The notes under the pieces are model-generated. The model was given only the letters and a program-made list of their open reading frames with translations. It searched no databases and was not told the origin of the DNA. A program made the position numbers and the translations under genes. DNA of 64,000 nucleotides from a virus, in IMG/VR virus record IMGVR_UViG_3300044712_001034, positions 1 to 64,000 of that record, one strand, 5' to 3'. Position 1 is the stretch's first letter. Each line of letters begins with the position of its first letter. Below, piece after piece: positions 1 to 64,000 of this stretch.

Positions 1-16
1 CTCCCATTTTAGGTTA

Positions 17-574
17 TTACTCTAAGGAGAGTAGATCAATACTCTCCTCTTTTTCAACGGTATTGTTAGACCTATCTCCATTATTGGATTTTCGGCCACG
101 TTCTGGTTTAAGAACCCATGACAATGGGGATCCCTCAAAACTTGCAAGCATAGAAATAAAGTCAAACTGCACTACCTTTATTGAAATGTCTTTAATCGAG
201 TCTTGTTTAATTTCTCGTTTTCCCGGTTTTCCGGGAACCTCAGAAAACAGCTCGATATAATCACTAACGGTAATTTTAACCCCGCTGTCCTGTTCGGCGG
301 TCGAAAGATCCGAGTCAAGGAACACTTTCAATGCTTTTATTCCAGTTTCTTTATGAAAGAAACCCTCTACACCGGTATTGAAAGAGTTTCCTATTTCAAG
401 GAAACTTACCAGATTATTAATTCTTACCTTTTGAGCAGAGTCATCCCGCAGCCCGGCAGCCAATTGCGAAAGACGAAAGGTAGAATATGACTTGTCTTTT
501 CCGTCGATAACTACGGTCAAGGTCACTAAAGTTTTAGAAATTTCTTTTGGGGTAACTGCAATCTGTTCGGTCAT
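17..574 (-). CDS. hypothetical protein (185 aa)
   Basis: ORF with GGAG RBS upstream (TGGAGAAATTCAGAAATG); no recognisable motif. Confidence 0.75.
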   Translation of the reverse strand: MTEQIAVTPKEISKTLVTLTVVIDGKDKSYSTFRLSQLAAGLRDDSAQKVRINNLVSFLEIGNSFNTGVEGFFHKETGIKALKVFLDSDLSTAEQDSGVKITVSDYIELFSEVPGKPGKREIKQDSIKDISIKVVQFDFISMLASFEGSPLSWVLKPERGRKSNNGDRSNNTVEKEESIDLLSLE

Positions 575-809
575 TTCTGAATTTCTCCATTAGATAAAAT
601 GCTTGAATTTTAGGGATATTTCAATCCCTCATTATCTTACCAAAAACTATGTAGTTTATATCGTGTTGTCGACTTTTGCAGGTTTGAGGGTTATTTTTTC
701 GGCTAAATTTTCGATGAAATTCTAAGCCGTCAAGATATGAGAATAATCTTGAAACTTTTCCTGACTGAGAAGATATAAACGTTGTAAGGAACCACATATA
801 GAATAGCAC

Positions 810-1270
810 GTTTTAATTACTTTTGTTACTACTAATTACGGTACGTTTGTTACTAATTACATTATATTCTTTTTTACTGTATTTTTATTCTTTTTTTTTG
901 GAGAAATTTTTTCTTTCACTAGAGCAAACGGTAAACTCGGATACCAGGCAGTATTCGTGCTGTTGGTGCTACCTGCAGCCTGATACCGAAACCTAATCTA
1001 ACGCTGTGCAGTAGTATTTAAATGAAGATTAGAACGTTTAAAGAGGAACGTTAGAACGTAAGATTAAAATAAGTTAAACTAGTCTTTAAAATTGGTATGC
1101 TGTATAGGCAGTACAATGAGCACAAGTGCTCATTACATGGTATTCTGTATACACCGGGAGCGCTCCACCCGGTGACATGTACGTGATTCTAAGTGATAAA
1201 ACGCTTAGAACGTGATAAAAATTTTTTTACAGAAAAGAATTTTATTTCTTTTCTGTAAAGATAATTTTAA
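810..1270. other. long intergenic region between divergent genes, containing several hairpins and short direct repeats
   Basis: Inverted repeats at 937-989, 1116-1135, 1152-1174, 1187-1210 and 1226-1259; repeated TTAGAACGT and TTTGTTACTA/CTAATTAC. Confidence 0.6.
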
Positions 1271-1290
1271 GTAAATGAAAGGATTATATT

Positions 1291-1803
1291 GTGGATAATA
1301 ATACTTTTTCTGCAAAGTTTAAAAAGAAATTTGAAAGGTTTCTAAGTACCCTAAATTTAAATATCCTTTCAGAAATAAAAGGATATGGATGCAGTATAGA
1401 AATATTTCCTGATTTTAATCAGGTAATTATTAAACGTAAGGGGCAAAATTTATTTACCCAAAAAATTCTAGTTGAAAAAGAAAAACATATCGAACACTAT
1501 AATATTAATTCCAATTGGAATTTTAGGGAAGAAAATTTTCTTCCCTCGCGCGAGGATATTTCTTTAAGGGACTGTGAAAGTAGATTTTTCAGCGTAGTTG
1601 AATTATTAACTTTCCCACAGGAAAATGAAAATAACTGGGTTGTAATTACAATTCAGATTCATAATTCAAAAAGAATATTTACTTGTATAAAGAAAATTAT
1701 TAATGATAAAGAATTTTATGTTGCGTACAGAAATGATTTAGTGCCGATTTTGCTTTTAGATGAAAATTATATGATTGTAGAAAAATATCTACAATCGTAC
1801 TAA
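1291..1803 (+). CDS. hypothetical early protein
   Basis: 170-aa ORF, GTG start, AAAGGA RBS. Confidence 0.7.
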   Translation: MDNNTFSAKFKKKFERFLSTLNLNILSEIKGYGCSIEIFPDFNQVIIKRKGQNLFTQKILVEKEKHIEHYNINSNWNFREENFLPSREDISLRDCESRFFSVVELLTFPQENENNWVVITIQIHNSKRIFTCIKKIINDKEFYVAYRNDLVPILLLDENYMIVEKYLQSY

Positions 1804-1810
1804 ATAGAGA

Positions 1811-1853
1811 AAATAAAAAATCCCCCGATTATTTCGGGGGATTTTTTATTTAA
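1811..1853 (+). promoter_or_regulatory. hairpin + T-run + ATTTAA element, copy 1
   Basis: AAATAAAAAATCCCCCGA-TTATT-TCGGGGGATTTTTTATTTAA. Confidence 0.85.
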
Positions 1854-1880
1854 CACTACAAATTAAAAAGGAGAAAAAAA

Positions 1881-2045
1881 ATGGAATTCGAAAATATTTT
1901 TGAATTTGAAGAGTATTGTGCGTTCTGGGGATGTTTACCAAGACAGAAAACAATAAATAACGGAACAATTTTTTCCCAGAAAAATATGGAAGTTCTAGGA
2001 ACCTGGGAAAAGAAAGGAGATAAATATTATATCTATAGGCTGTAA
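1881..2045 (+). CDS. small hypothetical protein (MEFENIFEFEEY..., not in ORF track)
   Basis: AAGGAG RBS followed by ATG, downstream of hairpin element 1. Confidence 0.7.
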   Translation: MEFENIFEFEEYCAFWGCLPRQKTINNGTIFSQKNMEVLGTWEKKGDKYYIYRL

Positions 2046-2066
2046 TGGGCTAGAATAATTGCCCAA

Positions 2067-2107
2067 AAAAAATCCCAGGATTTATTTTCCTGGGATTTTT
2101 TATTTAA
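2067..2107 (+). promoter_or_regulatory. hairpin + T-run + ATTTAA element, copy 2
   Basis: AAAAAATCCCAGGA-TTTATTT-TCCTGGGATTTTTTATTTAA. Confidence 0.85.
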
Positions 2108-2132
2108 CAACCGATTAGAAAAGGAACATAAA

Positions 2133-2618
2133 ATGCTAAAAACATTTGAAATTGATATTGAAAAGACGGATTTATCCGCTGCAAATTATGCCCGTGAGAA
2201 TTCTTTATCTTTCATTTTTTTTCTAAAAGATGGGAGAAAATTACTGGACACGCATGGTCTGTTAGAATCTGGAATTCTAACAGACCATGAAATTATTATG
2301 CGAGAAAAACCAGATATTATTTGCTGCTGTTATCCAAAAGCTTGTTATCAGCGTTATTTTCAAAATAACGCTGTAGAATCTGTAAATCTTCTGGATGAAG
2401 AGGAAACAAAAGAAAACGATTACAGTCCAGAAATTGTTTTCGCAGATTGTTATAATAATACTGTTTGGGTTTCTATTTGTAGATGGACAAATGAAATTGA
2501 TTTATATGGATGGAAAAATGGTAGACAGTATAAAAGAGCTATTTATGTAGCTTCTTTTACTAAGAAAGAGCAGGATGAATTTTATGGAGAGAAAACTAAA
2601 AAACTCAAAAGAATATAA
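2133..2618 (+). CDS. hypothetical protein with CCCYP motif
   Basis: 161-aa ORF with AAGGA RBS. Confidence 0.75.
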   Translation: MLKTFEIDIEKTDLSAANYARENSLSFIFFLKDGRKLLDTHGLLESGILTDHEIIMREKPDIICCCYPKACYQRYFQNNAVESVNLLDEEETKENDYSPEIVFADCYNNTVWVSICRWTNEIDLYGWKNGRQYKRAIYVASFTKKEQDEFYGEKTKKLKRI

Positions 2619-2625
2619 TCTTACT

Positions 2626-2660
2626 AAAGCCCTAGAATATTCTAGGGCTTTTTTATTTAA
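2626..2660 (+). promoter_or_regulatory. hairpin + T-run + ATTTAA element, copy 3
   Basis: AAAGCCCTAGAATATTCTAGGGCTTTTTTATTTAA. Confidence 0.85.
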
Positions 2661-2710
2661 CTAAACAATTCTGTTTAGTTATATTACAATTTCTCAAAGG
2701 AGAATATATA

Positions 2711-3112
2711 ATGAAATCGGGAACTGTTGCTTTCGTGATTTTTTGCATTATTTTAACGCTAGTAGGAATTCTAGCGTTAGTTAGTAATGCAAAAGCAGAA
2801 GAACCGGATAATTTTGGTTATCAGGTTTATTTACCAGTAATTTCTTTTCAACCAGATAACCCTCCGGTTTATCAAGAAGTTAAATTGGGTTATGATATTT
2901 CTTTTATCGGGTGGTTGGGATTTGGTTCTAGATATGCTTATTTCTTTGAACCAATTTCCCCAGATTTTATGGTTATTTCTGGGGAAAAGTTTCACAAAGT
3001 GGAACTTAAAACTTCCTCAATTGAAGAAGATAGAAAGAAAGGAAATTATAGTTTTCTTCTAGTAACTAAACATGCTACTTGGGATAAATATTTTGTGTAT
3101 GTGAAAGATTAA
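2711..3112 (+). CDS. secreted/membrane protein with signal peptide and VYLPVI motif
   Basis: Hydrophobic N-terminus ending in AKA, then YQVYLPVISF. Confidence 0.75.
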   Translation: MKSGTVAFVIFCIILTLVGILALVSNAKAEEPDNFGYQVYLPVISFQPDNPPVYQEVKLGYDISFIGWLGFGSRYAYFFEPISPDFMVISGEKFHKVELKTSSIEEDRKKGNYSFLLVTKHATWDKYFVYVKD

Positions 3113-3117
3113 TAAAT

Positions 3118-3156
3118 AAACTCCCTAGATTAATTTCTAGGGAGTTTTTTATTTAA
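3118..3156 (+). promoter_or_regulatory. hairpin + T-run + ATTTAA element, copy 4
   Basis: AAACTCCCTAGA-TTAATT-TCTAGGGAGTTTTTTATTTAA. Confidence 0.85.
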
Positions 3157-3182
3157 GGACATAATTCAAAAAGGAGATAGAA

Positions 3183-3347
3183 ATGGAATCTGTATATATT
3201 GAAAAAGAAAATGGTAAGTATGTTGTAAGAGATGATAAAAATAATATCATCTACGTGCAGAATCAATTAACCTTTGAAGAGATTGTAATTAACTTCAAAG
3301 ATCTTAATTTCTTAGTGATTGATGGAAAAACTGGTGAGGTTCTTTAG
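3183..3347 (+). CDS. small hypothetical protein (MESVYIEKENGK..., not in ORF track)
   Basis: AAGGAG RBS; lies between elements 4 and 5. Confidence 0.7.
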   Translation: MESVYIEKENGKYVVRDDKNNIIYVQNQLTFEEIVINFKDLNFLVIDGKTGEVL

Positions 3348-3353
3348 TTTTAT

Positions 3354-3390
3354 AAAATGCCCCGATTAATTTCGGGGCATTTTTATTTAA
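3354..3390 (+). promoter_or_regulatory. hairpin + T-run + ATTTAA element, copy 5
   Basis: AAAATGCCCCGA-TTAATT-TCGGGGCATTTTTATTTAA. Confidence 0.85.
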
Positions 3391-3434
3391 GGAAACAATT
3401 CTGTTTTCTTATAATTCAATAAGGAGAATTTGAA

Positions 3435-3743
3435 ATGGAAAAGAAAATGATGGTTATTCGCAATATGAATGAATTAGCTAGGTTTGTTTCTCAGGGGAAA
3501 ATTTTCCCCGTTATTTCCTCTGTAGATACTGTCGCTATTTATTTTGTAAAACCGGATAATTCGATTAAAGAAGTTAGGACGATTGAGAATAATGATATTC
3601 CAGGAGAATATCTTATTCATCACGCCCATGATAAATCAGAATTATTGGAAAATATTGAAGAATTTAATCGCGGGAAAGAGAAAGCCGCGATTGTAATTGA
3701 AGAAAGTATGAATATTTCTTTACCTCTAAAGATTTGGCTTTAG
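3435..3743 (+). CDS. hypothetical protein
   Basis: 102-aa ORF, TAAGGAG RBS. Confidence 0.75.
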   Translation: MEKKMMVIRNMNELARFVSQGKIFPVISSVDTVAIYFVKPDNSIKEVRTIENNDIPGEYLIHHAHDKSELLENIEEFNRGKEKAAIVIEESMNISLPLKIWL

Positions 3744-3787
3744 AGGCCTTCCTTATTAGAAAAGGAATATAATATGTAAATAAATAT

Positions 3788-3834
3788 AATCCCCGGAAAT
3801 GGTAAAATAAACCTTCCGGGGATTTTTTATTTAA
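3788..3834 (+). promoter_or_regulatory. hairpin + T-run + ATTTAA element, copy 6 (large loop)
   Basis: AATCCCCGGAA...TTCCGGGGATTTTTTATTTAA, overlapping the next RBS (TAAGGAG). Confidence 0.8.
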
Positions 3835-3848
3835 GGAGATAATTCAAA

Positions 3849-4769
3849 ATGGATGAAATAGAGTTATGCAAGTTACCTTGTGAAATTCAAAATAAGATCT
3901 TTGAAAGCGTAAGTTATGAGTTTTGGGATTTGATTTATTACAATCCTGAAACAAAAGAAATCCGCTATTTTGATTATGATAGCGGAGTTAAACTTCCTAA
4001 TCCTTGGCTAAAAGTTATAGAGAAATGAAACCAGGAATAGATAAAGGAGCTTCTAATTGTTTTATAGGAATATTATTTATTATATTCCTAGTATTGTTAA
4101 CAATCACCCTAGTGAAATTCTTTGGAGGAATATGAAATATACCAGGCCGTTAATTTCTTATCGCTTGTATATTCTGTTTTTGTTTCTTTTCACGCTAGTA
4201 TTACTAGCATCTGCATTTGGATTAGGAGATTAAAATGAAATATAATTATATTTCTCTTGTAGAAAAAAGGATTTTTTCCGGGCCAATTGTGGAATTCCCA
4301 CAAAAAGAAATTCCAGCAATTCCTGTAAAACCATTATTTCCGGAAGATTATCCGGAAATAAATACATTTCCTACTACAATGAAAGAGGATGAATATGGCA
4401 GAGTATCTTATTACAACTAAAAATGGAAAACATATTATAGTGGAAGAAGAAAAAAGGATTCAAATTCCACTAGAAACTCAGCGAGAAATCAAATTGAAAA
4501 TTCATCCAGAAGATTATCTTTTGGATAGAATTTTTGATACTATGCAGAGGGTTAATTAAATGGAACCAGGGTATATAGAACCTTCAACCTGGTTTGCAGA
4601 AATTAATTGTTTCAACTATTCTAACTCTAAATTTAGTATAGGAGAAACAGTTATTTATAACGGAAAAACATTTGAGATAACAGGAGTAAATAAAACCTCT
4701 TCTGGATTTATTTATTCTCTCGCTGAAAGTGAAAATACTTTCCGAGAAGAAGAATTATCTCATTTGTAA
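3849..4769 (+). CDS. run of small hypothetical ORFs (3849-4028, 4235-4420, 4560-4769 and shorter ones)
   Basis: Short, tightly coupled ORFs with GGAG/GAGG RBSs. Confidence 0.55.
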
Positions 4770-4778
4770 TGAGCCTAC

Positions 4779-4815
4779 AAAATAACCCAGAAATTTCTGG
4801 GTTATTTTTATTTAA
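4779..4815 (+). promoter_or_regulatory. hairpin + T-run + ATTTAA element, copy 7
   Basis: AAAATAACCCAGAAATTTCTGGGTTATTTTTATTTAA. Confidence 0.85.
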
Positions 4816-4841
4816 CGACAAAATTTAAAATAGGAGGAATT

Positions 4842-5778
4842 ATGAAATTTACCCTAACGTTTAATTATTCCAGGAATGATCCAGAAAAAGTAATAAGAGT
4901 TGAAAAAGCTATTTTGGAAACTCTGCAAAGCGAAAAAGGATTTTATCCTTTTCCAACTTATCATGAAGTAGGATTTACTTATTCTACTATTTTCGAAACC
5001 GAAAAGAATCCTCATTTACTTGTCACAGAAATTTGTGAGAAATTAAAAGAGGAAGCTGATTTATCACAGATTCAATTATTTAGGATTGATAATGCTAGCA
5101 AAAAGGGGTAGAAAAAATATACGTAACGGGGCAAAAAGAAATTCTGTTGCCTTGGTAGAACTAATGTTATTTCTGGAAAGGAATAAAACTTTTCCAGTTT
5201 TAGCGTGCTATCTTCCAAACATGAAACAATCTTTAGGAGTTTATAATAAGGAGAAAAAATACGAAGAAATTCCAATGATTGAATCTTTAGAATTTGAACT
5301 TGGTGGTTTTAGAGGAATTATGGAAAAGATTAAAGAATGGAATCATCCATATTCCGCTATTTCGGAAAAAGTAATTTCACAAGGATTATTTGATTAAGGA
5401 GAATATATGGAAAAAGTTCTAGTTTTTCTTGTTGTTGTTCTTTGGGCGTTATATTTTAATGCCTCAAATCTTAGAACTATGGAAATAAAATACTTTATGA
5501 AGGATATATCCGGGTTTCATTTCTATCTGGATATTTTCTTTACAACTGGTTTTTCTATTTATTTCCTAATCCAAATTTTTGGGTATATATTCTAAAGGAG
5601 AATATTATGATTATAACATGCAATTGCAAACATTCAGCACAAGACGAGTTTCATGGAATTAATAAACGCGTACATAATCCAATAAGCAAAGATAGGAAAA
5701 TTATCGGATATAGGTGCACAGTTTGTGGTAATATTAAATCTGTGAAAGCAGAAGAAATTCAAGAAAAGAAAAAATAAT
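4842..5778 (+). CDS. four small hypothetical ORFs (4842-5111, 5086-5397, 5407-5595 membrane, about 5607-5778 Cys-rich MIITCNC...CTVCG)
   Basis: ORF track plus manual translation; RBSs present. Confidence 0.6.
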
Positions 5779-5782
5779 TAGT

Positions 5783-5819
5783 AAAAGATCCCGATTAATT
5801 TCGGGATCTTTTTATTTAA
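5783..5819 (+). promoter_or_regulatory. hairpin + T-run + ATTTAA element, copy 8
   Basis: AAAAGATCCCGA-TTAATT-TCGGGATCTTTTTATTTAA. Confidence 0.85.
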
Positions 5820-5847
5820 CAACCGAATTAGAAAAAGGAGAAAAGAA

Positions 5848-7361
5848 ATGTATCTAGATGGTCAAATTGTTTTTGATAAAACTAGTAATAGGTTATTGGC
5901 TTATATGGGATTTTATGAAGATAAAGCAAGTAATTTCTTTACTTGCTTTGTTGATAGCAAAGGAAATGTAATTAAAAATTATAATGGTGATATTGTAAAA
6001 GATACTACGCATTTTATTTCTTCTAATCCAGAATTGATTCCTTCTGATATTCAAAAAGAAGTTTACAGAGAAGCAGTAGTAATATCTATGTATCAAATTA
6101 ATACTGATTTAAATAGAGATGAGTTTTTAAAGGAGCTAGAAAAACTTTTTAATAAAGTTAGTGAATTGCTTGAATCTGGGATAATTCAAAAGGGTAAATA
6201 AGAAATGCAACTTACATCTGAAGAAAGATTCAAAATCGCAAAAGATTTTGAAAGGTATAATCTGGATGAAATTCTAGAAAGATCTAATCAAACGATTAGA
6301 TTTACTAGAAATACTTATCAAGAAATTCTCCGTTCTCTTGATTTATGCGGAGTATTTGAATATTCAATAAAACATGATCCTCAAAATAAAGAGGGTTTTG
6401 TTTTATATACTGATCTTTCTTGTTGGGAATTTACTCAACTATATAATATCTATGAAAGAATTATTCTAGAGGAGAATTAAAATGGATGACGAAACAAGAG
6501 GTTGTATTGCAGAAATTGCATGTATTATTCTTTTAAGTACTGTTGTTTTATGTTTTGGATTAGTAATGCTTCTTACTACTAATCCAAATTTATGGTGAAA
6601 AAATGATTCCAAAAAACAGCGAATGGGTTTATACTTTGGTAATTGTATTTCTTGTAATCCTGCTTTTAGTTATTCAAGGAGTTTAAAATGCAAGCCAGTA
6701 TTATTAAAAGCGAAGTGAAAAGAGTTTTAGGATTAATCCTAGAACAGAAAGAAAGTGTAACCAAGAAGGAGGAATTACTTCCTATATTAAAACAATACAT
6801 TCCTCTTATTTTTTCTTCTGAGGATATTGAATCTTCCAGGGGTTTATTAACAATCCTTGGTGGAAATAATAATCTCCCCTTTGATGTAATTCAAGAAGCT
6901 TTGGAACAATTTGAAAAGGAGAATAAACAATGATTGCAGTATTAACATTCCCAGTCAAGATAATTTTGTTTCCTTTTAAATTCCCGAAAGTATTTCTTTT
7001 CCTACTTGCGGTAGGATTAATGCTTTTAATTGGCATTAATATATCACATGGTTTTACAAAACATTGGGATACTTATGACTCTGCTAAAAATTGTTTTAAT
7101 AATAATGGAGCGCAATTAATAATTCGCTCTGAAGAATGGCCTGAAAAGGCCAAACTATATTGTCTAATTCCTGGTGAGGGAATTGCAATTCAAGTAGTAA
7201 AATTAATAAATGGTAAATGGGAAGAAATTACTTCTTATGTTACCAAAATAGAGAACGCCAATGAGATTAATCTCATTGAATTTGTAGAAAGTGATATGGG
7301 GAAATATGGTTATTATAATTATGTTTCTCCTGCTTTGCAAGAATTGATTATTGTTCCATGA
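5848..7361 (+). CDS. hypothetical ORFs 5848-6201, 6205-6480, 6688-6933, 6930-7361 (membrane-anchored) and tiny hydrophobic ORFs
   Basis: ORF track, coupled starts/stops, RBSs. Confidence 0.6.
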
Positions 7362-7376
7362 AGTTATTTGTAACGT

Positions 7377-7413
7377 AAATGCCTAGGATTAATCCTAGGC
7401 ATTTTTTATTTAA
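7377..7413 (+). promoter_or_regulatory. hairpin + T-run + ATTTAA element, copy 9
   Basis: AAATGCCTAGGATTAATCCTAGGCATTTTTTATTTAA. Confidence 0.85.
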
Positions 7414-7448
7414 AGACGTTCATTCTAATACCTAAAGGAAAGGAAAAT

Positions 7449-7817
7449 ATGATTAAGTTATTTGAAACTATTGCTGAAGTAAAGGAACATATCTCTACGA
7501 TGGAAAAAGTAGAAAAAATTGTTGGATATGTTGGAGATACAAGAAAGTATTATGATTTTTCTGGTTTATTTATTCGAGAAGATAATTATTATATTCCGGT
7601 AAGTTATTGTTTTTATGATGATACTGGGGAAGAAATTCCTGGAAGTTATAAAAATAATGCCGTAGCTATTTTTCCTGAAGTATCCTTTAATGAAGAAACA
7701 AACTTTTGGGAAATTAGCTTTGATTCAGCAGATTTTGGTGAATATGATGTATCCAGATTTACTTATTATTTTAAATCTAAAGAAGAATTAATCAAAGCTT
7801 TGGGATTGGAGAATTAA
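7449..7817 (+). CDS. hypothetical protein
   Basis: 122-aa ORF with AAGGA RBS. Confidence 0.7.
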   Translation: MIKLFETIAEVKEHISTMEKVEKIVGYVGDTRKYYDFSGLFIREDNYYIPVSYCFYDDTGEEIPGSYKNNAVAIFPEVSFNEETNFWEISFDSADFGEYDVSRFTYYFKSKEELIKALGLEN

Positions 7818-7918
7818 AATGGAAATATATTATAGAAGAAGGAGGATAAAATGTAACATATTTTACTCAGATTTTTTCATCCAGATTTATTCTAATTCTA
7901 ATTAATAAGGAGACGTAA

Positions 7919-8305
7919 ATGAAAAAGATCTTTTTGATTATGCTTTTGGTAATTGTTTTTCTTTCCGGTTGTTCTGATGCTGATATTGCATCAAAAAATT
8001 TATCTACTGATGCAGATAATTTTAAAATAGATAGGAGGATTGTTTTTTATAATGGTATTACCGGAGATTATATTTTAGTAATTGAAGGTAAATGTTCTTT
8101 GGGAAATAATGATGCTACGGGAGAATTAACTGTAACTTGTAAAACTTCTGATAATACCTATAAAAAACATTTTCTAGGCTTATCAGATAACGTAACTTAT
8201 TTTGCAGAACAAACTGATGGCGTTCCTGTAAACGTTTATAATTATAAAGTTATTTTCAAACCGGAAACAATTCTTCCGGATATTGATTTGAAAATTAGCA
8301 AGTAA
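7919..8305 (+). CDS. phage lipoprotein
   Basis: Lipobox LSG-C after a hydrophobic signal; ADNF..RRIVFYNGITG resembles a common phage lipoprotein family. Confidence 0.8.
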   Translation: MKKIFLIMLLVIVFLSGCSDADIASKNLSTDADNFKIDRRIVFYNGITGDYILVIEGKCSLGNNDATGELTVTCKTSDNTYKKHFLGLSDNVTYFAEQTDGVPVNVYNYKVIFKPETILPDIDLKISK

Positions 8306-8311
8306 TTTACT

Positions 8312-8346
8312 AAAGATCCGGATTTAATCCGGATCTTTTTATTTAA
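8312..8346 (+). promoter_or_regulatory. hairpin + T-run + ATTTAA element, copy 10
   Basis: AAAGATCCGGATTTAATCCGGATCTTTTTATTTAA, directly followed by AGGAG RBS. Confidence 0.85.
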
Positions 8347-8496
8347 AGGAGAAATTAAATATGAACGAAAAAAATAGGGATGGGATTGGTTTGTGCGGAT
8401 TTATAATTTTAGTTTGGATTGGAGTTGCTGTTCTTTTTTATATATTTTTAGGAGGTTTTTGGAATACAGTTTGGTCATTATTCTTTTAGTAAAAAG

Positions 8497-8518
8497 TAAT
8501 TACTTGCGGTGGAAATAA
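8497..8518 (+). promoter_or_regulatory. TAATnnCTTGnnGTGGA motif, copy 1 (also at about 15437, 19236 and 21197)
   Basis: TAATTACTTGCGGTGGAAATAA; four intergenic copies, each upstream of a start codon. Confidence 0.6.
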
Positions 8519-8543
8519 CTTCTAAAATCCAAGGAGAAATAGA

Positions 8544-8966
8544 ATGATCGAAAATTATGAATTATCTTCTTATTCAGCAGAGTCAATTAAACCATATTTC
8601 ACTAGTATTACTAATGAAAATGTTAATCTTATAAGACATAATTCCACATTAGCTAATGGAATTCAAATTACTAATTCTGACATATTCTCTATTATTATTA
8701 ATCAATTTCCGAGTAATTGTGGAATTGTAGTATTTTCTGATTTATCTATTAGATTTGGTAAAGATAAAAATACTTTATTTGAATGTTTAGAAAAATTAGT
8801 TTATGATATGGGATTTACTGTAGTTATGTATACTACTTTAAATCAATCACGTTATGAAAGTTTACATGAAACTTTAAAATCTAGGGGTTATAAAACTTTA
8901 GAAGAATTTGATAATCATCGGACAGATAATCATAATTTTATTTGGTTTAAAAGTCTTAGGAGTTAA
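8544..8966 (+). CDS. putative GNAT-like acyltransferase
   Basis: C-terminal MGFTVVMYT...LKSRGYK..F.N.RT.N...W.K.L pattern resembles GNAT motif B; first gene of the amidoligase cluster. Confidence 0.45.
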   Translation: MIENYELSSYSAESIKPYFTSITNENVNLIRHNSTLANGIQITNSDIFSIIINQFPSNCGIVVFSDLSIRFGKDKNTLFECLEKLVYDMGFTVVMYTTLNQSRYESLHETLKSRGYKTLEEFDNHRTDNHNFIWFKSLRS

Positions 8967-8968
8967 TT

Positions 8969-10162
8969 ATGACTGAAGAAATAGATGATTTTCCACCAGA
9001 AGAAGAAGAAAGAGAAAGAGAAGAAAGAAATAGACCAAGTTGGTTAGATAATAATCCTTTTGGAGTAGGGAGAAGGAATAATAATATGAGAAGTACTGTA
9101 TTAGATTCTTTCGGATTGGAGGTGGAAGTAGAAAAAATTCCACCTCGGAATTTAACTAGAGAATTAAGAAATTATTCTTGGCAAGAAGAACATGACGCTA
9201 GTGTAGAAACTCCTGCTTTTTTTCCGCAGCGAGAAAGAAATCAAGAACAACAATTAGTTTATTTATCTGAGCAATTAGAAGATACACAATCCGGTGTAAT
9301 TGGTACAGAATATGTATCAGGAATTATGGATATTAATAACCAAGAGCATATTAATTCTATTTATAAGTTATTTGAATTTATTTGTTCTTCTGGTGAACCA
9401 GAAGAAGGAAATAGGGCAGGGATTCATATTCATGTTTCAATGCCTTATAATAAAAATATTCTTTCTTCTTCTGTAAGGTTATTTGGATTTATTGAAGAAT
9501 TAACTTATTATTGGGGAGGGATGGGATATAAATTTAGGGGTTTGGAGAATGATTTTACTTATTGTAGGAGTTTATTTAATCCTGCAATTTGTTACGGAGA
9601 TCCTCCATTTTATTCTTATGATTTTGCAAATCTATTAGACGGATCTAATAAATCTGTAGAGCATTTCTTTGATGCCTACGGAGGAATTAATCCTTCTAAT
9701 CCTCCTGGGAAATATAATCCTATGAGATACGGCTGGATTACTTGGTATAATTTAATTACAAAAGGAACATTAGAGCTTAGGGTTTTCAATAAAACTTTAA
9801 ATCCTAATTATGTTATTTCTTCTGTAAAATTCTTCAGGGCTTTATGTGAAAGTATTCTTTTAGATAAAGTACCTGCTGAATTACCAATTAATCCTGTTTA
9901 TAGTGGGAGTAATAAAAGCCAATTGTTTGATGTTTTATATTCTTTACAGAATTTTGTAAATGTTGATCCTAAAACATTTAAAACAATTGCAACAATTATT
10001 GATCGTACTCCTGAAATAAAAGCAGAAAAGAAATTAGTTTATACTCATTTGAATCGAGATAGATATACTCCGCAGTTTAAATACTATAAGAAAAACTGTG
10101 TAAAATCAAATGAAGTAAAAACTCCAAATTTCGTAGATATTCACACTATTACAGGACGGTAA
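8969..10162 (+). CDS. putative amidoligase (COOH-NH2 ligase, Amidoligase_2 type)
   Basis: FGLEVE, HDAS, GTEYVS, AGIHIHVS and GTLELRVF motifs. Confidence 0.85.
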   Translation: MTEEIDDFPPEEEEREREERNRPSWLDNNPFGVGRRNNNMRSTVLDSFGLEVEVEKIPPRNLTRELRNYSWQEEHDASVETPAFFPQRERNQEQQLVYLSEQLEDTQSGVIGTEYVSGIMDINNQEHINSIYKLFEFICSSGEPEEGNRAGIHIHVSMPYNKNILSSSVRLFGFIEELTYYWGGMGYKFRGLENDFTYCRSLFNPAICYGDPPFYSYDFANLLDGSNKSVEHFFDAYGGINPSNPPGKYNPMRYGWITWYNLITKGTLELRVFNKTLNPNYVISSVKFFRALCESILLDKVPAELPINPVYSGSNKSQLFDVLYSLQNFVNVDPKTFKTIATIIDRTPEIKAEKKLVYTHLNRDRYTPQFKYYKKNCVKSNEVKTPNFVDIHTITGR

Positions 10163-10165
10163 TTT

Positions 10166-11359
10166 ATGTGCCAATTAACCTTTAGTCATTTGAAAAGTAT
10201 TAAAGCAAATTCTCTTTATGTTTATACTCAATGGATAGAAAATACTAAAACCTCAAATAAAGATGGATTTGGTCTTTTGTGTAATGGAAAAGATCTGTAC
10301 AAAAGTAAAAATGATGTACAATCCATTACTAATTTTGGGGAGTATTTTACTAGCAGAATTAAAACTGCTGATCCAATTATTGCCCACGTAAGATTAGCTA
10401 CGTGGGTAAATGGAAAGAAAACAATTGAATCGGAATCCTCTCATCCTTTTGAAGGAGATAAATTAATTCTAGCGCATAATGGAGTGCTAGAATTTAAAGA
10501 TATAAAAATGATGGATAATCATAAGGATGCTACGGTAGATTCAATTATCTTTCTTAGGGAATTAGAAAAACTTTATGACGGTAGAAATTTTCCAGAAGCT
10601 TTATCAAAAGCTATGGAATTATTTAATGGTACGTTTGCTTTTCTAATTTACTCTAAATTAGAAAATTGCTACTATGTAGCACGAGGTAAAACAAAGAAAC
10701 TAAATATCTCGTATACAAAATCAATTGCAAAATCAGAAAATGTTTATCCTGGATTAGTTTTAAATACTGATCGTTTAGATTTAGAAAGGGCTTTGAAAAC
10801 ATATAAAGTTATTGGAGAAATTGCTACAGGATTTAAATTTGAATACACTAGTCCTGTAGAAATCCAACCAGAAACTATTTTTAAAGTAATATTGGACGAG
10901 GGATTATTAGAAAAGGTTGGGGAAATAAAGGAGACAGAAAAAGACAAAAATTTTTTTACGAGAGAACCAAGTACCTTTGGGAATTGGAGGACGACGAATT
11001 CGCAGATCCCAGATATTATTATTAATTCCTCTAATTCTTCTCTTGTCAAGAAGTTAACAAGTTTTTTAAAGAAATATGGTTTGACTTATTACGAATTTGA
11101 TTGCATGATTAATGAAATGACAGGAGGATGTTTATTAGGAGAAGAATTAACAATTATTGATTTGCTAATTGATACATTTGAAGAAAATATGGGAAGTCAT
11201 TTTTCAGATAAAAAGAAAGAAGTCTGGAATGAATTGACAAAGGGATTTGATAATCCTATGTTTGTTTATAATTTATTTGATGAATTGAAATTCCCATATA
11301 TGATGAATAGTAAAAAGGATTTAGATTCTGCTTTGAGAGAAAGGAAACGGACAGTATGA
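10166..11359 (+). CDS. class II (Ntn) glutamine amidotransferase
   Basis: N-terminal MCQL, DGFG, AHVRLAT, SHPF, AHNG, VDS. Confidence 0.9.
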   Translation: MCQLTFSHLKSIKANSLYVYTQWIENTKTSNKDGFGLLCNGKDLYKSKNDVQSITNFGEYFTSRIKTADPIIAHVRLATWVNGKKTIESESSHPFEGDKLILAHNGVLEFKDIKMMDNHKDATVDSIIFLRELEKLYDGRNFPEALSKAMELFNGTFAFLIYSKLENCYYVARGKTKKLNISYTKSIAKSENVYPGLVLNTDRLDLERALKTYKVIGEIATGFKFEYTSPVEIQPETIFKVILDEGLLEKVGEIKETEKDKNFFTREPSTFGNWRTTNSQIPDIIINSSNSSLVKKLTSFLKKYGLTYYEFDCMINEMTGGCLLGEELTIIDLLIDTFEENMGSHFSDKKKEVWNELTKGFDNPMFVYNLFDELKFPYMMNSKKDLDSALRERKRTV

Positions 11360-12111
11360 AAAAGATTTTAGTTTCTTCTAATATTTTTCCTTCTTGTCGT
11401 TTAATTCGTGATGCTATTGAAAAGCTAACGAATAAAAAATTCTTTATGACTGATAATCCAGAAAGGGTAAAAGATGTATTATTTCGCTACGGCAATACTG
11501 GTAATATTATAGGTACTGATTCTAATTTCAATAGTACCGATTTTATTTCCCTTTTATCTGATAAGCGCAAGTTTAGTAATTTCTGCAAGGATAATGGAAT
11601 CTACTCTCCTATTTTTTATACGATTGATACCAAACCAGAAAAATATCCAATTTTAGTTAGGAAAACATTAACTGGTTTTGGTGGTAAAGGAATTATATTC
11701 TGTAATAATGAAGAAGAATATAATTCTGTAATGACTCGTTATTATTGGTGGACACCTTTCATAAAATGTTCTTATGAAATTAGAGTCCATTTATTCGATA
11801 ATAAAGTTTCTAGAATTTATAAGAAAGTAAAAGAAGGAGAAGATGATTTACCTATTCGTAATTCTGAAAATGGTTATCATTTTTCTTTACAGTCGGAAAA
11901 TTTGGAGAATAAATACAAGAAAGCGCAGGAATTAGCAACTAAACTTGGGGAATTATTTATTCCTCTTGGTGGACATTTTTCAGGATTAGATTTTGGATAT
12001 GATTCTGAAAAGAAAGAATATTTTGTATTTGAAGGAAACTCTGCACCAGGATTATCTTCTATAAATGCAGAAGAATATGCTAAATTCTTCTGTGAAAAAT
12101 TATCTTTGTAA
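11356..12111 (+). CDS. ATP-grasp ligase (RimK/YheC-like)
   Basis: GFGGKGI, EIRVH, GLDF, FEGNSAPG. Confidence 0.85.
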   Translation: MKKILVSSNIFPSCRLIRDAIEKLTNKKFFMTDNPERVKDVLFRYGNTGNIIGTDSNFNSTDFISLLSDKRKFSNFCKDNGIYSPIFYTIDTKPEKYPILVRKTLTGFGGKGIIFCNNEEEYNSVMTRYYWWTPFIKCSYEIRVHLFDNKVSRIYKKVKEGEDDLPIRNSENGYHFSLQSENLENKYKKAQELATKLGELFIPLGGHFSGLDFGYDSEKKEYFVFEGNSAPGLSSINAEEYAKFFCEKLSL

Positions 12112-12124
12112 GAGGGATAAATGA

Positions 12125-12901
12125 ATGAATTTTCATGGTCAAATAAGGATTTTCAGCGAGTTGGAGTATTTAATTCCTGCTATGCGGGAAGGACAGAATT
12201 TAAATATTTTAATTCGAGCGCCTAGTGGATATGGAAAAACAAAATTAGCGGTACATATTGCATTATCTGTAGATGAAAATAATTGTGAATTATTTCTAGC
12301 CAATGAAAGATTTGAAGAGTTTTCTTCTGAAAAAAGGATTATTATTATTGATGAAGTTCATTTAATAACTAATCCAGAATTCCTTTATCCGCATATGGAT
12401 AGCGGTAAACATATTTTTATTTTGTGCTCAAATGAATTTGGACAATTAAAAGAACCACTATCTAATCGCTGTATAGATTTAACTTTTGATCTATATTCAG
12501 ATCAGGAAATTGGAGAAATTATATTTGAAGATTTTCAAAGAAATAGCTTTACTCTTTCTGATCCTTTCGTAATTGAAGTAGTTAGAAATAGTAATGGAAT
12601 TCCCAGGACAGCGAGAAATTTAGTAAAAACGCTATCCATGATTTTTAAAATAAAAGGAGTACCAGATTCTATTGAATCTTTACAAGATATTCTAAGAAAT
12701 ACTTTACAATTAGAGGATGGTTTAAATCCTTTACATAGGAGATATTTAGATTATATCCAAAAAGTAGAAAGAGCTTCTTTGGATACTTTAATTTTTGCGA
12801 CTCGATTAGATAAATCTACAATTCTAAGAGAAATCGAGCCGGTATTGATAAATAAAAATCTTATTAGAATTACTTCAAGAGGTCGGGTATGCAACAAATA
12901 A
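12125..12901 (+). CDS. ruvB: RuvB-like AAA+ ATPase (Holliday junction branch-migration motor)
   Basis: Walker A APSGYGKT, Walker B IIDEVH, LSNR Arg finger, GIPRTA sensor II, C-terminal GL...R.YL...EIEP.L....I.IT.RGR winged helix. Confidence 0.8.
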   Translation: MNFHGQIRIFSELEYLIPAMREGQNLNILIRAPSGYGKTKLAVHIALSVDENNCELFLANERFEEFSSEKRIIIIDEVHLITNPEFLYPHMDSGKHIFILCSNEFGQLKEPLSNRCIDLTFDLYSDQEIGEIIFEDFQRNSFTLSDPFVIEVVRNSNGIPRTARNLVKTLSMIFKIKGVPDSIESLQDILRNTLQLEDGLNPLHRRYLDYIQKVERASLDTLIFATRLDKSTILREIEPVLINKNLIRITSRGRVCNK

Positions 12902-13833
12902 TCAAGGATTATCTTGTTTTTGAAAAATGGGTTCCTGCTCATTATGATTTTGAAAAATTAAAATCTGCGCCTTATATTTTTGCTACTTATCCACCAAATG
13001 TTAATTACACTTGTGTATTAACTAATAATGGAAATATTTTACTTCCTAATTCTAGCCCAGAAATTTCACAAGCTTTAGAAATTGAAAAAGATAGTATTTT
13101 TGAATTAGCCTGTGAAAATACTTTACTTATTTCCTTTTATGAGGATAAACCTGTTATTCTTTATAATTTTGATACAAAAGAAATTACTACTTCTGTTTCA
13201 CAAAAACCTAAAATAGGAGAATCACAACATCTTCTAGCTTTTGGAGATGATTCTTCTCCTGTAAGAATTAATAAATCTAGGCTTTTGGGAGTTTTATTTC
13301 TAAACTTTTCTGCTCAGCTTTTATATGGAGATCTTAGGGAATCTTCTATTCAATTATTGATTGATAGTATTAAATTTGCTGATGGAATTGAATTTACAAA
13401 AGCAGATGAAAGGGAATTAAAGCGTGTAATGTTTCCTGCAGCAGATAATAAACTTAAGTCTACTCAAACAGCAGATTTACATAGGAATTTCAAGAAGATA
13501 TTCAAAAAGAAAATTGATAAAATTATTGACGAACAAGAAAAGAAAAAACCACCAGTAACTCCCCTTTTGCCGTCACCAAAAGAAGATCATGGAGAATATT
13601 TATTTACAGAAGTATTGAAACAAATACCTCATGTAGTAAAAGAAACTCCGGTAATTTTAGATATGGATCTTTCTAGGTACGGAATTAAATCAATTAAGAT
13701 TTATCCTTCTGGAACTTTAATGATTGAAGTTGTAAAATCTGATACTGCTGGAAATACTTTCAATGGTATTAGGGAAAACATTGAAAGTATGTTAGGTCAT
13801 TCTAAATTTGCCCTTCAATTGTTTGATAAATAA
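12889..13833 (+). CDS. hypothetical protein (314 aa)
   Basis: Long ORF overlapping the ruvB stop. Confidence 0.75.
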   Translation: MQQIIKDYLVFEKWVPAHYDFEKLKSAPYIFATYPPNVNYTCVLTNNGNILLPNSSPEISQALEIEKDSIFELACENTLLISFYEDKPVILYNFDTKEITTSVSQKPKIGESQHLLAFGDDSSPVRINKSRLLGVLFLNFSAQLLYGDLRESSIQLLIDSIKFADGIEFTKADERELKRVMFPAADNKLKSTQTADLHRNFKKIFKKKIDKIIDEQEKKKPPVTPLLPSPKEDHGEYLFTEVLKQIPHVVKETPVILDMDLSRYGIKSIKIYPSGTLMIEVVKSDTAGNTFNGIRENIESMLGHSKFALQLFDK

Positions 13834-13847
13834 AGGAGAAAAATAAA

Positions 13848-14207
13848 ATGATTAAACACAGTTGTGGACGGGAAATCTTTCTTCGCCGAGTTATTAATAT
13901 TACTACTGGATTATCTATAACTCCTCATGGTATTATTCCTACTGGAAAAATGACTTTAAATGGGGAAACTAAATCATATGAATTATATTGTGATAAATGT
14001 GGAACATTAAAATCGGCTAAAGAAATTGATCTGCGCTGTTTTGAATGTGGAAAAGAATTTAAAGCAGACGATTTATTTACTATCGGTAACGCAGGAGGAA
14101 TTTATTGCAAAGAACATGCAGATGAAAATTATCCTGGAATGAGAAAATATAACATTGGTGGAATGATTGATCGTGCTATCAAAAATAAAAATGAAGGAGC
14201 AGAATAA
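13848..14207 (+). CDS. zinc-binding protein
   Basis: HSCG, CDKC, CFEC and CKEH motifs. Confidence 0.7.
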   Translation: MIKHSCGREIFLRRVINITTGLSITPHGIIPTGKMTLNGETKSYELYCDKCGTLKSAKEIDLRCFECGKEFKADDLFTIGNAGGIYCKEHADENYPGMRKYNIGGMIDRAIKNKNEGAE

Positions 14208-14545
14208 TGCCTAACGCTTATTATGAACCAGAAAAACTGGGATTAACAATTTTTGCTGAAATAGAATATTCTAGCAGATGTTATGAATTTGATACAAGAG
14301 TTGTTTGGGAAAATGAAGAAGGAATATTATTTACTGCTAGAGATTCTGGATGTTCTTGTCCTACACCTTTTGAAAATTTTAATTCAATTAGCGATTTAAC
14401 TCTTTTGGATAATATTTCTTGGCTAGAAGAAGAAGTTAATGAAGAATCTGAATATACTACAGCAGAAACTAGACAAGAATTTTTACGTAACATTAGTAAT
14501 AAACTTAACAATCGTTTCTCTAATTCTTTCTTTGTATCTAAATAG
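14207..14545 (+). CDS. conserved phage protein (DSGCSCP motif)
   Basis: YEFD..VVW...DSGCSCPTPFE pattern recalled from phage proteins. Confidence 0.65.
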   Translation: MPNAYYEPEKLGLTIFAEIEYSSRCYEFDTRVVWENEEGILFTARDSGCSCPTPFENFNSISDLTLLDNISWLEEEVNEESEYTTAETRQEFLRNISNKLNNRFSNSFFVSK

Positions 14546-14557
14546 GAGAAATAAATA

Positions 14558-15439
14558 ATGTTTTCTAATAAATATAATCTTTCTTTTGGTACTGATCCGG
14601 AATTCTTTATTGTAGAAGAAAAAGAAGGAAAGGAATGGGGAATTCCTGTTCCGCATTTTATTGAAAATTTAGGCTTTCCTGAAATTGGTTTTGATGAAAC
14701 TAGAAAGCACCCGGTAATTGCAAAAGAAAGTAATTTCAAAATTATTATGGATGGAATTGCTGCAGAAATTAATAATGTTGGTCCCCATAATAATGCAAAA
14801 GATTTTCATAATGCTATTCAAGATTCTATTGCTTGGCTAGATAATTTTGCATCTACTTTTGGTTATAAAGTTTCTACAAAACCAACAGTATTTTATGATT
14901 TCTTTAAATATTATCGAGCCGGAAATAAAGCACTAGAATGGTGTGGAATTTTTGGTTGTGATGCAGATAAAGATGCAATCGAAGAAAATTATAATTCTCC
15001 TGAAATTGATGTAACTACTCATCAAGAAAGATATGGCGGTGGACATTTACATATTTCAGATAATAATCGATTAATTAGGGATTTACCACTTCCTTATATT
15101 CGTTTATTAGCTATGTTCTGCGGAAATTATTCTATTCTAAATTCTCCTTTTCCTGAATTAGAAAAAGCGAGAATGTTTAAATATGGTCAACCCGGAAGAT
15201 TTCGTGTACAAAATTATCCAGATGGAAATATTGGAGTAGAATATCGTAGCCCAAGTAATATTTGGACTACAGATTTATCTGTTATTGAAGGAATGTTTGA
15301 AATGGCAGAAAAAGCATATTGGTATCTTAATAATAAAGATGAAGCAGTTAAAATTCTCGAAAACTATTTATCATTAACAGCGGAAGCTATTCGAGAAGTT
15401 AATAAAGAAAAAGCTGAATATATCCTTTCTAAGATTTAA
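14558..15439 (+). CDS. phiEco32-like COOH-NH2 ligase type 2
   Basis: FGTDPEFF, DG.AAEIN, FGCD.D, GGGHLHI, YG.PG.FR, GVEYRSPSN.W. Confidence 0.9.
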   Translation: MFSNKYNLSFGTDPEFFIVEEKEGKEWGIPVPHFIENLGFPEIGFDETRKHPVIAKESNFKIIMDGIAAEINNVGPHNNAKDFHNAIQDSIAWLDNFASTFGYKVSTKPTVFYDFFKYYRAGNKALEWCGIFGCDADKDAIEENYNSPEIDVTTHQERYGGGHLHISDNNRLIRDLPLPYIRLLAMFCGNYSILNSPFPELEKARMFKYGQPGRFRVQNYPDGNIGVEYRSPSNIWTTDLSVIEGMFEMAEKAYWYLNNKDEAVKILENYLSLTAEAIREVNKEKAEYILSKI

Positions 15440-15466
15440 TAACTTGCGGTGGAGGAATAAATAAAA

Positions 15467-16204
15467 ATGGCACAATCACCTAGAATTATGTATAATGGCG
15501 TAGCAATTGATAATAGTCCAATGGAAATTAATGAAGTTATTGCTAGGTATACTGAAATGACAACTACTGAAAAAGAAAAAATTAAATCCGTAAAAGTTAG
15601 TAAGAAAGCAAAGAAAACTGTTGGTGTAGCATATGGAGCTTTCTTTAGTTGTATTAAAGAATTTATTCCAGATGCTTATTTAATCCGACAAAATACAGAC
15701 ATTCTAAAAACTGATCTGCTTATTTTTACTGGTGGAGAAGATGTTGATCCTGCTTTTTATGGAGAATTAAATACTCGGAGTAATGGAGTAAATCAGCGTA
15801 GGGATCAAATCGAATCAAATTATTTTTCTATTGCAGATGATAGAAATAAAAAGATTGTTGGATTTTGTCGTGGTCATCAATTAATTAATGTAATGAAAGG
15901 TGGAAGTTTATATCAAGATTATCCTTCTGCTGGTTTTGATTATCATCCAGGAATGCATCCATTAGAAATTATGACTCCTAATTCTGTAATTGATCGTTTC
16001 TTTTCTGGAAAAAAGATTGTTTCTGCTCATCATCAAAGTGTAAAAAATATCGGGAGGGATTTAATTGCTACCTCTAGGTATGCAAATACAATTGAATCTT
16101 TAGAAAGTAGTAATATTATTACTACTCAATTTCATCCGGAATTTGAATCTTTACAAGATCAGCATGTAGTAGATTTCTTTAAATTTCTAGTAGAGGAGTG
16201 GTAA
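15467..16204 (+). CDS. gamma-glutamyl hydrolase (PuuD/peptidase C26, class I GATase fold)
   Basis: TGGEDVDP.FYGE, GFCRGHQLINV, HHQ, QFHPE catalytic triad motifs. Confidence 0.9.
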   Translation: MAQSPRIMYNGVAIDNSPMEINEVIARYTEMTTTEKEKIKSVKVSKKAKKTVGVAYGAFFSCIKEFIPDAYLIRQNTDILKTDLLIFTGGEDVDPAFYGELNTRSNGVNQRRDQIESNYFSIADDRNKKIVGFCRGHQLINVMKGGSLYQDYPSAGFDYHPGMHPLEIMTPNSVIDRFFSGKKIVSAHHQSVKNIGRDLIATSRYANTIESLESSNIITTQFHPEFESLQDQHVVDFFKFLVEEW

Positions 16205-16205
16205 A

Positions 16206-16943
16206 ATGGGACTGTTCTACGGTCATTTTTCTAATGATGAAACTGCTATTAATTACTTTAATAACACAATTAATAGTAGTAGAGATGTAGAAACTCATGG
16301 TTGTTTTGGAGTTATTAATGAAATTTTTCAACCGGATGAATCAAAGCCTTTTTATGTTGGAGAAGATGTAAAGTTAGAAATTGTACAAGCTTTTGCTAAA
16401 GAATTTAATTCTATCTTTAGCAATATTAAAATGCGGGTTGTTTATAATAATACTTTCTATTATCGTAATGATACTTGGAATACCCAATATTCTCCTACTA
16501 AAAAAGATATTCATTTTAAGCCGATAGAATTTACTGCTTTTACTTTAGATTTTGATAAAGAATATACTTCTATTGTAAGAGTTTGTTTTATTACTATTAT
16601 TGGGGAATTGCTTAGGGTTTATAATGAAAACTTTGATATGGTGGATTATAATAAGGATAAGTATATTGTAAAAGATGATTTATATAAAAATTTCATGGAT
16701 AAACTTTTTAGTAAATCCATTGAAATTGATTGGTATAATTACACTGAAGGAAATTCTAATTGTTTTTATAGGAGCACTTCTCTAAAGGAGTTGATGGTTT
16801 TTGATAATCCAAAAGAAATTAATAAGCTTTTGTATTATAATAAAAACGTTAAAACGGATGAAAATTATTATCCACGTGTTTTTCAACTAAACTATACAGA
16901 ATTAATTTCTCCTACTATGACTTTATTTGCTTTGCGAGGTTAA
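16206..16943 (+). CDS. hypothetical protein, paralog family X copy 1
   Basis: FYG..GCFG..PFYVG..FAKEFNS..IIGELLRVYN shared with the next two copies. Confidence 0.8.
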   Translation: MGLFYGHFSNDETAINYFNNTINSSRDVETHGCFGVINEIFQPDESKPFYVGEDVKLEIVQAFAKEFNSIFSNIKMRVVYNNTFYYRNDTWNTQYSPTKKDIHFKPIEFTAFTLDFDKEYTSIVRVCFITIIGELLRVYNENFDMVDYNKDKYIVKDDLYKNFMDKLFSKSIEIDWYNYTEGNSNCFYRSTSLKELMVFDNPKEINKLLYYNKNVKTDENYYPRVFQLNYTELISPTMTLFALRG

Positions 16944-16944
16944 T

Positions 16945-17835
16945 ATGTCACATTGGTATGGATCTAATTTTTCTTCTTTAGAAAATACTTATAGAACTAG
17001 TAATATTCCTCCTACAGTTTGGGCATGTTTTGGTGGAGTTTATAAATATTATGTAAAAGGAAAACCTTTTTATGTAGGACAAGTTATTGATAGGGAAATT
17101 GTAGAAAAATTTGCAGAAGAATTTAATTCTATTTACAAGAATATTAATATGCGAGTTGTAAGCTCTTGTAAATATTATAAGATAAGAAATACTTTCTATG
17201 GTAGCGAAACATTCTCTCAATATAAAGCTACAGAAGAATATATTAAACGCTCTACGGATACATTTGATTTTACAGTTTGGACTTTAGATTTTGTTACCGG
17301 ATATGAAGAAATTGTAAAATACGATTTCTTTGTTATTGTAGGAGAATTACTTAGGGTATACAATAAACATTATGATTTTGTTATAAGAGGTTTTACAAAA
17401 GATATTAAAAGTAATTACTTTACTAACGCAGTTAATCTAAGTTTTCAATATAAAAAGAGTTGTGGAGGTAATGCTTTTTATATTGGTGGAAATATTAATC
17501 ATATTCTCCTATTTGATGATATTGAAAAAATCAATGAAATATTAAAAGAAGGAGAATATACTATTAATCATAAAGATTATTGGGTAGCCAGAGCAATTAA
17601 TAATTTTACTAAAATGCCTGCTCCTACACAAACATTACTAATTATTCAGAAAGCTTTGGGAGAAGAAAAAGAAGAAAATAAAAAGTCACAGGAACAACAA
17701 GATATGTTACTGGGACTTTATAAAAATAAACCCAGGAATTATCAAAGGGCCGTAGCAGAAAGAATTTATTATCGAGACGGTAATGGAAGATTTATTTCTA
17801 GGAGACAATATGAACGACTCCACCCAACTACCTGA
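16945..17835 (+). CDS. hypothetical protein, paralog family X copy 2
   Basis: MSHWYG..WACFGG..PFYVG..IVGELLRVYN; ATG at 16945 preferred over TTG at 16927. Confidence 0.8.
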   Translation: MSHWYGSNFSSLENTYRTSNIPPTVWACFGGVYKYYVKGKPFYVGQVIDREIVEKFAEEFNSIYKNINMRVVSSCKYYKIRNTFYGSETFSQYKATEEYIKRSTDTFDFTVWTLDFVTGYEEIVKYDFFVIVGELLRVYNKHYDFVIRGFTKDIKSNYFTNAVNLSFQYKKSCGGNAFYIGGNINHILLFDDIEKINEILKEGEYTINHKDYWVARAINNFTKMPAPTQTLLIIQKALGEEKEENKKSQEQQDMLLGLYKNKPRNYQRAVAERIYYRDGNGRFISRRQYERLHPTT

Positions 17836-18271
17836 AATTATAGAAATTATTAGACCAGTAGAAGAAGAAGATCAAATATTTACTATTATAGGAGTTAGAA
17901 ATGATCTAGTTAATAATCCAAATAGATTAGAAGAATTGGCCTGGAAATTAAATGAAAATTTAAAATGCGAGGGAGCATTTATTTTATTATTAAAAGATCC
18001 TAAGTCTATCTTTAATTACTCTTATGATCTTAATTATTATCTAGCTCTATTCATTCAAACCTGGGGATAAAAATGCTAATCAATCTAAACGATAAAATTA
18101 TTGTAAACCCTTCTAAGATTATTTATATTAATATGAATAGAAATGGGTCAGGTAAAATAATTAATTTAGAAATTATTACAGAAGAGGGACATCATATTAT
18201 TTTTACTTATCCCGATTCTGATAGTGTTTATAATAAACTAGTTTCTGAAAATATAATTAAGGAGTAAGAAT

Positions 18272-19036
18272 ATGTCTCACTGGTATGGTAATTTAAAACC
18301 TGAAAACATTGAAAAATACTTTGTCGATTTAGTAAATTCTAAGCATAAATATCCTTCTGTTTGGGCTTGTTTTGGCGGTATTGGACAAAAGTTTAATTAC
18401 AATACTACTGATCCTTTTTATTTTGGTTTCGATATTGATCCCGTTCTAGCAGAAAGGTTTGTAAAAGATTTTAATAATCGTTATAAAAATATTCAAATTG
18501 AAATTGCTTATTCTGTAAAACTTTATCGTTATACTGATTCTTTTTATGGAGAAATTTATTTCTTGGAAGAACAACCAGATAAAAAATTAGTAACAGAATT
18601 ATCTGGTTGTAAATGCCCACTTTGCCAAAAGAATTTAAACAGACACTTTAAATACTTTACTCTATTTAATATTAAATTTAATGGTTATTCTAAACGAGCA
18701 GAATTTACAATCATTCCTATTATTGGAGAATTGCTAAGGACTTATACTTTCTTTTATGGTCAAAGTTATAATGGAGAATATGTAGCAGAAGTAGCTTATG
18801 ATTATCCAGAAGAATTGTTTATTAAAGCGTGGGAAATAGATCAAGCTAAGCAAAATAATTGTATCCTTAATCCTATGGATATTAAATATATGCTAGCATT
18901 AGATGATGTAGAAAAATATAATTGGTTTCTTGTGTCGGGACATTTAAATAACTATTCATTCACTAGTTTGGTTTATCCCACTAATGTAATGAATGAATGG
19001 TCATATTATTTGAATAGTATTTCTTATAAATTCTAA
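18272..19036 (+). CDS. hypothetical protein, paralog family X copy 3
   Basis: MSHWYG..WACFGG..PFYFG..IIGELLRTY. Confidence 0.8.
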   Translation: MSHWYGNLKPENIEKYFVDLVNSKHKYPSVWACFGGIGQKFNYNTTDPFYFGFDIDPVLAERFVKDFNNRYKNIQIEIAYSVKLYRYTDSFYGEIYFLEEQPDKKLVTELSGCKCPLCQKNLNRHFKYFTLFNIKFNGYSKRAEFTIIPIIGELLRTYTFFYGQSYNGEYVAEVAYDYPEELFIKAWEIDQAKQNNCILNPMDIKYMLALDDVEKYNWFLVSGHLNNYSFTSLVYPTNVMNEWSYYLNSISYKF

Positions 19037-19046
19037 GGAGATACAA

Positions 19047-21877
19047 ATGCTTCATATCGAATATTTTTGCGTTGGAATCTCAGTTATTATTTTATTTTGT
19101 ATTTTACTAATTATAGGTAAGATCATATATGATTTTATTAAAGATAATAAAGAAAAAAGTTTTATTATCTGCGCGATTATTTCTATTTTAATATTAGCAT
19201 ACTTTATCGGGGAATGTATTATTACTTCCTTGAAATAATTCCTTGGAGTGGAGGAATAGAATGGCAAACTTTAATTCATACTATCAATCGTTTAATAATG
19301 AAATGTATAAACCTATTAATAACAGAATTAGATGTGTTTTATTTTGTCAGGACGATGAACTAAATAAATTCCCTCTAAGCAGGTTATATATTTTAAATCA
19401 AGAAAAAAAACTTTGGGAAAGTGTAGATAATCCTAATCATATTGATCTAGTAAAAGACAGTAACGTGGTAGAATGGATTGCTATTCATCCTTATGATAAA
19501 TTTCCAGCAGAAAAGAGGAATAAATGAAAAAAGATATTACAGAATTATCTGATGAAGAAGTTGAAGAAAAACTTAATCGTTTACGGGCTTTTCTAAATTC
19601 TCGATGGCATGAAGAAAATGCTTTATCAGAAGAGGTTTTAAAAAGAAAAGTATTAAAAGCTATAAAGTTTATAAATAAAATTAAGTGGAAAACAAGAATC
19701 GCCTCTCCTAGTTTCTTTGGTAATCCTGGAATTAATTTATGGTTAGAAGCAGACGATAGATATGCCCCCGATGAATTTACAAATGTTTTTCATAATTATC
19801 ATGATACAATTTATTTAGATACTATTATTGGTATAAACGTTAGATTAGCTACTAATGATGGAGATTTAACAATTACTGGTGATGCAGAAGAAATGATGAA
19901 ATTTATTAAACAATATGATATTCCTATAGATTCCATAGAAAAAGATTTGGAAGGTTATCGAAATAATTTTCTAAAACAACTTAAAATAGTTGATGATCTT
20001 ATTTCTAATATAACCGGAATTCACCCAATAGAATCATAAAAGGAGAAATAATGAATACTACATTTACTTTTAAAACTTTAACTAAGTGTCGGCATGAATA
20101 TATTAAGTTTGACCATTATCTTTATGATAGTAAAGGAAAAGTAATTTGTAAGGTTTATATTTGTCCTGATTGTAAACATGTAGATTATAGGATTTGGTAA
20201 AATGAATTTACAAGATGCTCAGGAAATAGCTAATAAAATTCCAGAAGGTAGATATTCTACTTTAATTGATAGTTTAAATTCTATCTGTAAAGATGCGGAT
20301 AGATTTGAATATGGATTACCTACTTTTGGGAGATATGAAAGTAAACTACTAACAGAAATAAAAGAATGGTTTGTAGAAATTATATTAGATTATCCGGAAT
20401 TATTTGGAGAAAGAAATGAATAATAGTAAACTTGCTAGGGGTTGTGTAACATTCTTTTCTTTAGTATTTGTTATCTTTCTTTTAGCTTGCTGTGCAAAAT
20501 GGTCAGGAATTTAAAATGAAAAACTTTTTTTACGTTATTCAGTTTATATTTTGTAGATTTGTTTGGAGATTTTCCGGAAAAATTAAAAACTGGTCTGGGA
20601 GAGGACTTATTAAAGCTAACTATTACTTTATTAATACGGATCAGCAAGAGTTAATAACAAAGTTACATAAATAAAAGGAGAATTAAAATGCCGTTTGTTG
20701 TAAAATATATTCCTACCGGAGAATATATTACTAGATGTTCTAATCCTCTTTGGGAAATTGAATGTAAAACTTGGGGTAAAAAACCACTATCAAACAATAT
20801 TAATAAAGCAAGAGTTTATAATCAAAAATCTCATGTATTATCTTCTTTAGGATCTAGACCCATTCTTGGAAAAGAAACTAGAACTTATAAAGTTTGTGGA
20901 GGAAAAGAAGTAACTAGAGAAGTAGATATTCTTGGTGAAAAAAGAGTTAATCCTAATTTATTCGAAGTAATTGAAATTGGATTGGAGCCAAAATGAACGA
21001 TCATAAACCAATAAAATCTGTAAAAGAAGTTAATTATCCTGATGGAATTTATGATGGAACATGGAGTGGATATGTTGTTTCTTTTAGTAAATATAAAGGA
21101 TGTTTTGAAGTAGATATGGGAGTTAGGAATCCTTTAGGCGCTCCTGTAAAAATTATTATTAAAAATAAACAAGCAACTATTAAACTACTGAATTAATAAT
21201 TCCTTGGAGTGGAGGAATAAATAATGGTAATATCTAATTTTAAATGCCCTGTTTGTAATTATGAGTATGAAGAAACAACGGAAAGAATACCACCAGAGAA
21301 TCAAAAATTTTATGGTAATGTTACTTATAAAAGCAAAGTAACTAAAGGAGATGATCCATATATCAATATTACAATTCCTGTAAATGATGGTTATATATAT
21401 TTACGCTCTTGTCCAAAATGCAAAGTAGTTTTATTAGGAGAATAAATAATGGAATTATTTATTATGTCACTTTTTTATTTCCTTATTGCTTTTGTTATTT
21501 TTTGGGTTTCTTATCTGGTAGTTGATGAATTTGTAATTTCTTTATCTATAGGAGTTTTCTGGCCTATCTGGATAATCGTAGGACTTATTAAACTAGTAAT
21601 TAAAACTATTCAATATATAAAGGAGGTTTTTTAAATGTTAAAACCTTTTATTTTTAAAGTAGAACAATATAAAGATGGGGAAGGTTATGAAGGATACTTT
21701 CTAGTATCAGCATTAGATACTAAACACGCTTTAGAAACTTTAGAAAGAAATGAAAGTTTTATTAAGGTGAAAAATTACGGAGGTTCTATTACAATTAATC
21801 AAACTAATTTAGATGATATGAATGATAGCTTTTCTACTTACCGCTGTTTTGAATTAATCTTTGATAATTATAATTAG
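19047..21877 (+). CDS. run of about 12 small hypothetical ORFs (several membrane or CxxC, including 20051-20200 CRHEY...CPDC and 21224-21445)
   Basis: ORF track plus manual reading; RBSs and coupled stops/starts. Confidence 0.6.
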
Positions 21878-21896
21878 ATAATATAATTTAAATAAT

Positions 21897-21936
21897 AAAA
21901 GCCCTAGGATTTATTCCTAGGGCTTTTTGCGTTTAA
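21897..21936. terminator. bidirectional intrinsic terminator at the convergent junction; same hairpin family as elements 1-10
   Basis: AAAAGCCCTAGGA-TTTAT-TCCTAGGGCTTTTT then GCGTTTAA rather than ATTTAA. Confidence 0.85.
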
Positions 21937-22009
21937 TTTTTTCTTGGCTTTGGGCCAAAAAATTTTAATTTTTTTCAGTTTTGCCAAAAAAGAATTCTCC
22001 AAAAGAATT

Positions 22010-22456
22010 TTATTTTTCTACAAAAACAATTTCTAATCTATCATACAAGAATTTCATCTTACTAACTTCAAGTCCAACAGGAGAATAATCACTTTCAAAA
22101 ATAGAATAATGATACGGAGTCGGATCATATTCTTTATGGTTTTTAGATAAATAATTTTCATCTGTAGATTCCAATAAAGCAAAGAATTGTACAAACCAGG
22201 CCACAAATTCTACCTGTTCTTGTGGACAATTTACTATAGTAATTTTATTATTTAAGAAATGAAATCTTAGATCTAAAGAAACTAATTTTCTTACTAGGTA
22301 TTCAAGTAGCTCTATCTGGTCTGTATAAATTATTTCTAGTTCATCCGTTATGTAATCCCGGATTTGATACAATTCAGCTAGGATACTTGTAGTGGAGTTA
22401 GTGTAATTGGCCTCTTCAATTAACCGGAAAAATTGGGAATTATTCATAATGCACAA
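22010..22456 (-). CDS. hypothetical protein
   Basis: 148-aa ORF overlapping the RNR stop. Confidence 0.7.
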   Translation of the reverse strand: MCIMNNSQFFRLIEEANYTNSTTSILAELYQIRDYITDELEIIYTDQIELLEYLVRKLVSLDLRFHFLNNKITIVNCPQEQVEFVAWFVQFFALLESTDENYLSKNHKEYDPTPYHYSIFESDYSPVGLEVSKMKFLYDRLEIVFVEK

Positions 22457-25098
22457 GTCTCGTTATTACAATATTTATCTCCTACTGATTCTACATCAAA
22501 CATATTTGAGAAATCTAATTGAGATAATTTACTAGATAACTCTTCATACTTTTCTTTAGTTATTTCTTCGTAGGGCATTTGTGGATAAGCACCATAAGAA
22601 ATTTTTGGTAGGAATGAAACAGCTTTTAGTTTGAATTGGAAATAATTCAACGCGTTCTCTACATCTTTTCCCTCTTTCTCTGGATCAAAGGTAACAGTTA
22701 CACTAACAGAATTATCTGCCCAATGTTCTTGTGCAAAACTGGCTAAATTTAACTGTTCCCACATAGAAACATCTTTTAGAGTTCTCATCTTTTCCCCAAG
22801 AGATACAGGGAATTCTACAACTACTGTAGAACTTTCTTGTCCTACCGCAGGTTCTACATTATATCCCGCATCAATTAAAGGTTTTATTAATGGGGAATTA
22901 TAACCTAGCCTTACTCTGCGAATGTAATAATTAGATTCTGGATAATGAACTCCTGGGGTTACTCCAGCTAGTAAAGAAACTGTTCCGGAGGGTTTTGTTG
23001 TAGTTAGTTTTATTGATAAAGGAATTGCAAACCAATCAGAGTACACTTTATCATAATATTTTGCAGTTTTATATCCCTCTTCCATCCAGGTTTCTAATTC
23101 TTTTACTCCTCTATTAGTAACAAATTGCGCTAATCCTGTCATAGATAGCCCAATTCTTCTATTACGTAGCATAATTCTGTTGGATTCCGGCCACTGAGTT
23201 CCTAATAAAGTAACTGTCTTTGCGTAAAGATAAGCATATTTTATTGTAGTTTTAAAATCTTCCAACGTTTCGTGATTAGTTGGGAAGGACTCAACTAGAT
23301 TGCAATTTTCATAAGATTCTAAGGTAATCTCTCCACAATTAGCAGACACAATTCCAGAGCAAAAACCGCTAATAGGAGTAGGATCAGCAATAATATAAGT
23401 GTGTGTATTATCTACAGTACCATTATAAACATCTTCTCTTTCTTCTAGCAGTTTAACAGAAACTACCTTATGATTCTTTCTATAAAATCCACCATCTCTT
23501 CGGAATGGGTAATGAACTCTATTATGTTCTGAATTAGTTAGTAACTCTAGATTAGAAATATCATTATTTAGTTTTGTGAAATCTTTATGATGCAAGATTA
23601 GTTTATCTTTTATCTTTCCGTTATAATATTCCCAAATCATTCTTGCAGCATATTGGTGTTTTGCTTTTCCATCTACCCAACCATGAACACGTATGTGACC
23701 ATCTTTAGGAATAGACATTGAAAAAGCTCTTACAGATTGACCTATTGTTAGATCTTTAGCCATAATTTTATTACCCCGAAAAGTATAGAAATTATGATCT
23801 AAAGTACATTTAACTTTTAGTCCAGAATCGAAAGTAACTTCTACTAATTCTTGATCTTTCCTAGTTAGTCTAGGGCTTCTCATCATACTAATTTCTGGTA
23901 ATTTTGTATCGGGATTCCAAGTGTATACTAAAATATCCTTACCACTTTCTGCTAATTCTTTGAAAGTTTTATCACCCTCATACACAGTAACAATCTTAGT
24001 ATCCCCGGTTACGCAAGGATTGAGTCCTGAAACCCTGAAATCTTTATTATCCTTTTCAGTTTCTTTCATCCTACTATAAAGGCGAGAATTGTTTACCCAA
24101 AAAATTCCGGGTTCTCCATTAATCCTAATACGCCTAGCTATATCTTTATAATCAATACCTGTTTCAGCATAGATAGAGTTATTACTTGCCCAACCGTAAT
24201 CCATTCGATCAGGATTCTTAGTATAATCTTTTAGATCTAGAAAGTCTTCTGTTGGATTTCCTAATGCTAGCTCTGCGGATCTACGAACATTTCCAGCAAT
24301 AACCGCTTTACCAATTAGATTGAACACATCTGTAATAAGTCTAGCAGAAAGAAACTCTCCATTCTTGTTTCCAAGTAATTCTCTAATCTTATCGTGAAGT
24401 TCTTTTAGGGGTTTATAACCAGAAGAAACACCACCAAAAGTTTTGATTGGCGCACCCTCTGGTCTAATTAAAGAATAGTCAAATTCTATTTCATAATTAG
24501 AAGTAAAGTAAGAATCAAGTAAAGCACCAAGAGAAGCTACCCACCCCTCCCTATCATCAGAAATTACTACAGTTAGTTTTCTTTTTCCTGGCTCTTTGAT
24601 TTTTACTTTATTTGCTCCAAGAGTATCAAACCCTACTCCAACACCCAACATTAAAGAATCCATAGCATACATAAAAGGTTTTGAAATATTTTCAGTAATA
24701 CTTATGGTGGAAACGAACGTACAATTATACAGGCTACCTGTTAGTCCTTTCTCCATAATTAAAGGAGTTCCCATAGCCCACAAACTTCTACCTCCCGGAA
24801 GAAATTTAAAATTGAACATTCTATCATACATTTCTTGGGCAGACTTTTGAGCTTTTCCTTGTGACCACTCTAATTCAGAATCTTCTATATATTGTTTCTG
24901 AATAGAATATATGCCTTCTACAACTCTTTTAATTGTTTCCCACCACTGTTCATTTTCCCCGGATTCCTTAATTCTGCTATAAGTCCTTAGAAAAATAAAC
25001 TCTCCCAAACCATTAAATCCAAATGGAGGAACTTTAGTCTTATATTGGGAAAGGAAAGAATCTGTTAGCTTAAACGTACTAGTAATTGGAAATTTCAT
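22444..25098 (-). CDS. nrdJ: class II (B12-dependent) ribonucleotide reductase, monomeric RTPR-type, with intein
   Basis: RTYSR, PGGRSLW, LYNC, GNVRRSA, NPC|GEI, KPSGTVS, DNSVS, C-terminal YCNNETC. Confidence 0.93.
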   Translation of the reverse strand: MKFPITSTFKLTDSFLSQYKTKVPPFGFNGLGEFIFLRTYSRIKESGENEQWWETIKRVVEGIYSIQKQYIEDSELEWSQGKAQKSAQEMYDRMFNFKFLPGGRSLWAMGTPLIMEKGLTGSLYNCTFVSTISITENISKPFMYAMDSLMLGVGVGFDTLGANKVKIKEPGKRKLTVVISDDREGWVASLGALLDSYFTSNYEIEFDYSLIRPEGAPIKTFGGVSSGYKPLKELHDKIRELLGNKNGEFLSARLITDVFNLIGKAVIAGNVRRSAELALGNPTEDFLDLKDYTKNPDRMDYGWASNNSIYAETGIDYKDIARRIRINGEPGIFWVNNSRLYSRMKETEKDNKDFRVSGLNPCVTGDTKIVTVYEGDKTFKELAESGKDILVYTWNPDTKLPEISMMRSPRLTRKDQELVEVTFDSGLKVKCTLDHNFYTFRGNKIMAKDLTIGQSVRAFSMSIPKDGHIRVHGWVDGKAKHQYAARMIWEYYNGKIKDKLILHHKDFTKLNNDISNLELLTNSEHNRVHYPFRRDGGFYRKNHKVVSVKLLEEREDVYNGTVDNTHTYIIADPTPISGFCSGIVSANCGEITLESYENCNLVESFPTNHETLEDFKTTIKYAYLYAKTVTLLGTQWPESNRIMLRNRRIGLSMTGLAQFVTNRGVKELETWMEEGYKTAKYYDKVYSDWFAIPLSIKLTTTKPSGTVSLLAGVTPGVHYPESNYYIRRVRLGYNSPLIKPLIDAGYNVEPAVGQESSTVVVEFPVSLGEKMRTLKDVSMWEQLNLASFAQEHWADNSVSVTVTFDPEKEGKDVENALNYFQFKLKAVSFLPKISYGAYPQMPYEEITKEKYEELSSKLSQLDFSNMFDVESVGDKYCNNETCAL
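23338..24015 (-). mobile_element. intein (226 aa) with HNH endonuclease in the nrdJ active-site motif
   Basis: GLNP|CVTGDT...CTLDH...HHKDFTKLNNDISNLELL..SEH...VYNGTVDNTHTY...IVSAN|CGEITL. Confidence 0.9.
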
Positions 25099-25116
25099 TT
25101 ATAAATTTTCTCCGAA

Positions 25117-25236
25117 CTATTTATCTTCTATCCAAGTTTCTATTACCCTTCCGCAGATAGGGCAAACTTTTTTACAAAGGTAACAAGTACCTTTATCTTC
25201 TCTAACAACAATATAAGTGTAGCATTGACAGGTCAT
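25117..25236 (-). CDS. zinc-ribbon microprotein (39 aa)
   Basis: Manual translation MTCQCYTYIVVREDKGTCYLCKKVCPICGRVIETWIEDK; AAGGA RBS, ATGA coupling. Confidence 0.75.
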   Translation of the reverse strand: MTCQCYTYIVVREDKGTCYLCKKVCPICGRVIETWIEDK

Positions 25237-25376
25237 TGTTTATCCTTTGGAATAACATAAGTATTGAATACCTGACCACATTTTATACAAGCTACCTGAA
25301 TTTTAATTCCCATATCAGTTTCTTCTACTACAGTTCTTATAGTACCTTTATCGTGTTGACATACTAAATTATTCAT
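25233..25376 (-). CDS. zinc-ribbon microprotein (47 aa)
   Basis: MNNLVCQHDKGTIRTVVEETDMGIKIQVACIKCGQVFNTYVIPKDKQ. Confidence 0.7.
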   Translation of the reverse strand: MNNLVCQHDKGTIRTVVEETDMGIKIQVACIKCGQVFNTYVIPKDKQ

Positions 25377-25482
25377 ACCACTTATGCAATACCTCTCCGC
25401 AATCTGCACAAACAATCACGTAATAAACCACACCTTTTTCATCTCGTTCTTGTTGCTTAAACCAATGCCGATGTTCACACAT
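25369..25482 (-). CDS. zinc-ribbon microprotein (37 aa)
   Basis: MCEHRHWFKQQERDEKGVVYYVIVCADCGEVLHKWYE. Confidence 0.7.
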   Translation of the reverse strand: MCEHRHWFKQQERDEKGVVYYVIVCADCGEVLHKWYE

Positions 25483-25483
25483 A

Positions 25484-25606
25484 TTATTTTAGTCTAGTCC
25501 AAGAATCTAGAACACAGTTACAAGTACTGCACCGTTTTAGAACTAGATAATGATTACCCTTATCAATTTCTTCTAGCCAATAAGTATCACAACCACATCT
25601 ACACAT
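25484..25606 (-). CDS. zinc-ribbon microprotein (40 aa)
   Basis: MCRCGCDTYWLEEIDKGNHYLVLKRCSTCNCVLDSWTRLK; AAGGAG RBS. Confidence 0.75.
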   Translation of the reverse strand: MCRCGCDTYWLEEIDKGNHYLVLKRCSTCNCVLDSWTRLK

Positions 25607-25619
25607 ATCTAATCTCCTT

Positions 25620-25736
25620 TTACTTGTGTTCAATCCAAGAATCTAACATCTTTTTACATTTCTTACAATATACAGTAACCTTAATATAACTACCCATATC
25701 TTCTCTCTCTGTATATGTTTCGCTACAATGACACAT
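25620..25736 (-). CDS. zinc-ribbon microprotein (38 aa)
   Basis: MCHCSETYTEREDMGSYIKVTVYCKKCKKMLDSWIEHK; AAGGA RBS. Confidence 0.75.
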   Translation of the reverse strand: MCHCSETYTEREDMGSYIKVTVYCKKCKKMLDSWIEHK

Positions 25737-25750
25737 ATCTAAATTCCTTT

Positions 25751-26248
25751 CTATTTTATTTCAGTAATTTTTGAAACTAAACTTGCTTGTTTGTATTGAC
25801 TAAGAATTCCACCAGAAGCCCCTCGCTCAGTATCCTTTAAGTAAAAGGCATCTTTTGGTAACTCAACTAATTCAGGAATTTCTACTTTCTGGATAATAAG
25901 CTGACCAATTGGATCACCGTGTCTAATTTCCATAGCAATACTAGAGGTATTCATTACCTTCACTAATATCTGTCCAGTATAACCATAGTCTACAACTCCA
26001 CCACCAATTAGATAATCATTCTTACTTTTGGGCCAGATTAATCCTACACAACCTTCTGGAATTTCTACTGCTATTAGAGTTGGAATTAGAGCAAAGCTAT
26101 GTGGATATACTGTAACAGAAGCAGTAAATGGGATAGAAATATCCTCTTCTTCTCGCCATTTCAAACAAGCGTATAAATCTAATCCTGCATCTGTAGAATG
26201 TTTCCTTCTTGGTGTCGTTGCATATTTGCTTAGTTTTGTGAAGTTCAT
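25751..26248 (-). CDS. dut: trimeric dUTPase
   Basis: DAGLDL, GGVVDYGYTG, GDPIGQL, RGASGG motifs. Confidence 0.9.
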   Translation of the reverse strand: MNFTKLSKYATTPRRKHSTDAGLDLYACLKWREEEDISIPFTASVTVYPHSFALIPTLIAVEIPEGCVGLIWPKSKNDYLIGGGVVDYGYTGQILVKVMNTSSIAMEIRHGDPIGQLIIQKVEIPELVELPKDAFYLKDTERGASGGILSQYKQASLVSKITEIK

Positions 26249-26700
26249 TATCTAACCCCTTTCATCCAATCTGCTAAGTATTTATTTGCTTCTTCTAGAG
26301 TTTCAAAAATAATATCTCCGGATTCTAGAACAAAAGCATGACGGTGAATGTTTTCTTTTGGTAAAATTATGAGGCTGTGCTTTCCTAGCAAACTGGCCCA
26401 AGCTAGTTCCATCATTGTTCCTATGGAAACTCTGTCACCGGAATTAGATAAATCAGCCAGAATAATATCACAATTAGATACCATCCACTTATCTCTTTCA
26501 AATATCGCATGATTAGTAGAAACTGGATAATTATAATCACTTTCTTTTAACTTTGTTTCATTACGAAGATACGTTTTTCCTGTCATAGGGCAAAGAACCT
26601 CATACCCCAAAGATTCTAGAAAATGTGTTTTTTCTTTATATAAATAAACAACCTCGTCATAACTTTTACCAGAAATTGGCCCTGCTAAATAGATCCGCAT
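26248..26700 (-). CDS. nucleoside 2-deoxyribosyltransferase-like protein
   Basis: IYLAGP, RD...V..CD, SIGTMMELAWA. Confidence 0.85.
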   Translation of the reverse strand: MRIYLAGPISGKSYDEVVYLYKEKTHFLESLGYEVLCPMTGKTYLRNETKLKESDYNYPVSTNHAIFERDKWMVSNCDIILADLSNSGDRVSIGTMMELAWASLLGKHSLIILPKENIHRHAFVLESGDIIFETLEEANKYLADWMKGVR

Positions 26701-27224
26701 TACAATAATCCTTTCAAATCCATAACAGAATTGATAATATTCTCATACCCGTCAAGATAAGCTTCGTTATAAGGCTGCCTTACAACATAAACCTTACAAA
26801 TATCTTTTAACTTATCTACGTTTTCTAATCTATCCTCTACAAAGATAGAGATACCTAAGCTCTGTACTACCGATCTTTTATCAGTAGTTTGGATTAGATT
26901 TTCTACTTTCGGAAATCTAAATCTGGTAAGCCAATTTTTAGTGGCATCAAATACAGTAGCAGGTCGATTACTAATATAATAAATATCATACTTTTTAGAT
27001 AGATTATTTACTAGCTCTACTACTTCTTTTTTAGCTGGTTGTGTACCATAAATATGCTTTAGTTGGATAATGTTATCCCACCATTTATTATTTCGGTAAG
27101 TTTTATAACCCGCTGTCCAGAAGTCCTGATAAGTCTGCTGAATATTTTCATAGATCTGCAATTCTGTATAAAGCGCACGATGAAAATCATATAACACCCC
27201 GTCTAAATCAAACCCTAGTTTCAA
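26700..27224 (-). CDS. HAD-family 5'(3')-deoxyribonucleotidase
   Basis: FDLDGVL, ISNR, FVEDR, PYN. Confidence 0.85.
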   Translation of the reverse strand: MKLGFDLDGVLYDFHRALYTELQIYENIQQTYQDFWTAGYKTYRNNKWWDNIIQLKHIYGTQPAKKEVVELVNNLSKKYDIYYISNRPATVFDATKNWLTRFRFPKVENLIQTTDKRSVVQSLGISIFVEDRLENVDKLKDICKVYVVRQPYNEAYLDGYENIINSVMDLKGLL

Positions 27225-27352
27225 TCTATAATCTCCTCTGTATATGTTCTAACTTGCACTTTTCCACATTTTCTACAAGTTCTTTGCCAATAAAAACCTA
27301 CAAGATGTGCTACTAAATCCCACCTAGTCCATCTATGCTTCATACAAAACAT
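27221..27352 (-). CDS. C-x-x-H-x-W...CxxC microprotein (43 aa)
   Basis: MFCMKHRWTRWDLVAHLVGFYWQRTCRKCGKVQVRTYTEEIID. Confidence 0.7.
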   Translation of the reverse strand: MFCMKHRWTRWDLVAHLVGFYWQRTCRKCGKVQVRTYTEEIID

Positions 27353-27494
27353 CTCTGATAACCTTTAACTCCACGAAATCTTTACGCTCAATTTCATTAC
27401 AACAAACACAAAATCTTTCGTACCAAGTCATAGCATCAAATTGATTAAGTGGAATTGACATATATTCCCAAACTGTCCAACAATGATTACACAT
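27333..27494 (-). CDS. C-x-H-x-W...CxxC microprotein (53 aa)
   Basis: MCNHCWTVWEY...YERFCVCCNEIERKDF... Confidence 0.65.
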   Translation of the reverse strand: MCNHCWTVWEYMSIPLNQFDAMTWYERFCVCCNEIERKDFVELKVIRDVLYEA

Positions 27495-28026
27495 TTTCTT
27501 CTCTCTTTATTATGAATTCTGGATGATCTATTTGACCTAATAAACTTTCTAAAAACCCCTTCCATTGGGGGAGTCTATGATTAATCCTTTGTGCATAAAT
27601 GTTCTGTAAAGTTCTATAACTAAACATCCATATTCTACGCTGTAGAAATCCTTCTGGTAAACAATTTTTTATACTTACTAAAGATGCTTTATTGGCGATC
27701 ATAGTATTCAAAAAATCTATGTAAAATCCCGGAATTTCGTCCTCAAAATTTTCAAGGGATAGCGGTCTTTTTTTCAAGGTGTGCATAGTTGATTCACTTT
27801 GTTTGGTAGTACCAACTCGGTAAGTATCTGCTTCTTGCCACCAATATCTAGGAGATGTAACATCTATCCACAACATAATCATCTCTAAGAACTTACTTTC
27901 TCCCGGAATACCAAAAGCATACTTCGGGAGAATTTGCTTTGTTCTTTCTATACTAGTATTATAAGATAAACTAAATCCTAATGCAGATTCTTCATAACCA
28001 TACTCAGCTAGTTTTACTACTTTCAT
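27487..28026 (-). CDS. divergent ThyX-like (flavin-dependent thymidylate synthase fold) protein
   Basis: KFLE, PRYWWQE.DTYR...SESTMH, LPEGF.Q.R, R..HRLPQW; canonical RHR motif absent. Confidence 0.6.
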   Translation of the reverse strand: MKVVKLAEYGYEESALGFSLSYNTSIERTKQILPKYAFGIPGESKFLEMIMLWIDVTSPRYWWQEADTYRVGTTKQSESTMHTLKKRPLSLENFEDEIPGFYIDFLNTMIANKASLVSIKNCLPEGFLQRRIWMFSYRTLQNIYAQRINHRLPQWKGFLESLLGQIDHPEFIIKREENV

Positions 28027-28151
28027 GCTATTTTCCTATACCTAGTTGTTTCTATCTCTCCGCATTTCATACAATGCCGTTGTTCCCAAACATAAAAGCC
28101 ATCTGATTTGATATACCAAGGAGTCCAATTGTGCAAGCAATCTCCGTTCAT
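28023..28151 (-). CDS. C-x-H-x-W...CxxC microprotein (42 aa)
   Basis: MNGDCLHNWTPWYIKSDGFYVWEQRHCMKCGEIETTRYRKIA. Confidence 0.7.
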   Translation of the reverse strand: MNGDCLHNWTPWYIKSDGFYVWEQRHCMKCGEIETTRYRKIA

Positions 28152-28362
28152 TTTAGTATTCCGTGTTCAGCTCATATCCGGTAATATTAAAAATTTCGTT
28201 TGGATACTTCTCAGTAACAGCTACAGCTAACTCACGGGTATCAAAAACACCAACAACATCGTTTTCATTATCAATAACTACGTACATAAATTTCTTTTCC
28301 ATTTTGTTTCTCCTTATTTGAATAATAGATTGATTATGATAATTGCTGTAATTCCAGCAAGA

Positions 28363-29286
28363 CTAATGACTATACACAATTTTCCTAGAGTTGTAAGTGT
28401 TCTTCCTAGGATTTTCCAATTCATAAGACCTTTTGCCCCACGTACTAATCTCGCTAAATAGTTCATCTTTTGTTCCACCATCTATGAAGAAATCATCTAC
28501 TGCAAACCCATTACCTTCGAAGTCAAAGAAGTTATAAATCATACAACGGCTTTCACCTAGAATCTTGGCAGTTCTAACTGCTCCTAAAGTTCCAGCTTGG
28601 TCATTGTCAAATAGAATTACAATTTCTTTTACTCCTGTAAAGTATTTTATCCACTCTGGCATAAAGCTATCGCATCCCATGTTCATACTTACAGCAGGAA
28701 CACCATTCTGCATTAGAACCATAGCTCCAATTAAACCCTCTGTAATATAAACCTTATCTACTACTTTTAGTAAGCCAGAGTTGAAAAGTAAAGGACCAAC
28801 ATTTTTATAATATTGTCTAATAATTTTAGGACTGTCTCTCCTGAGTTGGAAGTTTTTAAACAGGCCATCTTGATAAATAGGTATTGTATAAAACCCATTA
28901 TAAGTACCTAGTTTAAAACGATTGATAGTATCATCTGTTAGAGTTCTGTTATAGAAGTATGTTTTATCTCCTTCCAGTAGATTTTCATGAAAGATTTCTA
29001 CTAGCTTTTCGTAGACAATAGTTTCTTCGCCATCTTTAATCTGTTGAATAAAAGTAGCACTAAACCCTAAGTTACGTAAAAGCTCTTTAGCGGAATCGTG
29101 TGATAAACCTCTAACTCTTGTAAGATATGTATAAGAATCTCCATGAATATTCTTGGAGTTCCACCAGAATAGCTCTCTTTCGCAATCAATAATTAGACTA
29201 TCGTGGGCTATTGCGTGTGCCCACTTCTTGCCATCGTAATGAATACCATAATCTTCTTCAACCAATCTTTCAAGAGTTCCTGCCAT
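28363..29286 (-). CDS. DNA primase (TOPRIM)
   Basis: YITEG, LFDNDQAG, VDDFF motifs. Confidence 0.8.
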   Translation of the reverse strand: MAGTLERLVEEDYGIHYDGKKWAHAIAHDSLIIDCERELFWWNSKNIHGDSYTYLTRVRGLSHDSAKELLRNLGFSATFIQQIKDGEETIVYEKLVEIFHENLLEGDKTYFYNRTLTDDTINRFKLGTYNGFYTIPIYQDGLFKNFQLRRDSPKIIRQYYKNVGPLLFNSGLLKVVDKVYITEGLIGAMVLMQNGVPAVSMNMGCDSFMPEWIKYFTGVKEIVILFDNDQAGTLGAVRTAKILGESRCMIYNFFDFEGNGFAVDDFFIDGGTKDELFSEISTWGKRSYELENPRKNTYNSRKIVYSH

Positions 29287-29731
29287 TTACGAAGGCCCCA
29301 TATTAGGTTCTAAAATAATAAATACCTGATTTTCTCTTTGTCCAAGCTCTGTTAATGTGTTACCAGTATACCACTTACCCTCTACTGACACTAATGTATC
29401 ATAGTAATCCCTTTCTGGCACATCAAATAGCACAGGACAATCACCTTGCTGATTTTTATATGCTTGCAGAAACCCAATTAATTCAGACAGTAACATCATT
29501 TGCCACCCCTCCAAAATAAGCTTCATACATTCCAGAAAGAGAACTTATCAACAGCTTTACTTGTTCTTTATCAAGCCACATAGAAGAATCTTCGCCACTA
29601 GACGAGTCTGCTACAGAAAACATAAAAACTTTTTCATAATCTATAGTATCTGGTGATATTTGTAAATCACCTTGACAATGTGATGTTCCGGCTCTTTTAC
29701 AAAAACATTTAAAATAAATATAAGGTTCCAT
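29287..29731 (-). CDS. two small hypothetical proteins
   Basis: ORF track 29287-29526 and 29483-29731. Confidence 0.6.
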
Positions 29732-30666
29732 TATTCTACCCTCTCACATGCAATTTCAAAATATTCTGGATTAGCCTCAATACCTACAAAATCAAATCCC
29801 AATTCTTTACATGCTATTCCTGTAGTACCACTTCCCATAAACGGATCTAATACAACTCCATCCATAGGAGTAACTAAAGTAACTAGATACTGCATTAATT
29901 CTAAAGGTTTAACTGTAGGGTGATTACAAGCAACTCCTTTATCCCTCTTAGAAGGTTTAGCACAATAGAAAAATCTTGATTTATCCCCTAGAAATTCTTC
30001 TTCTAATATAAGATTGCTAGGCCATCTGCCTTTTGTATTTATTTCTTGTTCGTAATCTGGTCTAATTTCTTGTCCAAATCCAGACCACTTAGCAAGCTTG
30101 TTGATTGGAACGATTTCATTGTCTGCAATCTCAATTCGTGATTGTTCAATATTAATACCACCTGTTCCAAAGCGTCCTTTGTTAGCAATATTTGTTTTTT
30201 CAGATATTGGTTTTCTCGCCATAATGATAGGCTCAAAAGCAGGTTTAAGGTTAGTACCCCAACCATCACCAAGATCGTGAGACTTAGGAAATCCTTGTCC
30301 ATATAACCATCCTATTGTATCTCTAATTTCAAATCCAGCATCTTCAATAGCTACTGTGATTCTGTGAAATGTTCTTGTTCCACCAAAAGCTAATAGATAA
30401 GCTCCGGGCTTCATAACTCTAAATACTTCAGCCCAAAATATAGGGTCTTTTTCTATTCCAGTTCCATCCCATTCTTGCCCCAAAAATCCTTTAGATAATC
30501 TCTGGTATCTACCATCTTTTCCTTCTTTTGCAGGAGCAGAATCTTTATCTCCAAATCGTTTAGTAATAGAAGTTAGTCCATAAGGAGGATCTGTTACACA
30601 AGAAGAAAAATAGTTATTTTCAAATGTTTTTAGAACTTCCCTACTATCTCCGTTTATTAGTCTCAT
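29731..30666 (-). CDS. amino-methyltransferase (m6A/m4C, beta class)
   Basis: TDPPY precedes HPTVKP and DPFMGSGTT. Confidence 0.92.
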   Translation of the reverse strand: MRLINGDSREVLKTFENNYFSSCVTDPPYGLTSITKRFGDKDSAPAKEGKDGRYQRLSKGFLGQEWDGTGIEKDPIFWAEVFRVMKPGAYLLAFGGTRTFHRITVAIEDAGFEIRDTIGWLYGQGFPKSHDLGDGWGTNLKPAFEPIIMARKPISEKTNIANKGRFGTGGINIEQSRIEIADNEIVPINKLAKWSGFGQEIRPDYEQEINTKGRWPSNLILEEEFLGDKSRFFYCAKPSKRDKGVACNHPTVKPLELMQYLVTLVTPMDGVVLDPFMGSGTTGIACKELGFDFVGIEANPEYFEIACERVE

Positions 30667-31061
30667 TAAAATTTTCCTTTTTCTCCAACCTTAAATCTAT
30701 CAGAATCTATAAGTTCTTTGCGAAGATCATATACAAGTTTTTCTGCTTCTTCTCTTGACTTGGCTATTACATGAGCACTTAGAACTGCGGGTTGCATACT
30801 TCCGGGAACAACATTCCAAAAACTATAAAAACCTGGTTCTGGAAGATAAGTATAAAACAACGACAAAGAGTCAGTTTTACCTACTCCAAAATCAAAACCA
30901 ATTCTACCTTCATCTACATAGTGCTTATTAACATCTATTTCAAATTCCTCTAAAATCATACCAAACATATTGGCATATTTTTCAGCATACTCTTTTTCAG
31001 AAAACACTGAGTCAATCATGGATTCATAACCACCAGTAGAAACTATGTATATATTAGCCAT
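30666..31061 (-). CDS. hypothetical protein
   Basis: 131-aa ORF. Confidence 0.7.
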   Translation of the reverse strand: MANIYIVSTGGYESMIDSVFSEKEYAEKYANMFGMILEEFEIDVNKHYVDEGRIGFDFGVGKTDSLSLFYTYLPEPGFYSFWNVVPGSMQPAVLSAHVIAKSREEAEKLVYDLRKELIDSDRFKVGEKGKF

Positions 31062-31230
31062 TTGACATTCCTTTTCGTTTATTGTCCTGTTCTTCTATTT
31101 CTTCTTTAGTTTTATCTCTAGAAGTTTCACCTAAAACTTTGTGACATTTATCACATATTTCTCTATAATATATTTTGAATGTTCCAAAATCTATTTCATG
31201 AGTTGTAGTTCTTTCGTGCTGACATTCCAT
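31054..31230 (-). CDS. zinc-ribbon microprotein (58 aa), same family as the 25.1-25.7 kb array
   Basis: MECQHERTTTHEIDFGTFKIYYREICDKCHKVLGE... Confidence 0.7.
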   Translation of the reverse strand: MECQHERTTTHEIDFGTFKIYYREICDKCHKVLGETSRDKTKEEIEEQDNKRKGMSNG

Positions 31231-31454
31231 TACTGTGTTCCTTCGATAAATGGTTCCGAACCTCCGGGCGGAGATTGTTGGGGTAAATTTCCACTATCAA
31301 ATACTCCGGGAGGAACACAACAATTCTGTCCCTGCGGATTTACTTTTGGTAATGGATTTGGTAATCCACCACTATTGCCTAGAAACAAAAAGGCAACAAA
31401 AGCAACTAACGCAATAAGTAAAACTACAATAATAACTGGTTTTGCCTGTTTCAT
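31230..31454 (-). CDS. small Pro/Gly-rich membrane-anchored protein
   Basis: MKQAKPVIIVVLL... with AAGGAG RBS; the longer ORF-track start overlaps tRNA-Gln. Confidence 0.65.
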   Translation of the reverse strand: MKQAKPVIIVVLLIALVAFVAFLFLGNSGGLPNPLPKVNPQGQNCCVPPGVFDSGNLPQQSPPGGSEPFIEGTQ

Positions 31455-31478
31455 TAAAACTCCTTTTCTAAAGATTAG

Positions 31479-31551
31479 CGGAGGCGTACAGAATCGAACT
31501 GCAATTTCCTGATCCAGAGTCAAGCGTCTTTGTCCGTTAGACCACGCCCCT
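31479..31551 (-). tRNA. tRNA-Gln(CTG)
   Basis: Cloverleaf, loop CT-CTG-GA, T loop GTTCGATT. Confidence 0.9.
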
Positions 31552-31555
31552 ATAG

Positions 31556-31626
31556 CAGTAAGGTAGAGACTTGAACTCTAATCAACCATTTTGGAGACGG
31601 TTATTCTACCATTGAACTACCTCACT
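31556..31626 (-). tRNA. tRNA-Trp(CCA)
   Basis: Cloverleaf, loop CT-CCA-AA. Confidence 0.9.
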
Positions 31627-31631
31627 ATTTA

Positions 31632-31703
31632 TGGACACATAGGGAGTCGAACCCTAAACTTCTGATTGCAAAACAGATGTGTTCCCGCTAGCACCATGCG
31701 CCC
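31632..31703 (-). tRNA. tRNA-Ala(TGC)
   Basis: G3:U70, A73, loop TT-TGC-AA. Confidence 0.88.
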
Positions 31704-31714
31704 TTATTGCATAC

Positions 31715-31795
31715 CCGGCACAGCGGAGTGTTTACGTTGCTTCGGTTTCTTTTAATTACGTTTTCCGTCAACAACCGTCCTTGATAGTACGCCAG
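31715..31795 (-). ncRNA. candidate structured ncRNA in the tRNA cluster
   Basis: Nested pairings CTGGCGTA/TGTGCCGG, GTTGTT/AGCAAC, CGG/CCG. Confidence 0.4.
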
Positions 31796-31867
31796 TGGAG
31801 AAAGAAAGAATTGCACTTTCATTACTCGCGTATCAGACGAGTTTCCTATCTGTTGAAAGATTTCTCC
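31796..31867 (-). tRNA. tRNA-Ile(GAT) with atypical D and T loops
   Basis: Loop CT-GAT-AC; T loop GTGCAAT; D loop lacks GG. Confidence 0.8.
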
Positions 31868-31870
31868 AAG

Positions 31871-31943
31871 TGATCCTAAGTAGATTCGAACTACCAACCT
31901 CCGGTATGTAACGCCGATGCTCTGACCGTTGAGCTATAGGATC
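31871..31943 (-). tRNA. tRNA-Val(TAC)
   Basis: Cloverleaf, loop GT-TAC-AT. Confidence 0.85.
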
Positions 31944-31947
31944 TTAG

Positions 31948-32019
31948 TGTGATTGAATGATTTTGAAACATTGACCTTCTCATTTTCAGTGAGACGCTCT
32001 ACCTCTGAGCTACAACCAC
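31948..32019 (-). tRNA. tRNA-Phe(GAA)
   Basis: Loop CT-GAA-AA; weak T stem. Confidence 0.82.
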
Positions 32020-32023
32020 TTAG

Positions 32024-32097
32024 CCGGGGAAGCAGGATTTGAACCTGTGATCACTCGCTCCCAAAGCGAGGGTGTTACCAAACTGCACTATTCCCCG
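32024..32097 (-). tRNA. tRNA-Pro(TGG)
   Basis: CGGGGAA/TTCCCCG acceptor stem, loop TT-TGG-GA. Confidence 0.9.
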
Positions 32098-32100
32098 TAA

Positions 32101-32217
32101 CCGTCTGTAATCAGGCCGCTCTATTACGTAATGTTCATCCAATACAGGACAGGTCAAATGCAATCTGCTGAACCTTACGTTACGTCTTAGTGTCGATAGC
32201 CCTCATTGTACAGACGG
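32101..32217 (-). ncRNA. candidate 117-nt rod-shaped ncRNA in the tRNA cluster
   Basis: Terminal CCGTCTGTA/TACAGACGG, internal ACGTAA-GTTCA/TGAAC-TTACGT, asymmetric central bubble. Confidence 0.55.
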
Positions 32218-32220
32218 AGG

Positions 32221-32293
32221 CGATCTTAAGGGGACTCGAACCCCTAACCTATTCATCGACAGTGAATTGCTCTAGCCATTGAGCTATAAGACC
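32221..32293 (-). tRNA. tRNA-Asp(GTC)
   Basis: Loop CT-GTC-GA, G73. Confidence 0.9.
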
Positions 32294-32297
32294 AAGG

Positions 32298-32369
32298 CTC
32301 CCCGACCAGGAATCGAACCTAGACCTAGTGGTTAACAGCCACTCGTCCTGCCAATTAGACCATCGGAAA
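32298..32369 (-). tRNA. tRNA-Asn(GTT)
   Basis: Loop CT-GTT-AA, G73. Confidence 0.9.
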
Positions 32370-32373
32370 ACAA

Positions 32374-32445
32374 GGTGACAAATGAGATTTGAACTCATAA
32401 CATTCTTATCCACAATAAGACGTTCTACCATTGAACTATTGCCAC
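32374..32445 (-). tRNA. tRNA-His(GTG)
   Basis: Loop TT-GTG-GA, C73; no encoded G-1. Confidence 0.88.
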
Positions 32446-32447
32446 AG

Positions 32448-32514
32448 TTGCGGGGGTGGAAGTCGAATCCACGTTAATAGGTTATGAGCCTAGGGGTTTC
32501 CGAAACTCCCCGCA
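32448..32514 (-). tRNA. tRNA-Met(CAT), 67 nt with a shortened D arm
   Basis: TGCGGGG/CCCCGCA acceptor stem, loop CT-CAT-AA, D arm reduced to GTTTCGGAAAC. Confidence 0.75.
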
Positions 32515-32635
32515 GTATTTTAATGTAATTCATAATAAGTTAGTAAGATAATTCCAGCAATTAGTAATACTGCTATAATAACGATTACTATTACTTTTAA
32601 TAAACCTTTTAGAATATCCATATTATTCTCCTTAG

Positions 32636-32706
32636 TCCCCGATGATTGAATTGAACAATCTCTAGCGCCTTATAAGAGCGATTTGCTTCCGTTACAACAA
32701 TCGGGG
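32636..32706 (-). tRNA. tRNA-Ile(TAT)
   Basis: CCCCGAT/ATCGGGG acceptor stem, loop CT-TAT-AA, A73. Confidence 0.8.
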
Positions 32707-32711
32707 TTAGG

Positions 32712-32784
32712 TGCTCCTAGTGGAATTCGAATCCACATCTTAGGATTGAGAGTCCTAAATACTAGTCCGTTATACGATAGGAGC
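32712..32784 (-). tRNA. tRNA-Glu(CTC)
   Basis: Loop CT-CTC-AA. Confidence 0.88.
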
Positions 32785-32799
32785 TTATTCAATTGTTAT

Positions 32800-33048
32800 T
32801 TACCCCCGTTTACAAAGTTCAAAATATTTATTCCAGAATAGAGTCCTTGTCTCTCTATCAAAAGGCTGAATAGCCCTAGTGAAAGCAAGTTTTCTACCTT
32901 CAGCTTTTACAAACTGATCCACCTTTGAACAAACTGACTGACCTAGCCACCCACCATTATCTGTATGAATGTAGCAATCTACAACCCTACGATGTTTACC
33001 ATCTTCACTATACTTGAAACTTACTTCGTAATCATTTACCTTAAACAT
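32800..33048 (-). CDS. conserved phage hypothetical protein
   Basis: CS..DQF.K..GRKLA..RA motif; likely start MFKVND. Confidence 0.65.
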   Translation of the reverse strand: MFKVNDYEVSFKYSEDGKHRRVVDCYIHTDNGGWLGQSVCSKVDQFVKAEGRKLAFTRAIQPFDRETRTLFWNKYFELCKRG

Positions 33049-33187
33049 TCTGCATCTCCTGTGATCTAGTTTCTCCGCAATTTGCACACTTTTCTACTCG
33101 TAACCATCCTATTACTTTACCCTCATAATTCTGAACAGGCTCTACATGAGAGTAAACCCACAAATGAACACACTCTTTTTCATCCAT
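33041..33187 (-). CDS. C-x-H-x-W...CxxC microprotein (48 aa)
   Basis: MDEKECVHLWVYSHVEP...VEKCANCGETRSQEMQNV; AAGGAG RBS. Confidence 0.7.
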   Translation of the reverse strand: MDEKECVHLWVYSHVEPVQNYEGKVIGWLRVEKCANCGETRSQEMQNV

Positions 33188-33215
33188 ACCAACTCCTTTA
33201 TAGTTTAGAATAAGG

Positions 33216-33289
33216 CGCACCGGATAGGACTTGAACCTACAACCGTTAGCTTAGAAGGCTACTGCTCTGTCCTGTTGAGCTACTGGTGC
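33216..33289 (-). tRNA. tRNA-Arg(TCT)
   Basis: Loop CT-TCT-AA. Confidence 0.9.
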
Positions 33290-33324
33290 ATGTGAGAGCT
33301 TGTCTCTCTCACTTTCTTACATAT

Positions 33325-33352
33325 ATTATACTCATTATTTTGAGTTTGTCAA
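33325..33352 (-). promoter_or_regulatory. sigma70-type promoter upstream of the tRNA cluster
   Basis: TTGACA-16 bp-TATAAT, preceded by AAAATTGGTAC. Confidence 0.85.
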
Positions 33353-33365
33353 GTACCAATTTTGA

Positions 33366-33578
33366 CTAAGTTGGGTCTTCGAATGTAAACTGACAGATAA
33401 GCCTTAGTAAAGCGTGTAAATTATCCCGCTTGAACGTTGGTAATGGTACTGAGTTATACAAGTCAGTAGGCCACGACTTGTGACAATAGTAAAACACGTA
33501 CTCTCCATTTAGAAATGCAATATTAAAATCATAACCATGTGCCACAAACTCGTTTAAAACATCTTCTAGCTCTGTCAT
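33366..33578 (-). CDS. hypothetical protein
   Basis: 70-aa ORF. Confidence 0.6.
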   Translation of the reverse strand: MTELEDVLNEFVAHGYDFNIAFLNGEYVFYYCHKSWPTDLYNSVPLPTFKRDNLHALLRLICQFTFEDPT

Positions 33579-33742
33579 ATTTCTAAACTCGCTTCCTTCT
33601 CTTCCCTTCTACGCTTGATAGCTTCAGCACGCTTCTTCTTCTCTTCTTCAAGAAGGAATACTGAACGCCCATCCACCTGATGCCCAGTTCTCCTGCGGTT
33701 GATCTTTCTATCTCTACGCAACGCTTTATAAATACTAGGCAT
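33575..33742 (-). CDS. small basic protein (55 aa)
   Basis: MPSIYKALRRDRKINRRRTG...KKKRAEAIKRRREEK; TAATG coupling. Confidence 0.65.
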   Translation of the reverse strand: MPSIYKALRRDRKINRRRTGHQVDGRSVFLLEEEKKKRAEAIKRRREEKEASLEI

Positions 33743-34128
33743 TAAATTTTCTCCATATTCCAGTAAGGAGCTTCATTTGTAGTGTAATAAATTTTTTTTA
33801 CACCGAACTTTTTTAGTTCAGCTAAACAATATTCACAAGGTCTGGACATCTTTATATTACCTTTTTTATCTTCTCTATAAATGTACATTGTAGTCTTATC
33901 TAAGTAGTCTTTACCAGAAGTAGCTAACGCACAAACTTCTGCATGAGTAGTATCAAATCTTGTTATGAATTTTTTGTTAGGAGCTTTAGTCTTATTAAAC
34001 CCAACTGAAATGGGCTTATCTTTTCTAAGAAGAACTGCTCCTACTTTTATTCTGTGTTCCGAATATTTACTTGTATTTTTTGCTAATTTAAACCACCGCA
34101 AATGCGGGTCAGAATCTATATTCATCAT
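33742..34128 (-). CDS. cytidine/dCMP deaminase family protein
   Basis: VGAV, HAE, PCEYC. Confidence 0.85.
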   Translation of the reverse strand: MMNIDSDPHLRWFKLAKNTSKYSEHRIKVGAVLLRKDKPISVGFNKTKAPNKKFITRFDTTHAEVCALATSGKDYLDKTTMYIYREDKKGNIKMSRPCEYCLAELKKFGVKKIYYTTNEAPYWNMEKI

Positions 34129-34904
34129 AATAGGGAACTACCTTTGTATTATCCAGTGCGTTTTTTAAACTATTGTAAAGCTTTTTATACTTTTCATCGT
34201 TGTATAGTATATCATTATCAATTTGAAATTTAATACCTGATCTACCAGTATGATCTGCTATTATTATATTAACAGTCATATTTCCATTCAAATCCTGGTA
34301 AGTTTGCACTTCTTCAACGAGACTGGTATAGCTGTAAATAAGTTCAAATAATTGATTTAAACCTACAGACCTTGAGTTCATTCACCCTCTATGGAAAAAT
34401 ACTTGGTACATTCATACCAGTTACAATAAAGAATAAGATATGAAGTATATCAAAACCTAGCACTACTAAAAAGATACCTAGTGCAAGCTTTAATACATTT
34501 TTTATTAGATATTTAGCAAAACCCATTTTACTTCCTTCCGAATTTAGTTAGTCCTGCTTTAATTAGTTCATTAAAGCTATCTTTATCTAGAGATACAAAG
34601 AACTCTTTGCTAAGCTCCGAATTTTTTATAACTAACATTATATTCTTCGGAGCTTCTTCATCCTCTTTTACAATAAGATTAGTATGACAAAGCTTTGAAC
34701 CGCAATTGCAAGCTATGGTTGTTTGCTTCATATAACACTACCTACCATTCTAAATATCTCGTCTGTTATAGATTTATCTGTTTCTCTTTCTAATCCAGTA
34801 GGAGATATTTTATAAACCACTTTGCATAAACTACAATATCTATATGCTCTGCTATATAACCAAATGTACTTTAGACAACCATTACAATGCTCACACTTAT
34901 TCAT
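34109..34904 (-). CDS. several small hypothetical ORFs, including Cys-rich 34528-34731 and a CEHC...CSLC ORF at about 34728-34904
   Basis: ORF track plus manual translation. Confidence 0.55.
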
Positions 34905-34907
34905 AAA

Positions 34908-35231
34908 CTATCCGCGAGTTTTTCTATACTCGTTCATATTATTAGTGGTGTCATATGCCATCATAGAAACTACAGCACCTATTCCAACACGCACTACATA
35001 AAGTAATACTCCCTGCCAGTTCATCCCTAATACTGGATCTGCACTAGGAAAGCCAATTGCTACTAAAGCAAAAGGAGCTAAAGCATTTAATACTGGTAGC
35101 ATAATTGCGTAAAAAGCAAAAGGAAAATCATAATTTGGGTTTTTTATTACCCACTTTCTCCAAACCATTTTCACAACTTGCAAAACTGCCGCAGATAAAG
35201 CACCAGAAGTCAACGTAATTGAATTATCCAT
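34908..35231 (-). CDS. multi-TM membrane protein (possible holin)
   Basis: MDNSITL... with three hydrophobic segments; GGAGG RBS. Confidence 0.5.
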   Translation of the reverse strand: MDNSITLTSGALSAAVLQVVKMVWRKWVIKNPNYDFPFAFYAIMLPVLNALAPFALVAIGFPSADPVLGMNWQGVLLYVVRVGIGAVVSMMAYDTTNNMNEYRKTRG

Positions 35232-35232
35232 C

Positions 35233-35799
35233 CTATCCTCCAAATAAATTCTTTTTATAAGTCTCTTCAAAAAGCACATCTAGCTGTTTGTACAGACTAG
35301 CATAAACATCTGTGTTATTAATCACATAGTCAAACTTGTAGTAATCTAACTCTGTTTCACTAACCTCTTCATATTCCTTTGTTCCTTTTAGAATTTCCCT
35401 ATTTGGGGCTTCTATTCTAACTGTATAAACTTGATAAAGAGGATTATCTTTTATATATTCAACCTCGTTATTAAACCTACAATCATCTACAAAAACAAAG
35501 TCAAATGGATATAGTGTTCTGCTAGGAAGATCTTTATCAATTAGATTACTAACCCAAATATAAGGATAATAATTTCTAGCAGTTTGACCTATACCTTGAA
35601 GAAGTGCTCTACCTTTTAGATCTTTATTCCCATCCCAATTGAAGCACTCCCTAGCTACCCTCTTTAATGAGCTAGCAAATGAACCTATTACTACAGATCG
35701 CTCTAAGTCATAAGCCTTGTTATACAAATACCTAGCGGAGGTTGTCTTTCCTACTCCTGCGTGTCCAGACAATAATACACATATACTCTTGTTCATCAT
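35233..35799 (-). CDS. deoxynucleoside monophosphate kinase
   Basis: GHAGVGKT, R.LLQ.IG, DDCRF.NE, SETELD. Confidence 0.85.
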   Translation of the reverse strand: MMNKSICVLLSGHAGVGKTTSARYLYNKAYDLERSVVIGSFASSLKRVARECFNWDGNKDLKGRALLQGIGQTARNYYPYIWVSNLIDKDLPSRTLYPFDFVFVDDCRFNNEVEYIKDNPLYQVYTVRIEAPNREILKGTKEYEEVSETELDYYKFDYVINNTDVYASLYKQLDVLFEETYKKNLFGG

Positions 35800-36019
35800 T
35801 CTGTTATCTCCGATAAAATCCCTTCTATAACTTTTTTAGAAATAAAATTATTCATAATCAAAAATTTAATCAAGAAAGATAAAGTAGGAATTTCAATGAC
35901 TATAACATTGTGCGATGATACAAAGAACTCAGGAGAACCTAATTGTTTTATGATTAGGGTATCTCTGTTGGGGAGTTTTGTAACTGTTAGCCTTGTCCTT
36001 TCTTCCATATCTATATTCC

Positions 36020-36766
36020 TTATACAGATTTTCTTGTAAATCTAGCAAATGGTGATAGCTTATTATGAAGCTTTTCTAAAATCTCTACATCACCTACGTT
36101 ATGTGCTAAAACTTCAGATAAAGCCTCTGAATCTCCATATTTAGCTCGATTCCAAGTTGATTTATCTAGTGGAGTTTTACCCGGAATATTCAAGTAATAG
36201 CAAACATTCTCTAATCTCTTACTAGACAAACTAGCCAGTTTGGATTTACAAAGATAGTAAAGATCGAAGTGATACAAGTCTGGAAAAGACTTAGTATAAA
36301 CTTCTCCATTAGATCTTTCTACCTGCTCACTAGTATATCCAGGAAACCATAAATCATAGTGTAACGCTTTAGCCCTTAGAAACGTTAGATCAAATATAGT
36401 TCCATAGTATGTAACGATTATAGCATACTTTTTCATTTCGTCAATGCAAGATTGAACAAGTCTTTTATCAGGGGAGGATGAATTTTCAAACAACTCCTTT
36501 TTAGTAATTGTATCAAAGTATACTGGTCCATCTTTTTCTTTAATGCACCAAGATAACATTGTAGCAAAATCTGATTTTAGACCATCACTTTCTATGTCTA
36601 AATATCCGATACGCAAATCTTCAAATTGATACCAAGGCTTGCCATATTCTTCTTCAATCTTTCTTGCTTTATCCTCATTTACATTACCAGACGCAAAACA
36701 AGCTGGATGAGTTTCTATAGAATGACGATGACTACAAGTTAGATTTTCAATTAATTTTTTTAGCAT
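36020..36766 (-). CDS. DnaQ/RNase H-like 3'-5' exonuclease
   Basis: LDIES, YYG..FD, HN..DV. Confidence 0.8.
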   Translation of the reverse strand: MLKKLIENLTCSHRHSIETHPACFASGNVNEDKARKIEEEYGKPWYQFEDLRIGYLDIESDGLKSDFATMLSWCIKEKDGPVYFDTITKKELFENSSSPDKRLVQSCIDEMKKYAIIVTYYGTIFDLTFLRAKALHYDLWFPGYTSEQVERSNGEVYTKSFPDLYHFDLYYLCKSKLASLSSKRLENVCYYLNIPGKTPLDKSTWNRAKYGDSEALSEVLAHNVGDVEILEKLHNKLSPFARFTRKSV

Positions 36767-37188
36767 TTATTTTCCTCATAATATGGTTTTTTCATAAGCT
36801 TATGCCTAAACTTGGATAGCATGTATCTCTCTAATTTTCTAACCTGTTCGGGAGATAAGTTATGCTTTTGTTTCATATAATTTAAATATCCAGCATCAGT
36901 AAATATCCCACCTAGACTTGCACCTAACTTAGAGCATAAGTTTATAAAAGCGTAATCAAAAAACTGATCTGTTTTATATTTATTGTTTGGAACCGAAACT
37001 CCTAATAAATCCTCTAACGATAAATATTTATTAAGGACAATTAGATCTACAGATGTAAGTGAGTTTGCATTGTATAACCTTTTGATCGCTTGCTCTAAAG
37101 TAAGCAAATCAATATACTCATTTGAATCTATATTTCCCTGTTCCTTAATTTCATAACTATGTATTAGTAGATCACCTACGTACCACAT
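36760..37188 (-). CDS. hypothetical protein
   Basis: 142-aa ORF. Confidence 0.7.
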   Translation of the reverse strand: MWYVGDLLIHSYEIKEQGNIDSNEYIDLLTLEQAIKRLYNANSLTSVDLIVLNKYLSLEDLLGVSVPNNKYKTDQFFDYAFINLCSKLGASLGGIFTDAGYLNYMKQKHNLSPEQVRKLERYMLSKFRHKLMKKPYYEENKC

Positions 37189-37200
37189 ATAAATTCTCCT

Positions 37201-37902
37201 TTATAGATCCCTATTACAGATTCCTATGAAATTACATCTATAACATGAACCATTAAAGTAACCTTCTCTGTAATAGGTATCTGCTTTGATATGTGCTACT
37301 AGTTTAGGAATAATACTGTTATATAAGGTATCTATGTATGTTTGATTTGGATAATAAGTATTTAGTTCTCCTTTTGCTAAGTTTACTTGATAAACTGCAT
37401 TTGGATAATGTCCGAACACTTTTTTATACATTGTGTAATAAATAATGTATTGTATATCGTTACTGATATTCTTTTTTGTTTGTCCTGTTTTCCAATCAAT
37501 AACAATACCATCATCCTTGAAAATATAATCTATCTTTCCAGCTAAAGAAACATCGTCACTCAACTTCTCATTGAACCAGTACTCTTTATAGTCATGCTCT
37601 TTGAATACTGGTGGCCTACCTCTTTCTTGCTCAAAAGCTGAAGGAAACCAATGTATAAAATTACTTAGACTGTTATCTAATCTTTCAACTAGAAGATGGT
37701 CAAAGTCATGATCTCTAATCAAACCTGCTCTTGTTTCTTTGTAATCACTTCCATCGTAATGCAGTTCTATTATTTTATGAACTGCTGTACCTACTGCACC
37801 TTCGGGAGTGACAATACTTTCTTCTGGAAAGTTTTTGTAGTAATAAAACATCTTACTACATTTTATAAAATTATTAATTGATGTAGCTGATAGTCTAATC
37901 AT
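37201..37902 (-). CDS. PD-(D/E)XK exonuclease (RecB/Cas4-like)
   Basis: LSATS...C, GTAVH, GKID, IDWKTG, Q..Y, C..C.F...C. Confidence 0.85.
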   Translation of the reverse strand: MIRLSATSINNFIKCSKMFYYYKNFPEESIVTPEGAVGTAVHKIIELHYDGSDYKETRAGLIRDHDFDHLLVERLDNSLSNFIHWFPSAFEQERGRPPVFKEHDYKEYWFNEKLSDDVSLAGKIDYIFKDDGIVIDWKTGQTKKNISNDIQYIIYYTMYKKVFGHYPNAVYQVNLAKGELNTYYPNQTYIDTLYNSIIPKLVAHIKADTYYREGYFNGSCYRCNFIGICNRDL

Positions 37903-38679
37903 TACAAACTTGTTGACCTTTGGTTAGCAGAATTTGTTCTATAAAGATCTACCTGCATTTTCATAATATCAAATAGATTTTGTTGAAAAGCAATCTCAGC
38001 TTTTGCGTTTTCAAAGGCTTTCCTCAAAGGAACTAGCTCACCTTCCAAACCTGTGTATTCATAAGCTGATTTCACAAAAGTAGCTGATGGTGGATTACCT
38101 TTAGTAAAGTATTTCTGATCTGTAGATGTTATCTGATAGATTTCACTTTCTCGTTGTTTAATTTGAGAATCAAGTTCGTTGCGTACAATCATCTGATCCC
38201 TGATAGCATTAGCTACCTTTACCATATCTTCAAAATCCGGAATCACAATGCTAACTTCGCTCATAATATTCTTCTATCCTTTCTTCTATTTTATCTAGTG
38301 CTTGGTTTAGGTTATACATAAGGTTATACACCTTTTCATCACTAACTTTATCTAACGTTTTTGCCATTGATACACAAGCGTATTTATTGTATCGGCTACG
38401 TTTATAAATATCTCTAAAGTTTACATCTAAGTCTACTACTAGTCCAGAGAATTGAAAGAACTCCATCAATGTACTTACTATGTAATCTGTATCCAGTTCT
38501 AAAGCGTTTGCAATATAATCTATTGATCTACCTTGGCAACATAGATGTAGAATATCATAGGTCGCAATATAATCTAAAACTATTGGATCAATATTTAATA
38601 CGTGCTTATAGTACTGTTTTACTATCTCCCAATTACCCGTTTCGTTTTGACTCTTGTATTGCGATAAATAATTTATCAT
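37902..38679 (-). CDS. two hypothetical proteins (37902-38264 coiled-coil; 38251-38679)
   Basis: ORF track. Confidence 0.65.
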
Positions 38680-39097
38680 AATCTGCCTTCAATTCAATAT
38701 ACTCATTAATGAGTTCTATAAAATAGTTTAGATCAAGAACTGCAAAATGCTTTACTCCACTTCTTGCTCCTGTAAACTTTCCAAATAAAATTGGAATATG
38801 ATTTATAACTTCTGCTTCAGCTTTGATTTTATCTAGCCACTCTTTTTTAAGGGTAAATTGTTTTACTTCTTTATTTGAAGAACTATTGTATCCCGCCTTG
38901 CACTCGCCTTTAAACTTTTTATAAAAGCCTTCTATCTCTCCTTTTACATCTCCTGTAAGTAAAGGCTCATTCAAAGAAGTTCCTATAGCGCCACTTCCGG
39001 CAATCCTTTTCCAACTAGATTCTTCTATCTTTTTATTTAATATTTCTACTAGGTCGTGCTCCCAATTTGAGCCAACCTGCTTCGCTTTATTTACCAT
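38633..39097 (-). CDS. Holliday junction resolvase (Hjc/PD-(D/E)XK type)
   Basis: K..GS.WE, SGA, GDV, ECK; likely start MVNKAK. Confidence 0.75.
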   Translation of the reverse strand: MVNKAKQVGSNWEHDLVEILNKKIEESSWKRIAGSGAIGTSLNEPLLTGDVKGEIEGFYKKFKGECKAGYNSSSNKEVKQFTLKKEWLDKIKAEAEVINHIPILFGKFTGARSGVKHFAVLDLNYFIELINEYIELKADYDKLFIAIQESKRNG

Positions 39098-39104
39098 GTG
39101 TCTC

Positions 39105-40409
39105 CTATTTCGGTGAAATTGATAATGTCTCAGAATTAAACAAATTGAAGATACTTCCGGTTGGTCCATTTCGTTGCTTACGTAAAATGAATTCTAACTC
39201 GCCTTTACTTGTAGTGTTCGGATTATAATAATCATCTCTATATAAAAAGATTACTGTATCTGCATCTTCTTCAATATTACCTGATTGTCTTAAATCTGAT
39301 AGTACTGGTCGTTTATCTTCTCTCAACTCTACTGAACGATTTAGCTGTGAGTAAACTACGCTTGTAATGCCCAAATCATTAGCTAGTAGCTTAGCCATAC
39401 GAGTAAACCTACCAATTTCTGCGGTCTGATCTGCGTTTCTTTCTGATGCTAACTGTACGTAATCAAAGAATGTTACTCTTACATTCCTTAGCTTGTGATA
39501 CTTTCTAACAGTAGCACCGTAATAAACATCATTTGTATCAAAGTTAGTATCAATATAAATTGGTAAACCTTTGAGATACTTGATTGTTTCTGTTACTTTA
39601 TTTAACTGCACTTGTGATAAAGATCCCAACCTAATATCTGCTAGAGGAACTCCGGATTTCATAGCTACCATACGTTCCACTAAAGATGTTCTGTTCATTT
39701 CCAACGAGAATATCTGTACAGATTGTCCTGTTTCATGAGATTTTATATATTCAGCTACACCTAAAGCAGAATTACACATCTGTGCAGTTTTACCCATTGA
39801 GGGTCTACCAGCTACAATAAACAAATCCCCTTCGTTATATCCACCAGTAATAGAATCTAAAGAACTAAATCCAGTAGTTATTCCCCGTAATCCGGGATTT
39901 TCAATCCTATAAACTAAGCTGTTCCACATATCTGTGGTAGCTGTAAGCATATCTACAATCTGTTCTCCACCAGAAGTATCTTCTAATCTATCAATATTAT
40001 TTTTCAGGTCGGAGATTAAACTATTTACATCTTGTCCGGAATTTAGTTGAGTACTAATTCCACTAGCTAATTGGAGAATTGATTTAGTTTTGTAACTCTC
40101 TCTTAGCTGTCTAGCGTACTCTTTGATATTATCTTTTGATATGGCGAGTGATCTAATATAATTTAGATATTCTACTCCACCAACTTCGTTTAGTTTGCTC
40201 TTATTAGAAAGAGTGGCTAAAACTAAGTTATACTCTGGAATCGAATTAGAGCTAATTATATCTGCAATAACAGAATAGATTTGCTGATGTGAAGAGGTAC
40301 TAAACATAAAAGGTTTAATATCTGGAACATTGTAAACCATATCTGGATTATTTAGAATTACATTTAGTACAGCGATCTCAGCATCTTGATTAGAAATACT
40401 ATTCATCAA
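39105..40409 (-). CDS. dnaB: replicative DNA helicase
   Basis: AGRPSMGKT, FSLEM, DYVQL, SQLNR, DLRQSGNIEEDAD, KQRNGPTG. Confidence 0.95.
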   Translation of the reverse strand: MMNSISNQDAEIAVLNVILNNPDMVYNVPDIKPFMFSTSSHQQIYSVIADIISSNSIPEYNLVLATLSNKSKLNEVGGVEYLNYIRSLAISKDNIKEYARQLRESYKTKSILQLASGISTQLNSGQDVNSLISDLKNNIDRLEDTSGGEQIVDMLTATTDMWNSLVYRIENPGLRGITTGFSSLDSITGGYNEGDLFIVAGRPSMGKTAQMCNSALGVAEYIKSHETGQSVQIFSLEMNRTSLVERMVAMKSGVPLADIRLGSLSQVQLNKVTETIKYLKGLPIYIDTNFDTNDVYYGATVRKYHKLRNVRVTFFDYVQLASERNADQTAEIGRFTRMAKLLANDLGITSVVYSQLNRSVELREDKRPVLSDLRQSGNIEEDADTVIFLYRDDYYNPNTTSKGELEFILRKQRNGPTGSIFNLFNSETLSISPK

Positions 40410-40764
40410 AGGGACTCCTTATCCTTAGCTTGGTGTTCTTAGTTTTTTCTATCTTTTCTTCATGTTCTTTTATTAGATTGGATAAGTTTGTTATAGGAGT
40501 TACTTCCTTTTCCAAACTCTTTTTACACATATAATTCAAAAGACCATACGTATTTGTATGGTCTAAATCTCTATTACCGGCTAAATCTAATATTGCATTG
40601 AATACTCTAAGTCTCCCATACATTCTAATAAGCTTTGCCAACATTTTTACATAGTTCATTGTAAATTGTATTTCAAAAGCTTCACAATAAAACTTACCTA
40701 ATAAATATGCTGGATTAGTTTCATCTTGTAAACGACCATAATAATGCTTTACAATCTCTTCCAT
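40399..40764 (-). CDS. putative DnaD-like helicase loader/initiator
   Basis: YG..RV..AI...Y.LL...CK pattern; directly upstream of dnaB. Confidence 0.4.
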   Translation of the reverse strand: MEEIVKHYYGRLQDETNPAYLLGKFYCEAFEIQFTMNYVKMLAKLIRMYGRLRVFNAILDLAGNRDLDHTNTYGLLNYMCKKSLEKEVTPITNLSNLIKEHEEKIEKTKNTKLRIRSPFDE

Positions 40765-40776
40765 ATATTCTCCTAA

Positions 40777-40874
40777 TTGAACGTCTAGGATTCGAACCTA
40801 GTTTTCCGGAGGTCTTCCCGGTACGATATAGCCCTGACGCGCCTTTGTGAGTGTCCCCACCACACCGCCGTTCA
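40777..40874 (-). ncRNA. tRNA-like element without a canonical anticodon arm
   Basis: Acceptor TGAACG/CGTTCA, D arm GTGT..GG..ACAC, T arm CTAGG-TTCGAAT-CCTAG, extra CCGG/CCGG hairpin. Confidence 0.65.
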
Positions 40875-40881
40875 TAACTTA

Positions 40882-41652
40882 CTATGCTTCAAACATATTT
40901 GTCATTTGATTTAGAACTTCTGGTGAAGCGTCTTGGGTCTTCATTTCCTTGCGTGATGCAAAGATGTCACGAATAGAAGTACCCCGAAGAACGTCACGAA
41001 TTTCTTCAGCATTTAGAGTAATGATCGCTCGGTTTAGATCGTAAAGATCATCCTCATTTACGGTAATAGGATCGTTGCGATCTGGTCTAGCACCTACAAC
41101 TGGTTTGGCTTTTGGTGCGGTAATCAGAACAGAAAGATCGAAGTTATTAATCCCTAAAGGAGTTTCAGTATTTTCATCTACGATTGTATTAGCGTAGAAG
41201 TTTACCTGATCGAAGAATTCTTTTCCTTTGGACATAACCTTTACTTTATTTAGTGGTGCTGACTGAACAGTTGTAATAACTGCGTTACACTTGGCACAAG
41301 AAGGTGGAAACACACCGTTGTATTTCTTAACTTCATTACCGCAGTTTGGACATACCTTTACAGTTGTTCGATCAAGAACATTGACATAGGCTAGCTGTCT
41401 GCGTGGAATAAAACCAACAATCTGATTAGTCTGTGCTTTTGGATTTTCCATGCGAAGTTTTAGATTGTTCTGACAAACAGGACAATCATCACCCAAGCAC
41501 TTGAAAGTAATCATATGAGTGAAATGGGTATTGAACATTACTGGTGTTTCGCTAATGATCCGGATAAAGTGCTCACCCTGAGAGAAGTTTACAAACTCAG
41601 TTTTCTTGAAATTAGTATTAAATTGTTTAGTGGTAAATTCAGCGAATGACAT
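40882..41652 (-). CDS. putative single-stranded DNA-binding protein with a Zn ribbon
   Basis: gp32-like H...C..DCPVC, RR....NV.DR; replication module context. Confidence 0.6.
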   Translation of the reverse strand: MSFAEFTTKQFNTNFKKTEFVNFSQGEHFIRIISETPVMFNTHFTHMITFKCLGDDCPVCQNNLKLRMENPKAQTNQIVGFIPRRQLAYVNVLDRTTVKVCPNCGNEVKKYNGVFPPSCAKCNAVITTVQSAPLNKVKVMSKGKEFFDQVNFYANTIVDENTETPLGINNFDLSVLITAPKAKPVVGARPDRNDPITVNEDDLYDLNRAIITLNAEEIRDVLRGTSIRDIFASRKEMKTQDASPEVLNQMTNMFEA

Positions 41653-41653
41653 A

Positions 41654-41947
41654 TTATTCTCCTTTGATTGAATTGATAAGCTGTTTTAATTCATCCATTG
41701 TGTTAGCATATTCTGTAGTAAGAAAAGACTCTCGTTCATGCTCTAACATTGGAGTGTGCTGTTTTAGTAGCATATTATACTTTGTATAAGCAAGGTCAAC
41801 ACCTACCAGTTGTAAATAACGAATAAGACCAACTGCGTCCATATTCATAGCTATTTCTTCGGGAACTTCATTTATGAAATCCAGAAAACGGATACTCTTG
41901 TAATCCCCTAAGCTATAAACACGCTCAATACCTAAATTTCTATTCAT
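41654..41947 (-). CDS. hypothetical protein
   Basis: 97-aa ORF, R..SLG.Y.S motif. Confidence 0.65.
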   Translation of the reverse strand: MNRNLGIERVYSLGDYKSIRFLDFINEVPEEIAMNMDAVGLIRYLQLVGVDLAYTKYNMLLKQHTPMLEHERESFLTTEYANTMDELKQLINSIKGE

Positions 41948-42953
41948 CTACATCTCCTTCCTCTATAATCTCTTTGTCGTACTTTACGTGTATATTATAA
42001 ACCCGTTCTTTCAATTTGTCAAGTAGCAATTTATCGTTTTCTAATGTTTCCATAGTTTCAACCATGCCCTTACCTAACACTTGATCGTCCAGTTTATAAT
42101 ATGGCCCACCCCTTCTAATGACACCCAAGAATTCTGCATAGCTAACTGTATCTCTAAGTGTATCAACACCAACACCAAAAATAATGGGGATCATAAATGA
42201 TCTAAATGGTGGAGCTACTTTATTTTTCTTGATAGTAAACTTAGTCATAATACCTATAACAGATTCACCAGCTTTAATCTCTTGAGCCTTTGATAAAGAA
42301 ATAATCACGCTAGCATAATGCTTTAAAGCATGTCCTCCCGGATTAGAAAATGATTTTACGTAGCTACCAATATTATCTCTAACCTGATTAATAAACACTA
42401 CTGCGGTTTTATTTTCCCTAACTCGATAAGCATTACGTCTGAAGAATTTAGCTAAATCTCTAGGAATGATTGCCATGTTCGCATCTTCAAACTTTTTATC
42501 TTGCTCTTCTGTAGGAGATAGTGCGGCGATAGAATCTAAAATTATTAATCCCTCGCCAGATAAAATCCCCGCTTCAATGATATTGAAAGCTTCATCAGAA
42601 TTTCTAGGTTTGGCTAATTTTAATCTTCCTTCTTTTGTTACCTTCTCGCCAGCTAAATCCTCCATGTAATCTAAAGGAGCTTGGTTTTCTACATCAATAT
42701 AAGTAACATTCAAACCTTTCAGAAGTGCTTGCTTACAGATAGACATAGCTATTGATGTTTTACCAGAAGATTCTGCACCATCAATCAGGGTAAATCTACC
42801 TCTAGGAACTCCACCAACTCCAATACTAGCGTCTAAACTTAGTGATCCAGTAGAAATAGAATCTATCTTTTCTTCTTCGGATACGAAGATTTTATCATAA
42901 TCATCTCCATACATATCCTGCATTCTATCTAAAAATGTTTTTACTTTTGCCAT
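41940..42953 (-). CDS. recA: RecA/UvsX recombinase
   Basis: STGSLSLD..GVGGVPRGR, GAESSGKT, DSIAAL, FINQ.R, GG.ALK.YAS, KNKVAPPF. Confidence 0.95.
   Translation of the reverse strand: MAKVKTFLDRMQDMYGDDYDKIFVSEEEKIDSISTGSLSLDASIGVGGVPRGRFTLIDGAESSGKTSIAMSICKQALLKGLNVTYIDVENQAPLDYMEDLAGEKVTKEGRLKLAKPRNSDEAFNIIEAGILSGEGLIILDSIAALSPTEEQDKKFEDANMAIIPRDLAKFFRRNAYRVRENKTAVVFINQVRDNIGSYVKSFSNPGGHALKHYASVIISLSKAQEIKAGESVIGIMTKFTIKKNKVAPPFRSFMIPIIFGVGVDTLRDTVSYAEFLGVIRRGGPYYKLDDQVLGKGMVETMETLENDKLLLDKLKERVYNIHVKYDKEIIEEGDVDE
41994..42022 (-). promoter_or_regulatory. sigma70-type promoter inside the recA 3' end
   Basis: TTGACA-17 bp-TATAAT. Confidence 0.7.
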
Positions 42954-43133
42954 TAGACTCCTTTTCTAAAGTCTTTGCTATGTTCATAAAATATGTTTCC
43001 AAGGGAAACAATACAATTCAGTTCCGTATCTCTAGGGTCATCTGATAGTATGATAATTTCTCCATTCTTTTCTATACGGAATGGAACAGAGTGCTTAGCC
43101 CTTTTATTAATTACTGTAATATACTTTTCCATT

Positions 43134-45032
43134 TTAGTGTTCCCAAACCTTTCCCATCTTACCATCTACAACAGCAGGAACTACTCCTTTCAAATATTTC
43201 TCTTCTGTTTCAATCATAATCTTTTCAATAAACGCTTTCGCTTGTTCAGCTACTTCATCAGAAACTTCACAAACAATTTCATCATATACCTGAATAAGAA
43301 TTTTTAGATCTTCTCCGAATGGATTTTCATAATAAATCCGACAAAGAGATTCTTTGATAATGTCTCCACCAGAACCTTGAATCATATGATTGAAACCTTC
43401 ACGCAATACTGATGCTCTATATTTTTCTTCTTCATACTTTCCACCGGGAAAGAAAGTTTTCATTTCAAAGAAACGCTTTCTACCACCCATTGTAGCGGAG
43501 AAGCCATATTTGAAAATCATACTTTCTGCCAGTTTCATACTGGCTTTAATCTCTGGATATGCGTCTTCAAAGAACGCTTTCAAAAGAACCTTACCTTCCT
43601 CCATTGGAATACCAAAGTTCTTATACAAACCATATTCGGTAGATCCATAACCAACTGCAAAGTTTAGAGTTTTACCTTTTGACCTTTGATCTTTAGTTAC
43701 TTGATCTAAAGGTATCTTATACAAGTTGCTAGCAGTAGCTAAGTGTAAATCAATACTTTTGTTGAACGCTTCGATCATTCCCTTTACATTAGCGAGTACA
43801 GCAAGTAATCGAAGCTCTTCTTGACTAAAATCTACTGCAATTAGCTTGTGCCCCTCTCTAGCAATAAACGCACTTCTATAGACAGACTCTCTTGGTATGT
43901 TACAGAGATTTGTTCCAGACGAACTGAATCTCCCGGATTGAGCTCCAAGTTGATTGAACTCCGTATGGATTCTCCCAGTAGCCGGATGAATAGCTGAGAT
44001 AAAATTGTCACCAAAGGAAGATAGCTTCTTTTGATTCTCTCGATAATCAATAATCTTTTTAATGATTTCATATTTAGTTATGTACTTGTTAATAATCTTT
44101 TCGTTAGTAGATTCTATGGGAATTCCATAAACATCTTTTAGAATGATTAGCATTTGGTCGGGAGAGTTTAGATTCAAATGCTCTTTGATAAATGTCTTTA
44201 TGTACTCTGCATCTGTGATTTCTTCTAAAGCTTTACGTTCTCCTTTTTTCTTTACGCCTAGTTTTAGAAAGTCTACAACTTCTAGTGCGTTATTGAAGTC
44301 TTTTGTTCTCTCAATAATCTTTACTAGAAACTCATTAACTAGCTCTTCTCCGAGTTGTTTTACTTTTATACCAGATTCTCCACCAAGACTTGACCAAGCT
44401 TCTTTGTCTAAAAGAACACCAGTATGTTCCATGTCTGCTACAACTGGAAGTAACATCATTTCTAATGCACAAGTTTTTACTTGCTTCTGCTCTTTCAGCT
44501 TTTCAAGTTGTTTATCTTTAATAGCTTTTAGATATTCTACATCTTGTGACGCATAAATTAGATGTTGTTCTGTAATAACTAAATCCTCTTGCTTGAAGAA
44601 GTCTTCTCGAATTGATTTATCCAAAGTAACATTACAATACTTTTCTACCAGAGTAGCTAGAGAGAAGTATCTATCTTTTCCAGTTACTAATCCATTCGTA
44701 ATAAGGATTTGGGCAAGCATGGTATCAAATACATTGGTGAATAACTCACCATAATTTGAGTACACCATACGCATATCAAATTTGAGATTGAACCCAACGA
44801 CTAGTTTATCGGAGTCTTTGATTACACTAACAATATATTTAGAGTACTTATCTCCTAGCTTTCTAGTATCAAAAACAAAAGTAGTATCCCCTACTTTTGC
44901 TTGCATCAAAATAATTTTATCAACAAAGAAATCCAATCCGGTAGCTTCTACATCAAAAAATACTTCGTCTGCTTTTTGTATTGCAGATACGAAGTTTCCT
45001 AATTGATTGAATTCTGTGACATAATTGTACAT
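43134..45032 (-). CDS. polA: family A DNA polymerase with 3'-5' exonuclease
   Basis: DVEATG exo I, DFSQEELR motif A, R..GKTLNFAVGYG motif B (Phe at the 762-equivalent position), VYDEI motif C. Confidence 0.95.
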   Translation of the reverse strand: MYNYVTEFNQLGNFVSAIQKADEVFFDVEATGLDFFVDKIILMQAKVGDTTFVFDTRKLGDKYSKYIVSVIKDSDKLVVGFNLKFDMRMVYSNYGELFTNVFDTMLAQILITNGLVTGKDRYFSLATLVEKYCNVTLDKSIREDFFKQEDLVITEQHLIYASQDVEYLKAIKDKQLEKLKEQKQVKTCALEMMLLPVVADMEHTGVLLDKEAWSSLGGESGIKVKQLGEELVNEFLVKIIERTKDFNNALEVVDFLKLGVKKKGERKALEEITDAEYIKTFIKEHLNLNSPDQMLIILKDVYGIPIESTNEKIINKYITKYEIIKKIIDYRENQKKLSSFGDNFISAIHPATGRIHTEFNQLGAQSGRFSSSGTNLCNIPRESVYRSAFIAREGHKLIAVDFSQEELRLLAVLANVKGMIEAFNKSIDLHLATASNLYKIPLDQVTKDQRSKGKTLNFAVGYGSTEYGLYKNFGIPMEEGKVLLKAFFEDAYPEIKASMKLAESMIFKYGFSATMGGRKRFFEMKTFFPGGKYEEEKYRASVLREGFNHMIQGSGGDIIKESLCRIYYENPFGEDLKILIQVYDEIVCEVSDEVAEQAKAFIEKIMIETEEKYLKGVVPAVVDGKMGKVWEH

Positions 45033-45522
45033 TACTCTCCCTTTTCTGGTTCGAACTCTTCAGCGATATATACAAGATAAACTTTATTTTCAGAAACGTC
45101 TCTTACAAATCTCATTGAGCTTCTGATATTTTTTGTTCCACAAACGTTTTCTAGATCCTCAACATCAAAGAATAGTTTACCTCCACCTCTCTTCTCGTAC
45201 AAAGCTAGATAATTAATAAGATGTGGAAGGCTTTCTTTATACTGCTCTTCGCTTGCAAAACCAAGATCTTCTAGTTCCATATATCATTCTCCTGTTTATT
45301 TTCTCGTTCTAATAAATCACAAAACTTGGCGTAAGTGTATTTGTATCTACCTTCGCCATTTTCAACCCCATCACAATAATCGTTCATAGCTTCTTCGTAA
45401 GCTTCTACCTGATCTACCATCCCAATAAATATACCAATCATGCTATCAATGAAACCCGTATAGTTTTCTTTTGATAATGCTAATTGCTGAATAAGAATAT
45501 TTGTTGCTTCTTTACGATCCAT
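45032..45522 (-). CDS. two small hypothetical proteins
   Basis: ORF track. Confidence 0.6.
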
Positions 45523-45530
45523 ATTTTCTC

Positions 45531-45923
45531 CTAATGACCTAGAATTGCTACAATCTTAGCTCTTGGAACCCAAGTTAGTTTTACGTTACTTACGGCGTTT
45601 AATAGTTTTACTGCTCTGTGTCTTCGTTCTATAAGGTTGCTTGCCTCACATGCCCATCCACCATTCACTTGATTTACTACTAATTTAGAATCTGCATAGA
45701 TTTGTACAGGCTCTTCTCCCCTACCATCTTTGAAATAGATGCTGTTCAAGTACTCTAGGAGAGTTATCAAGGTTTCGTATTCCGCTTCGTTACTAGTTTG
45801 GCAACCTTCAAAGTCATATGTCTCTAGTTTCTCCTGTTTACCGTTCTTGTAAATAGCAAAGCTTCCGTAAGCATCACTTCTTGTTTTGTTATTACAACCT
45901 CCATCGCTATAACAGACTAACAT
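45531..45923 (-). CDS. rnhA: ribonuclease HI
   Basis: YSDGG, TSNEAEY, ADSKLVVNQV, WVPR. Confidence 0.9.
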   Translation of the reverse strand: MLVCYSDGGCNNKTRSDAYGSFAIYKNGKQEKLETYDFEGCQTSNEAEYETLITLLEYLNSIYFKDGRGEEPVQIYADSKLVVNQVNGGWACEASNLIERRHRAVKLLNAVSNVKLTWVPRAKIVAILGH

Positions 45924-45926
45924 ATT

Positions 45927-46214
45927 CTACCACACTTCGTAAGTTGTGTAAAGGAGAATTGTTTCTTCTCCATCAATCAGGCCAATCTCATATTTGGTTA
46001 CTTTATGAACACTTATATTTTTAATCTTATCGCTGTTAGATAATTCATCTAGAGTATTTATAAACTTCAAATCATAATCCATCAGCGGTAAATCATAAAG
46101 TAATGTAGCATAAATAGATTTCAATTTTGATACCATATGTCTGATACCAAAAATTGCTTCGATCTTGTGTAATTTATCTTCGTCAGATAACAATAATTTT
46201 ACTTTTTCTATCAT
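45927..46214 (-). CDS. hypothetical protein
   Basis: 95-aa ORF. Confidence 0.6.
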   Translation of the reverse strand: MIEKVKLLLSDEDKLHKIEAIFGIRHMVSKLKSIYATLLYDLPLMDYDLKFINTLDELSNSDKIKNISVHKVTKYEIGLIDGEETILLYTTYEVW

Positions 46215-46232
46215 TTATGATATAATCCCTAA

Positions 46233-47063
46233 TTACATAACAGTTTCGAATTTAGGTTTTGAGCGTTCTTTTTCAATCTGGATTGGATCATCCATCTTAT
46301 CTGAATAGATCATATAATCACCTTCCATGTATCTCGGATTACGCTCAATCCAATTATTTACAATACTGCTTAGATGATTTAGTCCTTTAGAAATCGCATT
46401 AATAAAATATGCGGCTTCTTTTCGTCTAGCTAGATTTTTATTTTCTGGATTTTGAATACTTGTTAGATACTTAAAACACGTTTCTATTACTGTAAATGCT
46501 TCTGATAATTGCTTAGCTGTATCTGATTCTTTATTTGTAGATACTTGCCAAGAGTCTTCAGAACCATCTGCACTAACAGAACGTGTAAATGTTTCAAATT
46601 CATCATCTAGTTTTTTAGGGTTGCGATTGATTAAAGTAGTTTCGTAATTACTACGCTCAATCTCTTCATACTCACCTTCAAGAACTTCAATCTCTTCGTA
46701 GCCATTAGCTAACTGACGGGTGGGTACTGGGTTCTTTTCTGGCTTAGGCTCTTCAAGATATTTCAATACTTCTCGTAAAGAAGTTACACCTTCCAAATGC
46801 GCAACGCGTTGCGCATTTTCTGATAGCCTCATATAATTTTGAGCCATACGAATTCTAAAATCACAATTGTTTGCTACCCAAGGAAGAAACTCTCCGTGTC
46901 CCAAACTCTTCTTTACTTCAACAAGAATGTTACCAATTTCGATTGCGTACTGCACCATGTTCTGTGCACTTCGTACAATCTCGCCCTGCAACTCGTTTAC
47001 TCTCGTTGCCCTTGCTTTGTTCACCAACTCAATGTCATTCTGTTCAACTACTTCAATTTGCAT
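46233..47063 (-). CDS. DUF3102-type HTH DNA-binding protein
   Basis: IG..L.EVK..L.HGEF..W......R.AQNYMR; start MQIEVV after ACAGGAG RBS. Confidence 0.8.
   Translation of the reverse strand: MQIEVVEQNDIELVNKARATRVNELQGEIVRSAQNMVQYAIEIGNILVEVKKSLGHGEFLPWVANNCDFRIRMAQNYMRLSENAQRVAHLEGVTSLREVLKYLEEPKPEKNPVPTRQLANGYEEIEVLEGEYEEIERSNYETTLINRNPKKLDDEFETFTRSVSADGSEDSWQVSTNKESDTAKQLSEAFTVIETCFKYLTSIQNPENKNLARRKEAAYFINAISKGLNHLSSIVNNWIERNPRYMEGDYMIYSDKMDDPIQIEKERSKPKFETVM
46795..46818. repeat. perfect 24-bp palindrome inside the DUF3102 gene
   Basis: AAATGCGCAACGCGTTGCGCATTT. Confidence 0.9.
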
Positions 47064-47094
47064 TTTGTTACTCCTGTTTGGTTTGTTAGACATT

Positions 47095-47323
47095 ATTATA
47101 CTCACTTAGTTACGATTGTCAAGTACCAATTTTTATGAGTTTTGCTCTTCTTCAAAGATCTTTACATGTTTATTTATCAACAACCTTTTACTGATTATTT
47201 TTTATATGTTCCTCATCAAGACCAATTATCCTAATATTATACACGCTTTTTTAAATTTGTCAAGGGGTATGTTCGTGTACGTATTCATAAACAACATTAT
47301 ATACAAAACTTTTAAAAAGTCAA
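47095..47323 (-). promoter_or_regulatory. three tandem leftward sigma70-type promoters
   Basis: TTGACA/TTGACT-16 bp-TATAAT at 47095-47122, 47236-47263 and 47296-47323. Confidence 0.85.
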
Positions 47324-47382
47324 GTAGCACTCTAGTACACAACAGCAGACCCTACACAGGTCAAAGACCTACATATAGGTAC

Positions 47383-47410
47383 TTGACAAATGTGAAATAT
47401 GGTGTATAAT
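47383..47410 (+). promoter_or_regulatory. rightward sigma70-type promoter
   Basis: GGTAC-TTGACA-16 bp-TATAAT. Confidence 0.85.
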
Positions 47411-47437
47411 GTATACATAACACTAAAGGAGATTGAA

Positions 47438-47701
47438 ATGAGGAGTAGAAAAGTTATAGACGAGGATTTTGAACAGATGTGTGATTGCTTTGAATCTTTA
47501 ACTAAAACACCAAGAAAAGATAAAATAATGCGTAATATGGTAGACTACTTTGGGTATGATAGAGTAAGAGCAGTTATAGTGCACTTCATTGAAAATGATT
47601 TCTTTTCAGAGGAAAATACACGCAGAGCAAAAATTCTAGAAAGCTACAAACCTTATAACTTATTGTATTGGTGGTGTAAAAACTACAAGGAGGATAAATG
47701 A
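47438..47701 (+). CDS. hypothetical protein, similar pattern to 40399-40764
   Basis: FGY.RV.AVI...PYNLL...CK; AAGGAG RBS. Confidence 0.65.
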   Translation: MRSRKVIDEDFEQMCDCFESLTKTPRKDKIMRNMVDYFGYDRVRAVIVHFIENDFFSEENTRRAKILESYKPYNLLYWWCKNYKEDK

Positions 47702-47937
47702 ATTGGACACAGATTTTAGTAATATTTAATTGTGACAACGGATACAAGTGCTCGTGTTGTAACACAAGTTGGGAAGAAAGTGAAGTTTATAATACAGATC
47801 AATCTATTGATGAATTCATTAGTGAACTTAAGATAGACACTAGAAAAACTTATTATGATAATAGTAAATGGGGAAGATTTGAAATACTAAAAGCATATGT
47901 TATTGACTACGAGGTAAATTTAGATGAAATTGTATAA
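47698..47937 (+). CDS. hypothetical protein (GY.CSCC motif)
   Basis: 79-aa ORF, GGAGG RBS. Confidence 0.65.
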   Translation: MNWTQILVIFNCDNGYKCSCCNTSWEESEVYNTDQSIDEFISELKIDTRKTYYDNSKWGRFEILKAYVIDYEVNLDEIV

Positions 47938-48169
47938 GTTCTATAAAGATGATTGCGTACCATGTAAGATGTTATCTAAGATGTTGTTAGATACTAGATT
48001 TCCAGCAGGAATAGATTACATAGAAGTAGATGTAAAGAATATAGATAACTTCGATTTATTACAAGAGTACTCTATTACTAGCGTACCAGTTTTAGCTTTT
48101 GAAAATGGAAATAAGTTAATTGGAATGAAATCTAAAAAGGAAATTGAGGAATTTTTAAACAATGCTTAA
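47924..48169 (+). CDS. thioredoxin/glutaredoxin
   Basis: CVPC active site, I.SVP. Confidence 0.88.
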   Translation: MKLYKFYKDDCVPCKMLSKMLLDTRFPAGIDYIEVDVKNIDNFDLLQEYSITSVPVLAFENGNKLIGMKSKKEIEEFLNNA

Positions 48170-49154
48170 TGTTTTATCATTATTTGATGGTATGTCTTGT
48201 GGACAACTTGCATTAGATAAAGCCGAGATAAAGTACAACAATTATTTTTCATCAGAAATAGATAAATACTCTATTAAAGTAGCACAAAAGAATTACCCTA
48301 ATACGATACAATTAGGAGATATTAATAATTGGAAATCTTGGAAGCTTCCTAAGATAGATTTACTTATGGGAGGATCGCCTTGTCAAGGATTTTCTTTTGC
48401 TGGAAAGAAGTTAAACTTTGAAGATCCAAGAAGTAAGTTGTTCTTTACTTTTGTAGAAATTCTAAAAGAACTAAAGCCAAAATACTTTCTTTTAGAAAAT
48501 GTAAAAATGAAAAAAGAATGGCAAGATATTATTACAGAATACTTAGGAGTTGAGCCTACTCTAATTAATTCAGCATTAGTTTCAGCACAAAATAGAGAAC
48601 GTTTGTATTGGACAAACATTCCTAATATTACTCAACCAGAAGATAGAAAAGTACTACTAAAAGATATTGTAATGTTTAATGATTACCCTGTAGTAATTCA
48701 TAATATTTACGGAGGGTTCAAAGAAGATTTTGTAAGAGTTTTTGAAAATAAATCACCAACCATAAGAACATCAGCAGGTGGTGGTCATATACCCTCTTTT
48801 GTAAAACATACTCTTTCAAGCAAAGAAATTTCTTACATGAATAGAGAAGTAAAAGATGGTAGAACTCATTGGGATTTTTCACATCATTCATCAATAGATA
48901 AAGATAAATCTAGTGCTGTTGTAGCTAACTTCTTTAAAGGTGTGCCATACAATGTTCTAAAGGATTGGGATTGTATAAGAAAATTTCATCCGATAGAATG
49001 TGAAAGATTACAAACAGTTCCAGATAATTATACTGAAGGAGTAAGTGATACACAGCGTTATAAGATGTTAGGAAATGGTTGGACAGTTGATGTTATTGCA
49101 CATATATTAAATTTTATGGAGATTGAAGATGGCATTATTACAGAAGAATGGTAA
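48162..49154 (+). CDS. DNA (cytosine-5) methyltransferase
   Basis: LSLFDG, GGSPCQGFS, LLENV, QNRER, LGNGW. Confidence 0.93.
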   Translation: MLNVLSLFDGMSCGQLALDKAEIKYNNYFSSEIDKYSIKVAQKNYPNTIQLGDINNWKSWKLPKIDLLMGGSPCQGFSFAGKKLNFEDPRSKLFFTFVEILKELKPKYFLLENVKMKKEWQDIITEYLGVEPTLINSALVSAQNRERLYWTNIPNITQPEDRKVLLKDIVMFNDYPVVIHNIYGGFKEDFVRVFENKSPTIRTSAGGGHIPSFVKHTLSSKEISYMNREVKDGRTHWDFSHHSSIDKDKSSAVVANFFKGVPYNVLKDWDCIRKFHPIECERLQTVPDNYTEGVSDTQRYKMLGNGWTVDVIAHILNFMEIEDGIITEEW

Positions 49155-49380
49155 ATTTCGTTGTCTGTTCTGTGATTTTACTCACGGAAATAATACACAC
49201 GTATACTCTCATATGAGTGAAGCTCATGATTATATGCTAGTACCTTTTACTAGAGAACAATTAGTAAAGTTACAGCAGTTTATTATGACAAAGAATGATA
49301 GTTTAATTACGCCAGATATTTATGAAATTATAAAATTATACGCTAAATATAAGATAAAATCTATTTCTGACATAGAATAA
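49129..49380 (+). CDS. C2H2 zinc-finger protein
   Basis: C-x2-C-x12-H-x4-H (FRCLFCDFTHGNNTHVYSHMSEAH). Confidence 0.65.
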   Translation: MALLQKNGKFRCLFCDFTHGNNTHVYSHMSEAHDYMLVPFTREQLVKLQQFIMTKNDSLITPDIYEIIKLYAKYKIKSISDIE

Positions 49381-49391
49381 TTGTTATTAAC

Positions 49392-49419
49392 TTGTCTTTA
49401 TTAGATTTTATGTTATAAT
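49392..49419 (+). promoter_or_regulatory. sigma70-type promoter upstream of the putative TerS/glycan operon
   Basis: TTGTCT-16 bp-TATAAT with TGn extended -10. Confidence 0.6.
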
Positions 49420-49442
49420 TAAATAATGAAAGGATATAATTT

Positions 49443-50138
49443 ATGGAACCAGAAAACAAAAGACATGCACCAAGCAGAAATAAATTACGTTCTCTAAAAC
49501 AATATAGAGAAATGCCAGAAGAAGAATTTAGTGAAGCATACTCTCAATTAGTTTTTGGAGCGAGTAGAGATAGTGTTATTAGAGAAAAGTATGATCGTTT
49601 GATGAAACAATTTGAAGAAGAATATGATCTATCGGAGATGTTACCAAATGATAGAGTTATTCTAAAAAATCTAATCAATGCTATGTTGCAACTAGAAGAT
49701 TATGAAGCACAGCTAATGCTAGTTTCTAAAGAAGGGTTTAACAATAATAACATTGTTATTGTTAGAGAATTGAACAATGTTTGTAAAGCTCTTCGTAATG
49801 ATATTTCTGAAATGCAAGATGATCTAGGTATTACTAGGAAAAGTAGAAAGAACGATAAAGAAGCTTCTGTACTAAATACTATCGAGGATCTAAAAAAGAA
49901 AGCACAACAGTTTTATCAACAGAAGATGCAGTACATTATTTGTGAAAATTGCGGAACTCTTTTAGCAACTGTTTGGTGGATGAAACCAGAAGATGTAAAA
50001 TCTAAAATAGTAGTTCATTGTACTAGAATTCTAGACGATGATAAACAATGTAATTTCACTAAAGCTTATACAGCTAAGGAAATTTTAGAAATGGGCGGTA
50101 GTAATAGAAAAGAATTATTACCAGAAAGCGTGAGGTAA
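49443..50138 (+). CDS. putative terminase small subunit
   Basis: Helical protein with LGITRKSR (TerS-like) and a CENCG Zn ribbon; upstream in the TerL transcription unit. Confidence 0.4.
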   Translation: MEPENKRHAPSRNKLRSLKQYREMPEEEFSEAYSQLVFGASRDSVIREKYDRLMKQFEEEYDLSEMLPNDRVILKNLINAMLQLEDYEAQLMLVSKEGFNNNNIVIVRELNNVCKALRNDISEMQDDLGITRKSRKNDKEASVLNTIEDLKKKAQQFYQQKMQYIICENCGTLLATVWWMKPEDVKSKIVVHCTRILDDDKQCNFTKAYTAKEILEMGGSNRKELLPESVR

Positions 50139-50334
50139 ACATGAAACTATGGGTAGTAGGTAGAGTATTAGATATGGATTATTGGGAATTCATCGGAGTT
50201 TTTGATGATGAACAGCTTGCTGTAAACGCATGTTTTGACACCCTATGCTTTGTTGGGCCTTGTATTTTAAACGAAAATGTAGGAAGGGAAACTATCGAAT
50301 GGCCTGATAGCTATTACCCAAGAAAGGATAACTT

Positions 50335-51066
50335 ATGATTACGTTTAGTCAGTTAGGAAAATTTGGCAGATTCGGAAATCAACTTTGGCAAATAGCTAGC
50401 ACTATAGGTATAGCTATTAAAAATAATCAAGACTTTGGATTCTCGGAGTGGGAATATCAAAAATACTTTGAACATTCTTTACCCTTATATAATCAAAAGA
50501 AACCAACTAGAAGAGTACCAGAGTTATCTTCTGGATATGTTGATACCACCCTAAAAGATTTTGTAGATCATGATTTACAAGGTTATTTTCAAAGCTATAA
50601 ATACTTTGAACATTGTAAAGATTTAATAGAATATTTTTTTGAACCAATAATCGAAACAAATGATCACGGTCTAGATCAAATAGCAATTCATGTTAGAAGA
50701 ACTGATTATTTGTCTCTTGGTCATATTCATCCTAATCTTACAATGGATTATTATAATAAGGCTATGAAATTATTTCCCGGAAAAGAATTCAAGATATTCT
50801 CTGATGACATTGAGTGGTGTAAACAAAACTTTGATAATGATACTTGTACATTCGTTATTGAAAATCCACAGAATGATCCAGTATTAGATTTCTTTTATAT
50901 GTCAAAACACGCAGGATTTATTATTGCTAATAGTTCGTTCTCTTGGTGGGCCGCTTGGTTAGCTAAAGATAAACCAGTGGTGTCTCCTAACGTTTGGGCC
51001 TATAATGAACCTAGAGAAACGATAGAAGATCGTATTCCTCCTGGGTGGGAAAGGATTTCAATATGA
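50335..51066 (+). CDS. GT11 family (alpha-1,2-fucosyltransferase-like) glycosyltransferase
   Basis: GRFGNQ, GYFQS, HVRRTDY, FSDD, NSSFSWWAA. Confidence 0.9.
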   Translation: MITFSQLGKFGRFGNQLWQIASTIGIAIKNNQDFGFSEWEYQKYFEHSLPLYNQKKPTRRVPELSSGYVDTTLKDFVDHDLQGYFQSYKYFEHCKDLIEYFFEPIIETNDHGLDQIAIHVRRTDYLSLGHIHPNLTMDYYNKAMKLFPGKEFKIFSDDIEWCKQNFDNDTCTFVIENPQNDPVLDFFYMSKHAGFIIANSSFSWWAAWLAKDKPVVSPNVWAYNEPRETIEDRIPPGWERISI

Positions 51067-51647
51067 GAATAAATGAACGGGGCTATTGGGAAGGTAAAGA
51101 AGGTTTACCTCACGGGGTAGATCTTGGGTTAGCAAAAGAGTTAGCTAGATTTTTTTCAAAGAATAACGCAGATTTAGTATTTGATTTAGGATGCGGAAAT
51201 GGATTTTATACGCATTATCTAAATAATTACGGTGGTATGTTGTGTGAAGGTTATGACGGTAATCCGTTTACCAAAGAATTAGCTGGTGATAATTGTTATG
51301 TAGCTGATTTATCTGTTCCGCAAGAGTTTGGAAAAGCTAATTGGGTTATGTCATTAGAAGTAGCAGAACATATTCCAGAAGAATTTGAAGATGTTTTCAT
51401 TGATAATCTTCATAGACATAATACAGAGGGTATTGTTATCAGTTGGTCTATTCCTACTTTCGGTGGGGATGGGCATGTAAATCCAAAAGAAAATTCTTAT
51501 GTGATTGATAAGTTTACCAAGCTAGGTTATAAGTATGATGAAGATTCTACAATAACACTTAGATACAGTTGTGCTGGTTATCCTAATCCCTGCTGGTGGT
51601 TTGGCTTTACTATCTTTGTTTTTAGAAAGGATAAAAATGCCATTTAG
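51063..51647 (+). CDS. class I SAM-dependent methyltransferase
   Basis: DLGCGNG, LEVAEHI, GHVN. Confidence 0.85.
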   Translation: MRINERGYWEGKEGLPHGVDLGLAKELARFFSKNNADLVFDLGCGNGFYTHYLNNYGGMLCEGYDGNPFTKELAGDNCYVADLSVPQEFGKANWVMSLEVAEHIPEEFEDVFIDNLHRHNTEGIVISWSIPTFGGDGHVNPKENSYVIDKFTKLGYKYDEDSTITLRYSCAGYPNPCWWFGFTIFVFRKDKNAI

Positions 51648-52146
51648 CAAATTTGATTTATATAAAAATAATTACTTTGTAGAAACTGGTAGTTATTATG
51701 GTAATGGAATTCAGTCAGCTATAGATGCTGGATTTAGAAATGTAATCTCTATAGAGATTACAGATAAGTATTTTAGACATTGTGTAAATAGATTTAGAAA
51801 TAATAAAAATGTAACCTTAGTCTTCGGAGACTCAGCAGAGAAGCTTTCTGAAGTTATAAGCAATATAAAAGAGCAAATAACATTTTATCTAGACGGTCAT
51901 TGGGATTTAGACGAGGACGAGACTAGAGGTATTTTTGATTTCCCAATCTATAAAGAACTAGAAATTATAGCAACCCATCCAGTAAAAACACATACTATAA
52001 TAATAGATGATGTTAGATTATTTAAAGCTTTGTGGAATGTTTCAGAAGATATTATTGTTAATAAATTGTTAGAAATAAATCCACAATATGTAATAGAATA
52101 TGCAGATGGTTACACAGACAAAGATGTACTTATAGCACACATATGA
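51637..52146 (+). CDS. class I SAM-dependent methyltransferase
   Basis: FVETGSYYG, GDS, FYLDGH, IIDD.R. Confidence 0.75.
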   Translation: MPFSKFDLYKNNYFVETGSYYGNGIQSAIDAGFRNVISIEITDKYFRHCVNRFRNNKNVTLVFGDSAEKLSEVISNIKEQITFYLDGHWDLDEDETRGIFDFPIYKELEIIATHPVKTHTIIIDDVRLFKALWNVSEDIIVNKLLEINPQYVIEYADGYTDKDVLIAHI

Positions 52147-52799
52147 AAACATACTTTACTTGTTATGCTGATGAAAACTACGAGAACCAGCAAGAAGAAA
52201 TACTAAAAGAGTGTAACGAGTTTGATTATAAAGTTCCATATAAAAAGCAATTTCTAATTGATAGTGGTTTTTACGAATATCAAAAACACTCTCTAACTTC
52301 TTTAAAGAATGGTGGGTGCGTTTGGAAACCATACATAATTTTAGATTTATTTCTTAAAATAGATCCGGGAGATTTGCTAGTTTATTTTGATTGTGGAGAT
52401 AAGATATTACCAGGCTACCTATCTTTTATAAAAAGTAGAATTAGACAGGATACTTTTTTTATTACAAGCAATTTTGTAAATAGATACTGGACAAAAACTT
52501 TCTGTTTCAAGTATATGGAGTGCAACGAAGACAAGTATAAAGATACGCTACAATTAGATGCTGGACAGATTGGATTTATAAAATCTCCCTTTACTGAAAG
52601 CTTATTACAGGAGTGGAATAACTACTGCTCGAACTATCTAGTGCTGTTAGATGATCCGTTAGGAGAACGAGACGATCATGTTATAAGGCACAGCAGAGAT
52701 CAGAGTATTCTTACGAACCTGCAAGTAAAGTATAATATACCAGCATCTTCTATCAACGAAGTAGAGCGTAAGTATACCATTCATAATTACAGAGGATAG
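52143..52799 (+). CDS. putative GT-A glycosyltransferase
   Basis: WKPYII, YFDCGD, H.RDQSIL. Confidence 0.65.
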   Translation: MKTYFTCYADENYENQQEEILKECNEFDYKVPYKKQFLIDSGFYEYQKHSLTSLKNGGCVWKPYIILDLFLKIDPGDLLVYFDCGDKILPGYLSFIKSRIRQDTFFITSNFVNRYWTKTFCFKYMECNEDKYKDTLQLDAGQIGFIKSPFTESLLQEWNNYCSNYLVLLDDPLGERDDHVIRHSRDQSILTNLQVKYNIPASSINEVERKYTIHNYRG

Positions 52800-52800
52800 G

Positions 52801-53550
52801 ATGATCTATTTAATTACAGGAACAGATGAAAAGTACTACCCAAAAATTTATCCATATCTAGAAACTATTAATAAGTATTCTGCTTTTAAAAATATTCTAT
52901 TATGTGTTGGATTTAGCAAAGATTCGGAATTTGATAATATAACTTATAAATCAATTCCTAAAGATTCTCTTACTGATATTACAACTAATCCGTGCGTCCA
53001 AGCAGGAGAGTTCCTACCTTACGTCTCCTTTAATGATGACGATATAATTATATTTACAGACGGAGACATTAGATTACAGCGAGCTTTTACAAACGAAGAA
53101 CTAAATAAAGTTTCTAATGTAAAGCATGATGAAGTTTTGATAGGACCAAATGCTACCCATTCAAACAACACTTTACTGAATGAAGCTAATGGTCTAAATA
53201 GATATTGTAGCGACGAGTATTTAAATTCTCTATTTAGTGAGTACGGGATAAACAAAAACTCAGCTACGCTTAATGTTGGTGTAATAATTTGTACTACAAA
53301 AACTTATAAAAGAATTTATGAGCTTACCTATGAGATATATAATAAATATCCAAAAGTAACAGATCATATGGCGAGGCAACAATGGTATATAAACTGTGCT
53401 ATATATTCTTTTTGTAATGTTAGTTTATTACCATTTAGTTTTCACTCTCACCCACACAACGGATCACAACCTGATATGTCATTTGAAGCTGACCACACAA
53501 TGTATGTAAATGGCGAAAGAGTATTATTTAGGCACAAGTACTATGTTTAA
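52801..53550 (+). CDS. putative GT-A glycosyltransferase
   Basis: IFTDGD (DxD), LNVGVI, QQW.IN. Confidence 0.6.
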   Translation: MIYLITGTDEKYYPKIYPYLETINKYSAFKNILLCVGFSKDSEFDNITYKSIPKDSLTDITTNPCVQAGEFLPYVSFNDDDIIIFTDGDIRLQRAFTNEELNKVSNVKHDEVLIGPNATHSNNTLLNEANGLNRYCSDEYLNSLFSEYGINKNSATLNVGVIICTTKTYKRIYELTYEIYNKYPKVTDHMARQQWYINCAIYSFCNVSLLPFSFHSHPHNGSQPDMSFEADHTMYVNGERVLFRHKYYV

Positions 53551-54142
53551 TATTAATGATACAAACGGAGATAGTAAGCTTTTAGCTCATATTCAATACA
53601 CATTACTAGATAAGTTTCCAAATGAGCAATTATATGGGGTGGAGTTCGGAGTTGCTTTTGGTGGTGGTATAGAACAAATATGTTCTATATGGAAAGATAA
53701 AGGATTTGTATTAGGTTATGATACCTTTACTAATCATCCCGGATTTTTAGCAAAGGATGAAAACTCTCCTGAAGCTACAGCTATGGATGGGTGGTATCAG
53801 AAGCTAGGAAAAGATAAGTTATCAAAAAAATATATACAAAGTGAGTTGGAAAAATCATTTAGCAATTTTGAACTAATCGAAGGACTAGTAAACAATAAAA
53901 CTAAAAAGAGAGATTACAAGTATCACTATGTTTTATTGGACTTTGATTTAGCAGAGTCAATGCAGTACGCTTATGATCTTATTAAAGATAATTTGCATCC
54001 CGGTGGTTTTATTTGTGTTCACGATATTATTCCAGATACGCATATGCCAATGCTAAACTCCTGGTGGTTTAACGCTATATTACCAAAAGAAAACTATAAG
54101 CTATATAGATATGGAAAACACTTGGGGGTTTATCATGTATGA
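53543..54142 (+). CDS. TylF/MycF-like sugar O-methyltransferase
   Basis: VEFGVAFGG, YDTF, LD.DL..S, PGG.I.VHD. Confidence 0.75.
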   Translation: MFNINDTNGDSKLLAHIQYTLLDKFPNEQLYGVEFGVAFGGGIEQICSIWKDKGFVLGYDTFTNHPGFLAKDENSPEATAMDGWYQKLGKDKLSKKYIQSELEKSFSNFELIEGLVNNKTKKRDYKYHYVLLDFDLAESMQYAYDLIKDNLHPGGFICVHDIIPDTHMPMLNSWWFNAILPKENYKLYRYGKHLGVYHV

Positions 54143-55178
54143 TTATTTAATAGTAGGTGCTGGAATAACCGGATCTGTGATAGCCCATGAAATGCACAAG
54201 CTAGGTAAAAAAGTACTAGTTATAGATTCTAGAGATCATGTTGGCGGTAATTGCTTTTCTAAAGATATAAATGGTGTTCATGTAAATCTGTATGGTGGTC
54301 ATTTCTTTCATACGAATAGCAAAAGTATCTACGATTATGTAAATAATATCTGCCCTTTTACTCCTTATTATCATAGAGTTAAAGTAAATTACAAAGATAA
54401 CATATACTCTTTCCCTATAAATATGCTGACATTTTTTCAGCTTTGGGGAACCATTACACCGGAACAAGCTAAAGCAAAAATAGAAAGTGTAAAGCTAAAT
54501 ATAGTTCCAACTAACTTCGAAGAAAAGGTTTTATCTATGGTTGGAGAAGAAGTATATTATAAGTTTTTCTATGGATATACAAAGAAGCATTGGGGAGTAG
54601 AACCTAAAGAGTTATCCGCAAAATTGATTAGTAGAATTCCTATTAGATTTACTTATGATGATAGATACTCTAGCGACCTTTATCAAGGAATGCCTGAGCA
54701 AGGATATGATTACTTTTTTAATAAGCTATTAGATGGGATAGAAGTTAAACTTGATACACAGTATAACTATGAAACTATAGCTAGTAAAACTATTTATACC
54801 GGATCTATAGATCAGTATTATAAATATATTTATGGTACGCTTCCATACAGAAGTGTGTATCACACATACTCCGATGAAGATACGGGAGCAGCTACTATAA
54901 ACTACACTAGTGAAGATATTAAGTACACAAGGCAAATAACTTATAACTATTTTTATCCGCAAAATAGAGCAGAAAAAGTAACTGCTACAGAGTTTGCATC
55001 AGATTACGGACCTCCCTACTATCCAATAGATACAGAAAAAAGTAAAAGTCTTTATAATAAATATAAAGAAATAAAAAATGATTCTGTAATTTTTGCTGGA
55101 AGATTGGGAACTTACGCTTACCTAGATATGGATAAAGCATTAGCTAGTGCATTAAAGATTGTAAAGGATGAATTATGA
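54135..55178 (+). CDS. glf: UDP-galactopyranose mutase
   Basis: IVGAGITG, HVGGNC, YG.H.FHTN, GYT.K.WG, YQG.P, PYYP, GRLG.Y.YLDMD. Confidence 0.93.
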   Translation: MYDYLIVGAGITGSVIAHEMHKLGKKVLVIDSRDHVGGNCFSKDINGVHVNLYGGHFFHTNSKSIYDYVNNICPFTPYYHRVKVNYKDNIYSFPINMLTFFQLWGTITPEQAKAKIESVKLNIVPTNFEEKVLSMVGEEVYYKFFYGYTKKHWGVEPKELSAKLISRIPIRFTYDDRYSSDLYQGMPEQGYDYFFNKLLDGIEVKLDTQYNYETIASKTIYTGSIDQYYKYIYGTLPYRSVYHTYSDEDTGAATINYTSEDIKYTRQITYNYFYPQNRAEKVTATEFASDYGPPYYPIDTEKSKSLYNKYKEIKNDSVIFAGRLGTYAYLDMDKALASALKIVKDEL

Positions 55179-56104
55179 TTATTTCGCAAACCCCATTAAG
55201 GGTGTCTATTATAGGTGGGGGAACTGATTTACCAGAATGGTTTGAGCATAATGAAGGTTGTGTTGTTGGATCATCAATAGATAAATATATTTATGTAATA
55301 GTAAATAATAGATTTGATGATAAGATTTCTGTTGGTTATTCTAAGCAAGAAACTGTAGATTCTGTAGAAGAAATTCAACACGATTTAGTTAGAGAAGCTG
55401 CGAAAGCTACAGGAATGACCAAAGGATTTGAAGTAAAAACTATGGCTGATGTTCCTTCACAAGGCTCTGGTTTAGGATCTTCTAGTGCTGTTTTAGTTGG
55501 GTTACTAAATGCTTTTTATCATTATCAGAATAATCCGAAAGAACACTCTCACTTAGCTTATCAAGCATTTTATATAGAGAGGTATGTTTTAGGTAGAAAT
55601 GCTGGAATGCAGGATCATATGTTCTCTTCTTTTGGTGGACAGCTTAGACTATCGTTTTCTAACGATCTTCCTTATCACGAACCTGTAAAACTTTCAGACG
55701 ATAACTTGTTTTTGCATTACACAGGTATAACTAGAAATGCTAATGATATTCTAAAAGAGCAAGCTTCTAGTATAGAAGGAAAAGAAGAGTTATATAAAAA
55801 GCTAACCAAATTAGCTAAAGAGTTTAATCAAGAACATATTTGTGATGTTCTTGGAAATGGTTGGGCAATAAAGAAACAACTAGCTGATGGTATTTCAAAT
55901 ACAGAAATAGAAAATATGATAAGCATCGCTGAATCAAGTGGAGCTATGGCATATAAAATTTTAGGTGCTGGTGGGGGAGGATTTCTTTTATCTTATGTTC
56001 CAAAGGATCTACAAGACCTATTCTTAGATAAGATGAAAGATTATAAACAACTCCCGTTTAGGTTTACAAATTATGGGACAAGGATTATTTACAATGGGAT
56101 ATAA
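55175..56104 (+). CDS. hddA: D-glycero-alpha-D-manno-heptose 7-phosphate kinase (GHMP family)
   Basis: TPLRVSIIGGGTD, GSGLGSSS, G.QD, K..GAGGGGF. Confidence 0.85.
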   Translation: MIISQTPLRVSIIGGGTDLPEWFEHNEGCVVGSSIDKYIYVIVNNRFDDKISVGYSKQETVDSVEEIQHDLVREAAKATGMTKGFEVKTMADVPSQGSGLGSSSAVLVGLLNAFYHYQNNPKEHSHLAYQAFYIERYVLGRNAGMQDHMFSSFGGQLRLSFSNDLPYHEPVKLSDDNLFLHYTGITRNANDILKEQASSIEGKEELYKKLTKLAKEFNQEHICDVLGNGWAIKKQLADGISNTEIENMISIAESSGAMAYKILGAGGGGFLLSYVPKDLQDLFLDKMKDYKQLPFRFTNYGTRIIYNGI

Positions 56105-56582
56105 TATTGCGTTTGATATTGACAATGTAGCTACTATGATAGCTAATTGCAGAGGTATAGTTTATACCTGTGGAAATGGTGGAAGCTCTTCAGCAGCATC
56201 ACATTTTACGCAGGATTTAATAAAAGCTTGTGGAATAAAATCTATCTGTATTACAGATAACGTTCCTTTTATTACTGCTACTGCAAATGATGATAGTTAT
56301 GATAATATCTTCAGAAATTTTATGGAGTTGTTTTGGACAGCGCAAGATCTACTAGTTCTTATTAGTGGTAGTGGTAATAGTGTAAATTTACTAAAAGTTA
56401 CTGAAGCTATGCGAGGTAAAGTAAAGACTATAGCTATTGTTGGTTTTGATGGGGGAGAATTAAAAAACATGGTTGATTATGTTATTCATGTTCCAATCTC
56501 AGATATGAGGAAAGCAGAAGACAAACATATTCAGGTTTTACATGAGATTATTGATAGGATTGGAGATGAACCCATTCGATAA
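56094..56582 (+). CDS. gmhA: phosphoheptose isomerase (SIS domain)
   Basis: CGNGGS..ASH, TA.AND, ISGSGNS.N, GFDGG, ED.H...H. Confidence 0.9.
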   Translation: MGYNIAFDIDNVATMIANCRGIVYTCGNGGSSSAASHFTQDLIKACGIKSICITDNVPFITATANDDSYDNIFRNFMELFWTAQDLLVLISGSGNSVNLLKVTEAMRGKVKTIAIVGFDGGELKNMVDYVIHVPISDMRKAEDKHIQVLHEIIDRIGDEPIR

Positions 56583-57768
56583 ATTTTCAAAGATATTTTG
56601 CATCAATTTAGATAGGCGTGTAGATCGTTGGGAACAAGCTCAAAAAGAATTTGAAAAAGCTGGAATACTAGATAAAGTCGAAAGATTTTCAGCATACAAC
56701 CTTCCTTATGCTACAGCTAGAGGGAACCACCTAAGTCACGCCGCTTGTATAAAAAAAGCCAAAGAAAATAATTGCGAAAATGTTTTGATATTTGAAGATG
56801 ATGTTGAGTGGCTAAATGATCCGCTAATTTTGAAAAGGGTGGATTTACCTACTGATTGGGATCTTTTTTACCTTGGAATAAATATGGATAGATATAGTGC
56901 AACGCAAGTTAATTACCATCTAGCCAAGATAAATGGTGGGTATTCTACACACGCTTATGCAATCAATAAAACATTATTTGATACTCTTATAGAACTAAAT
57001 GAGGATACGAAGACCGTTCATAATGATGTTAGAATGGCTTATGAAATAATTCCAAATTATAATTGCTATGTATCTGTACCATTACTGGCGGGACAAAGAG
57101 ATTCTTACTCGGATATTCAAGGAAGAAGAATGGATTCTAATCAAGTGTTTTTAGAGAGGTTCGATCAACACCTTACAAGAAAGAAATTTAAAGTTGCTGA
57201 GCCTACATTTTGTACATTTGTAACCCCGACAATAGGTCGTAAAACATTACCAAGAACTGTGCAATCTTTTATAAATCAAACAGATTGGAGTTGGAAAGCT
57301 ATTGTTATGTTTGATGGTAGAGATATAAACTATGAGTGTGATAATGACCACGTTCTAATAACTAAATGTGAGCAACAAAACTCTGCTGGACTAACAAGAA
57401 ATGAAGCTATGAAGTTAGTAACTACTGATTGGATAGCATTTTGTGATGATGATGATTGGCTAGCTGAAGATTATTTAGTAACACTAAGACAATATGTAGA
57501 AAATAATGATGTAGTTATCTTTACTTATCGTGATGTCAAGACAGGTAATACTCAACCTCCTGTTTATATAAATGACATAATTAGTTGTAATGTTGGAATT
57601 AGCTTTGCTGTAAGAACGGATTTTGTTATAAAGAATAATATACAATTTCCAAAGGGCGCAATTGAGGATTTTGCATTTCTCGATGCTTGTAGAAATGCAG
57701 GAGCAAGATATGTTCTCACTCACCAAATTAAATATTTAGTGGGTGGGATCGGAGGTAATCAATTATGA
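56566..57768 (+). CDS. GT25-GT2 fusion glycosyltransferase
   Basis: INLDRRVDRW, SH, IFEDD, THAY (GT25); then TPT.GR, FCDDDD, IED (GT2). Confidence 0.85.
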   Translation: MNPFDKFSKIFCINLDRRVDRWEQAQKEFEKAGILDKVERFSAYNLPYATARGNHLSHAACIKKAKENNCENVLIFEDDVEWLNDPLILKRVDLPTDWDLFYLGINMDRYSATQVNYHLAKINGGYSTHAYAINKTLFDTLIELNEDTKTVHNDVRMAYEIIPNYNCYVSVPLLAGQRDSYSDIQGRRMDSNQVFLERFDQHLTRKKFKVAEPTFCTFVTPTIGRKTLPRTVQSFINQTDWSWKAIVMFDGRDINYECDNDHVLITKCEQQNSAGLTRNEAMKLVTTDWIAFCDDDDWLAEDYLVTLRQYVENNDVVIFTYRDVKTGNTQPPVYINDIISCNVGISFAVRTDFVIKNNIQFPKGAIEDFAFLDACRNAGARYVLTHQIKYLVGGIGGNQL

Positions 57769-58415
57769 CAATAACACTCTGCATCCCCACGCTTTCTCGA
57801 TACGATCTTTTGAAGAGATGCTTAGAGTCTGCTGAAGCCGGTATTATAAAACCAGACAGATATTTAGTAATAGACAATGGTGGAAGTTTAGATTTAAAAT
57901 TACCAAAATTAGAAGTTGTAAAATTTGGTTATAACTTAGGTGTGGCTAAAAGCTGGAATTACTTTATTAATTATACGGAAGAAGTAAGAGTTATTTGTAA
58001 TGATGATATTTTCTTTCATCCAGAAACACTAAGAAATCTTTTAGCAGAGTATGAAGGAAATCAAATAACTTGTACTAGGGATTTAGAAGCTAGCTCCTTT
58101 TCTTTATTTACTATTGGAGATGAGTTAGTAAATACTGTTGGATTATTTGATGAATCCATTTCTCCTGGTTATGCTTACTTTGAAGATAATGACTATGCTT
58201 ATAGAATGGAGCTTCTAGGTTATCAAATCCACAGAGTACATAACTGCTCTTGTGGTCATTTTGGAAGCGCTACCCTAAAGAACTATTCTTCTAGAGAAAT
58301 GGAAGATCATCATAATAAATTTAGAATTGCACAAAATAATTATCAAAAAAAGTGGGGTGGATTACCTGGAAAGGAAGAATATAAAACACCTTACAACGGA
58401 GTAAATAATGAGTAA
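57765..58415 (+). CDS. GT2 glycosyltransferase
   Basis: IDNG, NLGVAKSWN, NDD, GLFDE, YFEDND. Confidence 0.88.
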   Translation: MTITLCIPTLSRYDLLKRCLESAEAGIIKPDRYLVIDNGGSLDLKLPKLEVVKFGYNLGVAKSWNYFINYTEEVRVICNDDIFFHPETLRNLLAEYEGNQITCTRDLEASSFSLFTIGDELVNTVGLFDESISPGYAYFEDNDYAYRMELLGYQIHRVHNCSCGHFGSATLKNYSSREMEDHHNKFRIAQNNYQKKWGGLPGKEEYKTPYNGVNNE

Positions 58416-58692
58416 ACAATTAAGTGGACAGACTACAGTAACTACTGCTGGAACTGCTGTAGTTTTAGGTACTGGCGTTATTAATGACGCACTAATCGTA
58501 AAAGCTTTTGCAACTAATAGTGGACTAATCTATGTTGGAAACGATGGAGTTAACGATGTAACTAGTACAAACGGATTCGTATTATCAGCAGGTAATGAAG
58601 TTAGATTTGAATTAGTTGGCAGACTCGAAGACATTTATGTTGATTCTTCAGTCAATGGACAAAAAGTAAGCTGGATAGTTCTTAACGTATAA
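58408..58692 (+). CDS. small Thr-rich beta-strand protein, possible virion protein
   Basis: TVTTAGTA, N.G.IYVG, NGF.L.AG pattern. Confidence 0.55.
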   Translation: MSKQLSGQTTVTTAGTAVVLGTGVINDALIVKAFATNSGLIYVGNDGVNDVTSTNGFVLSAGNEVRFELVGRLEDIYVDSSVNGQKVSWIVLNV

Positions 58693-58701
58693 AGGAGACT
58701 T

Positions 58702-59754
58702 ATGACTAAATATCTTGATACCTGGACCAGAGATGCTAAGGTTGGTAAGCTAAACCTAATTGATCGCTATAATCTATGGCGAATGAAAGAAGAGCCTACC
58801 CTAATTGGTACTCTTGATCCAACGACTTTAGCCAGACAAATTGATATTTCACATTGGCAAGGTGATGTTGATATTGCCAAGATGAAAGCAGAAGGAGACA
58901 TTTCAATGGTGTTTCCAAAAGCTTCGGATGGCAAACAAGTACAAGCTGGTGATCCAACTTATGCTAATAACTATGTTGATGATTGGCTTTATCGTAATGT
59001 GCAGAAATGCTACGATGCTAAAATAGCTTGTGGACCCTACCATTATGTACAACCATTTTTTCCAGATTACACTCTAGAAGGTATTGTAGCTTGGAACATG
59101 AAAACTCTTCACGCAGCTTTAGACCCACTAACTCCAAAGAAAAGCTATCATGCAATTGTTCTTGATGTTGAAGAAGCTACTGGTACAGAACCAAATCGAA
59201 GTGATGTTGTACTAAAGATGATGGAAGCTATTGCGGCTGATCCAAAGATGTCGCAAGTTCCTGTAATTGTTTATTCCTCAATGAGTATGTACAACTCTTA
59301 TTATCCAAAACTTAGGGACCAGTTGTCTTTCCCCGGAGCTAATAAAAACTTATGGATGGCTCAATGGGTTTACAATACTGTAACTAATACAACTTGGGCT
59401 AATGTTGTTTCTACTATTATGCCTTCTATTAGTATGAAAGTTCTTACTCCCGGTTTTGCAACTTGGAAGTTTCTACAATGGAGTTCTTCACTAATTCTTC
59501 CCGGTGGAAGTGGGAGAACTGATGTTAATTTCTACAATGGAACTAAAGCAGCCTTATATTCTTGGCTAGGATTTGATCCCGGTACTGTAGTTCCACCTCC
59601 CCCACCCCCACCAGCTACAGATCTAACAGCTAGAGTAGTAGCACTAGAAACTAAAGTAGCGGAACAGGAAACAAAACTCACCGCACTAACAACTAAGGTA
59701 GACGCAGGACATACACACTCTGTTACTATCCCAGTTGTAACTACATCTAAGTAA
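58702..59754 (+). CDS. GH25 muramidase (endolysin)
   Basis: DISHWQ, KAS.G, YHY, LDVEE, LWMAQW, QWSS, D.N; Pro linker and coiled-coil tail. Confidence 0.88.
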   Translation: MTKYLDTWTRDAKVGKLNLIDRYNLWRMKEEPTLIGTLDPTTLARQIDISHWQGDVDIAKMKAEGDISMVFPKASDGKQVQAGDPTYANNYVDDWLYRNVQKCYDAKIACGPYHYVQPFFPDYTLEGIVAWNMKTLHAALDPLTPKKSYHAIVLDVEEATGTEPNRSDVVLKMMEAIAADPKMSQVPVIVYSSMSMYNSYYPKLRDQLSFPGANKNLWMAQWVYNTVTNTTWANVVSTIMPSISMKVLTPGFATWKFLQWSSSLILPGGSGRTDVNFYNGTKAALYSWLGFDPGTVVPPPPPPPATDLTARVVALETKVAEQETKLTALTTKVDAGHTHSVTIPVVTTSK

Positions 59755-59760
59755 TAAATA

Positions 59761-59784
59761 TGGGAGGGATTAAAATCCCTCCCA
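59761..59784 (+). other. GC-rich hairpin between lysin and terL (no U tract)
   Basis: TGGGAGGGAT-TAAA-ATCCCTCCCA. Confidence 0.6.
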
Positions 59785-59794
59785 AAGGATACTC

Positions 59795-61351
59795 ATGGCA
59801 ATCATAGAAAAAATATATGGACCAGAGGATTTAGCATTATACGAAATACTAAGAAATCCCTGTCTTTGCACAGAGTTTATAGAAAACTTTGATAAACAAA
59901 AATACGAAGAAGAGTTCGAACTTACTTGGTATCAGAAAGAATTGATGGGAGATTTTAATTCTTATGTGTCAGTTGTAGCTGGTCGTAGTGCTGGTAAAAC
60001 TGTATCTTTAGTTTCTATAATTCGCTGGATTTTAGTATATAATGTTTTCCCCTCCGATTATATTATTTATTTAGTACCATCTAAAGTACATCTTGAACCT
60101 GTGTGGTCCGGATTAATAAGAACATTTAGATCTAATACTTTTCTAAAACATTTTATACAACCTAATGCAGGTATCAATAGTAGTGATTTTAAGATTACAT
60201 TATTGAACCAAGCAGTATTAATGTGCCGTATCGCAGGTCAAACTGGTACTGGTGTTTCTGTTATTGGTTTGCACACACCATTCTTTATTGTTGATGAAAG
60301 CGGTTATCAACCTTGGGGATCTTGGATAGAACTACAACCTACAGTAAATACATTTACTTCCGGGTTTAGACTTATGGTTTCTGGCGTTCCAGATGGTAGA
60401 CGAGAGAACTCAGTTTGTTATCATTGTGATAGAGAGAACTCTAACTATTCTAAACATAGAATTAGTTCTGATATGAACCCCAGGTTAGCAGAAGCAGATA
60501 AGCAGAGAGCTATAGAACAGTATGGGGGAGAAGATAGTGATGACTTTACCCACTTGTGGAAAGCTCAACATGGTAAGCCTGTATTTGCTTTGTTTGATAG
60601 AACTTCGTTTAGTATTGGATCGGACCCAGTTTATAAACTAATTCTAAATGGTTTACAACTAGAAGACAATCTAAATGAAATTGTTTCTAGAATTACAGTC
60701 TTCCCGCCAATCCCAAATAAGAGTGATAAAGTAATACTTGGAGTGGACTTAGGTTATACAGAACCAACAGCTATTATAATTCTATATTTAGAAAATTCTG
60801 GAAGGCTTAGATTTCACGGAAGAATTAGATTAGATAAAGTTTCTTATCCAGTTCAGAAAAGCTTCATAGATGCTTTGGATACCAAATACAATCCTATTAT
60901 TATTGGAGTTGATGCTGGTGGAGTAGGCAAACCAGTAGTTATGGACCTTTTGGAGCATCAAGACTTCATGCACAAAAACTATTCAAAAAGAGTAGTTCCA
61001 ATAGATTTCTCTACTTCACTTGTTATAGGTATAGATGGTAATGGCGAAGAAATTAAATCTAAGACAAAACCATTTGCTACTTCAGTTTTACAGGATTATG
61101 CTAATAATCATAAGCTAGTATTCTCCCATACAGACTTAGAATTAGTTACAGAACTAGAAAGAATGACTTATACTAAAACTCCTACGGGAGATATTGTGTA
61201 TAGAACTGTTACTAATAAGGGTGGAAAAAGAGGTGAAGACCACTTTACTTCTGCTTTACTTTGTGCTGTATTAGCTTATTATTTGAAAAATGATTTTATG
61301 ACTTATAAATCTCAAAAGAAAACGCTGGCTAGTCCAGGTTGGTTTGGATAA
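59795..61351 (+). CDS. terL: terminase large subunit
   Basis: AGRSAGKT, FIVDES, GVDLG, EDH. Confidence 0.88.
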   Translation: MAIIEKIYGPEDLALYEILRNPCLCTEFIENFDKQKYEEEFELTWYQKELMGDFNSYVSVVAGRSAGKTVSLVSIIRWILVYNVFPSDYIIYLVPSKVHLEPVWSGLIRTFRSNTFLKHFIQPNAGINSSDFKITLLNQAVLMCRIAGQTGTGVSVIGLHTPFFIVDESGYQPWGSWIELQPTVNTFTSGFRLMVSGVPDGRRENSVCYHCDRENSNYSKHRISSDMNPRLAEADKQRAIEQYGGEDSDDFTHLWKAQHGKPVFALFDRTSFSIGSDPVYKLILNGLQLEDNLNEIVSRITVFPPIPNKSDKVILGVDLGYTEPTAIIILYLENSGRLRFHGRIRLDKVSYPVQKSFIDALDTKYNPIIIGVDAGGVGKPVVMDLLEHQDFMHKNYSKRVVPIDFSTSLVIGIDGNGEEIKSKTKPFATSVLQDYANNHKLVFSHTDLELVTELERMTYTKTPTGDIVYRTVTNKGGKRGEDHFTSALLCAVLAYYLKNDFMTYKSQKKTLASPGWFG

Positions 61352-61356
61352 AAAAT

Positions 61357-62922
61357 ATGGAAATTACCGTACAAGACGCAACAAAAGAAGATCTAATAGC
61401 TTCGGAACAATTTAATAAACTAGCTTCCGCATCTATTAATACGTTAGGAGGTTCTACGAGTTCTAATCCCTGGACAGCTTCAGATGTTGATAAATTAGAA
61501 CTCAATACGGACGACTATCATAAGATAGTTAAAGCGTGCAGATTCTTCTACAAAAAAGACCCTCTGGTTTCCTCTACAATAAATAAACTTGTAGAGGTAG
61601 GTATTAATAGACTTATGTTTAGTAAGAATGGTCTTACTGAAAATGAATATAAAATCTTTTTAGGTCTTAGGGAAAAGTTAGAAGAGTTTGCGGAGAGCAT
61701 GGCTTTAGAGTATTTAATTTCTGGATTAGTAGTTCCAGAAATCCAATTCGGGAGATTAAATAAAGAACAAATTAAAAATCTAGGTATCTATGGGCTAAAG
61801 AAATATGATAGTCTAATGTTACCTGCTACTATGTATATCAGAGATCCAGCTACTATAGAAATAAAAGTAAATCCATTTTCTGATAGTCCTAGTTACTTTT
61901 TACTTGTTCCTCCTGAAGTTGTTGACTTCATTCTAAATGAGGGAAGATATGGTGATGGTACTTATGATAGAGTTGCTTATCAAAAGCTACTAGCATTATA
62001 TCCTGAGTTTGTTTTAGCGATAAAGCAAGGGGTCAGAAAATTCCTCATTGAGAAAGATACCGATCTTATTATAAGACGCAAAGTTCAAACAGATGGTCCT
62101 ACGCCAACTCCTTATCTATCCGCAGCTTTGGAATCTTTAAAGCATAAACGTAACTTACGTAGAATGGATTATGCTATTGCCTCTAGAGTAATTGGAGCTA
62201 TTCAATTATTCAAGCTAGGTGATAAAGATTTCCCAGTAACAGAAGATGATAAGGATGCTCAGTTTGGAGCGATCAAGGATCAGATGCTTTGGCGAGATTA
62301 TTCTGGAAAAGATATAGAAAGAATTTTCCAATTGTTTGCTAACCATACTTTACAAATCGAATGGGTTGTTCCAGATACACAAGCCATGCTAGATGAACAG
62401 AAGTATATTAGCGTAAACCAAGATATTATTTATGCTTTAGGATTTCCAAGAATTCTAATTACAGGCGAGTCCGAAAAGACAGGAACATCAGATCCACAGT
62501 ACGCTATGATGTCGCCAGCTAAAACAATGGAAAACTTTAGACGAAAGATTATTAAAGTTATTCAATCCATAGTTAGAAGAGTTGCTGAAGAAAATAGCAT
62601 AAAAAGTGTTCCAGAAGTAAAGTTTAAACCACTCACACTATTCGATCATGCTACACTTCTAAAGAGCTTAGCCGATCTTTATGGTGGTGCTAATATTTCT
62701 AGATCTACTTATGCTGAAGAATTAGGATACGATTGGAATGATGAAACTGAACAAAGAAAGATTGAAAAAGATAAGCTCGAATCTCTTGGGTTGGATGAGT
62801 TTGCTCCTAAACCCTTTAGTAATCAGCCCGGTCAGGGTCCAGCAGGAAGTGGTAAAACAACCACGGAAAAGAAGCCATCTGATGTAAATAACACCAGTAA
62901 CAATAAAAATGGGTCTAATTAG
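61357..62922 (+). CDS. portal protein
   Basis: About 520 aa directly after TerL; helical, GFPRIL..G motif. Confidence 0.75.
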   Translation: MEITVQDATKEDLIASEQFNKLASASINTLGGSTSSNPWTASDVDKLELNTDDYHKIVKACRFFYKKDPLVSSTINKLVEVGINRLMFSKNGLTENEYKIFLGLREKLEEFAESMALEYLISGLVVPEIQFGRLNKEQIKNLGIYGLKKYDSLMLPATMYIRDPATIEIKVNPFSDSPSYFLLVPPEVVDFILNEGRYGDGTYDRVAYQKLLALYPEFVLAIKQGVRKFLIEKDTDLIIRRKVQTDGPTPTPYLSAALESLKHKRNLRRMDYAIASRVIGAIQLFKLGDKDFPVTEDDKDAQFGAIKDQMLWRDYSGKDIERIFQLFANHTLQIEWVVPDTQAMLDEQKYISVNQDIIYALGFPRILITGESEKTGTSDPQYAMMSPAKTMENFRRKIIKVIQSIVRRVAEENSIKSVPEVKFKPLTLFDHATLLKSLADLYGGANISRSTYAEELGYDWNDETEQRKIEKDKLESLGLDEFAPKPFSNQPGQGPAGSGKTTTEKKPSDVNNTSNNKNGSN

Positions 62923-62997
62923 TGGTTATATCAATGTCAAAATATAAAAATATGTTATACTATAAGTATAGTATAATAAATATATTAATGAGGAATT

Positions 62998-63945
62998 ATG
63001 GAACAAAACTTTGAAATAAAGGAATTTCAATTTATTGATGGCGAGGAAGATGAAGCTTTTGCTTCTATAACTCTAAATCCTACATTTCGTTGGTGCAAAT
63101 TTATTTTAACAGACGACCAACCAAATGTAAATAAAGAAAGAATTCCACTAGAAGAATTTGATAACCTAATCAAAAGCGGAGTTAATGCTCCGATTAAAAT
63201 GGCTGCCAAAGAAATAAAACCCGGTCATGCTGAATCTTTTCCACTAGGAGTTATTACTGCTCTAACGAAAGAAAACAACTATATAAAAGGTTTAGCTGCA
63301 CTATGGTCTAGAGAGCGTCCCGAAGATGTTCAGATGATTAAAGAACTTTATGATAAAGGAACCCCACTTAATTTATCATGGGAAGTGCTTTACGCATCCA
63401 AAGATGAAGAACCAGATGGTGTAATTGCTTTACGTGATACTGCTCTGCGTGCAACTACATTCGTTGGTATGCCAGCGTATGCTGGTAGGACTCCTATTCT
63501 AGCCGTAGCTTCTGCCGAAAATGATATGGAGGAAAATAAGTTGGATGAACTTGAAACCCTAAAAGCAAAGGTAGCTGAGCTAGAACTTGCACTCTCCGCT
63601 AAAGATACTGAGATTGAACAGCTAAAATCAGAAAATCAGTCTCTTGCTTCTTTCAAAGAAGAGGTTGAATTAGCAAAAGAAAAGGAAAGCAAATTCGCAG
63701 CTATCAAAGCAAAATTCGTTGATTCTGGTTTAGTCAGAAGTGATGAATATTTTGATACTAATAAAGAAAGACTTCTAGCACTTGATGATGGATCACTAGA
63801 TTTTATGATCCAAGATCTAATTAGTTTTTCTGCTGAATTAGCAACTGCATCAGAAAAGAAATCTGATGCTCTACCTATTATAAACAAAACTAGTACTTCC
63901 GTTGATCCTAAAGAACTCGGAAGACGACTTCGCAATAGTAAATAA
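62998..63945 (+). CDS. prohead protease/scaffold fusion
   Basis: PN.N, H...G.I, LSWE, PAY in the N-terminal domain; acidic coiled-coil C-terminus. Confidence 0.7.
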   Translation: MEQNFEIKEFQFIDGEEDEAFASITLNPTFRWCKFILTDDQPNVNKERIPLEEFDNLIKSGVNAPIKMAAKEIKPGHAESFPLGVITALTKENNYIKGLAALWSRERPEDVQMIKELYDKGTPLNLSWEVLYASKDEEPDGVIALRDTALRATTFVGMPAYAGRTPILAVASAENDMEENKLDELETLKAKVAELELALSAKDTEIEQLKSENQSLASFKEEVELAKEKESKFAAIKAKFVDSGLVRSDEYFDTNKERLLALDDGSLDFMIQDLISFSAELATASEKKSDALPIINKTSTSVDPKELGRRLRNSK

Positions 63946-63962
63946 TTGAGGATAAAATAACA

Positions 63963-64000
63963 ATGGAAATTAATAAAGTTATTGGTGATATTTTAGGTGT
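63963..64000 (+). CDS. start of the next head gene (capsid or decoration protein), truncated by the window
   Basis: GAGG RBS then MEINKVIGDILG; assignment by synteny only. Confidence 0.45.
   Translation, partial: MEINKVIGDILG

Follow-up and report, generated by a model that had tools for sequence, protein, structure and literature searches.

An uncultured phage with a 94-kb genome carries, near one genome end, ten intergenic elements that probably represent a lineage-specific type of Rho-independent terminator, acting on the host RNA polymerase. The elements fall within 6.5 kb of the 64,000-nt stretch analyzed, all on the gene strand, at the positions where a preliminary description had placed ten inverted repeats. 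Each ends exactly in TTTTTATTTAA (starts at 1843, 2097, 2650, 3146, 3380, 3824, 4805, 5809, 7403 and 8336, all on the plus strand), bearing out the earlier statement that every copy ends in T5-6ATTTAA. The whole genome (94,079 bp) contains eleven exact copies of TTTTTATTTAA, none on the other strand, and none of a reversed-pattern control; the eleventh (39030) is intragenic and lacks a hairpin. A third-order Markov model (200 runs) predicts 0.66 copies per genome, with a maximum of 3, and 0.14 in the block. The hairpins start 5-44 nt past the upstream stop codon, and of twelve intergenic gaps exceeding 50 nt in the interval 1.8-8.6 kb, ten contain an element. Small ORFan genes are thereby split into units of one to five genes. 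Judged by sequence, the elements have every feature of intrinsic terminators; they consist of an A-tract and a hairpin whose GC core is extended by 3-5 weak A-U pairs, followed by a T run, an A that interrupts it, and TTTAA.

Element 1 (1811..1853, plus strand like all the others) follows ORF 1291-1803 and comprises an A-tract, a 13-bp perfect hairpin with loop ttatt and the TTTTTATTTAA tail (-21.7 kcal/mol; 54.1 bits in the covariance model). Element 2 (2067..2107; loop tttattt; -19.9 kcal/mol) lies 3' of ORF 1881-2045, and element 3 (2626..2660; loop atat; -16.7 kcal/mol) 3' of ORF 2133-2618. In elements 4 (3118..3156; -18.8 kcal/mol), 5 (3354..3390; -19.8 kcal/mol) and 8 (5783..5819; -17.9 kcal/mol), located 3' of ORF 2711-3112, ORF 3183-3347 and the zinc-ribbon ORF 5607-5777, respectively, the hairpin apex is GATTAATTTC. 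Element 6 (3788..3834; 15-nt loop; -20.0 kcal/mol) is preceded, 8 nt to its 5' side, by a start-stop mini-ORF, ATGTAA, at 3775-3780. Element 7 (4779..4815; loop aatt; -16.4 kcal/mol) comes after the gene group 3849-4769, element 9 (7377..7413; loop ttaa; -17.4 kcal/mol) after ORF 6930-7361 and element 10 (8312..8346; loop tta; -16.4 kcal/mol) after the lipoprotein gene 7919-8305. As previously described, a ribosome binding site adjoins the motif in element 6 (AAGGAG) and element 10 (AGGAG). All ten stems are perfect, with 11-13 bp including 3-5 basal A-U pairs, and the loops measure 3-15 nt. Folding energies of -16.4 to -21.7 kcal/mol were equaled in 0-2 of 200 shuffles, and the AU-rich tail 3' of the stable hairpin is always predicted to be unpaired. 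The stems differ in sequence yet stay paired, as had been claimed. When 28 hits, relatives and reverse-strand hits included, are aligned to the covariance model, 9 of 11 pairs vary on both sides and pairing is kept in 93% of the cells; covariation scores 0.63, versus 0.16 after shuffling and no more than 0.18 with a slid partner.

Comparison with related phages separates the fate of the stem from that of the tail. The covariance model proposed in the preliminary description was built and used to scan 394 kb; it matched G000, G001, L016 and L027 only. The relative G001 (70 kb; 45% identity in the neighboring amidoligase) has six elements 5' of the syntenic amidoligase gene, with the exact 11-mer in four and a near variant in two. 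Since the stems and loops of these elements are unrelated to those of the source phage while the tail is kept, we conclude that the tail is under selection. At orthologous positions, element 9 and L011-e, as well as element 8 and L027-6469, share the tail and have different stems; an element directly follows the L027 homologue of the zinc-ribbon ORF and also lies 3' of the L011 homologue of ORF 6930-7361. The tail is present in contigs more distant than G001 as well. Within the family, TTTAA stands at a fixed offset in 34 of 75 sites having a hairpin and a T-rich stretch, versus 4.4% of T-rich stretches lacking one; other contigs with an amidoligase gave 0 of 8 sites. A U-tract by itself would not require eleven exact bases in 10/10 copies, and no role is established for the final AA. 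Some of the within-genome uniformity may reflect gene conversion among copies instead of function. The apex is less constant: GATTAATTTC does occur in three copies, but the GA...TC loop closure, described as general, is found in 9/10. Only 3/6 elements of G001 have it, and we consider it a local feature because it is not kept there.

The tail, a T-rich stretch followed by TTTAA, recurs at 21923(+), 21901(-), 66359(+), 72503(+) and 93874(-), and late-gene terminators carry it with no co-oriented gene behind. A bidirectional terminator of the same family occupies a convergent junction (21885..21940, both strands; -21.5 and -21.1 kcal/mol), its plus tail being TTTTTGCGTTTAA and its minus tail TTTTATTATTTAA; neither side has a co-oriented gene behind it. 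The description of this hairpin as having GCGTTTAA in place of ATTTAA holds for the plus side, but the minus side, TTTTATTATTTAA, contains TATTTAA. Both sides of the convergent junction carry the tail, at 21.9 kb here and at 17.97 kb in G001. The hairpin before the leftward gene 17-574, previously reported with TTTTATCTAA, is of another kind, since AAAATTC directly follows it and TTTTATCTAA lies 14 nt further on. Given its presence at terminators with no gene behind and on both junction sides, and its variable distance to the next ATG (14-50 nt, as described before), the tail is, by its placement, part of the terminator and not of the next gene.

These observations speak against the proposal that the elements are structure-dependent promoters for a phage RNA polymerase, phage-encoded or carried in the virion as in N4. 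The resemblance is formal: a hairpin and a short T run 5' of early genes, in a block devoid of host-type promoters. N4 promoters have 5-7-bp stems and 3-nt loops, whereas the stems here are much longer, at 11-13 bp, and the loops reach 15 nt; moreover, copies sit 3' of genes and at convergent terminators, where no promoter is called for. Six-frame searches of the genome detected no Rpb1, Rpb2 or sigma domain. No ORF is big enough for an N4-type virion polymerase or could be an unrecognized one of that size; just three ORFs exceed 1000 aa, and they encode the tape measure, a tail protein and a collagen-like fiber. We regard this reading as highly improbable.

The scarcity of promoters in the region is nonetheless real. 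As previously noted, no strong TTGACA/TATAAT pair exists in the element block, and no strong sigma70-type promoter was detected anywhere in the rightward block (1-22 kb); the rest of the genome has perfect ones (12/12 at 47.1-47.4 kb, 42.0 kb and 33.4 kb, with an 11/12 match at 36.4 kb). Between 1 and 10 kb, promoter-like matches number 43 versus 50.9 expected, and terminator-like ones 27 versus 4.0 expected. The promoter layout of G001 is the same. Behind the elements, the only usable transcription starts are two weak candidates, each a 9/12 match to the consensus only: TTAACT-17-TATATT behind element 3 (2657..2685, plus strand), whose -35 overlaps the ATTTAA motif, and TTAAGG-17-TATAAT behind element 5 (3387..3415, plus strand). 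A candidate behind element 2 was rejected for its 19-nt spacer and a start that would fall past the ATG. Downstream of all ten elements lies a 13-kb enzyme operon. A 22-kb block without sigma70 promoters therefore calls for either antitermination or a promoter outside the recognized types. From the absence of promoters we infer that the elements are read through; a promoter class outside those recognized here would make antitermination unnecessary.

Such a promoter might reside in the elements themselves. The hairpin would end the upstream transcript, and TATTTAA would be the central part of a promoter not of the sigma70 type, read by host polymerase that a phage factor has modified, much as at T4 late promoters, giving each cassette and the 13-kb operon its own start. 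Besides the lack of sigma70 promoters, an 11-mer this exact points to a sequence-specific reader, the last element lies directly 5' of the long enzyme operon in both the source phage and G001, and in L019, L026 and L027 the block's 200-340-nt leader begins with a hairpin and TATTTAA. However, with the tail on both sides of convergent-junction terminators, a promoter there would fire antisense. In elements 6 and 10, as in G001 elements b, c and f, the Shine-Dalgarno sequence adjoins the motif, and therefore a -10-type element would start the RNA beyond it. Intergenic TATTTAA never occurs without a hairpin, a weak case at 1015 aside, and the genome search yielded no sigma-like or polymerase gene. 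We thus deem a composite terminator-promoter unlikely.

The fixed tail could also act at the RNA level. Read-through transcripts would be cut in the single-stranded AU-rich UUUAUUUAA by a host RNase E/Y-type enzyme or a phage endonuclease, the 3' hairpin protecting upstream messages and each cassette having its own stability. A stable hairpin followed by an always-unpaired AU-rich tail suits this scheme, the fixed sequence could serve as the cleavage site, and intercistronic hairpins are processing sites in the early RNA of T7. But the block has no linked nuclease gene, the motif also occurs where a downstream message is absent, and ten terminators would still have to be passed. This makes the scheme very unlikely as the main role.

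The preliminary description had offered, as its other option, terminator units forming exchangeable cassettes, and this fits better than hairpin promoters: the elements appear to be intrinsic terminators, but exchange is only partly borne out. The ORFs between elements are unrelated to one another and not paralogous, and the intergenic modules share mosaic stretches of 16-32 nt, with identities of 26/27 (elements 2 and 8), 29/32 (3 and 5), 25/26 (4 and 6) and 27/30 (5 and 8). The leaders downstream of elements 2 and 8 are nearly identical (26/27). Between collinear anchor genes, G001 and the source phage have different genes, one element being kept 3' of an orthologous gene. At several places where the gene content of G000 and G001 diverges, one side of the breakpoint is free of elements. 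With breakpoints partly off the elements and only one relative close enough for comparison, cassette exchange is plausible at most.

The closest parallel is provided by the PeSLs, promoter-early stem-loop cassettes of the T4-type phages RB49 and phi1, which have been shown to recombine (Arbiol et al. 2010, PMC2839356). There, too, repeated terminator stem-loops separate unrelated small genes in an ORFan-rich variable region, the unit ends at the next gene's Shine-Dalgarno sequence and is conserved enough to act as a homology patch. By definition, a PeSL combines a stem-loop with a strong sigma70-like promoter (-35, -10 and AT-rich upstream region) (PMC2839356); here, 8/10 copies lack such a promoter and the other two have 9/12 matches only. 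What is conserved in this phage is the terminator tail. It is conceivable that the modules are chiefly linkers of this kind, swapping ORFans by homologous recombination with termination secondary, as the demonstrated PeSL recombination (PMC2839356), the mosaic identities of the intergenic modules separating non-paralogous early ORFs and the differing gene content of G001 would suggest. Yet the common stretches are short (11-32 nt), stem variation among copies lowers homology, several breakpoints have an element-free side, and isolated terminators in conserved regions bear the same tail; we hold this to be distinctly unlikely. As the same module of about 40 nt recurs between unrelated genes, terminators of this family may nevertheless serve additionally as homology patches for gene exchange. 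Morons of lambdoid phages, genes with their own promoter and terminator, are likewise small accessory genes insulated by terminators; unlike them, the units described here lack individual promoters and are flanked by one common module.

[quoted passage not shown] 2021, PMC8060035), together with a -11 TTNTTT -6 pause motif (PMC9963633). The phage elements resemble these and the NusA-assisted ones in the A-tract, the basal A-U pairs, TTNTTT in the non-template strand and the interrupted distal U-tract. The T run would thus represent a TTNTTT pause motif, and the RNA would end at about the TTT|AA step, 7-9 nt past the extended stem, or 10-12 nt past the GC core. In contrast to the degenerate tails of those host-borne terminators, all ten copies here retain an exact 11-mer ending in AA, which is also shared across related phages.

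Because 8/10 units are without a usable promoter and the 13-kb operon lies behind all ten terminators, the polymerase would presumably be made terminator-resistant during infection, by a protein or a leader RNA; elements 3 and 5 may contribute weak promoters. No known antiterminator domain was found in a six-frame search of the genome, nor was a NusG paralogue or put-like RNA. Candidates by position only are the first gene (1291-1803) and a structured leader (905-1200; z = -2.8). The early operons of lambda-type phages (N/nut, Q/qut, HK022 put RNA) differ in having such components, N, Q, NusG-like and put-like ones being absent from our findings here, and in being less dense in terminators than the ten in 6.5 kb. 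They similarly have serial terminators, no internal promoters and long operons behind, an arrangement that implies timed read-through. In this phage, read-through would then proceed as a timed cascade resembling that of lambda N/Q.

All ten hairpin-plus-tail units named in the preliminary description were located in the sequence, at 1811, 2067, 2626, 3118, 3354, 3788, 4779, 5783, 7377 and 8312 (elements 1 to 10), each on the plus strand of a plus-strand gene block. The exact common tail that had been claimed for them is also present: in 10/10 cases an A-tract and a perfect stem are followed by exactly TTTTTATTTAA, with T5-6 A TTT directly 3′ of the stem. The stems measure 11–13 bp, including three to five basal A-U pairs, and enclose loops of 3–15 nt. 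In every element the two outermost pairs are A-U, as is the third pair in all but element 6 (U-A); in several, four or five basal pairs are A-U. Hairpins start 5–44 nt past a stop codon and the tails end 14–50 nt before the next ATG. Folding energies lie between −16.4 and −21.7 kcal/mol (z from −2.9 to −6.3), and shuffled sequences are almost never as stable. Genome-wide there are 11 exact copies of the 11-mer TTTTTATTTAA, all plus-strand and ten of them within 6.5 kb, whereas a third-order Markov model predicts 0.66 for the whole genome and 0.14 for the block; the reversed control of the 11-mer does not occur at all. The stems had been said to vary in sequence and yet stay paired, and this was borne out, both sides changing in 9 of 11 pairs and covariation reaching 0.63, versus 0.16 in shuffles, on a structure-fitted alignment of 28 covariance-model hits. 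The conserved apex stood only for the window, where three copies carry GATTAATTTC and nine have GA..TC, but it is not retained in G001, a 70-kb IMG/VR relative. Rfam matches on the elements (His, Phe and rimP leaders) were all below threshold and mirror the terminator shape only.

A stable GC-containing hairpin, an adjacent U-rich tract and a co-oriented position downstream of a gene are the sequence features of intrinsic terminators, and all are found here. The favoured reading is that they form a lineage-specific family of intrinsic terminators which splits an ORFan block into parts. The tail is not coupled to a downstream gene: a bidirectional terminator at the 21.9-kb convergent junction has TTTTTGCGTTTAA and TTTTATTATTTAA as its two tails. 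Beyond the window, terminators placed after late genes at 66.36 kb and 72.50 kb have the tails TTTTATTTTTAA and TATTTAATTTAA, and one on the minus strand at 93.87 kb has ATTTTCTTTTTAA.

The preliminary description had also proposed that the hairpins serve as promoters for a phage RNA polymerase, in the manner of phage N4. N4 promoters are short hairpins, with a stem of 5–7 bp and a loop of 3 nt, lying only upstream of transcribed genes, whereas the elements have stems of 11–13 bp and occur at convergent junctions as well. No RNA polymerase gene was found. A six-frame search of the genome detected no sigma region 2 or 4 and no Rpb1/Rpb2 domain, the positive controls being recovered; the T7-type RNA polymerase model (PF00940) gave no match, but its positive control was silent as well. 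The genome holds no uncharacterised ORF of sufficient size for an N4-type virion enzyme, the largest ORFs being the tape measure (1774 aa), a fibre (1260 aa) and a tail protein (1190 aa). Nor did any transcription protein emerge when the mid-sized unassigned proteins were scanned against Pfam and PHROG. On these sequence features the hairpin-promoter idea was rejected for the ten elements. The abutment of the ribosome-binding site, noted for copies 6 and 10, is real: in both elements a Shine-Dalgarno sequence lies directly at the tail, so that a −10-like TATTTAA would start the RNA beyond the ribosome-binding site.

Other readings of the tail were tried and discarded. Read backward as a minus-strand promoter, the tail gives TTAAAT, in which position 2 is not an A, and no −35 accompanies it; the absence of TAnnnT at fixed spacing speaks against a MotA-box-like middle promoter, the phage's use of perfect bacterial promoters against an archaeal TATA box, and the absence of target-site duplications against a TTAA-targeting mobile element. 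Pairing of the tail to the 16S rRNA tail was considered and dropped. A literature search on TATTTAA turned up nothing but herpesvirus late promoters.

Close relatives are rare in both the cultured-phage and the IMG/VR searches. Against cultured phages, megablast of the 1–12 kb segment found no relative and blastn of one element gave chance-level matches only; scanning IMG/VR with the amidoligase, the DNA polymerase or the terminase as single-protein queries likewise found none. G001 (loci L011, L015 and L061-64) was retrieved with an alignment of homologues of the amidoligase adjoining the array, in which it shows 45% identity, and a scan with an alignment of the early gene 6930-7361 returned it again and nothing else. 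It shares the three-block plan of the window phage and carries six like-built elements upstream of the syntenic amidoligase gene. Four of the six end in exact TTTTTATTTAA and the remaining two read TTTTAATTTAA and TTTATTTATTTAA, while their stems and loops are unrelated to those of the window elements. In its convergent-junction terminator the minus-side tail is TTTTTTATTTAA and the plus-side tail TTTTTTTGTTTAA. Five more distant amidoligase-bearing loci (L016, L019, L026, L027 and L031; 29–37% identity, GC up to 41%) display a hairpin, a T-rich stretch and then (A)TTTAA. The covariance-model scan of relatives that the preliminary description had advocated, run over 394 kb of phage DNA with a model of hand-set structure made from the ten copies, produced matches only in the window phage, G001, L016 and L027. 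TTTAA stands at the fixed offset in 34 of 75 family sites with a hairpin and T-rich stretch (both strands) versus 4.4% of hairpin-less T-rich sites; in other contigs the figure is 0/8 hairpin plus T-rich sites. After gene 6930-7361 and its L011 homologue, and again after the zinc-ribbon ORF 5607-5777 and its L027 homologue, the tail is kept with the stem fully replaced. Since neutral DNA would be randomised at 30–50% protein identity, these comparisons indicate that the tail is under selection.

The ORFs between the elements are mutually unrelated, have no paralogue and belong to no known family, except for a VG64-type lipoprotein. Some intergenic modules share mosaic identity beyond the 11-mer (26/27 between elements 2 and 8, 29/32 between 3 and 5, 25/26 between 4 and 6, 27/30 between 5 and 8). 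Five genes (5086, 6205, 6688, 6930 and 8544) are collinear with G001 and those in between are replaced. The suggestion that the elements bound exchangeable cassettes is supported in part: elements lie at some of the boundaries where gene content changes between the two phages, but other boundaries have no element on one side. Element-mediated cassette exchange is plausible from this pattern; the breakpoints cannot be fixed because G001 is a single distant relative. A precedent exists in the promoter-early stem-loop (PeSL) cassettes of the T4-type phages RB49 and phi1, which mediate gene shuffling (PMC2839356). Like PeSLs, the elements are stem-loops that would terminate or attenuate transcription between the ORFans of a variable region, and the replaced genes resemble the products of PeSL shuffling. 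A PeSL, however, includes a strong sigma70-like promoter with −35 and −10 motifs within the unit, and the elements do not, suggesting that a PeSL-like cassette architecture can exist without its promoter half.

In Bacillus subtilis, terminators that require NusG have consecutive basal A-U pairs formed with an upstream A-tract, a T run acting as pause motif, an interrupted distal U-tract and RNA ends at least 10 nt past the GC hairpin (Mandell et al., PMC8060035). The NusG pause motif, TTNTTT, occupies −11 to −6 relative to the RNA end, and the hairpin lies 11–13 nt upstream (PMC9963633). The elements share the build of these NusG-assisted terminators, with basal A-U pairs, an A-tract, a T run and an interrupted U-tract, and their sequence permits TTNTTT at −11 to −6 of a predicted RNA end. 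In such an arrangement the T run would occupy −11/−10 to −6 and ATTTA −5 to −1, which would place the RNA end at the first of the two final A's, 7–9 nt past the A-U-extended stem. We infer that this geometry would explain T5-6 and TTT, though not fully the invariant A's. Because the NusG-like build is accompanied in this phage by strong AGGAG ribosome sites, TTGACA/TATAAT promoters and a GH25 lysin, the sequence suggests a Gram-positive-type host. No host hint came from a protein atlas search with the lysin, and no host or prophage hint from a genome-contig scan with the amidoligase alignment.

The window is the first 64 kb of a phage record of 94,079 bp whose ends (1-189 and 93891-94079) overlap with 188/189 nt identical. 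The genome is therefore about 93,890 bp, circularly closed or with a short direct terminal repeat, although the source lists it as linear. Its gene content indicates a siphovirus-like phage: it encodes a 1774-aa tape measure, a collagen-like fibre, terminase, portal, family-A DNA polymerase, DnaB helicase, a UvsX-like recombinase, ribonucleotide reductase, two DNA methyltransferases and 14 tRNAs. A rightward block (1291-21877, plus strand) consists of small ORFans up to 8.5 kb and then an amidoligase/ATP-grasp/amidotransferase operon; it is followed by a leftward replication block (22010-47063, minus strand) and a rightward late block starting at 47206 on the plus strand. Between the two RNR halves of the ribonucleotide reductase ORF (22444-25098, minus strand), an HNH endonuclease segment takes up roughly residues 460-545; it resembles an in-frame insertion and may be an intein or a homing endonuclease. 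The protein at 12125-12901 is a clamp loader by PHROGs; its Pfam matches are a RuvB C-terminal winged helix and an AAA domain, and a RuvB-like ATPase is the likelier identity. The stretch 59762-59785, which separates the lysin gene from the terminase gene, contains a 9-bp GC-rich hairpin (GGGAGGGAT-taaa-ATCCCTCCC) with no U-tract on the gene strand.

Sigma70 promoters in this genome follow cTTGACAaa-16/17-TATAAT (in fuller form g-tac-TTGACA-aa, 16–17 nt, g-TATAAT). Matches of 12/12 were found at 47383 (plus) and at 47263, 47122, 42022 and 33352 (minus), and 11/12 matches at 47323 and 36444 (minus). The cluster at 47064-47440 is divergent, directed into the replication and late blocks, and G001 has the same promoter set and arrangement at 42.2–42.6 kb. 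No TTGACA/TATAAT pair had been noticed in the element block, unlike the rest of the window; indeed none of the 11–12/12 matches falls in the 22-kb rightward block of either phage. In the upstream region 575-1290 the best candidate scores 9/12. The ten element spacers contain no match of 10/12 or better, and only elements 3 and 5 reach 9/12 with a usable start. Behind ten strong terminators in series, the 13-kb enzyme operon would receive essentially no transcription. As the block has no recognisable promoter, the alternatives are a polymerase rendered resistant to termination and a promoter class of unrecognised type that serves the block.

Searches for lambda-type antitermination parts gave no match to PF02357, PF06530 or PF03589 (phage-encoded NusG, Q and known antiterminators), and no put/nut or other Rfam RNA family reached threshold within 1–24 kb. 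A search of 5.8 billion clusters returned no homologue for either the gene that opens the block (1291-1803) or the divergent gene 17-574; both are ORFans, and their AlphaFold models are uninformative (pLDDT 38 and 34, respectively). The leader 905-1200 is moderately structured (z = −2.8). We postulate, as a rather unlikely possibility, that the invariant TATTTAA tail is more than a U-tract and is recognised by a dedicated factor, be it a phage protein or a leader RNA-polymerase complex, which would disable the terminators or make them starts during infection.

The region 800-1290, ahead of the first gene, contains all three genomic copies of TTAGAACGT (1029, 1051 and 1205), two copies of TTTGTTACTA (822 and 846) and ATACCAG/ATACCGA at 941 and 983, a motif triplicated at the equivalent place in L027. 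It also harbours a 16-bp AT-rich hairpin (1224-1261) and GC-richer ones (1100-1185). These repeats and structures may be operators, an origin or a structured leader. L019 (880-1217) and L026 (2412-2615) have in common a conserved non-coding leader behind a TATTTAA-tailed terminator, with ACCGATA-type iterons, GGGTATACTC(C/G)GG, AAGCTT...AAGCTTAAAAAT and the extended −10 promoters TGCTATAAT and TGGTAGAAT. Finally, the ORFan-block spacers of three related phages contain mini-ORFs made of a strong Shine-Dalgarno, ATG, zero to two codons and a stop (ATGTAA, ATGAAATAA, ATGAAGTAA), several of them right before or after a terminator element. They lie at 3762-3780 and 7839-7856 in the window, at 799-820 and 2652-2670 in L011, and at 1117-1136, 1890-1910 and 1937-1958 in L016, and may be start-stop regulatory sites.

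The fixed tail offers a cheap marker for the variable ORFan block in related uncultured phages. If the elements are merely strong Gram-positive-type terminators, the finding is an ordinary one and still a host hint. The 22-kb block combines host-takeover-type ORFans with a peptide-ligation enzyme operon and has no recognisable promoter of its own; were its elements factor-assisted terminators that are read through on command, it would be run purely by termination and antitermination. If a dedicated factor does act at the tail, the hairpin-TATTTAA unit would represent a new lineage-wide regulatory device gating the whole promoter-less block.
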